Shown one piece after another: positions 1-64,000 of a stretch of 64,000 nucleotides of DNA. A model generated the notes under the pieces. It was given only the letters and a program-made list of their open reading frames with translations, made no database searches and was not told the origin of the DNA. Every line of letters begins with the position of its first letter. Within the stretch, counting starts at the first letter, position 1. Source of the DNA: Spironucleus salmonicida (Eukaryota); contig NC_090599.1 in the NCBI RefSeq assembly GCF_000497125.1, forward strand, positions 1,364,001-1,428,000, read 5' to 3'. A program made the translations under genes and the position numbers.

Positions 1-1
1 A

Positions 2-649
2 TAAAAATCATAGCGTGATATGTATGCGTATTTCCTTTCTAAAGCAATCATGTTATTGCCATAGGATATTCAACTTATAAATTATAATGAAATCCTTACT
101 ATAACAATTGAAGCAGATACAAAAAATTCTCATGGCAATACGAAATTTGCTCGCATGATTTTTAAAATTAGAGGCGGCTCTGAGAGTATTGAGTTAAGTA
201 AAGTTGAGACCGAAAAGGTAGAAATTATTATTAGTTTTATAAGAAGAAAGAATATTGCTAATCTGAAAATATATAATTAGTACAGAGAGGATGGTGGTAG
301 AGTTGTAGGATAAAAAGAGCTCGATAATGATTAAGATGATGAAGAGGATAGTGATTTTAATGAAACAAAGAGCGATGATTCTGCTGCACATTATGAATAT
401 AGTAGTGAGGGTGGTGATAGTGGTGACGAAGATAATTAAAAAACAGTTAAAGAAGTTGGTTAAGTTAAATAGAAACCAGAAAAGAAAGTTAGTAAAGATG
501 CATTTATGTTGTAAATTGATGAAATCGATAATGTTAAGCCTGAAGATGCACTGGAAGACATAGGTAGACCTATGGAATGGGCAGGTAAAATTAATACTAA
601 TCAAAATGATGGAAGCGACTATGGTTCTGCTGAAGAACCTAGTGATTGA
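2..649 (+). CDS. 5'-partial FACT subunit SSRP1/Pob3-like protein (PH-like domain plus acidic tail)
   Basis: Frame open to TGA 647-649 with TAA/TAG=Gln. YFLSKAIMLLPQDIQLINYNEI...IISFIRRKNIANLKI followed by DDEEDSDFNE resembles the end of the SSRP1 middle domain and its acidic region. Confidence 0.5.
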
Positions 650-2587
650 TCACATCCACTTTATCCTCTCAGCTTTTCTACGAACATCATACTACTTCTA
701 CTATTATTGAGTTTATATTATATCCTAATTTTTAAGTTAAGATAATGAACGTATATTTTAAAGATTGTTTATAGTTTAGCATAAATTTTAGTCTAAAAAT
801 TTATTTTAAGAAATTTCGTATATCTATGATTAAGATATCACTTGCTTATTAGAATTATCAGAGTTTTTAGAAGTTAATCTAGTAGATAAAATATTGATAA
901 GATCATTAGCTGAAGTAATGTTTAAAATATAATTCTAAACTTCATTTACACCTTAAAGATTCCTTGGAATTTTATAACCTAATTTTTACTCTAAAAATAT
1001 TAACTATTAATTTGAATAAGTTTAATTTAAATTATTATTAACTGTATTTTATTTTATCGGAGATTAATTTCTTTTAGGGAAAATCTACTCTAGCTCTTCT
1101 AAAAGTAGCGATGCAGAGTTGGTTTCATCAAGTTATTATACTACCATCGACCCACCCCTTTGTGGTTACATTTATAAATAATAACCCTCCAAATCATCTA
1201 AATTTCGCTGCACTGTCGATTCATAAATTTCTACCTGTTTAAACTCTAATTATTAAGGATTTTGTCTATTAAATTCTTTATTTGGTGGAAATAGTTATGG
1301 AGTCAATTTATTCTCTAATCTATGAATATTTTAATAAAAATATGAATAAAAAACCTGATATCCTTTGAATTTATCATAAAACCCAGACATATCATCCAAA
1401 ATTACTTTTTAATGAACGAAATCTTGTTTTATTGGCCCAATAAGATTATTAATTTCTGTATTAACCTGATAAAGTTGTTACGATTCATCTATTTACTTAA
1501 TTTTACATACTGATTAGTAAAAATAAAAATCTGTTGCTAAAAAACTACTAATATTTATTAAATTAGGATCGTATTAAGTGAGATTTTCAACTTCTACCAA
1601 TAAATTATTACTATTGATTTATACCGTAATTGAATCCTACATTTATTAAAGAGAAAAAATTGATGCCTTAACCTACAAAATAGAAAAAACTAATTCAAAT
1701 TTATTATTTTATCTGATAAGCTGTTGGTTATTATATAATTTTTGCTTGACAGCTTATTATTAAAAAATAAAAATTAATTAATTTTTATCAAAACATTATA
1801 CTGCAGTTTCAACTAGTATAAACTTAGACAGTTTCTATAGATAATTTTTAACAATTTTTATATCATTTCCATCTAAATAACGCTAAATATCTAACTAATT
1901 TTCTTTAATAAATTATAACAATTCTAAAAAATCATCTAAGGTATCATCTCTTACTTTATTGTATAAACTACAAAATAGAGAAATCTCTTTAGCTATAGAA
2001 ATATTTTCTAGACTATAGTTAGCAAAATACACATTATTAGTTATGTCAGTTATACATACTTCTACTTCAAATATAAGAACTGAAAAAACATTAATTTTAC
2101 CAAAAATCTAGAGAAATTTACTACTAGAGTCTATAAAAACAGGGTTAATAATATGAAATTGGTTATTAACTTACTCCAAAATCTAAAATGAGGTATAATT
2201 ATGGTTCTTTATTCGAAGCTCAAATGATGTAAAAATACTTTAACTATGTTAGGTAAAATTTTAAATTGCAAAATATGATAGTTTTTATGTTAATGTAAAA
2301 TTATCATTACAGGTAAAACTATAATTGATTAAAATACCGTTAATTTAGGTATTTTAAATAAGTTTTTTAACGATAATTTGTGATGGGGTAACAATTCGTA
2401 TATATAAAGTGTAAAGCTATTAAAAATTAAGAAAATTAGGCGTAATAAATTAATGTGATAGTTCATCATTTGGTATTGTTTCTAAATTTGATTCATATAA
2501 TATATTTTTTTATTAATAAATGGAAGATGCTATTAACTAAAATTATAACTATCCATCAGGTAGGTTAGAGAAAGATAGTTCAATCAT
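650..2587 (-). CDS. Hypothetical protein (~645 aa)
   Basis: ATG 2587 is in frame with TGA 650-652 and begins MIELSFSNLPDGQLQF. Its stop directly abuts the convergent gene's stop. Confidence 0.65.
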
Positions 2588-2683
2588 TTTAAAATTATTA
2601 TTAAAAATATGATATATTATTTAAATTACTTAAATTTAATTATAAAGATCATTTACAATATTGAATATATTCAACCTTTAATA

Positions 2684-2959
2684 ATGAAAAAACACCATAC
2701 AAGTTTCACTTAGAATGATTTTTAAGTATTATCCTCAGTTATAGTGAAACCATAGGTAGAAGTCATAAAAGTGGCACAATTCTCATAGAATACCCTTTAA
2801 ATTAAATCGTTTTCACCTTTAAGAACCATATTAAATTAAAGAAATTAATACCTTTTTAAAGTATCAAACTAAAATTGCTATAAAATGTAACGTCATAACA
2901 ATTAATCCTTAATTAAGCTATAGGCTGGTACATTTCGGTAAGCGATATATATGGATTGA
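2684..2959 (+). CDS. Hypothetical protein (91 aa)
   Basis: MKKHHTSFTQNDFQ...IYMD*, preceded by an AT-rich spacer. Confidence 0.5.
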
Positions 2960-2965
2960 AATAGT

Positions 2966-3364
2966 TCATTTTCTCACTGAAATCTTGCTATTCTAATATT
3001 TTTCAGCTAAAGATTAGTTATGCCTTTACTCGATTTATATATAATATTAATGGAATGGTCTATTTTAATTACACTTGACATATTAACGTTATAATGACTG
3101 TCCAGTAATTACTACTTGATCAAAATCTGATGTACTTAAACTTTTCAAAGAACTATTGTCAAATAATATTGATTATTAAAGTCTAGAAAGCCTGGATTAC
3201 TAAAATGATGATTATCTGCTCTACTCATTATGAATTTAATATATAGATTTTTAAAGCAAAATTATATAATCTTTATCTAATATTACTTAAGGTAGTTGAA
3301 CAAATAGTTGTAAATCAGAAACTTTTAATAGGCAAAGTTGATTCATACTAGTAAAATGTTTCAT
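2966..3364 (-). CDS. Hypothetical protein (132 aa)
   Basis: Fully translated open frame MKHFTSMNQLCLL...KISVRK*. Confidence 0.55.
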
Positions 3365-3466
3365 TTTTATAATATATCATTAATCAAGTATATAATCTAT
3401 TAATATCAAAATAATAGCTTATTATTGTATATAATATAATAATCTTTTCAACCTCCACTTTTCGAA

Positions 3467-4318
3467 ATGAAACCAAAGCATTTATTTACATTATAAGCAC
3501 ATAAAGGAGCTATTACATTAGTAAAAATAAATAAAAATATTATTTATGCATCTTCTACAGATGGTTCAATTTCACTCACTGATATTAAAGAGAAAGAATT
3601 TAAGTAAAGAATTTCTACTTAATCTCCTATTAATTCATTTATACTAGATCCGTTTATTGTAGCCACTGATAACTCTTTGTTATTATATGATTTAAATTTT
3701 AACGTACAGGCGTCTATAGTCTCAAAATCATCATTCACATCATTAGCATTTCTTCAACCTTACTTTGCATTAGCAGGTTGCGATGATGGATCTGCGAGGT
3801 TAGTTGACTCTAGAAGTTTAATTGAACTAGCTATTTTAAGAGGTCACTCTGCTCCAGTTTTATCTGTAGCTGCTTCCAATACTCATTTTTTTACAGGAGG
3901 CCATGATGCAAAAATAATTAAATGGGACTAATTTGGTACTGCTATTTAAACCATGTAAGTAAAATCACCTGTCTCAGGGCTTGTCATCAGTAAAAATAAT
4001 TAATTTTTACTAGCAAGCACAGTTGGAGGAGGTATTTGGTTAATAAACATTTAATAATCTTTTTAGCTAGTGAAAAAATGGGGAGCAGGCGGTGATAAAT
4101 ATTTATAAAACTCTTTATTTTTTACCATAAATAACAGTCAAAAAGTAATATGTGGATCTAATAATAAAGTCTAATTTATTGATGTTAAGTATGGTACAAT
4201 TTAAGAGTTTGAGGATTTAGATGTAGAAAACTAGGCTATTTTTTCATGCGACTGTAATGGAACTCATTTGGTTATTGGAGGAGAATCTTGTCGACTAGGT
4301 GTGTATGAATTTGAGTGA
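3467..4318 (+). CDS. WD40-repeat protein, WDR5/Swd3-like (283 aa)
   Basis: LQAHKGAIT..., LRGHSAPVLSV...TGGHDAKIIKWD repeats. Stop lies in GAGTGA and CCACT precedes the ATG. Confidence 0.8.
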
Positions 4319-4319
4319 T

Positions 4320-5633
4320 TCACATTATTGATTTGTCTAATCCTTATATTCTAATGCGGAGTATGTCTAAGTCAATTTCTTAAATCTATTTTTTTTCAAC
4401 CAATCTTTCTTACACAAATTGTTTGCGAAGAACATCTTTTAAAGAATTTTACGAACCGTTAAGAGCATTAATACGTTCGTTTTCTGATTTAGCTTATTTC
4501 TTTAGAAGTTTTTGTTTTCTATTAATAAGATAATTAGTTTTAGTAATCTTTGGATCTTCAATAAGCTAAGATTTATATAATTATGTTATACTCAACAATG
4601 TTTAATCACAATCTAAATCTTTATGTATTAAAGATTAAAGAAATATTGATTCTTAAATCTGCTTAAGATCAATTTATGACTTTAACTAACTTTTTGGCCA
4701 TAGTGATTCTAATTTTAAATCTTTTACTGAACTCTTATACAATGATTTTTATAAATTTTTGATTTAGGCTACTTATTTAAATCGTACTTCTTCGTCGGAA
4801 AATAATTAATTACAAGGCTTTAATTAATATCTAATACTAGTCTACCATTTAATTGGCTATTAAATGATACCAGATTATGTGAGTTTTTATGCTTACCGAT
4901 TCATTTTAGTTAATCTATTTAGTTCACTTTTATCTTACTCAGCTAAGTTTTCATTAAATTCTTTAATTTAGATTGATTTAAGCTCAAATAATGGTTCCAC
5001 TTATAATTATACAAAATCTTACAGCTATATAATATTTTAATATCGCTTTTGAAGAATAGATGATATATCTAATTCAAATGACAATTTTCTGGCCAAATTT
5101 TGCTTCTTAGCTTCTAGTAAATACAACTAATCTGCATATTTTAAAAATTTAGCAGCAGTGGTAATTTTTAAGTTAGTAGATCGTAGTAATTAAGTTATTT
5201 GATCTTATAATTATGATTTAATAGATAAATCTTTAAACCTTAAATATAAATCAAAAAATGCTTTTTTAAGGTCATTAATACAGATACATCTTTACTAATT
5301 AATTTTTTTCATTTCGCCATAACTTGACATAGATATATTTTAAGTATTTAATAGTTCAACTAATTCAATCGGCTAATTCACAAAAGCATATTCATCCGAT
5401 GATACACCATTCGAACAAATTTAATTAAAAAAATATCTACATAATATGCATCTAAACTCCTACTCTATTATGTCTATAATTTATAATGCTTTGTAGATAT
5501 TTTGCTCCTTAATATATTTAGTATAATCAGATTATACTGATTATTAAAATCCAAGTCTGTAAAGTGTGACTCTTGAACGTGGAGAAGAAATAGAAAGATA
5601 GTTTTCAGTTTCTTAATCAGAAAACGATGTCAT
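4320..5633 (-). CDS. Hypothetical coiled-coil-rich protein (~437 aa)
   Basis: ATG 5633 (MTSFSDQETENYLSISSPRS) is in frame with TGA 4320-4322 (...GLDKSIM*). Confidence 0.6.
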
Positions 5634-5747
5634 TAGAAAGACACTTATTTTTTCATATAATAATCATATATTTTATAAAAATAATTATATAAATAATATT
5701 TTTTTTTACTAACTTCTATTTTTGCATTTCCGCGTTCACTTTATAAA

Positions 5748-6617
5748 ATGTACAACAAGTACTTTGTACCTCATTAAAATTCTGGAATTCTTCATTCCGA
5801 GCATGTGAGAAGATTAGAAGGCGTTTAAAGGCGTTTATTATAAGTTGAAAAGGAGCCTGTAGCTAGATCATCATTAGAGTTCTACAACCCAAATGACGCA
5901 TTTTTACTAAATTAAGATCTCTATAGAATTAATAGAACTGAATATTTAACTAGAACTTCATCTAAAAAATATCCTTATGCACAGGAACTAAGATAGATTT
6001 CTAGAAGAATTGAAGAAACAATATTTGGCGTACCTTTCAAACCTAAGCCTAAGTTTGTTGATTTTTATTGGACTCCATAAGTAGGTCATTAAACTAAAGA
6101 TCCATTAGACTACTCTAAGAAACTTTACAACAATAGGAGAGTTTAAAATTCTTACTATTTTAATCATTCTAAGAATAACTAAGTTTAGTAAACTATTGAT
6201 TATGGTGTTAACATACCTGCTAGACCTTATTCAAATTCCCCTTCACCGGAAATATGTCTCACAGAATCTGAACGTGACCGCCTAATCAACCAAGTTTAGA
6301 AAAGTTATGGCGAACCTGTACAAGAGATGAACAGATAATAATTAAGACAAGATAATATGAAAAATGAAATGTAACATCAGAAATAAGGAACACCATCACC
6401 CCCAAGAATGTAAACACTAGAAGCTTCTTTACGTGACTCAATAAGACAAGATACAGGGAACAGAAGTCTTTTGAAAGCTAATGACTATCTAAATCCAGAC
6501 TTCGAACATGCCAATGACTATAATTCCAAAACTGCTCATGTAGCAGCTCTATATAGACAAAATAGAGTAATGGATCAGTCAATTAATGAATCTAGGTTTG
6601 TAGAATAATACTAGTGA
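5748..6617 (+). CDS. Hypothetical protein (289 aa)
   Basis: MYNKYFVPHQNSGILHSEHVRRLEG...FVEQYQ*. TCACT precedes the ATG and the stop lies in TAGTGA. Confidence 0.75.
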
Positions 6618-6629
6618 AAATTTTTAACC

Positions 6630-7955
6630 TCATACTTTATATCCACCTTCACCAACGAAAACCCAGTTCTCTTTTATATCCCCACCAATTACTGCAAATG
6701 CTCCTTTTTTTTCGTTCCCATAAAACTCTCGTATTTCTTGTTCCACACATCCACATAAAAACACACTTTGCATAATATTATTAACCCAAAATAATACACA
6801 CACTTGGTCTGCATTTTTAGTCTTCTTAAAAATTAAATTCACAACTTTAAGCAATTCGACCTATTCAGTTAATTCTACTTTAAGTAACTCTAAACTAGTT
6901 TTTATTTTATTTTTACCTTAAAAACTATCAACAAATTCGTTATTAACCTTTGAAAACGAACTTACAACACAACGTTTAAAAGTCATTGTTTTAAGAATAT
7001 TTTAAAGATCCAAAAGGGCAGTTTCTTACAAAAATACCATTAAAACTGGATCAGTTGCTAATAAATCTCTAGTTCTCTAATTTATAAATTCGTTTGTTCG
7101 ATTTTAGTAAATTTTCTCGTCAAAAATATCAATTTTTCCACAATCAAAATCTGTTGAACTTTAAATAAAAATTTTTGTAATTTATTATATATTATTAGCA
7201 AATGTAGATTTCATCCCTTCTATCTTCAAAACTTTTAAAATAAGATTCTCAATATCAAAACTACTTATTTCAAGCATACAAAAATTTCTTAGCTACTATA
7301 TTTAATCTTATAATAAGGTTATGTCAGGAATTAATGATTTCGCTCCTTTTATTTTTCTTGCTGAATTGTTGACAGTTTTAGCAATTTTAGTGTAAATTAA
7401 GTGCAAATCATCTTCTGGAAGTGATTCAAACTGTGCTAAATTATAGGCAAATTCTTTATATTTTAATAATTACTAGGATAGTTATTGAATTTTTCTTGTT
7501 GAATCATAATTCAATTCTTTCTCGTTTTCGAGCTCCTATGCCAAAAACTCGCATTTTTAGTGCTTTTGGAGTTACTATTTAAGATTTTCATTTTCTTATT
7601 ATAATTATGTTGATCTCAATTATAGCTATTTATTTTCTTATTGCAATTACTATATCATATCAGTGTCTGATTTTTACTATATCAGCTAAGATTTCTGTTG
7701 GTTTGGATTTTGAGAGCTGGGATCAAAATCAGCAAATTTTTGATCTTCTTGGAACCTAATACGTTCTTATTCTTATAATGGTAATTACTTTCTGAGCTTC
7801 TTTGTTTGCTTTGCTTAGTTTGAAAACTGTTAGAATGTATGATCTGGAAGGCGCTGTTAAGTTTATAATAGATATCTTAGCTAAATTTCTGATAGCTTAT
7901 CTTAAGGTTGTGATGAAAAATTTCTTATTAACAAATAAAGAAGATAATCATCCAT
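6630..7955 (-). CDS. Hypothetical protein (~441 aa)
   Basis: MDDYLLYLLIRNFSS... is in frame with track ORF 6630-6854 (...WVFVGEGGYKV*). Confidence 0.7.
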
Positions 7956-8013
7956 TTTTTGATAGATTTAATTGTTATATTTATATAATAATGTTAGTAA
8001 TGAAAATTTAAAA

Positions 8014-9075
8014 ATGACATTTGATATATTAGGTTTCAACATTCCCGATAAGATGGATTTAATTAGAGTCAAAAATAATATAATTTATTATAAAAACTTA
8101 AATGACTAATTTGATTTGTAATTAGACTTTGTTCATACTTCTTCATAGTAGCTAGATATGTTAAAGAATAAACTATTTGATTTAGTTTAAACTGAACTAT
8201 TGACAAATAAAGAAGTTAATATTATTATTTTAGAAAAATCTGATTTTCTTTAAAATAATTTATTAAACATTCTTATTGAAGATTTAATTGATACTTATGA
8301 TATTTAAGTGAAGCTTGATATGGAATACTAGGTTACAGACTTATTAGATTTATAATCAGTTTAAGTTAAAGCAAATTTAGAACACTTCACAAATATTTAG
8401 TTAATTATTTAAAAATAATTATTAATAAAAATTACCAAAATTTCAGATATTTCTAGTTTAAGTTAATCAGAATAAATATAATATATTAATGATTAGTTAT
8501 TGTCTCATAGCGATCAAAGTAATTATTTACTTGTTGATTTTAGAAATTTAAGTGTAGTTAATGCTAAAAAGCTTCTAGGCAAAGTATTATATTTTTAAAC
8601 CAAACATTATACCTTTTTAAAAAATCAACAAGAAACGTTATACGATAGTTAGAAAAGGTAAAATTAAGCGCTTAATATTTATTCAAAGCAAGTTTTATAT
8701 AATGTTGTAAGTGCTATAATTTAATAGTGTTTTGATGTTGAACAGCATATAATAAGGAAAATCTTTGGAATTTAAACAGAATTAACTATAATTTAAATTA
8801 TACTGTCATAATAATAAATAGAATAGATATAAAAATAAGGTACAATATAAAGTTCTGTCATATTTATATTAATTAATATTCTTCCTCTAATAAAAAATTA
8901 AATAAGAGATTATTAGGATATTCTAGTAGAAATAGAGGATTTTGATGTTTCTTTTTCACTTCCATTGACACCAACATTAACAGAAAATTTATCGTTTACC
9001 AGTAATAAACTATAATAAATTAAGCATAATAATTTAGCAATTATCAATAAAATTAAAAGATTATAAATTGAATGA
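8014..9075 (+). CDS. Hypothetical protein (~353 aa)
   Basis: MTFDILGFNIPDKMDLIRV...KRLQIE*, open under the TGA-only code. Confidence 0.65.
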
Positions 9076-9134
9076 GTAATTATTGATTATTTATATATTA
9101 TTATGATTATGATTAATATTATATTTTCAATAAA

Positions 9135-10403
9135 ATGAATTAGCCAAATAATCCAAACAATAGCCTTTATGATCTAGAGAGCTTTTAGAGCATTACTAGC
9201 TACAATATTAATAAATAAAACATTGAAACATTATCAGCAACATAATAACGTATGCGATAATTATAAACTCGATTAAATAGGAAATAAACATAAGATGCAA
9301 CTGTAGTATTATAGGACCTTGCAACGAATCAAAATAATAAAGATAGTACCATAGATGAATAAATTATTGAAAAATTACCATCAATACTTACTTCATTATA
9401 AGATCCTTCTACAGATTATGCCGTTGATCAATAGACAGAGTATCAATAAGTAGTAGACGATAAAATATCTAAATTATAATACAATCAAGATAATTTTATT
9501 ACAAAATAAACATTTTCGATTTTTTAAAATAGTGTAGAATCAATTTTAAGTGACCTAGTCCAATAATTAGAATTATAAAAACACCATATTCTACATTTAG
9601 AATAGGATAATTAAGAATTAAAAAACGAAATAATACTTATAAAAATATCTCAAAAGAAATTGGTAGGTCCTGAAATTAGGTTTATCTTTGAACTTTAAGG
9701 CTCGATCTTTACTATTGATGAAAGGGGATCATTATTTAATAATGGTAATATACTGTTTAATATGACTTAAACTGATGTATCTAGTGTATTCTGTGATTAA
9801 ACTTCTTTTATAGTAGTAATAGGTGAAATTCTGATGCATATCGACTTTAGCGGTGCCGTGCGATAGGAACTGCATTTTAACGCGATCACGTGCGCACTCC
9901 TGTACCAGGGAAGTCCACTGGCGGTTGAGGGCAATATGCTACACTTCAAGGGCCGGACAGTGTAGCTTGGATTTTACCCCGTTGGGGGTACGCAGGTTAC
10001 GCACCAGTCTAAAGACATTCTGGTGCTCTACGACACGGATCAGCTATACTTCTACTCCCTGATCTAGGAGAAGCTGCTGGTTGTGCTGCCGGGCCTATCG
10101 GGAATCCACATCGTGAAGTGCCTCGCGGGGCAGCTGTTCGTGCAGATTGGGAGTAGCGTGCTCCACGTGGATCTCGAGCTATTCGGCGTGGTGCGGCAGT
10201 TCGACTGTGAGAGCCCTATAGTGACCTTCGGGTGTGCGGACGGGCAGCTGGTGGTGCTGTGCGCGGACGGCATCAAGTACGAGTTTCAGGCCGCTAGGGT
10301 CATAAAGACGCGTCTGGCAGAGGAAATCCTTTGCGGAGTCGTTGGAGCTGCCCAGCTGGCCTTCCTGGGGGATGCAGGCTACTCCACACTGCCGCTGAAG
10401 TGA
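9135..10403 (+). CDS. Hypothetical protein with N-terminal coiled coil and beta-rich C-terminus (422 aa)
   Basis: Continuous frame read from ATG 9135 across the AT-to-GC transition (~9840) into track ORF 10083-10403. Stop lies in AAGTGA. Confidence 0.75.
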
Positions 10404-10461
10404 GGTTCGATACACTCCCTATCCATACAGTACCCAGCAACCCTCCCTATTCCCTTCCGCA

Positions 10462-11958
10462 ATGCTAGACTTCGCACGCAACCTGCGCCAGTCCCTGGGC
10501 GACGCGCTGAAGTTCGCCGACCATGCAACCCTCGCGGGATTCGACACTGAGTTCTCCTCGGAGCAGCCCCAGTTTGCGAACCCCTTCGACGCACCGGAGG
10601 TAATCTTCGCCACCGCGGCGGCCCTCGCGAACAGCGGTTGCCTGCTGCAGGTTGGGATCTCCATGCTGGACAGCAAAGGTGAGAGCTCCACCTGCTCGGT
10701 GTTCGTATGCCAACATGACGCCAAGATCAGCATCTCTGCCCTGAACTTCCTCGCCGGGAACGACTTCGACTTCAAACAGTACAGCACCCAGAGCCTGCGC
10801 GTCGGGATAGACTACGAGTGCGAGATAGCATTCTGGCGGAAGACGATGGGCGAGCCCGACGAAGAGGCGTTCGAGGGCTTCCCAGCGGGATACGGTGAGA
10901 TTGCCCAGAGACTCAAACAGGAGGAGATCGATTTCGGCATAGAACTGGACATCGGCCACTTTCTCCGCATGAAGCGGATGCAGCACAGCTTCCTTGCTCA
11001 CGAGGGCGTAGAGCAGGTGGTGAGCATCGTTCCGGCGCTGTACCCCTCCCGGGGCGCGGGAAAAATTCTGCTGCATGTGCGCGTTGTAGATAGTCCCGCG
11101 CGGCGCCGCCAGCTGCTCGCGGAGTCAGTCGGCCACATTGAGCTCGACCTGAAGCACATCATGCTTGTGTTCCAGCGTCTTGCCCAGCGTCGCGTACGTA
11201 CAGTGGGGTTCTAGGCGCTCACGGACTGTCTGCTGCTCCATAACGCCTTTCTGGGCAAGAAGCTCAGCTCCTACAGCAGGTTCATGGCAGACATTTTCGG
11301 CATCATCCCCAACTTTCTGGATGTGCTGCTCGTCCTGCAGCACCCGAACACGCAGGTCCTCCTCTAGCAGATCGCATCCAAGGTGAAGCGCGTACAGCCG
11401 AACAAGTCACTCTCTGGGTACTTCCACGTCCTATACGGCGCCGGAGACTCGCATGCTCACGACGCAGGCTACGACGCACTGATGACAGTGCGTGTGTACG
11501 ACTGCCTCTGCAGGTAGCAGGCGACCAACTGCTTCAAGGTCAAGAACGCGCAGAAGTTCGACGAGGTGCGGTTTGAGTGCTATGCGAATTCCTTCACGAC
11601 GTACCGCTGCTTCAACCTCCTCCAGCAGACGCCAGCGCCGGTGAGGCACAGCATGTACCCTCTTGCGAAGTTCCCCGGCAAGAAGGCCGACTACAGCGTG
11701 CAGCAGGCCGTTAAGGACCGGGCATGCGTGGCCAACTTGCTGCAGGGCACCCAAATCGGGGTCGTGTACAGCGAGGTTGCACTGCCGGAGGCGAGGCGGG
11801 CGTGGGTATTCAACCGGGATGGGCGGGTCCGGCACAGGTGGCTGAAATGGCTTGTGGGCGACTAGGTGATAGACGGTAAGTTCGCGAGCATTTTGACCCC
11901 TACCGCGGCCAGGAAGGTATTTGAGGCGGTTGAGCTGCGCAAGGGAAGCGCGAAGTGA
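10462..11958 (+). CDS. CAF1-family DEDDh deadenylase, PARN-like (498 aa)
   Basis: FDTEF (ExoI), LQVGIS, ALNFLAGNDFDF, VGFQALTD (ExoII), HDAGYDALMT (ExoIII). Track ORFs 10462-11214 and 11566-11865 join when TAG=Gln. Confidence 0.85.
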
Positions 11959-11963
11959 AGTGA
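11954..11963 (+). terminator. AGTGA putative polyadenylation signal overlapping the TGA stop (tandem example)
   Basis: AAGTGAAGTGA here. AGTGA coincides with the stop of about 20 genes, e.g. 4314, 6613, 10399, 19554, 22937, 26489, 32943, 37719, 40429, 46071, 48309, 51631, and on the minus strand 21420, 23099, 26504, 40443, 41500, 48330, 60647. Confidence 0.7.
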
Positions 11964-11987
11964 TTGTAAATTAACTAAAAATTAATG

Positions 11988-13229
11988 TCAGAACTTTATA
12001 TCGCTATCAAGGATAGCATATTAACTGTTTGGTATTTTCTTCAAATCTGAGGGGAGGGGTATCATAGGACTATTAAGCATTTCATCAATAGCCTGACATG
12101 TTTCAAGCTCTGCAGGGCCTGATTAAAAGGTAATAGCCAAACCTTTATGCCCAAATCTTCCACATCGACCAATCCTATGAAGATAATCATCTGCATACCT
12201 AGGGACATCAAAATTAATAACAACATTTACGGTACGAATATCAATTCCTCTCGTATACAAATCTGTTGCCACTAAAATTCTAGTGTTTTATTAGGAGAAC
12301 TCATGAAATACTTTAGAACGTTCAAATTATGTTAGTTTAGAATGGACAAATGAAGAAGGAATTTCAAGTTAGCTTTACACTAGATGATGTATTTGTTCGC
12401 ATCTTTAAGTAGAATTAACAAAAATAATCGCCTAACGAATCTATAAATGTTTAAATAGTATCATAAGTAACTTAAACTTAAGATCTTATTAACGTACCTA
12501 AGCTACATATTGAGTAATACCAGAAAGAGTCAATTTGTCTTATTGACAGTTTATAAATTCTGGATTAGTCATATGTAATTAGGTAAATTGTTATACTTCT
12601 GATTAATATGTTGCTGAGAATATCATTGTTTAGTGGTCTTTGTGCATATGACTTTTAATAATTAGCAAGTCGGCTAATGGCTCATGTTGTTGAATTATTT
12701 TATCCGCTTCATCAGCAACTAAAATTTTAGTCTAACTTAAATTTATTAATTTTTCTTGCAAAAAAACTCTGAGTTTTAGGGTTGTTGCAATTAAAATTGA
12801 AGGGTTATATTAATTTATACGCATTATATCATCTCCATGTGAGTTTCCCCCGACTAAGCACATAACTCTATTTTAAACACCATTAACTAATTTTCCTAAA
12901 TTCTACGTAACAGATGATATTTACATGGCAAGCTCCCTTGTATTTACAACAATTACTGCTTGTATAGTATTAATTTATGGTTTTATTTAATTTAATATTG
13001 GTATTAAAAAAGCTCCTGTTTTTCCTGTACCATTTTTAGCTCTCGCAACTATATCAACAAGAGTTAGGGCAATTGGTATAGTTTTTTCTTAAATTGGTGT
13101 TGCTGTAATAAAATTTACAGCTTGAAGGGAGGTAACAAGATATGGTTTTAAATTAAGCTAAGAAAATTTTACTCCTGAGCCTCTGATGTCTTCTGTTTAT
13201 TCACGATTGTCTTAGGTAGGTAAAGACAT
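11988..13229 (-). CDS. DDX6: DEAD-box RNA helicase DDX6/Dhh1 (413 aa)
   Basis: [65 protein letters not shown]. Confidence 0.9.
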
Positions 13230-13754
13230 ATTTAATCGAGAAAAGGAAATAAACATGATTCTATAAATAATTATATAATAATTATATTTATAATTATTTA
13301 AGAGATTTCAAAAAATAAAAAATATTCATAATAATATAGTATATTTTTAGAAATATACATGGTTGATTAATATAACTATATATGATATTTTATGAAACCA
13401 GGTTGCTATAAAAATTAGTAACATGGTCTACTTATATGTTAAATCTATAAACTATATACTTTATATTATGTTGTGTAATATTATTCGTACCTATATCAAA
13501 AAGCAAATCATTAAATATTTTAGCATATTTTACAATAGAATAATTTTAATCAATGGATACTAGAAATATCATTTAAAATAGAAATCATGCAAGTTTTAAT
13601 TTATGTAAATTAATTATTATCCTAATATTTTCAGTGACAACTAATAATTTAATAAAAGTAAAAATATAATATAAAATTGTGTTATATTATAATCATATAA
13701 TTTTGATATTGTATTAATATATCTATATATTGAATTTGCAAATTTATATAAAAT

Positions 13755-14489
13755 ATGATACCTGTAGATTTCTGTAATTAGGCTGCTGCGATGGATCTAT
13801 ACAGATCTGCATAGAAAAAACCGGAAAATTACTCTATTAATTCTCTTAATCCTGAAGTTAAAATTAATTCTATATTTTAATAATCATAACATGAACCATA
13901 AAGTTTACTAATTTCGAGAAAACCTTCTACGCTGGGGCTTACAATGCAAGAAAAGTAGGCGCCAATTAATTTTAAAGATAATGAAATCCCGCACACAGAA
14001 CAAGAGAATTGTCTAATATCATCAAAATACGCATTTAATGAAATTCCAAAACATAAAGCTATCATCACATCATAACTTAACTAACTTAAAACTCATAATA
14101 ATCGGATAAGCGATTAACAAAGATAATATTTTTAAAACAAAAATGATGCTGCTGTTTAAGGAACAGGATTAGGTCAATAATTCTTAGGCGGAATGTTAAA
14201 ATAGGTAATCACTAAATAATCCTCATCATAAAATTCTTATTCTTTAAAATTTGAGAATACTACGTCTAAAAGCTTAAGAATGTCAGATTTATCTGTACAT
14301 AAATAAGCTAAATAATTACCATCATTTAAAGAAATTTATACAGTAGCTCAAATATAATTAACTAAATCAAGACCTATGAGTGGAGGGAATTACCAAACCT
14401 CTAACACTAATAGGTTTAATTATTCTTTTAATAACAACAATACAAAATAACTAAAATTATCTAAAGCAACTATTGGCTTAGATTTATGA
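13755..14489 (+). CDS. Hypothetical low-complexity protein (244 aa)
   Basis: MIPVDFCNQAAAMDLYRS...TIGLDL*. Confidence 0.65.
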
Positions 14490-14528
14490 AGAAAAACATT
14501 TGCTATTTAGTTAGAATTGTATTCAAGT

Positions 14529-14981
14529 TCATACAAATATTTCATTAAATTTTTATGTAAATAAAGTATTAAAGAGTGATTCATTACGACTAAAATACGC
14601 TATACCACAAACCAAAGCACGATTCCACTGGCTTGTAATATTATCTAACGCCTGATAATCTTAAACTTAAATTTAATTAACAAATAATTTTTAGTTTGAT
14701 ACAGCAATTTGATTCTTACCATCTTAGAATTTATACTCTTAGGAATGTTTATTTGATAAAGATTCTATAATAAATGCGCTAAATGGTGATTTAAATCGAT
14801 TAGTTCTATCAGAAAATGAAAATATATTATCCGATATTTATATCTCAAGTTTTCTACTAATAATATCAATAATCTGTTCATTAATATATGAATAGAGCAC
14901 TAGATAGTGTCTTTTAATTACTAGATAACATATACTCTCTTATTCATTACTTAATACCAACTACACTGGAAAAATATGCAT
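14529..14981 (-). CDS. Hypothetical protein (150 aa)
   Basis: Open frame MHIFPVQLVLSNEQ...FNEIFV*. Confidence 0.55.
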
Positions 14982-15052
14982 TAATTTTAGAATGACACAA
15001 TAAATATTATTTTATGTGTTATGTTCCGCCTTTCCTTTTTCCATTCCGATCA

Positions 15053-15619
15053 ATGTCACTCCACAATGTATGGAAGGTCTTTTTTACCTCTAAAGATACA
15101 GTGAAAACTGACAATTTCAGTGAAGCATTCCGTGAAGTTTGTCAATTTTCAACGAAAGATGAATTTGCTTACGTGTGGGCTCACCTCTTCAGAGTTTCTT
15201 AACTTCCTGCTGGAACTTCGATTTATTTTGTACGTGTCCTAAGTGCAAAATCACACTTACCAACCTGGGAGAATAATATTAACGGAGGAACCTATAAATT
15301 CCGTAGAAGTTATGATACTAAAGAAAGATAAATTTAATCAGTTGACAGAATTTGGGAGAAACTTGTATTTGGTGTAGTTTCAGAAGAAACCTAGGAACCT
15401 ATCATTTCAACGATACAAGCTGTTATTAAACATGATTAAGTTGAATTTGTAATTTGGCACAATGATGTAATTAATAAAAGAACTTTCTCTAGAATTTAAT
15501 TAAAACTTGGAGATATTTTGGAAACCAAAGTTAACTTAATCATATATCAAACTAATCAAGACTCTATTCTTGATAAGGATAAGCTTAGAAAGCAGGATAT
15601 TGAAAGGAAGTAAAAATGA
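15053..15619 (+). CDS. eIF4E: Cap-binding protein, eIF4E family (188 aa)
   Basis: LHNVWKVFF, FSTKDEF, PTWENNINGG, IWEKLVFGVV and FVIWH match the eIF4E tryptophan pattern. Confidence 0.85.
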
Positions 15620-15706
15620 TTCTTTCGGCAATACATATAATATTTTATAGATATCAAATTTTTATATAATAAATATACTTCATATTTATTTTTACACTTT
15701 ACCAAA

Positions 15707-18700
15707 ATGACAAAGAATTTACTACACGATTAACTATTTTTAACACAGTCAATTTTAATTTAAATTTTAGGACTATTAACCACCTTTACATAATCGATAC
15801 TATTATCATATTAAAATTTTGCAACTTAGGATTTTTTAGTAGTACTTTTTTGTTTTTCAATATATTTTGTATTGTTTACTCTAGGTAATCTGTTAGTTTT
15901 ATATAGTAATTTTTTTACATAGTTAAACAAGGTGAAAAATCCATATCTTACATCAAATAAAACTTTATATTAAGTATTTCCTAGATTTTAATATATACTG
16001 AAGTTAGCAGTAGATTTTCATATAAGCTAAAGAGTATTTAATATTACAAAATTAGCTTTCCATGATAGATATTTTATTTTAATTTAGCAAATGTTATCTG
16101 TATATTAATTGACTATCTTATTAATTTCAGATACAGAAAAATTAATATTAACAGTTTTTTATGCCTTAATTAATATAAATCTTGTTTATAAGTCAGTGTA
16201 ACGTTGGGATGTTGCCCTTATTTCATCATTGGGGCTTATTTTTGTTCCAATTACTTTTATGTATATACTAGGAAGAAACAATTAAATAAGTTACTAATAT
16301 ACATTGCAAGTGGAAATTCTTAATAATATGGCCCAAAAAATACGAAATTTATTTGTTAATTCTGTTCCAAAGAGATTAATACCTTTGATTATTGATAAAG
16401 AAATAATATCTACAGAAAAATTGATTAATGTAACTATTATTGTTATTTCTATGAAATAAATAGATCCAGGGTTATCTTAAGAAGATATAATTACAATATT
16501 ATCATAAACTAGTTCATATTTCTAAATTTTGGATTATATTGGTCAATTTTATGGTATTGAAAAAGTAAAATCTAATTCTCATGCTTTTTTCGCATATATT
16601 CCAAATAAGAAAACAATGTCGCCACAATAATAATTCTAATTAGCTTCTACTTTCTGTTTGTCCGCTAATGAGGTTGCAAATTTTCTTAATATTACTACAT
16701 CAGCAGTAATCACAAGAGGTGATTTATTGCTTGGAGTTATACATATTGGAGTAGACTAAATTAATATTGAATCATATGGTAAAAGTGTAGACTTTGCATA
16801 TAAACTTTCTTAGTTAACATCTTCCGCAGTATCAGTTGAAATTAGCACATTTTATAATACATCATAAACAGACCAAAAAAGTATTATTAACAAGCAAATT
16901 AATATTAAAGATAATGAAATTCGGTAACTATGTGAATCAATCGACTTTAAATGGGCTATTTCATAAGTTATTAATAGTGAACCAACTTATTAATTTACGA
17001 ACAAAAAAGTAATTATTATAAATAGTCATAAAATAATTATGGTCGATATAGTTCCTACTAAATAATGCTAACCTCTTTTTTATGAAATTTTTGAAAAATC
17101 TATGGCAATTATAACAAATATAGATAACAATACAAACTATTCATTTTTATCTACTTAATTACAAAATTAAACCCCTTTATGCCCAGTAATTAAGCAAACG
17201 AGTAAATCAATTATTAATTTTAATATGTCATCTTAACTCTCCACAGCCTTATAAATTTCTGCTCAAGAAAACAACATACCATTTAACGTTAATATTAACA
17301 AAGTAGGCAAATCTTTTTCTAGAAATATTGAATATTTAACCTTGCATACTCAATTAAAACATTCATTAATTGATGAACTTGTTAATTCAGACTGTGATGA
17401 TGATATTGAGAAAATACAATCTCTAGAAGCATTTACAGAGCCTAGTAACCTTAATTCGGTATCAATTTAAAGCAGACCAACTTCAGAAAAAGGAGTAGAA
17501 GGGATATTAAAACCATAATTAGCAAATTTTCTCAACATGGCCCAAAATTCGCAATCAATCAAAAATGTCCATACAAAGTCAGAGATTAGTAACAAGTCAT
17601 CAGCATTTAACAAACTTAAAATCTAAGCTAATTTGGAAGATACTTCAGAAAGTACAGCAACGACATAATCATATCTTATTACCGATAATTTAATTGCAAA
17701 CTCTTAAGAGTTTCTCACAACAGTAAAAGGCCAGATTAACAATAATGATACAATTTAGTCTTCCAAGAAATTTTTATAAATTCAGGCTGAAAACACCTTA
17801 TTTGAGTAATTGATAAGTATATAGAAAAAAGAATAATCTGAATTGTCAGTTTCCTAGTATATCTTTTAAACCATCAAATTCGTCCAGTTAGTTTCCTAAT
17901 ATTCATGTAATTAGCTAAAATTAAACCCTTCTTTTTTCTATATTCTTATTAATCGGCAATCTAAATTTTACTTTTCTTTCGAGTTATAATTAGTAACCTG
18001 TTAATTCTTTATTACTATTTTCAGCACCTTTTTAAACTTAATTCCTCCTTTTTAAATTTAGATTCTAGGTGTAACTTGCTCGTTTTCACTCGCTTATACG
18101 TCATTAGTTGTCATTTTGATGTTATTATCATTCACTAATTTTCTATTTACGTCCCAATTTGATACTTTGCAACATAAATATCAAAAAGAGGCTACAAAAC
18201 AGAACCTAAAAATTTTTATTAACTATAACACTGTATAATTGCGTCAGTACTAATATATCCACCGGATTGTTTTTTCACTAGTTTTGAATTTGCGTATCAT
18301 TTTATTGATAAAAGTTATTGAGAATTATGACTTTAATATCAGTATTCAATAACATTCTATCTATTTTATAATTGTGTTTTGCTTTTAATAACTGTAATAT
18401 ACAGCCATTTAGCTTACCCAGCTACTGTACTATTCTGCTCCTCTATAATTTTTAACGATCAATTTTGAAATTTTTGTGATCTAGTCATCTATAACCTTAC
18501 TGTTTTTGCTTATCTAGCATCCTTATTTCTTTCCAGTTTTTTTGTTCATTTTCACTCTAATAGTAATAATTTCAATCTCATCGCTAAAACAGCACTTCAT
18601 TAATTCATCAATGAACCTAAAAATTGGAGACTAGATTAATATTGGTCGCAAGCTTCTCAAATCATCTTAGCCATTATTGGCTATGGATGCCATGCTAGCA

Positions 18701-19558
18701 GTACGAAACCAGTAACAATTTCCAACCTTAGTAAAATAGTTTCCTTTTCTTAAAAAATTTAATAGCTGTGTAATCGAGCTTAAAAGTTGTGAATAACTAT
18801 TTTAGGTCTCATAAAAAAGCAATATATTCGCCCATTATATCAAGTTGAACAGTTCATTAAACCCACTTATCAAATTCTAAAATACCATATATTTGAAATT
18901 CGGTGTATTAGAACTAAAAAATCTTAACTTGAACCATTATCAGAGATTATTATTTTTTATAGATTAGCTGTATCAATAATTCTCGCAGCGTATTTAATAT
19001 TCAGTAAACGTACACATAGCAAAGGTCTCCGCAAATGGCTTTTAACTGCTAGCCTACCCTGGCTTGATTAAGCATTTTAATGGAAAATTTGATTTTTTGA
19101 ATGAAGATACTGTTAATCTTCCTGGATTTTTGACAAGTAAGGAGTTAATTTAGTGTTATGATTAATTAACAATTGTTATATCTATTGCTCTAGGGTTCAT
19201 GCACGACTATGTCGATTTGAGTAAGAAATTAAATATTTAGAAATGCACTGCTAAATGTGTTATTTCATTTGGCTCTGGTTATGGGACAATACTAGGCAGT
19301 TAGATGGCTAGGTTTGATATTATTGGCAAGCTCATGAAAGATGCAAAAAGCGAATTTATTGACTGTGAAAATGAAGCTATTCAACTTAGTCCTGGAGCAT
19401 TAGAGTTATTGAAAGCTGGATAATCTATGTTTTTGAAGTATATTTAGCGTCTTGAAACACAGGAAAGTGTAGGGGGAAGCAATTAACGTCAGAACTATGA
19501 CAGCGAAATTGTAAGTTTTTAGGTTAATGAGAAAAGATAAGTTGAGGGGTTTAAGTGA
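15707..19558 (+). CDS. Membrane adenylate/guanylate-cyclase-like protein with two degenerate class III domains (~1283 aa)
   Basis: Two hydrophobic TM blocks, each followed by cyclase-like motifs (GIEKVKSNSHAFF...GDLLLGVI...YGKSVDFAYKL; SFGSGYGTILGSQMARFDIIG). Confidence 0.7.
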
Positions 19559-20491
19559 GCTAATGTTTGTTTTTGTAGCTTATATGAGGATATGAGATTT
19601 TTAAATTTAAATTTATATTCTATAGTGTAGAATAATGAGCTAAACTTTTTAGTTATTAAAGTATAAATATTATATGTTATCTATTATAAAATATAATTAA
19701 TATCAAATTTGTTTTGATTTAAAGGGGTTTATTTAGAGATATTAAGTAAAATAATATATAATAAATCACTGCATTATAAATATATTAATAAACAATATTA
19801 ACATATGTCTGTTAGTATTATCATGAATATTTTTAAAGATAAGATATATTAGTAAGCTTAACCAAACAAATAGTAAATTTATCTCTAAGTTTCATTTTAG
19901 TGAGCGATGCTACCTCCGCGGGGACGAGTAACCGCATCCCTCGCTTTAGCGCGCAGCTGAGCTACCTTTATTGTGGATTAAATACTATCCATAGCGCACC
20001 GAAGCATCGGCTTCCTAATCTTCGTGGGTTAGGGTGACGTGCCGTGCCACCATTACCATTTCACCAGAGCATCAGATTCTCCTGCTACACCATAAATGCT
20101 GGGTATGCGGGCTAGGCTGCAGGTCCGTGACAGAGGCCGATATGACCCTTCGCAACTCTATTGCTCGATGCAGCTATGCGGCAGGGCGCCCTCGGACGCG
20201 TAGCAGGATGCCATGTAGAGCTTAATTGGGCCTCCCGGCTGCCTCACACCTAGGTGGTGGGAAGCGTCCCCACCAGACCAGGCACCTAAATCCGGCGTGT
20301 GGGCCTTTACTATGGGAATATATGGACCGCTTCCGCACACATCGCTCCGATCCGGAGACTGCACGGGAAAACTGCAGCCCGTACCGCTGCTGAGTACCCG
20401 CCCGTGGCCGGCACGCATCTGTGATGGACCGGACCAAATTCTGGTATATCCGTATATACGCAATAAAAGCCGCCCGAGGTGAAATAATTTA

Positions 20492-20507
20492 CCCACTTCA
20501 CTATCAA
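20492..20507 (+). promoter_or_regulatory. Pyrimidine-rich YCACT motif just upstream of ATG (example: annexin)
   Basis: CCACT/TCACT/ACACT lies within about 4-20 nt of the ATG at 3455, 5736, 15694, 20493/20498, 25142, 46421, 48794 and 56828, and on the minus strand at 23573 and 41449. Confidence 0.55.
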
Positions 20508-21410
20508 ATGGCCGACTACCGACCTGCAGCAGAGAGGCTCTACAAGGCTATGAAGGGGCTCGGCACGGACGAGGCCACCCTCATAGATGTTGCGGCCTCA
20601 CACACGGCGGATGAACGCCTGGCCATCGCCGAGGCCTTCGCGGGGCTCTACGGCGACACGCTCGAGAAGTGGCTCAAGAAGGAGCTGTCCGGACACCTGG
20701 AGAAGCTGATGGTGCAGCTCTTCAAGGGCCGCTACCAGATGTGGGCGCAGTACCTGGACGACGCTGTGCGGGGCGCCGGCACCGACGAGAAGCTGCTCAT
20801 CGAAATGATATTCCTCATGAGCGACCAGGACCAGCAGCGTGTTGAGGTGGAGTACCGCAAGCTCTTCAACAAGGACCTCACAAAGACCATTGAGGGCGAT
20901 ATCTCCATCGGCCACTGGGCAAAACTCATCAGGGCCTGGCTGCACGCCAAGAACGACGCGCCCGCTAATCCAGAGAAGATTGCGGACGACCTCTGGGCGG
21001 CGGCGAAGGGAGCTGGCACTGACGAGCAGGTCTTCATGCAGGTTCTCGCCAACTGCCAGCCAGATGTCTACCACCAGGCATGCGACGCCTTCCTGCGCAA
21101 GTACCGCAAGGACGTCGCCGAGGTCATCAAGCGCGAGTTCTCCGGGAAGTCCGAGAAGGCCTTCCTCGCGGCCCACTACTCACTCTTCGACAAGCGCCAG
21201 TCTATCGCCCGCAACCTATACCTCAGCTATAAGGGCGCCGGCACCGACGAGGCCCGCCTTATAAGGCAGACTGTGCTCTTCAGCGACCAGCTCCGCGGCT
21301 AGCAGCTGGTGGAGGCCTACAAGATCTTCGGCGACGTTGTGAAAGACACCAAGCGCGACCTCTCGGGCAAGTTCGAGAAGGCTGTCCTCGCCGTATGGGG
21401 CCTGAGCTGA
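20508..21410 (+). CDS. Annexin (300 aa), copy 1
   Basis: Four annexin repeats MKGLGTDE, VRGAGTDE, AKGAGTDE, YKGAGTDE. The single TAG at 21300 reads as Gln, extending the protein to ...DLSGKFEKAVLAVWGLS*. The ATG follows CCACTTCACT. Confidence 0.95.
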
Positions 21411-21419
21411 GAGATTTCC

Positions 21420-22094
21420 TCACTTTCCCTTCCCCCCGAGCCGCCCGTACACCTGCAGGTTGTGGAAGTTCGCCACCAGGCGCACTCGCAGCGCGATCAC
21501 CCTCTCCACCTCGCGAGCGCAGAGGTCGGTACGCTCCTGTAGGATGGAATGCGTCCGCGCCGGCTGCACCGTGAAGCTACGCAGGTAGGCGAACTCGGGG
21601 TCCTCCAGTGCTACCCGCATCTGGCACTTTAGCTCGTGGAAGGCCCCCGTTATCCTGCGCCGAGCGTCCCGGGGCGTCTCGGCCTGTCGGAAGCGCCGGA
21701 ACGCCTCATTCCAGTCCGGGACCTCCCAACGTGGGTGGCGGGGCTCGCTCGGGAAGGCGCAACCCTGAAGGAGCTTGGAGGTAGAGATTACCGGTGCGAA
21801 ATTTCGTGCTGGTGATGTGAGGAAGAACGTATGGTATGTTGCATCTAGGTCTGTACGGAGAGGACTTATCACTGTACACTAGGTTACTGATCTAAATTAA
21901 CGTTATATTTTTAGTTAATGAATAGCTGGCTATGGAATCTGCTAAATAGAAGTTTGTATAAAAGAAGCTGGTAATGATGTAAAGCAGTATCCCGGAAGCT
22001 TAAAAAGAGAAGTACTGATTTTCTTAGTTTGTTTTGGTGGTTGAGTAATTGATAGTACTTGCTGAACTACATTCTGCCGTCTTCCTAATCTCAT
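21420..22094 (-). CDS. Hypothetical protein (224 aa); 3' part lies inside the duplication
   Basis: Frame checked from ATG 22094 (MRLGRRQNVVQQ) to ...GRLGGKGK*. Stop lies in AAGTGA. Confidence 0.7.
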
Positions 22095-22137
22095 ATTTCT
22101 TGGACGAGTATTTAATATAATAATATATTAGATCAAA

Positions 22138-22941
22138 ATGCTCTCTAATTTTTAAGATGAACTTAACAATGATTTGGAATACCAACAACTTTTAGATGAT
22201 TGTTTGGGAGAACTTAGCTAACAATTTACATAATTTTAACATGCATCTATCCCGGTAATCTAGGAAAATTACATTGCTCGTAACGAAGCCCTTTCCCGAT
22301 GCTATACATAATTATCTTCTTATAAGCAAAAACTTGCTTTTGCATAGAAACAAGTTTAAACAGCATCTGTTCAATTTCAACGTGATGCATGTGCACGAGC
22401 CATATATATCGGAAATGAATATGCTGAACGCTTCCAAAAAGAACGTGATAGACGATAGGCCGTGTTAGATAAACTTAGAGATGATGAAGCTTATATTCTT
22501 AAATAGGCATCTCGTTTTCGACATTTATTAGAGGTGCATCGTGAAAGACTAGGCTAGAACCCATTATGGTAACAGGGTTTCAATAGGAAAGGGTTGGATT
22601 TTTATGAACGTACTAAGGGCATTGAAGCACGGCTAGGTACATTAGATTTGAACGATGTAGAAAATTAGTGTAGTAAATATGTTCAAAGCCATAAAATTCT
22701 CGTTGCGGAAATTGAGCGTATGAAGGAAACTAGAAATAATGAATCGCGCGCAAATAGTTCCATGGACTTGGATCTAGATACAGGATACCAAATAGCTGAA
22801 CATTATTTAAATTTACAACCTGGTTAAACGTTAGGTGATTTGGTAGATGCAGAATATCGCTAAAACGAAAGTTAGTAATTACGAGCTGTTGAAGATGACC
22901 CTGAACCTGAGGAGGATGCAGTATTGGTGGATTTTGAGTGA
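22138..22941 (+). CDS. Hypothetical coiled-coil protein (267 aa)
   Basis: MLSNFQDELNNDLEYQQ...EEDAVLVDFE*. Stop lies in GAGTGA. Confidence 0.75.
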
Positions 22942-23098
22942 ACAGTAAATATTATTAAAGTATATTATAAATTACTTATTTAAGTTTCAAGCATTTTCGC
23001 TGAATTCTATTTTTAGTTTATGATTATTATTAAAAAACTTTATTTAATAAAATTATTTTAAGGTATAACATAATAAATATATTAAACACAAACAACCA

Positions 23099-23566
23099 TC
23101 ACTATCCATTCATCTAGTTGAGAACTTATTTCTCCTTATCCGTCATTTCTTCATTTCCAGTTGTCATTTTCCTTAAAACTTCTCTGAGTGTTTCAATTTT
23201 TTCCCATTTTGGTGCAAAAACTGCCAAATATCCCGTCCTAAGACAGTCGTTTTCTAGAAGCTTAGGCTCATTTTCAAGTCGTGTATTTTGTTCTAAAAGC
23301 TTGAAGGAAACTGGAGATTTAACTTCGATTCCATTAATCTAGACTAAAGTCTCATTAATTTTAACAAAATGTGCATTATGTTTGTTTTTACCAACTATTT
23401 TTTGCAAGTCAAAATTTTTAAAAACAACAGATGAAATTTTCCCAAAGGTCTAAGTATAAGAAGGTGACATAAATAATACCAAAATGCCATTTCTATGGAT
23501 TTTGAAGGTAAATTTTGGTGTTTCGAAGGTCTCGTATTAATGCTCATTTTGAGCTAGCTAAGACAT
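23099..23566 (-). CDS. ABITRAM/FAM206A (Simiate)-like protein, GcvH-like fold (155 aa)
   Basis: HRNGILVL, IVGKNKHNAHFV and FKLLEQNTRLENEPKLL...GYLAVFAPK parallel the FAM206A motifs HSNRICVI, VSGKFKRGAQFL and GYIAVVLPK. Confidence 0.7.
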
Positions 23567-23582
23567 TTTAGGAGTGGAAAGG

Positions 23583-23852
23583 TCAAATTTCAGATTTCAG
23601 TGAATCAACGCAGCCCTAGAGTAATTTTGTTAACTTATCACTTGATGACATTTTCCAACCTCTACGAAGTTTGTCTATTTTATTTAGAAGGGTCGAGTTA
23701 AGTTACTCAATAGAATGGAAGAACTATTCAGCATTTTATTTTATTTCTGTAGAAATTTATTCTTATTAATTATCATCAGTTAAAGATTCGAGGTTGTCAA
23801 TTTTTTCTAGAATTGACGCAATTTACAATAAAAGATCAGAATATGGATCCAT
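23583..23852 (-). CDS. Small helical hypothetical protein (89 aa)
   Basis: MDPYSDLLLQIASILEKIDNLE...SLKSEI*, ending 16 bp upstream of the next ATG. Confidence 0.6.
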
Positions 23853-23898
23853 TATTTAATTTATAATGTAAATAGAATAATAATATAATAATCGAAAT

Positions 23899-25104
23899 TC
23901 AATTTGTGTCTACTATTTACTACAGGATTTAAATACAACCCTATGATTGCTTCCATTAATCTAAACATAACGCAACGATTTCTTAGCACCCTGCTGTTTC
24001 ACCATCTCCCATTTAGTAAATAATGAATATTTAAATGACATTCATCGCGACAGACCAATCCCAGCTTGCTGGGTTTAATATTAGGGTTCTTTATATAATA
24101 ATCAATAAACTTGTTCTAAATCCAGATAAACGATAATTTTCTGAAATTCCAAACCCTGTATATGAAAATCTTCCTGATTTTTATGGCTAAAACTTAGCTC
24201 CTAAAATCAAAAGAAATAATGCTATTGTGCATGATCCAGATTCTAAAAATAATTTCTTTTCCCATGAAGTATTGTATAAGAATGATTACTATTCTAAAAA
24301 CTAAATAAGAGATTAAACCGAATCTAGTTATTCATATGAAATTTAAACTACAGATTCTGGAATTTAAGACATTAGATATTAATATTATTGATTAAATAAA
24401 GAATAGTCCTTTTCAGTGGTAAATCTTAATGAATGTGGCTAAGAAATAGGAATTTCTAATTCAGAAAGCTTAATCAACTCAAAACTCAGTCCAAAGACAT
24501 CAGATAAATAGTTAATAGCTAAATATACAGTTTTTATAGGATACTTCAAATTTTGTATAATTATTGACTAAAATAAATGATTCTATATAATGCAGTGATC
24601 AAATTTAATAGAGAAAAATTATAATTGTAATATTGTTTTGATTATAAACTCTTACATATCATTAAAATTATTTTCTAGTAGAAACATAAATAGTGTTACA
24701 GTTATTTCTATAGATGCAATACATTCATATTATTATAATTGATAGTTAACTATTAAATGTAATAAATTATAAATAGTGATGTAAAACGCAATTTTACCAT
24801 TTAAAGATAATACACTAATATCTTATTAAGAAATAAAATCGAATAAAACAAATATCTCAATATTATTTTGGTAATAGTTATCTTAAATAGCGCGAGAAAT
24901 AAACTATAAAATAAATGTGGTCTCGTTTCTCTAAATTATTTTGTCATTATATACTTTTTAGATAAACTGTGATAGCTACATATATTTATGTAGCTTAAAG
25001 CTAATATTATCTCGTAACCATATTAATTTTTCCTTTAATGGAAAAGAATAGTCCACAGATTTTTCATTAACACTCTGAATGAAATACTCCATTACTAATT
25101 TCAT
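23899..25104 (-). CDS. Hypothetical alpha-helical protein (401 aa)
   Basis: Frame read through from MKLVMEYFIQSVNEK to ...QQIVDTN*. Confidence 0.65.
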
Positions 25105-25152
25105 TCATTTATCATTATATAATATATAATTAATATACCTTCCACTCTAGTA

Positions 25153-26493
25153 ATGTCACTTTTAGATATTTGTAAAAAATCATATTAAGATTTTCTTTCT
25201 ACAAATTAATTACAAGCCGCAGTACTATTAGATGGGGTATAGCATTTTGCAGTTTTTTAAAATGTTTGTTACGTTGATGAAAATTCACCATCACCAGTTC
25301 AGGCCGCAGTATTACTTATAGCTCTTCAAAAACTATACTTAGATTTGAAAATTACCCCATAAGATCGTAGAGAGATTTACAAAAACATGAATAAGATTTA
25401 CCGTCAAGTCGTTGAGGAAACAAAAACTGAACAGCTCGAAGCAGCTATAATGGTGGATTTCGCCTTATCTATTGTAAATGCAAAAGAACCTGAGAATAAC
25501 TTCTCCCATACACCATAACTAGCAAACCGAGAATATTAAATCACAGCTTTTTATATGACAGCAAAAATGGAAGATTTCGTGGATCTAAATGATTGGGAAG
25601 ACGAAATCAACTCATTTTAATACCAAAAACCTAGCTATATCAAAAAATTCGAAATATATCCCATCAAAGAAGGGAACTGTGAGGTATTAACTGCAAACAA
25701 TTACGAAATACCTGAAATTTGGCAAAAAGAAGAGAAAAACATAATAGAAGCGAAAATAGATCTACTCAACTCCCAGATAACCACAGAGTATCAAAACCAC
25801 CCATTCACAACCAGCAACCATCAGCTCAAAATTGACCCAAAAATTAACTTTTTCTACCCCAGAAAACAACTTTTTGACGCTGATTTCGTAGCCGCGATTT
25901 CAAAGCAAACGGCCATCCAGCCAGTCGTGAAACTAAGCAAATTGAAGCATCAAAAATTTTACTTTTTGATTCCTAAAAACTCTGATTCTAACGAATTCGA
26001 CGAGCGCAATTTCTTCTACTTCTTAACAAAGGGAAAGTACGTGAGTTTCAACTCAATTTCTGCGTTTGGAAGAACGTGGAGCGACTAGAAAAAGGACTCG
26101 GAAGAGGGCAAAAATATTGTCCCGGAGGTCGTTCTGGACGCTGCAAATTTGCACGTGAAGATTGGAAGTGTTGATATCACTTTTATTAGTTAATTTGAAA
26201 AGTACAAATAGAACGACGTAGTAAAAATGAAGGGAATTAGAAAGTACTTCATTGAGGAGGGGCGGCTCATCGGGCTGATTCAGAGCGAGAGTGTTTTGAA
26301 AGAATTGCAGCAAAACGCTATTTACAATGATGATGTTTTCAAACTTGCTGCGGAACACAAAATGAGTGTTTTCAACTTTTTCAGGGATGAAAGCAAGTAG
26401 GGGGTGAACTACTTCAAAATCTATAAAACTAACGAAGAGAACGTGGCGAGCGTGAAGAAAATATGGAAATTGCTGATGCAAAGGATTCAGTGA
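25153..26493 (+). CDS. Hypothetical protein with possible Cdc73/parafibromin C-terminal domain (446 aa)
   Basis: FYFLIPKNSDSNEFDERNFFYFLTKGKYV...GRLIGLIQ...VKKIWKLLMQRIQ* parallels the Cdc73 C-domain pattern. The CDS itself is clear; the product is tentative. Confidence 0.5.
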
Positions 26494-26503
26494 AATTATT
26501 TGT

Positions 26504-29500
26504 TCACTCAGTTTCTAGTTTTGGCAGGGTAATTTGCATTTATTACATTTTTAGCCGCTAGCTGATTACTTATCTATTTTAAAGTTTCAATACCACTTCT
26601 TTATACTTCTGAAGATCAGTCACTTGCTCCTTTGCTTTTGCTATTAATTTCTCTTCGCGAAGTTTCGCTTGTTCATAAATCAGCTAGATTTTCTCCTTCG
26701 ATTACTGCATTAATCGGTCAAATTTCTCTTATAATTCATTATATTTGCTCTCATAATTTTCAGTATTTGCTAACTGGTGTGGTACTTAAAGTAGATCTTA
26801 AGAAGATTCTTAAACGATTTTATCATTCTGTTAAACTTAGCTCTCAGAGTCATCAGACACGCTTTATAAAAGTTGTTCAAATGCTTAAATTGACCTGTTC
26901 ATATTGTCTACTTCAGTTTAAATATTGCATGATATATTTGAATTTTCCTATTATAGTGAATCCACCTCTTATTGAAGTGTTTATATTGATATTTTATATT
27001 AATTAGCATTTTCTTCTAGAATAAAAATTTTATTTAGAGAGGATTACGACTACTCGCTCAAAGTATTGCAAGATTATTGTAATTATTAATTTAGCATTTC
27101 TAATTAAGATTTTTCTATTTATGTTTTGGTAACTATCATTTGTTAAATGTTTTAATACTCGTTGATTTGTGATAATAAGCTTTTACAAGTAACACAATCA
27201 AAACGCTATGGTACAGTTTAAATTTCTTAGGTCAATAAAAATGGTGAAGAATCAGATTGAGTATTAGTATCTTAAAATTCAAGTGTATCAGTTTACTAAA
27301 AGAAGTTATTGGAGCAAATATTAAGTTAAGTATAAATACCTTTATCAATGTTACTTAGCTCGGATTAAACAATTTAGTCTATATACTTGCACTCAATTTA
27401 ACATGAAAAAGAATTTTATTAAATTGCTTGCAATTCTTATTCTGTTGTTTAAATCATAATACTAGTTTGGCATGCTAAAGAAGCGTTAATTTATTCGCAT
27501 TACATTATTTGAGAAGTATTTTGACATAAACTTTGAACAGAGACCTCTTAATAATTTTTTTCACACTATTAATCCGCACTATTATACGCTAAATTGTTTA
27601 CATATGATGTTTAATGACTACAAACAGATATTTATGCTTATATTTCAACATTTTTCTACTCTTCAGATGATATTTAACAATATTATGATTGTAAAGACAA
27701 TTTGTATTACTACTCTTTATTTGTAGTTTAATTTTTTTCAGTTTGCATCCCATTAGACTTATCTATTATAGAATGTCCAATTTTCTTTTCTTATTATTGA
27801 TATTAGTTATTAGTGGTTGTTTTTAGGATTGACTATGTTTCTGATAGATCAATTGCACATAACTAAGTTTTATTTATAGCTGAATCTTATATAAATGTTT
27901 TATCTTATTTGTTATGAGGTTAAATAGTTTTCGCCAAATCAATATCTATTGTATCATCTTAATTATTAAAGATTTATTTAAATAGGTCTAATTTTTTTAT
28001 TGTTGGTAATGTATTACTTGTATTTTGTGCTATAGGACTAAAAATTAAATTATTCGATTCAATTTTTCTTATTGGACTTGATAAAAGGCACTAAGTACTC
28101 CGCATTGTAGTCTACAGTTATGGATCTAATTAAGATGCTATTGACTATTTTGTAGTTTAAATATTATTAGATATTTACGATACCTCTTCATTAATATGCA
28201 AGGTTTAATTATCCTAATAATTTAATTAAGTTTTTTGTGTTTCCGCATGCTATATATTACTTTAAATGGTTTGTAGTGACTTATCTTGTATTGATAATTA
28301 TTTAATACATAAAATGCTAACATCCTATAAATTATTAGATATTGAAGTTTGTAAATCCATATTTTTACAAGAAATAAATGCCTGTCCTTAAAAATCACAC
28401 TAATGTGTTACTTCTTATTCAGGTATATAATCAACAATTTAAGATGAAATGTTTGATGTTTAATTGATTTAAGATCGCTGACTTAAATTTATAGAAGATA
28501 TGTCACATTATTCATTAAATGATATTCCGTTATAGATATTAATAACCGATGTATTTACTGCTTAATCTATTAAATTTTCAATATTATCTAACTCAATTTT
28601 AGAAGTTTATATAAAAAGCGATATTTAATCTATCTAAACCCAAGTCTATCTATCTTCTTTCTATATTTTTGTATAAATATCTAATTATTTTTATATTTCA
28701 TTCATTTAAATCGTAACCTCATTAAATCGCTATTTTTCATAAAAGTATTTCTAATCAAAATCTTTTTATAATTCTTCTGAAACTAAAAGTATCTCATCTA
28801 AAGTTTTTAAGTCTTATTATTGTTAAATTTCTTCTTTTTCCAGTTTAAGTTAGGTAATTAATATCTATAAACTTTGTATCTCTTATTCTGTTATATTTTC
28901 TTATGCCCCAAAAGATACTTTATTCGGTGGTTCTGAAAGATTATCTAATGAAAGATAAGATCCTTCGCATAAGGATAGTTTTTATGATGAATTAATTATT
29001 GAATCATTGTTAATACTGAGATTAGATAAATTAGCCATACTTTCTGAAAAAATTCCAATTTAAGATTCTAAATCTTTTATCTTAAGTTTTAACTACTTAT
29101 TTTATGAAATAGCTTTTTCTAATTTTTCAGCTTCTGTATAGAATTCATTAATTTTAGCTTTATTTATTACTTTGGTTGCTCTTGACAGAAATCTCATAGT
29201 ATTAATTGATTCATCAATATGCGTAAAATCTGGTGAAATACAACCAATAATATAAGATAATGCATTACCGCCTAATGAATTCTGTAGGAGTCTCGTAAGT
29301 TTCGAATCTCTATAAGGAATAAATTATTAATTATTAGCTAGTGCGTTAATAACAATACCTAAAGTCAATAAACTTTAATTTATAGCATTAGCTTCTTTAA
29401 GGCGTTAACCTTGTGCGTTTGTTTTAATCTATTTTTCAGAACCTGCTAAATCCACCAGTGTCAATACTGATGATTTATTAATTTTAAAAGTTTTTCTTTT

Positions 29501-30148
29501 CTAATTAGGAATAAGTGGTATATCTGCCTACTCTAAAACTAATCTTATAATGGCATGTGATCTTGATGATGTTTCATTAAGATTAGTATCAGAAGTGGTT
29601 CTTCTTGCTTAACCTTAACTAATTAGAGTTAAACATTGTTCAACAGAGGTTACCTTTGGTTCCTCTACATTTTATAGTACAATATTACCTTAGTCTTCAC
29701 GAATCACTGGTATTTTTTTAGTTGTTGATAATAAATCTACTAAATTTTCATTATATAATTCTATAAATTATATCTTAACTTTAAAAGGTGTATTATTTAC
29801 CTTCTCGAATATATCTTATAAAACAAGTTAAATAATCCCACGATCTTGTTAATTACCAAACATTGTATGAGTTTTACCTGCAGAGGATTATCCATAAGCT
29901 AGAAGGGTACAATTAAGTCCATCATATACTTAAGATGCTATTTACTATAACTATTACTCATACATAAAGCTATTAGCTATAGTTTGATCATATATAGTTT
30001 AAAACTAGAATTGTGACTATTGTTATTAAGTTTGTTATTTAGTTGGTAATAATTAAATAATATTATCATCAATAGTCCATGCATATTCTTTTTCTTATTT
30101 TACAAGTGGTCTTAATCGAAGCAAAACTGTAGTAGTCTATTAGGTCAT
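26504..30148 (-). CDS. Kinesin motor protein with long coiled-coil tail, kinesin-7/CENP-E-like (~1214 aa)
   Basis: LRLRPL, YGQSSAGKTHTM, NETSSRSH, LVDLAGSE, IPYRDSKLTRLLQNSLGGNA. The same frame continues to ...TLPKLETE* (spot-checked). Confidence 0.88.
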
Positions 30149-30229
30149 AATGAAAATTTGTATCAAAACTTAGTATTTAAGACATAATAATAAAATATAT
30201 TATATATCCTTTTCTATTTTCATTTCTAA

Positions 30230-32947
30230 ATGGAGTTACTTGAAGAAGACTTTCGTATTGATAACTAGTTCTCTGAGTCAGATAATGAATAAGTATCAAA
30301 AAATCCACTGATAGCTGCTGGATTATCTGAAGATTAGGCTGCTCATGTTAGAAAATTAGGCTTTCATAAGTTGACAGATATTTAAAAATAGTCACTACCA
30401 TTGTTATGTGCTGGATCTTCAGCAATAATAGTATCAAGAACTGGTTCTGGTAAAACATTAGCATACTCTTTGCCGATATTAAAGAAGCTTATTGAGCATA
30501 GAGGCATAGCTGGTATAAGATCTATTATATTAGCACCAACCAGAGAACTAGCACTTTAAATTACTAGAGTTATTCGTTAACTTTCTAGCTATAGTTCTGA
30601 TCCTTTACGAATTGCGTTACTGACAGGTGGAGATTCTTTGGAATAATAATTTGAAGTTTTAGCTAATAATCCTGATATTATTGTTGCAACACCAGGTCGA
30701 CTACTTTTCCATATAGAATAAGTACCTTAGCTCGAAGGTTTGCTTAAAACTGTAGAATATATGGTAATTGATGAAGCAGATTAAATGTTTGAATAATAAC
30801 TTTTACCTTAGGTTCAAGATATTATAGCAAAGCTTAAATAACCATAAACAGTTCTATGCTCAGCAACATTACCAACTTAGTTATCTGATTTTACCAAAGC
30901 TTGTATGAAATCTCCTAAACTTATTTAAGCAGAAAGTGAATCATTACCAGACGAACTTACTTCTGTTCATATTTTATGTGGTAGAGATGACAAATTATCA
31001 TCCTTTTTACATATATTTAGAGAAGTTATGCCCCTTAAATGGCGTGTTCTTATGTTTGTGAGTACTAGATATCATGCTGAATATATACATGAAGTACTAT
31101 CCGGTCTTGGAATTAAATCATCACCTCTTTACGGAACAATGGATCAAGAGTAAAGAAATCTTACACTTGCTGCATTTAAAACACGTCAAACACGTGTATT
31201 GATAGCCACAGACGTAGCAGCAAGAGGTGTAGATATAGAACAATTGGAATGTGTAGTTAATTTTAATTTCCCATTTAATTCTCGTGTGTATCTTCATCGT
31301 GGAGGTCGTGCTGCCAGAGCTGGCAAATTTGGCCTATATTTAAATCTTATTGATTAGGATGAGTTTCCTTATTTACTAGATGCTTTATTGCATGCTTAAC
31401 TACCAATTTAATATGATGGAGAACAAATTTCAGTATGGGAAGACGTTAATAAAAAACTCCTTTCTTGCTCTGTATAATTTGACTTTTAAAAACTTAACTT
31501 CAATGTAGAAGATGGGAAAATGCTAAAATATGAGTTTAAAAAGTATATTGCTAGTTACTTTGAGGAAAACTTATAGTAATTGATCAAGGAAACTGTTGAG
31601 ACTCGCAAAATTGAAAAAACTGAAGCTGAGGTTTATTTAGCCTTACAATTCAAACGCTTATATCAAGATATTGGTAGCATGGTAGCTGGATTAGAATATG
31701 AAGCAATACAAAAGATTCGTTAATATTTAATATTTTGTAAAAATGCATAAGAATTAGGTAATTCTCCATATTAATTCTCATCGTATGTCGGAAAACTATC
31801 AAAATCACTTGGATCCGTTATTGGATCTATTCCTTAGTAATTAGTAGATACCCAAACGTCTAGGCTTTAAAACACTCGTATAAATGAAGATCCACAATTA
31901 ATTCTTCTATAAGGCTCAATCAAAAATTCACTATAATAGTTGAATAAATAGAAACGGTCTGCAACATTCTAATCATTCTAGCGTGCCAAATAGATTAGTG
32001 CTTCATGCGGTTTCCATCCTGTATTCGCGTAATTTTATAAAATTAAGTAAACAACTTTTGGGGAGCAGAAAGCAAGATTAGATATTATATAGAATTTTAA
32101 AATCACCACTGATGAATTACTAAAGAAAGCCAGCGATGGTGATGAATCAGCATCAGTTTAACTGAAAGTTCGTCGTCTCATAGAAAAGAAACGTCGTATT
32201 GATGACGCAACTAAATAATAAATATTTGGCGAAAAGACAACTGAAAGCTAGTGGTGCATGGAAGGTCTAGGTTTAAATACACCACAAATGGTCCGTGAGT
32301 TAGACGAAAAAATAAAGAAAGCGGTAGGTACAGATGACAGGCAACTACTAGTTTAACGTAAAGCTAGTAAATAAGCAATTTAGATAAAGGATATTGCAGC
32401 TGATTTAATTGATGATGAAAATCTAAGACCATCTGGGCCTAAAAAGATATGGGATAGTGTTAAAGGGCGCTGGGTGAGTATTGAAAGTCAAAACAAAGCA
32501 CATAAAGAAAAGGATACATTAAAAATGGATCACAGTGGCTAGTGGCAAAAAGTAGAAAAAGAGAAGTAATTTTATCAGAAATGGGTTAAGAAATCTAAGA
32601 CATAAGTATCAATTGCCGGATCACGTGAAGAAAATACTCATCGTGATAAATTTATTGGCTAGGGTGAGGGGCGTGTATAAAAACGTATTCTAACATAAAA
32701 AGCTACTGCAGGTACTTAACCTAAAGCAGTGGTGACAACTTATTAAGATAAACAACTTTTAGATCGTTAATTAGATGGGAAAGCAGCTAAGAAAAAAACA
32801 GAAACTAAGGCAAGTCGAATGAGTAAGGTGGCATAAAAGATAAAAACATAAGGCAAAGATTATCATAAAGAACTGGATAGAAAGCGGGCAAAAGGTAAAC
32901 GTGTGGAAGATAATAAATGGCGTAATATGATCAAACGGTCAAAGTGA
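30230..32947 (+). CDS. DBP10: DEAD-box helicase DDX54/Dbp10 (905 aa)
   Basis: RTGSGKT, PTRELALQ, DEAD, SAT, HRGGRAARAG. The C-terminal KKIWDSVKGRWV...YQKWVKKSK is DBP10CT-like. Confidence 0.85.
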
Positions 32948-33037
32948 TAACTAATATTTTATTTAAGTAATATTTACAGTTTCTTTATTTATAATAAAGA
33001 AAATACAAATTTTTAGTTGAAGCGAAGTTTCATATCG

Positions 33038-33399
33038 CCTCCAAGCTCCTTCAGGGCTGCGCCTTCCCGAGCGAGCCCCGCCACCCGCGTTGGGAGGTCC
33101 CGGACTGGAATGAGGCGTTCCGGCGCTTCCGACAGGCCGAGACGCCCCGGGACGCTCGGCGCAGGATAACGGGGGCCTTCCACGAGCTAAAGTGCCAGAT
33201 GCGGGTAGCACTGGAGGACCCCGAGTTCGCCTACCTGCGTAGCTTCACGGTGCAGCCGGCGCGGACGCATTCCATCCTACAGGAGCGTACCGACCTCTGC
33301 GCTCGCGAGGTGGAGAGGGTGATCGCGCTGCGAGTGCGCCTGGTGGCGAACTTCCACAACCTGCAGGTGTACGGGCGGCTCGGGGGGAAGGGAAAGTGA
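33038..33399 (+). pseudogene. 5'-truncated duplicate of the 21420-22094 gene
   Basis: Only the 3' ~120 codons were copied. The upstream sequence is unrelated and I saw no in-frame ATG between the DBP10 stop and the breakpoint. Confidence 0.6.
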
Positions 33400-33408
33400 G
33401 GAAATCTC

Positions 33409-34311
33409 TCAGCTCAGGCCCCATACGGCGAGGACAGCCTTCTCGAACTTGCCCGAGAGGTCGCGCTTGGTGTCTTTCACAACGTCGCCGAAGATCTTGT
33501 AGGCCTCCACCAGCTGCTAGCCGCGGAGCTGGTCGCTGAAGAGCACAGTCTGCCTTATAAGGCGGGCCTCGTCGGTGCCGGCGCCCTTATAGCTGAGGTA
33601 TAGGTTGCGGGCGATAGACTGGCGCTTGTCGAAGAGTGAGTAGTGGGCCGCGAGGAAGGCCTTCTCGGACTTCCCGGAGAACTCGCGCTTGATGACCTCG
33701 GCGACGTCCTTGCGGTACTTGCGCAGGAAGGCGTCGCATGCCTGGTGGTAGACATCTGGCTGGCAGTTGGCGAGAACCTGCATGAAGACCTGCTCGTCAG
33801 TGCCAGCTCCCTTCGCCGCCGCCCAGAGGTCGTCCGCAATCTTCTCTGGATTAGCGGGCGCGTCGTTCTTGGCGTGCAGCCAGGCCCTGATGAGTTTTGC
33901 CCAGTGGCCGATGGAGATATCGCCCTCAATGGTCTTTGTGAGGTCCTTGTTGAAGAGCTTGCGGTACTCCACCTCAACACGCTGCTGGTCCTGGTCGCTC
34001 ATGAGGAATATCATTTCGATGAGCAGCTTCTCGTCGGTGCCGGCGCCCCGCACAGCGTCGTCCAGGTACTGCGCCCACATCTGGTAGCGGCCCTTGAAGA
34101 GCTGCACCATCAGCTTCTCCAGGTGTCCGGACAGCTCCTTCTTGAGCCACTTCTCGAGCGTGTCGCCGTAGAGCCCCGCGAAGGCCTCGGCGATGGCCAG
34201 GCGTTCATCCGCCGTGTGTGAGGCCGCAACATCTATGAGGGTGGCCTCGTCCGTGCCGAGCCCCTTCATAGCCTTGTAGAGCCTCTCTGCTGCAGGTCGG
34301 TAGTCGGCCAT
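33409..34311 (-). CDS. Annexin (300 aa), copy 2
   Basis: Same translation as copy 1. Confidence 0.95.
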
Positions 34312-35159
34312 TTGATAGTGAAGTGGGTAAATTATTTCACCTCGGGCGGCTTTTATTGCGTATATACGGATATACCAGAATTTGGTCCGGTCCATCACAG
34401 ATGCGTGCCGGCCACGGGCGGGTACTCAGCAGCGGTACGGGCTGCAGTTTTCCCGTGCAGTCTCCGGATCGGAGCGATGTGTGCGGAAGCGGTCCATATA
34501 TTCCCATAGTAAAGGCCCACACGCCGGATTTAGGTGCCTGGTCTGGTGGGGACGCTTCCCACCACCTAGGTGTGAGGCAGCCGGGAGGCCCAATTAAGCT
34601 CTACATGGCATCCTGCTACGCGTCCGAGGGCGCCCTGCCGCATAGCTGCATCGAGCAATAGAGTTGCGAAGGGTCATATCGGCCTCTGTCACGGACCTGC
34701 AGCCTAGCCCGCATACCCAGCATTTATGGTGTAGCAGGAGAATCTGATGCTCTGGTGAAATGGTAATGGTGGCACGGCACGTCACCCTAACCCACGAAGA
34801 TTAGGAAGCCGATGCTTCGGTGCGCTATGGATAGTATTTAATCCACAATAAAGGTAGCTCAGCTGCGCGCTAAAGCGAGGGATGCGGTTACTCGTCCCCA
34901 CGGAGGTAGCATCGCTCACTAAAATGAAACTTAGAGATAAAATCATAAATACTTATTCACGTATAAATTACACTTACAAATATGTCAATAAGTTTTAAGC
35001 AATAATTATATAGGCTAATTAGTTATGAAGTAATTGGATAAATGCTAATTATTAACGTTTTTAATTATTATTACATTTAAAATGTGATTTTTACTTTTAA
35101 GTATATAATAATAAATAAAAGAAGTATTTTGTAAAAGGATTCCGTTTCCATTTTAAAAA

Positions 35160-36530
35160 ATGGTACTTCCAGACTCATTAATTTAAAGAGTCAAGACTTA
35201 ATTAGCACAGTCTGTTCCAGTAGGTGATATAATTAATGAAGCAAGACTATAAGGTCATTAAATATCATCTTCAACGATTTATAAAATTAGATAAACATAT
35301 ACTCCTATTGTAAATAAACCTACTTCATTTGTTGAGATTAAACCATAAAAACTACCATAATAATAGTTGTATTAACCGCCAGTGTAAATACCATAGCGGA
35401 CCGAAATAGTAAGTAAGCTACTAAATCAAGTCCCATTAAATTTTGAATAGAATTAGCCTGAATTAGGGATCGCAGCAGTAATTAATTAAAGAGCAATTGT
35501 TATTAATCTAGTGTCAGGGACTATTATATAGTAAGCTAGGGAATGGTAATTTCTAGGTAGCTCAGTAGAGGCAGAATTTAGTAAATTTGCTGGATATATA
35601 TAATTGAATAGTCCGGCAGTTGTTGTCATTGCATCGCCTTATTTTAATTAACATGAATAAATAGTTATCAATAATGAGTAAATAGATGTAAGAAATGTGA
35701 TAACTAATGTTTAACTGTTTTTAAAACATGATGCAGAAGTCGTAGCCTTAAAATATCAATCATTGTTCAAGAAAAAAATTATTTATTTACACTTCAGCTA
35801 TGATTATGTTAAAGTGTGTGTTAGAGATGATTCTTCCAGCTAAATCATACCAATTGAGCATTTTATTGTGTAAAGACATCTATAAGATAAAAGGCACGAA
35901 TCATTTTGTTAATCACATTAAGATTGTATAAGTTAATTATGTGTTGAAAAAGCGACTCGTTGTGAAGCTGATTTTGAATTTATAGCTAATTATATAGCCT
36001 AAGTTTTGTATGCTCTTTATCTTATGAATCCAACTAGCTTGTTAGTTCTAGGTGGGGAATTATTTTAAAAAAATATTTCTGATGTTAAATTGCGAATCGG
36101 AACGCCTTTAGTGAGATAAACTCCATTAAGTAACATTAATGATTTATAGTCGTCCCCTATTCTTATTGAGAATATCAGAGTCCAATTTGCTAAATATTAT
36201 GCAAATTTCGGACCAACTTTGAATTTGGCAGCAGTTATTTACTAGGCAGATGACGACTCCGTATTAAAAGGGGCGCTGCATTAAGTTCTTAAAGAATAAA
36301 AAGATTCATCTGGATCTACCCCATGTGATTTTATTTAGGCTATAGCAAATATGAGCCCTCAAATGGGATATGGATTATAATAGTATTCGAGCCCTACTAT
36401 ATACAAAAGCTAAACGGGTCTGCTTAGATTTGAAACAGCAAGCGTATTTAATAGAACCCCAGCACTAGACAACTTAGTTAAAAATTATGATGAAGATCGA
36501 TCGGACAACTCGACTCCAAAATTCGGGTGA
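35160..36530 (+). CDS. ROK-family-like protein with N-terminal HTH (NagC/XylR-type architecture), 456 aa
   Basis: HTH-like VGDIINEARLQGHQISSSTIYKIR. ROK-like motifs in order: VINLVSGTII, VVVIASP, LFLKHDAEVVAL, IIYLHFS, IEHFIV...CQSHQDC, YIAQVLYALYLMNPTSLLVLGG, DDDSVLKGA. Confidence 0.6.
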
Positions 36531-36586
36531 ATATTCTTTTATTATAATATATTTTTAATGTAATATACCATTCCGCAATTTAAATA

Positions 36587-37723
36587 ATGTTAGATTCCTC
36601 TCGACCTGAGCCATTTGTAGCTCTATGTCCCCATAGATTGCCACTTCCACCTCTATTAGCATCATAGACACCATTAGATGCTGGGAAATCTTCATCTAGA
36701 CCGTTTGGAAGAAAATAATTGTAACCTTTACCTTGTTTAACAGCAGTAGACCCACCTTTATTATAATCAGTGAAGGAAAAGAAAACACTTGTTGATCCCC
36801 ATGATATACTAGCTTAACCAAAACTTAATATGGCAGACTTAATAAACCTAGCCCAGGCATGTTAGCGCTCGCAAAGACCACTTGCTGAAGCTTTAGCGTA
36901 CTGGAATGCTGCAATTGAGCATGAAAATGCGGGTCTTCACGTAATAGCATAATCATTCTTCGAAAAATTCATTGCTCCTTGTAGAAGGGCCTAATATACC
37001 CCTGGGGTTGTTACAGGGCTTTCATCTATTTCAGCATCACTATTTTTATAGGGAAATTATAAAGAGTCCGTTTAAACTTGTGAGCAAGCACTCTAATTAT
37101 TAGATGAGACTACGGAAGTTGTCTAAAAAACATCAGGAGGCTGGCTTACCTCTAACTATTTGGCAGCGTCTTTATTACTTAACATTGGATTATCTTTTCT
37201 TTAACTTTTTGATTATGAAGCTGCAACTTTAGCATTTGCACGTGCACTCTAGCATGCGCTTTAAACTTAGGACAAAAACTGCGAAGGTGCTATTTGTGCT
37301 TCACAAGCTATTTGTAATGCCCTCTCAGGCGATTTTCAAAAGGTAGATTCTTGCCTTGATCGTTATATCGAAATAACATAAATTTAGGAGACAGGATTAG
37401 AGACAACTTTGGGATTAAAATCTCTCAAATTAGTATAATAAAATCAAGTATCGCAAACGTTAAGCGATAGCGTTAGACAGGCAACTTTAAATGCATGTGT
37501 ATGCTTCCTTAGAATTGGGGCGATGGCTCGTGTTCATGGTGATTTTTAACGGGCGCGTCATTTTTGCTAAAGAGCTTACAATGTTGGAATCGTTTATGGA
37601 TTCTAAAAATGTGCAGTTTAAGCTGGGGTTAGTGTCGGGGTGTGTGAAGCTGAAATCGACGATATAGAGGCAGGTTAGAATGGAGATATTAAAGAGATTG
37701 TAGAATTTTGGGAAGTCGAGTGA
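36587..37723 (+). CDS. TPR-repeat protein (378 aa)
   Basis: Helical repeats such as LQGNYKESVQTCEQALQL, NIGLSFLQLFDYEAATLAFARAL and HGDFQRARHFCQRAYNV. Confidence 0.75.
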
Positions 37724-37839
37724 AAAATTTATTTTGAAGTTGGAGAGTATTATATGATATATTTCTAATATGAGGTTAGAATTGGTGATATTATACGTAA
37801 TTAAATAAAAACAAATTGGTATACTATAATAATTATCAA

Positions 37840-38466
37840 ATGTATTTTAATAATAAATTATATTACAATACCTATGATCATTCAGGCGTTTTATACATTA
37901 TCATACAAAGGTCTTTTATAAACCATGAATCTGGTCTAAACCCAAATTTAGAGTAATATTCTTATAAATGTGCATATGACCAGACAGACAATTTTGTGTG
38001 TTTATATAGTGGGATTACATAGTTCATCATAAAAGTGCAAAGTCCTAGATTTCTAAATGAGGCAATAATAAAAATTTTACCAAGTAGCACACAATCTTAT
38101 GTTGTTTCTAACCGACAACCTCCAATAATTTAGTTATTTAAAAGCAATTTATACATAATGGCATCGTTATTAATTTTGTCATATACAGATTCAGACATCT
38201 ATTTAAGTTCGTCAACATAGATTTACTTTCTTAAATTGTTATAAATAATAAAACTATCGTCATATACCGAAATAAGTTATACGTTTATTTAAAGAGAAAA
38301 CTATTCGTTGATTCTGATAAAATTAGATTTTATCAACTCTGCTTAATAATTACGATCATCTGAAATAAAATGCAATGTTTCATGCGTCTTCAATTTTATT
38401 TTTTATATAAAAAGTAATGTTTCTATTAGCGACTCAGATTAGTGTGATTAAAGTATACTAATATGA
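37840..38466 (+). CDS. Hypothetical protein (208 aa)
   Basis: Open frame MYFNNKLYYNTYDHSG...QSILI* with no recognisable motif. Confidence 0.4.
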
Positions 38467-38678
38467 AAAATATTTTATTTTTATTGTAATTGTATAATGA
38501 TAACAAATTCATTATCTTATCGTATAATAAAATATTAAGCATCCCGCACAACGTTTATTGTTTATTATAAAGTCTACATTATTTCTTCATCTTGGGTAGA
38601 GACTTCCAAGATCATGATAGATATCATATATTATCATCATAAAATAATAATATATACTTCCTTTCCTTCCATTATCTC

Positions 38679-40433
38679 ATGCCACCTAGACGTAAGATAA
38701 CACAATATTCTGAACCTTAGTAAACTAAAACCTTATTAGATGTGTATCAGAATTTTACTAGAGGAATATTTAGAATGCTAAAAATTAATCCTAGATTCAT
38801 TTGTGGATTTGATGAATTAACTTCTTTATTTTCTCTTATTTCTACAATTGCAACTATTTATATCACTTTTTCTTATAGAAAGAGTAAAATAAATGATATA
38901 GATTCATTTATATATACTGGATATAATTTAGCTGCATTTGGTTGTAATTATTCGTAAAATGATTAAATTCACTATTTTGGTAACAAGGATAATATTAAAT
39001 TAGGCCTTATTGCATCAAAAAAGTAAGCATCATATTCTTCCTTATTATCAGCAGCTGGCAAGCACAGTTGCTAAGGTATTGGAATAGTTATTGGTAATTA
39101 TTCTGACTTAATTAGTATCTACCCTAATATTAAGTACATTATATCTGGAGATGGAGCCGATGTAATTGTTGGTGGATAAGAATCTATTATTAAAAACAAT
39201 AATTTATATGCTAGTTATTCTGCTAAAGGAAAGGAGCTACAGTTGTCTAATTTCTTTGCCTAAGATTAATATGAGTTATAAATAAATGTGAATTCTAAGA
39301 AGATGTACTCTGAAATTTCAAGAATATTAAGTTATCGAAATAATTTTTATCGTGTTTTTGGTATAATATTTTAGTTCTAGATTCCAACATCTGTTCTTTT
39401 CTTTTTTATCCCGATTTTATGTATTTCTATTGCTTTAAATCTTAATTTATTACATAGATATTTGCGAATAATCATAATTAAAGATTTCATTTACTAAGTA
39501 AGACTAATTGTAGCGGTTTTAACTTTTTTTATATTTTATGTGTTGTTTAAAGTAAACATTTTGTTAAAATTGAATTTAGATATGTTTATTAACACATAGG
39601 AGAATTTATTGAAGTCAATAGTACTATGCTTCATTACTTTATCGGGTATTTTGGGTAGATTGGAATAATCAGACTTCTGGGTATAAAACCAAGCTATATA
39701 TAGTGTGATATTTTATATCATAAGTGTAGTTTTTTATAGATAAGCCTCAACATTTTTACTTTTAAATGCGTTTATTTCCATTTTTTGTATGTTTATTTAT
39801 GATATTTTGGTAGAAAAGAAAGTTTGCTGTAGGGCATGGACTAAGAATGCATCATATTTATTAATTTAACTACCTTATGTTTTTGCTCTTATTTTTAGGT
39901 AGCTATCATATTATTAAAGCTTGCTATCTGTTACTAAAGAGAGTGCATTTATTTCATATGTTATGGTAACAGTTATTTTATTAACTATTTCAATTGGTTA
40001 TATTCCAGCTATCCTTAAACTAACTACAGGTCCACTGTTTTTATTATCAGCTACAACAGTTGCTTCCTTTGTTTTCTTTTAAGCTTCAATTATTAATTGT
40101 CCTTATAACAACCTTAAAGAAAATATTTACAAAACACCAAGTACTTCTCAGATACCTTTGATTAATAATGAGATATCTGTTAGCTTCTATTGCAGTGATA
40201 AATTGTAAATATGCTATGCCGATGTGTCTAATAAATAGGCTATTCAGTTTAGTATTAAGTAAGGAGAAGAAATATCATTCTCTCTATTTAATGACAGATG
40301 GAGCTGTACCATCCCTAAAACTCCACTAGATAACAGTATTTAATATTTAGATTTGAATTGTGTTGAAGTTACTCCTGTGATAGAGTCAAAATTAATTTTC
40401 CGTTAAACTGGGTAATTTTATTATTGCGAGTGA
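38679..40433 (+). CDS. Multi-pass membrane protein (584 aa)
   Basis: MPPRRK..., one N-terminal TM, a soluble domain, then several hydrophobic segments. Stop lies in GAGTGA. Confidence 0.7.
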
Positions 40434-40442
40434 AATAAAATC

Positions 40443-41444
40443 TCACTATTCTTTCTTTTTCATGACTATATTTCTTTCTCCGAAATAACCATCTATTTTA
40501 GCAGTCCTCTTATTTTTCAATACTTGGCTCTTGCCAACCTCGTATTTATTGAACTTTTTCTTAAGATTCAGTTTTGAAATTTATTTATTATTACCAAATT
40601 CTCCTATAGCGTTTCTATTTTTCCTAATTATTTTACCAGGTACTCTAGATTCACCTTATTCAGCCTTATCTTCGATCCATTCTTTTTTCTTTGTAATAAC
40701 CTATTTCTTCTGCTAAATTCGTATAATTTTATCATCTTTATCTAACTTAGATTTTTGGGCTTTTTAAAGGAAATTTTCCTCCGGGATCTCTTATTTAGCT
40801 TTTAACCTTTAATCTTATTTAAATTAGCGTGCACGCTCTTCTAAAGTCATACCTACTGTATCTGCTTCTCCTAAAGACGCTTTTTATTTTATCCCTAAAA
40901 CTGACATATCTAAATGTTCTTTCTCTTTAGAAACTCTGATATAGTTAGGTAGCTCTGAAAGCGATATGGCTGAGTCGTCAGAATCTTCAAACTGAGCATT
41001 CTCCTCTTCCTAACCAAACTATTCTTCTATAGGTTCATTAGTCTCATGCACCTAGTTCAGTAAACCATTCTCAACAACTTTTTGCATTTCTTTCTTTGTA
41101 GATAGTTACTTATTAGTTAACTTGATCTAATCAAAAATTGGATGGGATTCATCCTCAATTTGGAGCGCTAGCAGTAAAAGCATTGCTTTCTTGTTAAACA
41201 ACTAACGTTCCAAGCCATCAGAAGTTTTAATTTTTCTTTTAATATTATCTAACTGCTCTTGTAATTCCACTTTTTTCAAAGCTTCGTATGTATCTTTTTG
41301 TTCCAGTTTTGGAACGACATTTTTATCTATCTTGGTATTTATGTTCATTTTACGTAATTTTTCTTACTCATCAAGGTATTTCATCTACTTTTCCTCTTGC
41401 AACTCTTTCGCAACCTGCTGCTTACTGAGTTTAACAGACCTCAT
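40443..41444 (-). CDS. UTP3: Sas10/Utp3 SSU processome component (333 aa)
   Basis: ESHPIFDQI (Sas10/C1D domain) and C-terminal RVPGKIIRKN...KKKFNKYE...DGYFGERNI. Confidence 0.65.
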
Positions 41445-41499
41445 TTGAAGTGAAAAAAGAAGTGATAATAAAATTAATATGAAATAATAACGTACGTTT

Positions 41500-42375
41500 T
41501 CACTCTCCCATTTGTGCATTTTAAATAAAGTCCAAGACACTCTTCATAGCCCCAACACCACCCATATTGATTTAATAACTTAAAAGTCCATTTTCTCCAT
41601 TAGAAATGATCTTAATGCCTCTGGGATCATCGACCTCATACTCGATTTTCAATTCATCGAATTTTATATTACCAAGCTCATTGCCGTCTCCATTTAACAT
41701 TATAATACCATTTTAACATATACCTATATAAACAACAACATCGCTCTCTTCTTCGGCGACTTTTTTTAATTTCCCCAAGAAACAAGCACAACCATATGCC
41801 CTTACACTACTCTGACATGCCTCCAAATAGTTTTAAATCGCCTTTTCGCGTGTATCACACATTCCTCCCTAAGTAATAATTTACCAATTCCCGATTAAAT
41901 TTTTGACCAAATCCTTTACTTTAAAATTACTGATCATATCTGCACTGAAATATTACTGAAGTATATTATCTAAAAATAAATTTTTATGAGATTCTTATAT
42001 TTTACCAAAATCAATTCCACAACGGAATGCAGCTAGCTTAGCAGATATTTCATCTGATGTAATCCATGTTCTTGTAATAATAAGTCTATTGATCTGATTT
42101 TAAAGTATTTCTGCAAAATTTTGATCTAGTTTTGGAGTTGAAAGCTAAATAGCTAGAATACGAAAGTGTAGTTAACTAGAAGTTGATGGTTTGTCTATAT
42201 GTTTCAGAGCATATCCGAAGTTATCACTTCTTACTTCTAAAATAGTGCAAAGAGGAGCATATTTTAGTGGAACTTCTTATTTAGTGAGTATAAATTTAAC
42301 TATATCACTTACTGTGTGATCTGATGAAGTGGGTATAGTAATATACGAAGTCGGGAGATAAATCTTAAGATGCAT
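41500..42375 (-). CDS. Stand-alone FERM-domain protein (291 aa)
   Basis: F1 LKIYLP...TVSDIV, F2 LAAFRCGIDFG...REKAIQNYLEAC, F3 YGCACF...IGICQNGIIML. Confidence 0.7.
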
Positions 42376-42504
42376 TACGACGATTTTATTAGGAATGTTA
42401 CGTAATATAAAAGTATAATAATGTTAAATATTAAAAAAATAAACCTGTAGAAAATAATATATTGAAGTATACGTATAAAATATGTAAAACAAAATTACTA
42501 ATAA

Positions 42505-43131
42505 TCAGTGCCATTGCTTATCTTTAACCACCGGATATACCTCTACTTCTATAGAATCTTAATATTAGACTTTATTATACATATATGAACTTTTAGGAAT
42601 ATCCTCCCTTATTATTCCTGTATCAAGTCCTATTTCAATATCAAGTTCAGTATTTACTTTAATTGTCTTAGCCTCATTTTAAAAATATTCTAATTGTTTC
42701 GACTATATCAATGATGGTGAACAACTACCTATAAGCCATTATTCATGTTATTATCGTTATAACTTATATGCAGATTTGCTAACATAGTGATTTTATATTG
42801 GATTTATTATTTGTGAAATTTTTTAACAAATCGGGCGGGATAAGTCATTATTTGTATAATCTTTAGCCTAAATAACAAGCTTAGACATATTAAGAGGTCC
42901 CTAACGAGATTATATTTATTAGGTAATGTATCCTTTTCGAGGAGTATAGTATAAAGGTGGTCGAGAAAGTGGGCGATATGGAGATAAATTTACATGTTGT
43001 GAAGTAAGCAAAATTTTTGTTGGATTATTGTTAGTTTATTTATATTTTTGTATATTTGATGAATTAAGAGATGCTGTATTTGTTCTAAGCTTTATTAATT
43101 TACCATTTTCGGTATAATAGAAACTGTCCAT
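42505..43131 (-). CDS. Hypothetical protein (208 aa)
   Basis: MDSFYYTENGKLIKLR...KDKQWH*. Confidence 0.6.
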
Positions 43132-43191
43132 TTATTTTAAATTTATTATTAATATAATTTATACAAAAGATAAAAATTATCTTCTGTTAAA

Positions 43192-43995
43192 ATGGGATGC
43201 GGAGCCTAAGAAACTCAGGAAGCTGATGTTATAGCCCCTGAATAGTAGAAAATAGCTGAAACCCCAAATATTGATAATATTATTGATGATGATTTTGATT
43301 TAGAATAAGATAAAAAGATTCGTCGAAGTTCACATGTTATGGTTGATTTTAAATGTAAGTATAAACCTATGGAATTTGCAACAATTTACTTGCAAAAAGT
43401 TAACTATTCTATAGACAGAACAATAAAATATTCTGAATACTAGGAGCTAATTTAAAATGAATATAATTATGCAATGGCAATTGATTGTGGAAAACTATAC
43501 CAGTATATATATTACGTCAAAGGATAACCTCCTATATAGCCGCCAGATTTAGAATATATAGGAATCAGTTGTATTTAATATATCAAATTTGGTTATCTTT
43601 TTTATCGACTTTACGAAATTGTACGTGACGTTAGAAAAGTTTTATTTTATTTTTTGGATGATGGCTTCAACAAACACGTTAACCTAAGAAATATTAGAAA
43701 GTTGATAACTCTACACTATGGATTACCAAAAGAAAAACTTAATGAAGTTTTTTAAGGTATTAACTCTAGAGGAGGTTATATTGATTATTTTAAATTTATA
43801 AAAGTACTAGATAAGATGGATAGGTTAAAGATTAAAGATGATTTAAAGGGTATGTTTCTTGATTGGCGAGAGAAAAAATTCGACCCTGTTCCCTTAGATG
43901 ATGTTAAAAGTTTAGATGAAGGGATTAGTTAACTTGAATTCAGTGATATATCTAACAAAGAAGGTGACATAAAGTTTTTAAAAGAAACTGTGTGA
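43192..43995 (+). CDS. Putatively dual-acylated (MGCG) protein with degenerate EF-hands (267 aa)
   Basis: N-terminal MGCGA; FLDDGFNKHVNLRNI and FQGINSRGGYIDYFKF resemble EF-hand loops. Confidence 0.65.
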
Positions 43996-44488
43996 CAATT
44001 TCTTTATAGTATAATTCGATAAGATTTAGTGATTAATATTGCATTAACAATTTTTTGCTAGTTGTTGTCGAATTTTATAAATATTAGAAAGTTTGTATAT
44101 TTATATCTTGTAGTATTTACTTTTTGTAAACGTGAAATCTATATTACTATTTCCTAGTATTAAATATTTTAATTAATAACTTCAATTTATATTATTAGTT
44201 ATTATCATATTTAATTAGTTGTATCTTATTAATACTTTATGTAATATATTTGATATATTATTACTATTCCTTTAGTAAACATAAACTTTACCTTAGAAAT
44301 ATCTCAACTATATAAATTTCCTGAAATTACTGAATTTATAAATAGGAGTATTATAAATAACATATCATTTTTACCAGTTCGTGGTTATAAAAATTTAAAT
44401 AGCTTCTATAAATGTATTTAATACAGAATCAAAAAATATTATTTTAATAACCTATTTATATTATATATAATAAGATATTCCTCTCGTC

Positions 44489-46075
44489 ATGAACCGAAAA
44501 CTCCTTGACAGTAACAAGCAAGGCATGCAAGATATAAATATCAAGTAGATAAACTAAATTATAACAGATTAAACATATAACTCAGCTAAGTATTTGTTAT
44601 AATAAGATAAATAGTAAAAAGCATAATAGAAGGCAACTTAACTATAAAATAAACTATAGTCACTAGATAAATCTGATTTAGTTTTAGCTTAAAATAAATT
44701 GAATATTACTATTAATCTTTTGCAGCAATAATTTGTGCCAAAAATATTTTGTGTTTGTGACTTTGACTGTTTCTATGCTGCAATTGAAATGCGACGAGAC
44801 CCATCTCTTAAGGCAGTCCCTCTTGCAGTATGTGGTGGTGGGATAGTATGTGCTAGTAACTATGCTGCTAGAAAATTTGGAGTAAGATCCGCTACACCAG
44901 CAAAAGTTGCCAAAGCACTTTGTGATAATATTAAAATTGTGCAAGCTGACATTCAGTATTATTAACAAGTAAGTCGATCAACTGCTTCTTTTTTCATGTA
45001 ATTTGACCCAAACTTTACAATGCTGAGCTGTGATGAATGTTTGATGGAACTTAGCGGATATATACAAAATTAGAATTTTAAAGGCGGAAAGGATGGGAGT
45101 ACTCTTTTTATTGGTGAGATTTCTAACATTGAACTATTAGTGGCTCAGATATGTAGAGAGATTCGAGGATAGATAGAGGCTAAGTTCTAGCTTACTGTTA
45201 GTTGTGGTGTAGGAATCAGTGTTTAGTTGGCAAAGATCAATGCTGATCGTAAGAAGCCTAATGGATAAACTATTAGCTAATTACATTTTCATAATAAATA
45301 AGATATGTTTTCTAGTATGAAATCTAGCATAGGAGATCTAGAAATTCGTAAAATTTGGGGAATTGGTCAAGCTACTGCTGAAATGCTTACTAATAAACCA
45401 TTTCAGTGCATTAAGATTAAAGATATTTAAGATAGAGGGTACCAATTAGTTGCTCTTTTACCTCCAAGTATAGTGAATTTGATTGCTTCTGCTTACGGAC
45501 TAGGGTAGATTCATGGTTAAGGGGAACATGCTGATTTAAAATCTGTAGGTCATGCTAAGACATTTCCAGAAAAAGAATAAGGTTTTGACGAGATAATTAT
45601 GGAATTATGTAAAGATGTGTGTTTAAGACTTTAAGTGTTGGAGTTGATACCTCGTAGAATTTAAATATAAATTAGATTTGCAGACTGGTCAGATTAAATT
45701 AAAGTTAAGGACCTTCCTACGCGTTCATCAAATTTATCTGTGATATATGAGACATCTGTTCAGACAGTTAATGAATTGGTTAAGTATGCAAAAATTAATA
45801 AACGTGGTAAGATTTCTACAGTTGGGATAGGGTAAAGTATGAAAGACTTACCATCTTCATATGTTAGATTGATAGGTGTACGTGCTATTGAGTTTGAGGA
45901 TTACAGGTATGGTGAAATAAATGAATTTATTAAAGTTAAACCGTAAGAATCCAACGAAATTAATGAGCAAAGTAGTGATTTTGAGGTAGTTGGATTTGTT
46001 AAAGGATCAAAATAGAAAACTATCAGGGAGTAATGCAAATAATCAGGGTTAGATAAATGGATTAAAAAAAAGTGA
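44489..46075 (+). CDS. POLK: Y-family DNA polymerase kappa (DinB), 528 aa
   Basis: NKQGMQ...INQII N-clasp, CDFDCFYAAIE, ASNYAARKFGVRSA, LSCDE, KKPNGQ, IWGIG, C-terminal PIP-like QSGLDKWI. Confidence 0.9.
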
Positions 46076-46444
46076 CTAAATACCAAGAATTAAAATAATA
46101 GCATAGATTAATATGCAAATATATAATATAAATTATATATACACACAACAGAAAATGAACAATGCATTTCTATTACCTTATTAAAATTTAATTTACTGTT
46201 TTAAATTACATAAGTTGCTTCTTTTTAGCAATTCAAAGAATAAAAACTCATCTACTGCTTACCAATATTAACATTAACTTACACAAATTTTAGAATTACA
46301 CCCTAGAGTTAACACTGTTAATACTAACCGGAAAGCGTTTACACAGTTTTATTTCATTTAAAAAATTGATCCCTACGACTTCATACAGAAACATATTGTA
46401 AATATTATATACATTTATATACACTATTTCAAAAACTTGCAAAA

Positions 46445-48313
46445 ATGTCCCTTTCGCTGCACCACATTTAAGGTACGACGGTGACGCTACCCCACCACAT
46501 CAAATTCTACTCAGAAGATAAGTTCGTTTTCACGCTCAATAAGACTATTGTCGTCTAGAGCCTCACAAACCCCCAGGATCAGACCATTTTACGCGGAAAT
46601 TCGGCCACACTCACCTACCTGGACCCCTACAAAAACCTCCTCCTGACCTCCGAGAGCGGGTTCGACTCCGACGTAGTACTCTGGGACGTCGAGGAGTCAC
46701 GCGTCATCCAGCGCTTCTCTGAGCACGACGGCGGCGTAGTTTCGGCCTCGATTTCGGCCGACGGCCTATTCTACGCCACATGCGGCATAAACGGTCAGAT
46801 CTACATCGTGGAGCTCGAAAGCGGCGATATCGTCACGATGGGCAGCACCGAGCCTCTGATTCGCCTCGTCTTCGGCGACCGAATCCGCGACACGCGCGGC
46901 CGCAAACTTGCCATGTGGCACATGATCGGGATCACGCAGCAGGGCACGATTCAGCACATTGTTTTCGAGCCTAAAACTGCTAAACTGCACGTCGAAACCG
47001 TCAACACTGGAAACGTAAGAAAGCAGATCGTGGACGCGTGTTTCGCGTTGAACGATAGCTCTTTGGTCATTGCGGTTTGCACTTCTGGTGATATTTTGAT
47101 TATCGACTTCAACACCGAGGAAGTGGTAACATCGGTAACGATTCCGGGCCAGCTGGGGCAGCTTAATGCTATATCGTGTCTTACGCGCTAGAATAGTTAG
47201 GAACCTGCTCCAAAGTCGATTTATTCAACTTATGAGAGAGCTGAAAATTTAGACGAAATTATCGCCATTGGAGGAAATGAATTTGTGGCTGTTTTAAAAG
47301 GGTAGGGCACGTCTTGGGACATCTCATATGTTTCTAGGGTTGATGGTAACGTCGTTTCTGTTGATGGGTTAAACGGGCAGATTCTGGCTGCTACTTGTTA
47401 AGGAAAAGTGTTGTAATTTGTACCTTTCGAAAATGAATATAAAATAATTCCCATATCTGATTCCAATTCTAAACCTGCTACATCAATTTCATTTTTGGAT
47501 AATTCGATAGTTGCGATTTCATCTGAAGATTAAAGAGTCAGAATTGTTGATTTGGTAGATTTCCTTCCTGCGATGACAATTTAGACAGAGCTCCGATGCA
47601 ACTATTAAAGCAACGTATTTCCTACATGTTTAGCTATTAATGATATTTAGTTAATAGTTGGATTCAACAATGGTGATATATAAATATTTGATGTTGAAAA
47701 TGGAGACTTTTTGCTTTAAATAAATGCAGCAGATAGAAAGAATGTTATTAGCATTGATGCAAAAGAGCATTTTATTTTAGTAGGTGGTGAAAATGGAGAT
47801 GTAAGACTATGGGATATTAGAAGTTAAAAGATTGTGGAAGGAAGCAGATAACATACTTTAAAAGTTAACAAAGTATTTTTAAGTCATCAAGGAGGAAGAA
47901 TGGGTCTTATAAGTTTTAGTGACGACCGTTATGGTATAGCTAGTGTTAATGGGTAAAGAGTCAGCGAATTCCTCTGCGAAGGTGTTGTAAATGATTGCGT
48001 TATCATTTCTGATGGGTATGTAGTCGCAAGTAACAGAGTCATAGGTTTGGTTGATCTCAGTCAGAAAAAATAATTATAAAGAATCGAATTTGACGTCAAA
48101 GTGTTAAGTTTAACTAGTGATGGTTAAAGCCGTGTTTTCGCAGGATTTGAGGATGGCACAATCAGAACTTATGAAATCACAAAGGCAGGGGTTCACTTAA
48201 TCTAAGAAATTCCGGACGCACATAGTGGAAGAGTTATGAAAGTAGGATTTGGTGGGTCTGAGCTTATCACATGTGATGATAATGGCGAGGTTATGTTCTG
48301 GTCTGTTCAGTGA
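46445..48313 (+). CDS. WD40-repeat protein, CFAP52/WDR16-like (622 aa)
   Basis: QDQTILRG...SDVVLWD...HDGGVVSASISADG, GGENGDVRLWDI, AHSGRV...DNGEVMFW. Confidence 0.75.
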
Positions 48314-48329
48314 GCTGAATTTTAAATTT

Positions 48330-48743
48330 TCACTGACAAATCTTTAGCACAAATTAATCAAAATATGTCTCTACAGCTTGTGAAAAATCATCAAAGTATA
48401 TTTCTGTATCTAATGTGAATCCATGACTATATTTTCCTTTTTTCTTTTTTAGGTAAATCAGAGAATTTTCAACAAAAGTTAGAATTTCCAGATTCTTGGG
48501 ATGGCGCAAATTACTAACACCAGCCTTGCCCATAATAGTAAGTATTTCCTATTCATAAATATCAAGCATTGGGCGAATCTCATATTTTGATAAAATTCTT
48601 CCATCAGAGTTTGCTATGCCGTTATTAACTGGTGGCCCATAATATGCTAATAATTTCAAGTAAAATAGTGATGGTGTGTGTTATTGTGTTGGAGGATTTA
48701 CAAACATTAACACATCTCTCAATGTCATAAGTTTATCTGGCAT
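48330..48743 (-). CDS. Hypothetical protein (137 aa)
   Basis: MPDKLMTLRDVLMFVNPP...FVLKICQ*. Stop lies in CAGTGA. Confidence 0.65.
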
Positions 48744-48803
48744 TATATATGAAGATCATTAATATATATATAATATTATATATATAATATTTTTCACTTT
48801 AAA

Positions 48804-51635
48804 ATGCCTTTACTAAAAGCAAATAAGAAACAAGTATTATATGAGACATCTGCTAAAAGAAATATTCATTTTACAAAAAGAAATGATATTCCATGCAATA
48901 TTGAATAATGTGAACAATGTAAGGATATTGAAGGCTACTAACCATATTTTATTAAAAATTAAGTGTTATTTTTACCTTAATTGTCCATATTTCTTAAGTA
49001 TAAGTAGTATTTCTCGATGATAAAATAAGATAATATATTATATTTACAATCTATACTGAATAACTTAAAATAAAAAGAAATATTATATCATAATTCGATT
49101 ATCAAATCTTTGTAATCTAAAGCATAAATATTTCATGATTAAGTGTGTTCATTCACTGGTTTAGCTGGAGAATATAATGAAACAATAGCAATATAAAAAA
49201 TAGTACCTTATTTTGAAGAACATGGTTGCTAAGTAATTATTATAACAGATCACCCAGAGAATTTTTCGACAGATACAATAGACGTTAATAACTTTTATAG
49301 TGAGTAAGTATATTAAAAATTACAGATCAGCATTAACCTAGAGGAATTTTTAAAATTAAAGGAATAAGATTTTATTGATGGATATATTGAACACTTTACC
49401 GAAGATTAACTTTTGAGTCTTATTGATACTGGAGCTTTATTATCTGGATAACTTGCAACATATAAAGGTGGTAAAATGGGAGAAATCAAGACTTCTAAAG
49501 TAGGTCGAGTATTATTTCCTTAAAAATGGAATATCAATAGGTCATTAAATCTAGATATCGTCGCATTTAGATTATAAAAAGAAAATAAAGAATTTAAAGA
49601 ATAAAATATCCAAGAAAGTGATTTATACCCGTTAGTATAGGAGGTATATTAGGAATATGAAGAACTTTTTTCTATTGGTGTAGTGGTTGGTATTTTAAAG
49701 CATAGAAAAACAACATTTTGTGGTACTATTGAAAAACATTTCGACTTTACAATTGATTAAAACCTACTAAAAATCAAAAACTAAAATGAGTAAAATTTTG
49801 GTGCATGTAAGGTTATACCGGTTGATTAATATTTACCAACATTTTTTATTAGATCTCCAAATTCTTTATCACCTTATATTGGCTAAAGATGCCAATTTTA
49901 ATATCTATCTTGGGAAAGAAAATCAATTATACCATCATGTACCTTGTTATAAGCACTAGGTCCTGTTGGGGATAGAGATGCTGAAAGTGAGGTAATCTTA
50001 TAAGAGAAGAATATTAGGCATTTTAACCTTGAATAAGAATAACAAATACTAGATGAATTACCTTCCAAAATATTAAATCAAATAGATCCATTTAGAGTTA
50101 ATTTAATAGATGAATTAGTATGTTCAATTGATCCTCCAGGTTGTAAAGATATTGATGATGCGTTACATATGAAACAAAGCACAATGCCTGATTTTGAGAA
50201 AAAATGGGGTAAATATTGCTTAGACTAGATTAATCTTAAGCAGCTAACGTAAGATTTTGTAAAGAACTTGAGATCCTAAGTATAAAAAAATAATGTTTTG
50301 GAAGTCGGAGTACATATTGCAGATGTTAGTCATTATGTTCTTCCGGAATCATACATAGATCAAGAAGCAAGAAAAAGATGCACATCTGTATATTTATAGG
50401 ATAGAAGAATAGATATGCTACCAAAATTACTTACTGAATAAGTTTGTTCTCTAGTTGCAGATGGAGAAAGATTTACTTTCTCGTGTATGTTTCTACTAGA
50501 TAGAGATTCCGGAAAGGTCTTATTCTATAGGTTTTGCAAAACTATTATTATTAACAAGGCAAATCTATCATATTATGAAGCATAAGCTTTATTAGACGCT
50601 GGTAGCTCCGTCTAGATTAATCCAAAATATAACAATATAGCGTTGAAAGAAAAATTAGTTTTATCAATTTAATAGCTTATGAATATTTCATTGAAGCTAA
50701 AACAGTAAAGAATTGATAACGGGGCCCTTCTTCTAGATTCTCCTGAAGCTGCCTTTTAATTAGATGCTTTTGGAATGCCAATAAAATTAGACTCTCATGA
50801 ACATATTCCAACAATGTCATTAATTGAAGAGTTTATGCTTTTGGCCAATTATTATGCAGCAAAATAAATGTTAGAAAAATATCCATCCATTGCATTTTTA
50901 AGAAGGCATCCAGAACCAGACGAAGAAATTTTTGAAGATCTTAAATGTAAATTAGAAAAATATAACCTTTCGATTGACACTTCTTCTAATCTAAGTTTAT
51001 CTCAATCAATTCGTAAGATATCAGATAAACTGTAAGATTCTACCTTATTAAATACTGTTAGAATATTGTTGACTAGATGTATGAATCTAGCTAAATATTT
51101 CCCCTCTGGTACATATACTGCCCCAGAATTTTTACATTATGGACTAGCATTAGAATTTTACACCCATTTTACATCTCCAATTAGACGTTATGCAGATGTT
51201 TGTGTACACCGATTGATTGGTGCATCAATAGGTGTAAATTAATTGCCTAACTACTTAGGGGAAACTGAAAAAGTCAATAGTATTTGTTAAGTGTGTAATG
51301 AACGAAAGGAAGAGGCGGATAGAGCTGGTAGAGAAAGTGGGAGAGTTTTCGGTGTTATTTATTTGTTAATGGAGCAAATTAAAGGTGGCAACGATGAAGT
51401 TATTGCAGAAATAGTTGGAATAAGAAATAATATGGTTTAAATTGTTGTTAGAGAGTTTGGTGCTGATTTAGATGTGAAGATTGAAGGTGAAATATCCGCA
51501 GACAAAACCAGTTTAAAAACAAAGGAAGGCTTAGTATATACAATATTTTAACGAGTTAAAGCCCGTATATATTACGATCATGAAAAGCCTTACTATTTCA
51601 GATTCAAAGTTGATATTTTAGAAATATTACAGTGA
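48804..51635 (+). CDS. DIS3: Exosome exoribonuclease Dis3/Rrp44 (943 aa)
   Basis: RNDIPC...[59 protein letters not shown]. Confidence 0.92.
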
Positions 51636-51688
51636 CGATAATTATTTTTATTATTATATAATATATATAAGTATACTATAAATCAAAA

Positions 51689-52705
51689 ATGAACTATTAA
51701 ATTTATCATGGACCTGACAACTTTTTCCTTCAGAATAATATATTTAGCTTAGGACCATAATCCTGCTATAATTGTGGTGTATAACTTACAGACTTAACGA
51801 TATTAAATAATAAATTTTGTTGTGATAAATGTGGAGATAATTTGACTTCAATTGATCTTAATAACAAATCATTAAATTAAATAGTATTTAATGCTTTAGA
51901 ATATGCTAAAAACTAAAAGCCATATAAATTCTCTAGAGATGAAGCTGTTCTATATGTTAATCGTACGAATGACTATGATAAAAATTAGCAATTAATCCTT
52001 GAAAGCAGTGTTTTATATTTTTAAGAAATTTATTAAAATGATAAATACTGTATTGTTAAATGTAATGATGATGATTTCGTTATTTCTTTCATTGATTTAT
52101 AACGTATCACACCAGATGTATAATGTTAGTTTTTCACAATATAAGAACTTTAACTGATGAAGTTTTTGCCTAAATTTTGGACAGAAAAGGCAGTACAAGT
52201 TGAGTTTATAGATTATGTACTAAAAAAATTTGTTAAAATTACGGCAAAACTTATAACAATTCTTGAAATTGATCAACATGCGATTTTAGTGCTTTAATAA
52301 GATGGTCAAATTTACTTTGTACCCTTTGCAGAAATATACGATGTAAAACATACTGAGTTAAATCTACAGCTGTTTGGAGTTTCAATATAAGTTTAAATAT
52401 AAAAAATACCAGTTTTTCTTTAAGAAAAATATTTTTATGATATTGAATAAATTTAACAATCATAAATATTAAATGAAGCAATAATATTAGAAGAAAAAGT
52501 ATTAAAAAGTATTGTTTTAAACTAGATTGATTTTTTATAAGGTTAAATTTAGAAATTAGTGCATGTAGATGCTAAAACTATAGCTAATTATGTGCATTTT
52601 CTATGCATCCAATTTGGAGTTGAGAGTGCAATCGAATCTGGGGAAGACATTTAGAGGGGTAATATAGGAATCAGTATTTAGCGATTGATTAAGACTTTGA
52701 GTTGA
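51689..52705 (+). CDS. Hypothetical protein with N-terminal CxxC..CxxC zinc ribbon (338 aa)
   Basis: CYNCG...CDKCG; frame read through to ...IKTLS*. Confidence 0.65.
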
Positions 52706-52816
52706 AGTTTTTATAACTATTATAAATAACTTAATATATTATATAATATCAATATTACAATTAATATGGAAAGTATTTAAATTAATATATAACATCAATA
52801 AATAATACATGTTGTA

Positions 52817-53983
52817 ATGAAGAAGAAATAGACTGAACAAGTTGACTATTTCGCACAGGCAGAAGAAATATGGTTTCAAGCTTCTGACAAAGAATTTAAT
52901 GGTGACATGAGATCTGCATTTCAGTTATATAACCATGGCGTTGAATTGGCAGTTAAGTCATTACGCCTAACAAAAAATGAAAATCAAATGCTGATAATTG
53001 CAAATAGAATAAAAATAATTACACAGACAATATAATAAATCGAAATTAAAGATGAATCTGATGATATTGAAACATGTAAAGAAGATTAATTGGATGTTTT
53101 TGATTTATACTTTTCAGAATAAAAATTAGAAATGTATAGCTTAAAAGATCTAATAGTTGATTAAAATATAGTTTATTCATTGAATAAAAATATTATATAG
53201 CCATTGCGGTATCCATCAATATATAAGACGTGTTAATAACCAGTATTAGTTTATGGTTTACGTGGTGTTGGGAAAAGTTCATTGATTAAGGCGGCAATAC
53301 TAGAGTCTAATGCAAAATACATATCTTTAAAATAAACAGGATTTGATGAATTTCCAATTTGTTATAAAATTATTAAATAGTTGGCTAATTAGGAATTGTA
53401 ATAAAATGAAATTCTTGGTCATAAAATATAAATTCCAATAGGATTTCATATTTAAGTTTAATCATTAACCGATTAAATCTGCGAATTTATTTAATCTGTT
53501 TAAAATTTAGAAAGTGTGCAAGTGTTTATAGAAATTGGTAGTACAAACTTAATTCATAATAATTAATATTTTAATTAATTCAAAGTTTATCGACTTGATA
53601 TACCTTCTATTTTCGATTTAGAGATATATTTTAAATAAACTACAAATATTTAGACAGAAAACATTTATTTTAGAGGAATTACGCCAGGTATAATACTAAG
53701 AACATTTGAACAACAAAAACATATTATTTAGAAAGAGTTATTTTTCTCTAAAAAGTGGAGTTTAACGAAAGAAAATACATGGGTTCCAGATACTGAAGGA
53801 GAAGAAAAAGATTTTGGAGAGATACCGTATTATCAAATTGAATTTCCCAACCCAAAACTAGAATAGGTAATGGAACTTCTAGAAAAAAATAAAATTAAAA
53901 GTTAGGACCATTAATTATGGTGTAAGCAACTTAAAGATTTAAATCTAGGCATCTGTAGTGCATATGATCTGTATGAAGAATGA
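52817..53983 (+). CDS. Divergent Vps4-like MIT + AAA protein (~388 aa)
   Basis: MIT domain (ASDKEFNGDMRSAFQLYNHGVE), IIQPLRYPSIY, YGLRGVGKS, beta-domain-like WVPDTEGEEKDFGEIP. An alternative in-frame ATG lies at 52766. Confidence 0.7.
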
Positions 53984-54229
53984 TAGTGTATTTTAATATA
54001 TTATAAGATATTATATTAAAAATGATGCTAGGATTTCAATTTTCTAAAAGCTAGGGAAACAGTATACATTAATAAAATATCACACATTAGTAATTTGCTG
54101 ATACTATTAACTTACTAGACAATTATGCAGAAACGTAAACCTTTTAATAAGAATTTACATCTGAGTAGAAAGAATAAATTAAAATCATTATAGATTAAAT
54201 GAATATCTAGTGAAATATTTATTATAATA

Positions 54230-54526
54230 TCACCCTTTGAAAGCCAAAACTCCTAATAAACCGTAAGCCATATGTAATTTATGGTGGAGTTCATTATCAA
54301 CTGCAAAACCATAAGCTGTTCCTACACATACATGGAAAGATTAACCAAATTTCTTATCTAACTAATCTTTTATGACTTTAGCACATTGTGACGGATCTGT
54401 TGGAAATTTTTCGCATGCTGTAACGCAAAATTCTAATGCATCGACTCTTTCTTCTTCAGGCATATCACAATCGATGACCAATGGGTAGTTCATAGATTTT
54501 AAATAATCATCTTCATCATCAGACAT
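54230..54526 (-). CDS. DNAL4: Axonemal dynein light chain 4 (LC8 family), 98 aa
   Basis: YPLVIDCDMPEEERVDALEFCVTACEKF...IKDQLDKKFGQSFHVCVGTAYGF. Confidence 0.88.
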
Positions 54527-54653
54527 TTTGCGGAAGCGTAAAATTCGATAGATTAATATTTATATATAATAATATCCTTACTGAATAACTATATTCAAAT
54601 TAATATATATAATTATATAATATTTATTGATTACCCAAAATTTAAATTATTTA

Positions 54654-56762
54654 ATGGATCTAGAAATTACAAAAAGAGACTAGCTGCTATAGAAAGCATC
54701 TTAGTCCATTTAAATTTTATCAAAAGAGAATGAATCACTATAGAACATTTTGACTCAGCGCAATGATGAAATTATAAAATTGTAATAAAAAAATGCTAGA
54801 GTTGAAACTGATTTAAATAGTTTACAGAAAGAATATAATGAATCCATGGTTAAATCAGCGAGATAGTTATAAAATACTGTTTCCTAGTCTGGTCTATTTA
54901 CACCTTCAAATATCACTAATGATACAATGTATATTAACTAACTCAATTCCATTGACCTCAAAAATTAATAACAAACCTCATAGTATAAAAAGTAACTATA
55001 AACATAATTTGACGAGTAGTAGAAATTATTAGAGCAAAAGATTGATCTTTTAAAGCAGGAAAACAAGTCTATTAAACTTAATGAATAGAATCTTAGAAAA
55101 TTATTAGATGAATCTAATGACTAGGGTGGGAATTATAGAAAAGAAGTTAACTAAAATAATGATGAGCTTCGTAACCTTAGAGCTATTTAATCAGATTTTA
55201 AATTTTTAAGCGGAAAACATGATCAATTATAAGAATAATATACAAAGGTTTTTAATGATTTTTAGCAAGTGTTTTAAAATAATGAAAAACATGCAACAGA
55301 ATGTTAAAACTTAAGATTTTCTACATAATAGTTATAATAAGATTTGAAATAATATTAATAAAAGTCATCACAATTAGAAGTAGAACTAAATTCTGTATAG
55401 TAACTTAAATTTGAATTATAAACATAACATGATTTAGATGCTGTAAATATTCAGTCATCAGAAAGCTAAATTATTTAGTTATCATAAGAAAATAGTACTA
55501 TAAAGCTTAATCAAGCCAAGCTTAACGATGAAAATGAACGGTAACTTGCAGAAATAACATCGTAATTGTAGTAAATTTAAAATTATGAACTGTAATTAAA
55601 ATAATTAGAAAATAATATTAGAGATTAAACTTAAAAAGTTTAAAGTTAAATTATAGATGTTGATACTGGTAATTAGGCAAAAGAAGAATTAGTTAAATAG
55701 AAATCTATAATTTAAAGCTTATAATCGGAAAATAATAATTCTATTGAAAATTATAACTAAGTAAATTAACATTACTTCGAACTAAAGCAAAAATTTGAGT
55801 AATAATCGTTTCAATTATAGGAACAAGCCTTTTAATCTTAATAATACTAATAGTAAATTGATTCATTGAATGAGCTGAATATTAGAGATAAATCGACAAT
55901 TGATGCATTTATTGATAAAATTACAGAAACTGAATAATAGCTACAATAGATAAATATCTAAAAGTCATAAATAGCAGCTCAGTTAGAGTCTAATCAATAG
56001 GAATAGAAAACCAAAATAGAAACCTAATCAACTGAGTTAAATTAATATTAAACCAGAGTTCAAGCTTTTGATAACTAAATTAAAGAAAAAAATTAAAGAA
56101 TACTAGATTTAACAGAATAATCTTCTAATTTTGATATATAGTAAAAATTGTTACAAAGATTAATGTATGAAATAGCAACTGAATGTATGATAGATAACCC
56201 TATTGATAGCAATAGTCGTGAAAACTCATAGTTAATATTTTAGAAAATTGTTGGGGAAATTAAAAGTAAAAATTAATAAATTAAAGAAGCATAGTAACTT
56301 TTAAATGAATATTAAAATGCAACCGAATAAATAAACGAAAAAATATTAAAATAAGAATAACTATTAAAAATGGCTAGAGACGATATTGAAACACGAATTG
56401 CTAATGAAAATAGTTTAATAGCAAGTATAAATGAGCTATAAAAATAAGTTAATATATTGGACTAAGAGAATACAATTTTAAAATAAAAAATTGAAAATGA
56501 AGATTCTCATAAAAGCAAATTAAAATAATATGTTAATGATTGTAAACATAGAATTTAAAATTATGAAAATCAAAGCTCTGAATATTATTCATAATTAAAA
56601 TATAAAGAGGAGAATATTGATAAATAAGTATATAATTTATAAAAATCGGTTAGTTAAAACATAACTGAGTTTAGTCAAAGTATACTTTCAAAATTAAGAA
56701 ATGGTGATAAAGAGAGTGCAATCTCTGATATTCTTAAGCTTCATAAGACATTTATGATCTGA
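54654..56762 (+). CDS. Coiled-coil protein (~702 aa)
   Basis: Long Q/E/K/L heptad-rich frame MDLEITKRDQLLQKA...HKTFMI*. Confidence 0.75.
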
Positions 56763-56837
56763 GTGATTTACATTTTATTCATTTCCTCTTTATAAGTAAC
56801 ACTACAATATAATAATTTAATGATTTACCACTTCAAA

Positions 56838-59800
56838 ATGTCTAAAACTTAATAACTAGTTTACCCTACATATAGTTTTCAGAAACAGTAATTCATAGTA
56901 CCATAGCAAGGTATATCAATTGAATAAGTTTTGAATAATATATCTAAAGATAAATAGAAAATTAATGCTTCAATTCAAGCTCTACTCCAAGCTGCAGTAC
57001 AATATTTTGTTCCTAGTAATTTGAATAACCTTTTGTTTGCGATGACATAGTCAAATGAAGTGTATGATCTCAATATCAAACCACTTAATTATTTTATCAA
57101 TATTCTCTACTTGTAGTAAATAATTTAAACTTAATTCAAGTTATTGAATGAGAGGAGCTACGATCATGAATATACTATATAGCTATCGTTTATACTTGTA
57201 AATGAAGATTTTGACAAATTAGCATCATACATAGAATAGAATTTAGGAAAAATAAAAAATAAAGATAAAACTTTACATGATTAATTTTAGTAGTTATTAC
57301 TATCAATATAAGCTAAATAAGATTTTGTGATTAGTTTTGATATTGAATAAATAATTTCTAAAACAACAGGAGTCTACACTTTTAACTGTATTAAAAATAC
57401 AATGAAGTATAATCTAAATAGATTATCTGAAAACCTTTATATAGCTACGTAATTTATGAAATCTGAATATTTTTTAAACTATGTCTAAAAAGTTAAGGTC
57501 AATATTTAAGCTTTATCTCCTTAAGTTTCTTAATTTTAGCCGTAAATCCCAGATATATAATTATTAACAGACGTAGCTAATGAAATTCTTAGAATATCTG
57601 GAATTCCATTAGATAATTCTGTTTAGTTAATTAAGTTATTAGCAATTCGAGAATTGGGACAAGACTTAACATTTTTTAAAGATGGTTATTATACATTAGT
57701 CACACCTTAGCAGTTGGTTATATTACTGATTGACACAAGGGATAAAAAATAATAATTTAAGAACCCTAATTCATATTCTTTAATTTATATCAATTAATAA
57801 CCATTTTATTAACTGTTTTTTGATATTCCAAAAGATTTTGAACCTGTATCATAACTATCCCAATATCATTAAAGGTTGATGATATCATTTTTAGAATATC
57901 TTTAAAAGGTTTCTGAAGACTATTATGATTCAATACCTCATAGAGTTTTATTTATTCATTCATTTTCTACTAATAATATTCTTGTTAAAATACCAGCTGA
58001 AGCCGATAAATCCTGTGAATTCTTAATTCCTGCAGTTCCTTTAGGTAGAATAGAACTATAAGATCTGCCACCCTTACTTCTTTTTATTCATTCAAATTTA
58101 AAAATGGATTATGTAATGTAATTTATATTAATGTAAGTTATATCTGCAGGATTATTATTAGTGGAGCCATTATCTTCTTAAGTAGAATAAGTAATATAAT
58201 TAGGAGAGGTTTTAGGTGAAGATGCTAATAAATATAAACACATGCTAAGTCTAACAGATAAAATTGTTACATTAATTAAACTTATTTCTAGATCTGCATA
58301 GACTCCATAGTTATTGTATTTCTGTGTATCCAAAAATAATATTATGAATGAATAAATATTAGCAATATTTACAATTCTTAAATGTGGATTTTTAAGTCTT
58401 AAACATTTGACTTTGAAAAAAGTTTTAGAATTTTAATTAAATCATTATGAATTTATTAGATTTGATAGATAAACTATATGGTAAACATTTTTATAACATA
58501 TGTAAATATTTGTGAAACCTGATACTTAATCTGTCCTCAAATCTCCAATAGATTAATTGCCTTTACGTGACTATTTGTGTAAAAAAATGCCTAATCTAGT
58601 AGCATTTTTGGAGTCTTATGAGTTACCATACTTTGGTAATACAGAAAAACCAGCAGAATTATGTGGTTAATCATCCACTAGTACATTGATTGGAGACCTT
58701 AAGCCAGAGTTGGCTAAAAATAGACTTATTGCATTAATTCATGAATTGCAGCACCACCCAAGGCATAGCTATTTATCTGAAATAGATTCAGATATACCAT
58801 TTTTACCTTAGATCTTGGCAGATGCTACTAGTATCACTCCTCTTTCTGCAGCTATTAGATTCCATTATAAAAATTAACAAGGAGTAGATGCAGGTGGCAT
58901 GTGGAGAACTACACTTACAATACTTTTTGATGATTTATTAAGTGAATTGCCAATAACGAATGATGTCCTATTTGAAATTAAGAAGGCTGAAAAGTTTGGT
59001 AACAGGGACCTACACTTCGATGAACTCAATGAAGATAATCCAAATAGCCCAAGTTTATTGAAAGTTATAAATCTTAATTAAAAGACAATATTAGTACCTC
59101 ACTATAACGGTTATAACTGTCAAACTTCTTCTTCAATCTATCCTAGATTAACTGATAAAAGATCATGTTTATATTATTTAGGAAGAATATTTTCATTTTG
59201 TTTAATATATAGTGGAAGAATGCCGGATTTTTTACATTAAAATTTTTGGAAATCCTTGGTTGGAGGACGCTTATTTTTTGATGATGAGGTGATAAGAAAA
59301 TATTAGAGCAGATACGAAACAGACCCTATGTTTAAGATTAATGGAACGAAACCTTATTAAGAATTACTTTATCCTCTTACAATGGAAGAAATTTAGACGT
59401 ATTACAAAGAATATTATTAAATTTGGATGACTGCTAGCAAAGGAGAGGAAACTGATTTAGATATGCTAGGAGTTCATCCAAAAATTGTTGAGGAATTATA
59501 AAAGCAAGGTATTAATTTGGGAGTTTAGGATAATATCAAAAAGTATGCTAAGTTAGCATTCAAATAACTATCGTCTGGTTAGTCTTTAGGAAAAGCATAC
59601 TCAGAGTTTAGAAACGGTTTCAGACATCCATTTGCTACATCGATGGTAACACCTGTGGCTTTAGAACTATAAGTAATGGCGTAGTAAATTGATATCTGCT
59701 TTGATATAATTTCCTGGTAAGACTTATCAGAGTTAATGACTTTTGTACCTGCAGATGAAGAATATATTAACAGAGAGGAGATTGTTTCTTCTCTTATTTC

Positions 59801-60170
59801 TAGAAATATAGCATAGATTGAACTAGAACAAGAATTAGTTGATGAAAAAATCAAAATATTAAATAGTTTTAAAAAACTTTTAACAGATTCATAATTTTTC
59901 AGTCATAAAGAACTATTAGAGTTTGTATTTGCTAGCACTGGATAACGTAGCTTGAGAGGTACGGAACTTACCTTTATGTTTATCAAGCCTTCTAAAGAAA
60001 ATAAGCTCGCAAATGGCTAGTACGAGAGAAGATTAATTTAATTCCATACCTGCTTTAATTAAGCAGATATTCCTTTAGGATACTCTTTACAGCTTTCTGA
60101 AGATGAGCTGAAAGATTATATAAAAACATGCGTTTCTTCTGCTTTAGAAAATGGTTTTGCTATTATGTGA
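56838..60170 (+). CDS. HECT-type E3 ubiquitin ligase (~1110 aa)
   Basis: GVDAGGMWRT, YYLGRIFSF, catalytic FHTCFNQADIP, terminal NGFAIM*. Confidence 0.85.
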
Positions 60171-60213
60171 TCAATTTATTATATTATTATATAATAATTT
60201 TACTACTTTATTA

Positions 60214-60645
60214 ATGTAAAACAAAAATCACTTATCTGATTTCCTATTATAGCTTATTTTTGATGTACCAGCTGTTAACAACTCACATTATTAAATTGGT
60301 TTTAATATGGGAATGAGAATTGCTATTTTTATCTCTGCGTCTTTAAAATATCCACAAAACGATAACGAGCTTACTAGCTTTGCATCTTCTATATTGTAAC
60401 AGCTAGACCCAGCCAAATCAGTATTAATCGTATTTATTGAGGACAAAACTGAAGTAAACAGGTATTCGACTGCCTTCAAATCCCTGCCAATTTACAGCAC
60501 CTTAGACGCTCAGTAGCAGCTCATTTTTGCCACATTTTTAACTGGTATTCTAGACGGGTCCTTGTATCAGTTTCGCGTAACTGCGAACGCGCAATTTCAG
60601 CAGAAAGGTGCTGATTTCTAGTTCAATGTGAACTTAAACGAATGA
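60214..60645 (+). CDS. TRAPP complex Bet3-family subunit (Trs33/TRAPPC6-like), 143 aa
   Basis: QIGFNMGMRIA and ATFLTGILDGSLYQFRVTANA motifs. Confidence 0.6.
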
Positions 60646-60646
60646 G

Positions 60647-61438
60647 TCACTTTTTGATATTCAGTTTCTTGAACAGCTTCGCCTGATCATTTTTGTCGCT
60701 CGGCAGGTGGTCCTCCCCGTGTAATGCCGCCTGGCCTTTGTCAAAGGTCCGGAAGTCGCACAGAGGGCACTGCGTTTCGCGCTCGCGCGTGCCGCGCAAG
60801 AACTGTCGGTGCTCCTGGACGTGCATCAGAAAGTCGAAGAGGGTGTGGAAGTAGATGTCCTGGAACAGCTCGCCCGCGCTTCCCTCCTTGCTGTAGATTT
60901 CCTCGAAGCAGAAGTGGCAGCGATATCTGAAACTATCCGTATTGCAGTGTATTTCAACGTGCGCGTCCATCGCATTTTGCTCACGGAAAACGCAGAAACA
61001 GCCGGGGGCCCTGCACTGCTCATTGAGCTCCATTTTCATCGTGCTGAACTTGTAGACCAGCGACTGTTTCAGCTCCTGGACCTGGATTCCGCGGTCCAGC
61101 TTGTTCTCACGCAGATGCTGGTCCAAGTTCACCTGCGCCTGGTTGCCGAACGCGTCGTCGTAGGACACCAGCACGCGCGAGAACTCCCGCAGGTCGTTGC
61201 AGGTGACCGCGTGGATCGCGCGGCCAAAGAAGTTTGCGCGGCGGTCGGAGGCCTGGATTGCGCGCTGGAGCAGCGCGATTTGTTTCTTAAACGCAAGGTC
61301 CGAAACGACCGCATTTGGGCCTAAGAAATGCAGCGGGAGCGCAGTGAATTTTTGCTTCGAATGTGACTGGTTTTTGAGCACATCGAGGAAAAATGTCGAA
61401 ATAGGGAGGTTCAGCGGAGGCAGGATTGGCGGTTCCAT
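60647..61438 (-). CDS. C2H2-like zinc-finger protein (263 aa)
   Basis: CRAPGC...HVEIH, CHFC...HVQEH, CPLC...HGEDH. GC-rich, with no internal TAA/TAG. Confidence 0.75.
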   Translation of the reverse strand: MEPPILPPLNLPISTFFLDVLKNQSHSKQKFTALPLHFLGPNAVVSDLAFKKQIALLQRAIQASDRRANFFGRAIHAVTCNDLREFSRVLVSYDDAFGNQAQVNLDQHLRENKLDRGIQVQELKQSLVYKFSTMKMELNEQCRAPGCFCVFREQNAMDAHVEIHCNTDSFRYRCHFCFEEIYSKEGSAGELFQDIYFHTLFDFLMHVQEHRQFLRGTRERETQCPLCDFRTFDKGQAALHGEDHLPSDKNDQAKLFKKLNIKK

Positions 61439-61583
61439 GTTTGGGGCGATATAGGTTTTACTGTATAATAATCTAAATTAAAAATTTATTAAATTAATAT
61501 AGTAATATATGATAGTATATTATATTGATAATTTATCTTAATTAATAACCATAAGATAAAAATAGTCAATGTTCTTAATTCAC

Positions 61584-62930
61584 TCAATAAAAGATAATAA
61601 TGACCAAAGCGCTGATAAAGCTAGCTACAACATTCACTGCGCCATTGCTGAAGAAATTAATCCCTCCTATTGAGACTGAGCCGTCAATCGGGGTAGTAAC
61701 CACGCCATTGTCGTATTCACCACTATATTACAAATACATTCCAATTAAGGAATCGGAATAAGAACCAATAATTGCAGCAAAAAATATCCACCAAAACTCT
61801 CTCATCCCTTTATAATCAACAAATACGCACATGCAAATAATAAGCGCCCCAATAAATCCAGATAATGTCCCTTCAATGCTAATTCCTCCATTAATTCCAG
61901 TTTTAACTTACCTAAATGTAATGGGATGATATGTCCTATTTGATAGTACACAACCAAGATCTGAACCAAACGTGTCGGTTAAACACTCTGCTGATGCAGC
62001 TACACTGGCAGTGATAAATTTCTCATTTTTAGTAATTAAGTAAAATATTAAACAAATGATGCTTGCAATTGAATTATCAAAAGCTTGCCAAGCACTTCTA
62101 CCCAATTTTAATTCAGTAGAAATTGTCTTCTCAATCTACAATCTTTTTTATTTCCTAAATTAACTTGCAATTACTCCTAGTATTCCAAATCCGAAAAATG
62201 CAAGCAGAGCTTTGTATGAAACATATAAATGGAATGCTAAAATAAAAATAGATATTATAGCTCCATTTTTAGTTAATTTGCGCTTTATCATTAAAAATGA
62301 AGAAATATGAATTAAAATAGTCATAATAAAAACCTTATATGGAGAGTAAAATGACAAATATGTTAGTAAAGTAATTGTAAAATTATCTGATATTGCAGGT
62401 ATAGACTCACCTAAACATGCTACTAATGCGGAAAATATATTAATATCACCATAAAACCATTGACAAATAATGGTCCCGAACAATGTTAAAAATACACCTA
62501 ATATAGTTTTCTACGGATTTGATGGCAGTGCTTTGCTTTTAAAATAAGTAGAAAATCCAGCAAGTCCATCACCACCAATTAATGCACATAGTGACATGCC
62601 AAATTTATGGTCACATTTAAAAATTGGATAAGCAATTACTAAAGCAAAATATGTTATAATTTCAAATGGGTAAGGCTTGTTATTTTTAGAGAGCAAAATC
62701 GGAACAAATATAAAATTAGGTATTATTAAACAAATAAGATAAATAAATAACCCTATTCCAGGATACAGTGCTGAAATTAATGGACATTATTCCGGATTAA
62801 CAAAATAATTAATGAAAACAAATCCTGTAACTATATGAGTTATTTTTCTAATATATCTTTATGGAAGCATTATAACACTAATTGATAAAACTATAATCAT
62901 TAAACCAGCGGATATAAATTATTTATTCAT
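61584..62930 (-). CDS. Fusion of phytol/dolichol kinase-like (cytidylyltransferase family) and DUF92/TMEM19 domains (448 aa)
   Basis: N-half: RKITHI, GGDGLAG, NPQKTILG, ESIPAISDNF. C-half: KLTKNGA, GRSAWQAFDN, DTFGSDLG, PITFRQVKTGINGGISIEGT, DSLIGMYLQ, NGSVN. Confidence 0.8.
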
Positions 62931-63086
62931 TTTTGTTATATTAAAATAAATATATTATAATAACGATCAAGATAATTTATAATTTCTAAAATAATACAAA
63001 TTAACTAAGACTCAGTAATATAATGTTATGAAAATTAATAATTATTAAAATATACATATATAATAAATAAAACTCAATGCAGGTTA

Positions 63087-64000
63087 TCATTTATTAGAAT
63101 CTCTACAGCTTTCAGAATTTGTTGCTTATCCACCATGACCAGTAGCACTTAATATTTATTACACACATATTTACTAATTAGAAATGAAGTAGTCAAAATC
63201 CACATATTCCGAAGTAAATTCAATAGCCTTCCCTATATTAACTTCCATTTAACTTATAACATCGTATAAATGACCTTAAAATTCAGCTTTTCCATAGCTA
63301 ATAATATCAAAAACTAACTAACTTACAGCTACAGAATTTAATCTAGCATTAGACTAAACTGTGTCTGCTTCTTTAGGTACTTTTCCAAAAGCATCAAATC
63401 TGCAAAGTTTATGACCTAAAAGGGATCCGATAACATTACCATATGCAATACCCACACGAAGTGATACCAAATTTTCAAATTATGGATGCATTTTTCTCAT
63501 TGTCTCTTTACAGTCATGAATAAATCCCAGTCCTACTGCTAAAAGAATAACTATTGCATCATACGACTTTCTTAATTCTGATGGAGTTTTAAATAACTTT
63601 TATAAATGCGCAGGTAATTATTTTTCAAATGTTGCTTTTTCTTTGTAGTCTTAAGTATATATCTTTAAAGTACATGGCAATGACATTAGTTCATAAGAAT
63701 CACCAGAAATTTTAATTTAAATTAAATTTTTGGCTTTTGAGATTCTGGTATCAAATTTATGGAATAAATTATCTAAAAAGCTCATCATCTATTCGACAGT
63801 TATTGATGTTGAAAATTATGTGAAATTTGCAATATCAAGATTTAAATAAGCTACATTATCAAAATTAATAACGGGCCGTGTTTATGTTAAATTTTTTGTG
63901 TTTGGTAGAGACAAGTAGTCATTGAATTTTCGATATAATTTTACTGATATATCTTAATTTTTTTCCTCAGATAGTATAGATTAAGATTGATATTTTAGTA
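63087..64000 (-). CDS. 5'-partial class III adenylate cyclase (C-terminal catalytic domain)
   Basis: LDIANFTQFS, FLDNLFHKFD, IKISGDSYE, LRVGIAYGNVIGSLLG, RFDAFG; stop at 63087-63089. Confidence 0.85.

What the first reader, a model, noticed from the sequence alone, without database searches (positions are those of the whole stretch)
35160..36530. Bacterial-style ROK repressor architecture (HTH + kinase-dead ROK domain) in a eukaryote
Seen: ROK-like motifs in the canonical order. These are VINLVSGTII (~DLxGEIL), VVVIASP (~GIGVPG), LFLKHDAEVVAL (~VENDANAAAL), IEHFIV then CQSHQDC (~ExGH...CxCGxxGC zinc site), MNPTSLLVLGG (~LNPExIVLGG) and DDDSVLKGA (~DDAxLIGA). The DxGGT ATP loop and GTGIG are absent. 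The N-terminus has a helix-turn-helix-like segment (VGDIINEARLQGHQISSSTIYKIR) followed by a Q/P linker. Established: HTH + ROK domain without the ATP motif is the architecture of the sugar-sensing repressors NagC, Mlc and XylR, whereas eukaryotic ROK proteins are normally kinases. Inference: a laterally acquired, now AT-rich and TAR-recoded one-component sugar-sensing transcription factor in a protist with few known transcription factors.
Basis: partly seen in the sequence, partly recalled or inferred. Interest (0 to 1): 0.8.

Follow-up and report, generated by a model that had tools for sequence, protein, structure and literature searches.

The report
Diplomonad HTH-like plus dead ROK-like protein
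This is a real diplomonad-specific gene that joins a small, probably DNA-binding three-helix module to a degenerate bacterial-type (ROK-like) sugar-kinase fold without its ATP loops, so it resembles bacterial sugar-sensing repressors but seems to have been assembled independently.

Summary
The ORF 35160-36530 (+), read with TAA/TAG=Q, is a real gene. It has the best codon score of its six frames. It has fragmentary relatives in Hexamita inflata and in unnamed TAR-recoded sources. Poly(A)-bearing contigs of four runs cover parts of it.

No curated model calls it ROK: Pfam and NCBIfam give nothing, and hhalign against E. coli ROK proteins gives nothing. Weaker evidence converges on a ROK-type ASKHA fold.
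- Language-model structures of this protein and of a homolog with 27% identity both have only ROK/glucokinase neighbours.
- A family profile hits only the B. subtilis ROK fructokinase among the PDB sequences (E 0.0023). It aligns a shared H...CxxHxxC motif.
- Two low-confidence AlphaFold models rank ROK structures first.

Both phosphate loops are gone. Residues 1-47 are the best-conserved part. They fold as three helices that resemble transposase- and recombinase-type HTH domains, not the winged helix of NagC and Mlc.

No bacterial relative was found, so transfer of a ready-made repressor is not supported. An independent fusion within hexamitine diplomonads fits better. DNA binding and sugar sensing are untested, and most canonical sugar-contact residues appear to be replaced.

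The parts
35160..36530 (+). Whole gene: 456 codons plus TGA, 40 in-frame TAA/TAG read as Q
   Evidence: Searches give the ORF and its translation. One search gives the best codon score of the six frames, and 8 of 2000 shuffles stay open. One search gives homologs. One search shows contigs of 4 of 4 runs (one study) covering parts of 35151-36529.
35160..35300 (+). aa 1-47: conserved three-helix HTH-like module (MVLP...GHQISSSTIYKIR)
35301..35453 (+). aa 48-98: Q/P-rich, poorly conserved linker
   Evidence: pLDDT is below 35 for the 10-residue blocks covering aa 51-100. The Q+P+N+S+T fraction is 0.51. Homologs differ in sequence and length.
35454..36323 (+). aa 99-388: degenerate ROK-type ASKHA (sugar-kinase-like) domain
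   Evidence: Atlas structure neighbours are all ROK or glucokinase, for P0001 (10 of 10 rows) and for homolog P0009 (4 of 4 rows). Foldseek and VIA on the AF2 models rank ROK first. The family profile hits the ROK fructokinase.
35475..35492 (+). aa 106-111 AVINQR: the position of the DxGGT phosphate-1 loop, degenerate
   Evidence: In the MAFFT alignment with five E. coli ROK proteins, V107 sits at the Asp, N109-Q110 at Gly-Gly and R111 at Thr. Homologs have D-I/V-Q-E-T or D-I-Q-Q-S at this place.
35727..35738 (+). aa 190-193 HDAE: the likely counterpart of the ROK NDAN motif (catalytic Asp)
Evidence: MAFFT places it two columns off. Asp is present in 3 of 4 lineages, and Hexamita has Ser.
35853..35927 (+). 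aa 232-256: IEH ... C-x2-H-x2-C, the ExGH and zinc-motif counterpart
   Evidence: H234, C250 and C256 are invariant across all 10 rows of family plus E. coli ROK. HMMER aligns the motif with H156...CPYHGDC of chain 1xc3_A.
35970..36056 (+). aa 271-299: the best-conserved helix and the NPxSxxVxGG strand (counterpart of the ROK DPxxIVxGG motif)
   Evidence: Invariant D271, E273, A276, Y278, A280, Y284, L288, P291, V296 and G299. It aligns with the DPxxIV(I/L)GG of E. coli ROK proteins and of the fructokinase.
36324..36527 (+). aa 389-456: low-confidence tail with short motifs shared with the Hexamita homolog
   Evidence: pLDDT is 21-30 for the 10-residue blocks covering aa 401-456. SVFNRTPAL aligns with KLFSRPPTA, and NSTP with NQTP, in the alignment.

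Best explanation
The gene encodes a protein family restricted, as far as can be seen, to hexamitine diplomonads. The parts are a 47-residue three-helix HTH-like module at the extreme N-terminus, a variable Q/P-rich linker, a ROK-type ASKHA domain and a disordered tail. The ASKHA domain has lost both ATP phosphate loops, so it is a pseudokinase, but it keeps a His...Cys-x2-His-x2-Cys zinc-type motif like that of a ROK fructokinase.

The most likely working (inferred, not shown) is as follows. The pseudokinase domain serves as a dimerisation scaffold and possibly as a ligand-sensing one, as ROK large domains do. It presents two HTH modules to DNA, giving a one-component-style regulator.

The architecture is analogous to bacterial NagC, Mlc and XylR but was assembled independently. 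A kinase of the fructokinase branch of ROK, itself probably of old bacterial origin, was fused to a transposase- or recombinase-like HTH in the hexamitine lineage and then degenerated. Whether the ligand is still a sugar is open.
For: **Real gene.** Codon score and shuffles, homologs, and contigs with poly(A)-like ends at neighbouring genes that also cover this ORF in 4 of 4 runs of one study.

**The fusion is conserved.** HTH, linker and first strands lie in one reading frame in P0001, P0008 (H. inflata), P0017/P0021 and P0022. A search with the HTH alone among proteins of 96-2000 aa found only this family, 4 of 239 candidates.

**ROK-type fold.**
- Atlas models: P0001, 10 of 10 rows ROK or glucokinase; TM 0.44-0.48 by query and 0.52-0.72 by target.
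- Atlas models: P0009, 4 of 4 rows; TM 0.56-0.58 by query.
- The family profile hit only 2 of 177,635 PDB sequences at E<=10. Both are the B. subtilis ROK fructokinase (E 0.0023).
- One homolog fragment gives a sub-threshold PF00480 hit in the right register.
- Foldseek on the domain model: 17 of the first 18 rows are ROK-type kinases, at E 3.5e-3 to 5.4e-2.

**Pseudokinase.** DxGGT and GTGxG are absent.

**ROK dimers form through the large domain.** PMC10031466, passages read.
Against: - No curated model recognises either domain.
- hhalign against five E. coli ROK proteins is null.
- For P0001 the Atlas TM by query stays under 0.5.
- By the low-identity alignment, three of the five canonical sugar-contact positions are replaced. 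The Hexamita copy also lacks the Asp and the Glu (KHS, VQH).
- No DNA-binding, localisation or ligand data exist.
- A bacterial HTH-ROK protein, MecR2 (PDB 4ija, among the hits), is recalled to act as an anti-repressor by protein contact and not as a sugar-sensing DNA binder.
Confidence: 0.45

Rival explanations
1. Non-DNA-binding pseudokinase. The ROK-like domain is a scaffold or a regulator of another protein, and the conserved N-terminal helices are a protein-interaction or targeting module.
For: There is no Pfam HTH hit. The structural matches of a 47-residue three-helix unit are only middling. Net charge is about +2. The invariant MVLP at the very N-terminus is unusual for an HTH. The MecR2 precedent is recalled, and 4ija is among the hits.
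Against: The best-fitting structures are nearly all DNA-binding HTH domains. hhalign also puts ISSSTIYKIR on the recognition helix of Pin HTH_7.
Confidence: 0.28
2. One reading: a bacterial NagC/Mlc/XylR-type sugar-sensing repressor acquired whole by lateral transfer and then made AT-rich and recoded.
For: The domain order is the same and the DxGxT motif is lost, as in most bacterial ROK regulators (PMC3553997, passages read). ROK repressors (1z05, 5f7p, 2hoe, 4ija) appear among the fold matches.
Against: No bacterial relative was found among 1.84 billion representatives. hhalign against a profile that includes NagC and Mlc is null. The N-terminal module is shorter, has no predicted wing and does not align with the NagC and Mlc N-termini. 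The zinc motif is CxxHxxC, not CxCGxxGCxE.
Confidence: 0.07
3. An active, very divergent sugar kinase with an N-terminal extension.
For: It has the ASKHA fold. The Asp of HDAE, Glu233-His234 and the zinc-type motif are kept in this protein. The nearest structure is a fructokinase.
Against: Both glycine-rich phosphate loops are replaced in every family member seen: AVINQR, DIQET or DIQQS in place of DxGGT, and no GTGxG. This protein also lacks the first Asp.
Confidence: 0.05
4. The ROK likeness is an artefact of weak predictions, and the central domain is an unrelated, lineage-specific alpha/beta fold.
For: There are no significant curated-model or hhalign hits. pLDDT is low. All fold scores are below the usual confidence marks. 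A feature score of 0.80-0.85 is reached by many shuffled proteins (notes).
Against: Five routes agree on the same family, three of them on the same protein (the fructokinase). The routes are a sequence profile, two structure predictors, two aligners, and a homolog of 27% identity treated separately. The motifs are collinear.
Confidence: 0.1

Closest known systems
Bacterial ROK-family repressors (NagC, Mlc, XylR)
   Same: An N-terminal DNA-binding-type module comes before a ROK sugar-kinase-like domain whose DxGxT ATP motif is degenerate. The His of ExGH and a Cys-rich zinc-type motif are kept (PMC3553997, passages read).
   Different: There is no detectable sequence relationship. The N-terminal module is a 47-residue three-helix unit followed by a roughly 50-residue low-complexity linker, not an ~85-residue winged helix. 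The zinc motif is CxxHxxC. Most canonical sugar-contact residues look replaced. The host is eukaryotic.
Bacillus subtilis ROK fructokinase YdhR (PDB 1xc3, 3lm9, 3ohr)
   Same: It is the only PDB sequence hit by the family profile (E 0.0023). It shares H...C-x2-H-x2-C and the (N/A)Pxx(L/I)xxLGG stretch. It is the top VIA match and the second Foldseek match.
   Different: YdhR is titled a fructokinase crystallised with ADP and fructose, so it is an active enzyme. The family here lacks both phosphate loops and carries an N-terminal HTH-like module and a tail.
Tc1/mariner-type transposase and serine-recombinase HTH domains (Tc3 1u78, Sin 2r0q, Pin HTH_7)
   Same: Three short helices of the same size. 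Fits are rmsd 1.6-1.7 over 43-45 residues at 21-22% identity. The recognition-helix-like string ISSSTIYKIR aligns with VGVSTLYKRF of PinE.
   Different: No Pfam HTH model matches. No transposase or recombinase catalytic domain is attached. hhalign probability is only 23%.
MecR2 of Staphylococcus aureus (PDB 4ija), an HTH-ROK anti-repressor
   Same: An HTH plus a ROK-like, non-kinase protein. It is among the structural matches.
   Different: It is bacterial and has a winged-helix N-terminus. Its mode of action, protein contact and not sugar-controlled DNA binding, is recalled from the literature and was not checked here.
Eukaryotic hexokinase-type sugar sensors and inactive hexokinase-like proteins (yeast Hxk2, plant HXK1/HKL; recalled)
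   Same: ASKHA sugar-kinase folds used for regulation and not, or not only, for catalysis in eukaryotes.
   Different: They belong to the hexokinase branch, have no DNA-binding module of their own and act through partner proteins. This comparison rests on recall only.

Membership tests
ROK family (Pfam PF00480) | Match to the curated family model above its gathering score | tested here: not met
   P0001 has no PF00480 hit even at E<=10, and no NCBIfam hit. Of 9 homolog fragments, 1 hits PF00480, at 13.6 bits against a cut-off of 22.9.
ROK family (Pfam PF00480) | Two-lobed ASKHA sugar-kinase fold | tested here: met
ROK family (Pfam PF00480) | ExGH followed by a Cys-rich zinc-binding motif | tested here: met
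   It is met in a variant form: E233-H234, then C250-x2-H253-x2-C256. H234, C250 and C256 are invariant with five E. coli ROK proteins. The motif aligns with H156...CPYHGDC of the ROK fructokinase chain. Zinc binding itself was not tested.
ROK family (Pfam PF00480) | DxGxT ATP (phosphate-1) motif of the kinases | tested here: not met
   AVINQR stands in place of DxGGT. Homologs have DIQET, DVQET or DIQQS. The GTGxG region is also absent.
Bacterial ROK repressors (NagC/Mlc/XylR type) | N-terminal winged-helix DNA-binding domain homologous to those of NagC and Mlc | tested here: not met
   There are only 47 ordered residues, with three helices and no strand in DSSP. A poorly conserved Q/P-rich linker follows. 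No HTH_24 or MarR-type Pfam hit was found. In the joint alignment no family residue is placed opposite the bulk of the NagC/Mlc N-termini; only a few isolated linker residues of P0001 and P0009 fall there. The linker model is of low confidence, so an unpredicted wing cannot be fully excluded.
Bacterial ROK repressors (NagC/Mlc/XylR type) | Detectable common descent with bacterial members | tested here: not met
   Seven relatives were found among 1.84 billion representatives, none named as bacterial. hhalign against a profile containing NagC and Mlc gives Prob 0.4% and 0.25%.
Bacterial ROK repressors (NagC/Mlc/XylR type) | Conserved sugar-contact residues (Gly, Asn, Glu, His, Glu as listed in PMC3553997) | tested here: inconclusive
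   By the 12-15% identity alignment, only Glu233 and His234 are kept. SPY stands for xPG, His190 for Asn, and CIS for CxE. The register is uncertain at this identity.
Bacterial ROK repressors (NagC/Mlc/XylR type) | Sequence-specific DNA binding relieved or altered by a sugar effector | not testable with these tools
   This needs EMSA or DAP-seq and ligand-binding assays.
Three-helix HTH (homeodomain-like, transposase or recombinase type) | Three-helix bundle with a helix-turn-helix recognition helix | tested here: met
Three-helix HTH (homeodomain-like, transposase or recombinase type) | Match to a curated HTH family model or profile | tested here: inconclusive
   There is no Pfam HTH hit for P0001 or for 5 N-terminal fragments at E<=10. 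hhalign against three E. coli Pin HTH_7 segments gives Prob 22.8% and E 9e-4 over 15 columns in the recognition-helix register.

The most novel reading that the evidence does not exclude
Hexamitine diplomonads independently re-invented the bacterial 'one-component' design. A ROK fructokinase-type enzyme was fused to a transposase- or recombinase-like HTH and stripped of catalysis. It now works as a metabolite-sensing, dimeric, sequence-specific transcription factor in a eukaryotic nucleus. This would be a convergent counterpart of NagC, Mlc and XylR, and a eukaryotic transcription-factor class with no described member.
Probability: 0.3. Interest if true: 0.75.

Novelty: new variant of a known kind. 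Interest (0 to 1): 0.55.

Why it matters
Gene regulation in diplomonads is poorly understood, and direct metabolite-sensing DNA-binding proteins are a bacterial hallmark that is rare in eukaryotes. If this family binds DNA through its N-terminal module and senses a small molecule through its dead kinase domain, it would show convergent assembly of the ROK-repressor architecture in a eukaryote. It would also give a simple, testable link between carbohydrate supply and transcription in a group that includes fish and human parasites. If it turns out to be only a scaffold, it still documents a conserved ROK-derived pseudokinase that current databases list as 'conserved hypothetical'. Two literature searches found nothing that links ROK to diplomonads.

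Tried and rejected
**Curated models and direct sequence searches**
- Pfam, NCBIfam and phmmer against PDB with P0001 gave nothing relevant.
- hhalign of the family alignments A3 and A6 against five E. coli ROK proteins was null.

**Searches for more relatives**
- Word-based homolog searches returned only the query and fragments already known. The third, with the HTH alone among longer proteins, added only P0022.
- The metagenome scan with the N-terminal patterns matched 222 stretches, and none was confirmed by tblastn. A first try failed because the alignment had no conserved stretch.
- An N-terminal profile against 836 table-6 ORF segments of the window found no paralog. The next best E was 0.017.

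**Structure prediction**
- Both AlphaFold jobs gave low-confidence models, so residue-level mapping of the zinc and ligand sites on a model was given up.
- Foldseek found no match at E<=0.001.
- In the full-length VIA search, P-loop kinases (Grc3, Clp1) tied with ROK at the top. I read this as noise from a poor model, because they fall behind ten ROK or glucokinase chains in the domain-only search.

**RNA-level checks**
- Rfam on 33000-37000 gave no match.
- The GC-rich flank 34396-34941 folds no better than shuffles, with z -0.09 and +0.58.

**Expression**
- No listed holder is on record as RNA.
- In one search some stretches of the ORF, and the spacers next to it, have no contig. This proves nothing.
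- No poly(A)-like loose end was seen for this gene.

**Not done or not available**
- No whole genome is held. So I could not test whether the organism's own fructokinase or glucokinase is the parent.
- The Nocek et al. paper on YdhR is not held. The statement that its CxxHxxC residues bind zinc is therefore recalled.
- Supplements of the papers were not opened. The annotation and expression tables of the diplomonad genome papers may already list this gene.

Full report
**What is there**

With TAA and TAG read as Gln, window 35160-36530 (+) is a 456-codon ORF ending in TGA, with 40 in-frame TAR codons. Under table 11 there is no ORF here.

The window is an AT-rich (about 25-30% GC), gene-dense eukaryotic stretch. 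Its table-6 ORFs encode a kinesin, a DEAD-box helicase, WD40, TPR and CAF1 proteins, and annexins of the Annexin-E1 type. That is a hexamitine-diplomonad type of genome. No whole genome is held for it.

**Is it a gene?**

- The annotated frame has the best codon log-odds of the six frames: 0.131 against -0.379 to 0.034. The model was trained on three Pfam-confirmed neighbours.
- Only 8 of 2000 shuffles of the 1371 nt keep a frame open throughout.
- An exhaustive HMMER scan of 1.84 billion cluster representatives found 7 other proteins at E 1.3e-12 to 2.2e-4.
- Of these, P0002 and P0008 are named Hexamita inflata 'conserved hypothetical' proteins, and P0009 is a further member of P0002's cluster. 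The rest are unnamed ENA, Logan and MetaClust fragments, which look cut at TAR codons by standard-code gene calling.
- Two TAA codons of the window (Q14, Q34) fall on columns that are invariant Gln in the family. This supports the recoding.
- Contigs of four coded runs from one study cover parts of 35151-36529 in 4 of 4 runs.
- The same runs carry poly(A)/poly(T) loose ends 12-15 nt beyond the TGA of three neighbouring genes (places 32961, 33397, 37738). So they behave as RNA, although the record does not say so.
- That spacing matches what PMC3916229 (passages read) describes for a hexamitine: TGA as the only stop, a G just before it (here GGTGA), and poly(A) about 14 nt downstream.

**Anatomy**

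- aa 1-47: a conserved N-terminal module.
- aa 48-98: a Q/P-rich linker that varies in sequence and length between homologs.
- aa 99-388: an alpha/beta domain.
- aa 389-456: a low-confidence tail.

The N-terminal module is the best-conserved part. It shows 52-60% identity and 25 invariant positions, including M1-V2-L3-P4 and Q34-ISSSTIYKIR-44. The central domain shows 27-30% identity.

The fusion is not a gene-model artefact. P0008 (H. inflata), P0017/P0021 and P0022 each read from the N-terminal module through the linker into the first strands of the central domain. A search with the module alone among proteins of 96-2000 aa returned only this family.

**Is the central domain ROK-like?**

Negative results:
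- Pfam, NCBIfam and phmmer against PDB found nothing.
- hhalign against a profile of NagC, Mlc, NagK, NanK and Mak from E. coli K-12 was null, at Prob 0.4% and 0.25%.

Positive results, each weak but convergent:
1. The language-model structure held in the Atlas for P0001 has 10 of 10 listed neighbours in ROK or glucokinase clusters. They cover aa 95-386, at TM 0.44-0.48 by query and 0.52-0.72 by target.
2. The separately modelled Hexamita homolog P0009 (27% identity) gives 4 of 4 such rows, at TM 0.56-0.58 by query.
3. A profile of the domain alignment A6 hit only two of 177,635 distinct PDB sequences at E<=10. Both are the B. subtilis ROK fructokinase (1xc3, 3lm9, 3ohr), at E 0.0023. The alignment puts the family's H...D..C-x2-H-x2-C on H156...CPYHGDC, and the NPxSxxVxGG stretch on APKKIILGG.
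4. One homolog fragment gives a sub-threshold PF00480 hit in the correct C-terminal register, at 13.6 bits.
6. The DSSP order is beta-beta-beta-alpha-beta-alpha twice, the ASKHA pattern.

I take the ROK-type ASKHA fold as likely (about 85%) but not proven.

**Motifs**

These come from a joint MAFFT alignment with the five E. coli proteins.

- H234, C250 and C256 are invariant over all ten rows.
- The DxGGT loop reads A-V-I-N-Q-R here. It reads D-I-Q-E-T, D-V-Q-E-T or D-I-Q-Q-S in the homologs.
- The GTGxG loop has no counterpart.
- HDAE is the likely counterpart of NDAN, though MAFFT is two columns off.
- LLVLGG aligns with IVLGGG.

The zinc-type motif is the CxxHxxC form seen in the fructokinase, not CxCGxxGC. 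The protein is almost certainly not a kinase.

Five sugar-contact positions are listed for ROK proteins in PMC3553997 (passages read). PMC10031466 (passages read) gives the matching NagK residues and states that dimers form through the large domain. Of these five, only Glu233 and His234 look retained. The Hexamita copy has lost the Asp and the Glu as well. Sugar sensing is therefore an open inference.

**The N-terminal module**

- AlphaFold gives three helices (5-16, 21-30, 37-47) at pLDDT about 80.
- VIA matches for aa 1-52 are almost all DNA-binding three-helix domains:
  - also SETMAR, TrpR, GcrA, Myb and homeobox domains
- hhalign against three E. coli Pin HTH_7 segments places aa 30-44 on the recognition helix, but only at Prob 23%.
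- No Pfam HTH model matches.
- The module is not the roughly 85-residue N-terminal domain of NagC and Mlc, with which it does not align.

**Origin**

No bacterial relative was found. The DNA-binding-like module is of a different type from that of the bacterial repressors. The nearest ROK is a kinase of the fructokinase kind.

This argues against transfer of a ready-made repressor. It argues for a fusion within the hexamitine lineage, between a ROK kinase gene and a small HTH, followed by loss of catalysis. ROK is mainly bacterial, so the kinase gene may itself be an old acquisition.

PMC3916229 (passages read) lists a fructokinase in one hexamitine that Giardia lacks. Whether that enzyme is of the ROK type was not checked here.

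No hit in Giardia appeared. The family diverges fast, so that absence is weak evidence.

**Mechanism**

My best reading, at about 45%, is a dimeric DNA-binding regulator. The pseudokinase domain supplies dimerisation and perhaps ligand control. The rivals are:
- a non-DNA-binding scaffold or anti-regulator (about 28%)
- no true ROK relationship (about 10%)
- direct transfer of a bacterial repressor (about 7%)
- an active kinase (about 5%)

**Literature**

- Searches for 'ROK' together with 'diplomonads' found 0 papers.
- A search for 'ROK family' with four diplomonad names found none with the ROK term among the 15 papers listed, out of 219 that held two or more of the terms.
- The named homologs are annotated only as conserved hypothetical proteins.

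**Verdict**

It is a new variant of a known kind, of moderate to good interest.

Noticed in passing
window 19878-21781 and 33038-34941: A perfect 1904-nt inverted repeat (100% complementary, 11,256 nt apart), GC-rich in an AT-rich genome (window bins spanning the first arm are 59% GC). Each arm carries an identical 328-codon annexin ORF. Contigs of the coded runs leave the repeat at both of its ends (33038 and 34941) into sequence unlike this locus. That may be the flanks of the other copy, but I did not check this against the window.
   Followed up: partly
window 34396-35059: The GC-rich stretch upstream of the annexin start, with no convincing ORF, lies in the same contigs as the annexin coding region: 33397-35059 in X1 and 33038-35013 in X3. 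This may be an unusually long 5' leader or a separate abundant RNA. It has no Rfam match and folds no better than shuffles. It ends about 100 nt from the start codon of the gene studied.
   Followed up: partly
window 32961, 33397, 37738: Poly(A)/poly(T) loose ends lie 12-15 nt beyond the TGA of the DEAD-box helicase, annexin and TPR genes. This matches the stop-codon-linked polyadenylation described in PMC3916229 (passages read).
   Followed up: partly
window 10001-12000, 20001-22000, 32001-36000: There are islands of 41-59% GC in a 25-30% GC background. They coincide with a CAF1-family ribonuclease gene and the two annexin copies, which use very few TAR codons (1-4, against 20-145 in neighbouring genes). 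The cause (expression level, recent origin or conversion) was not examined.
   Followed up: no
homologs P0008, P0002, P0009 (Hexamita inflata): On one 729-kb contig the family member is annotated as two proteins, P0008 (N-part) and P0002 (C-part). P0008 diverges from P0009 right after GRQYQ, and P0009 reads through that point. This could be a frameshift, an assembly error or a split gene model.
   Followed up: no
window 35433-35450 (aa 92-97) and 36441-36467 (aa 428-436): Two short motifs are conserved outside the folded parts. The first is P-x-(W/L)-(N/D)-F about ten residues before the first strand: PLNF here, and PAWNF or PVWDF in homologs. The second is (V/L)F(N/S)R(T/P)P in the tail, shared with the Hexamita homolog. 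Their function is unknown.
   Followed up: no
window 36587-37723: The TPR-protein ORF downstream starts at ATG 36587, but contigs of all four runs begin at 36594-36600. The true start codon may lie further in, or the contigs may simply be trimmed.
   Followed up: no
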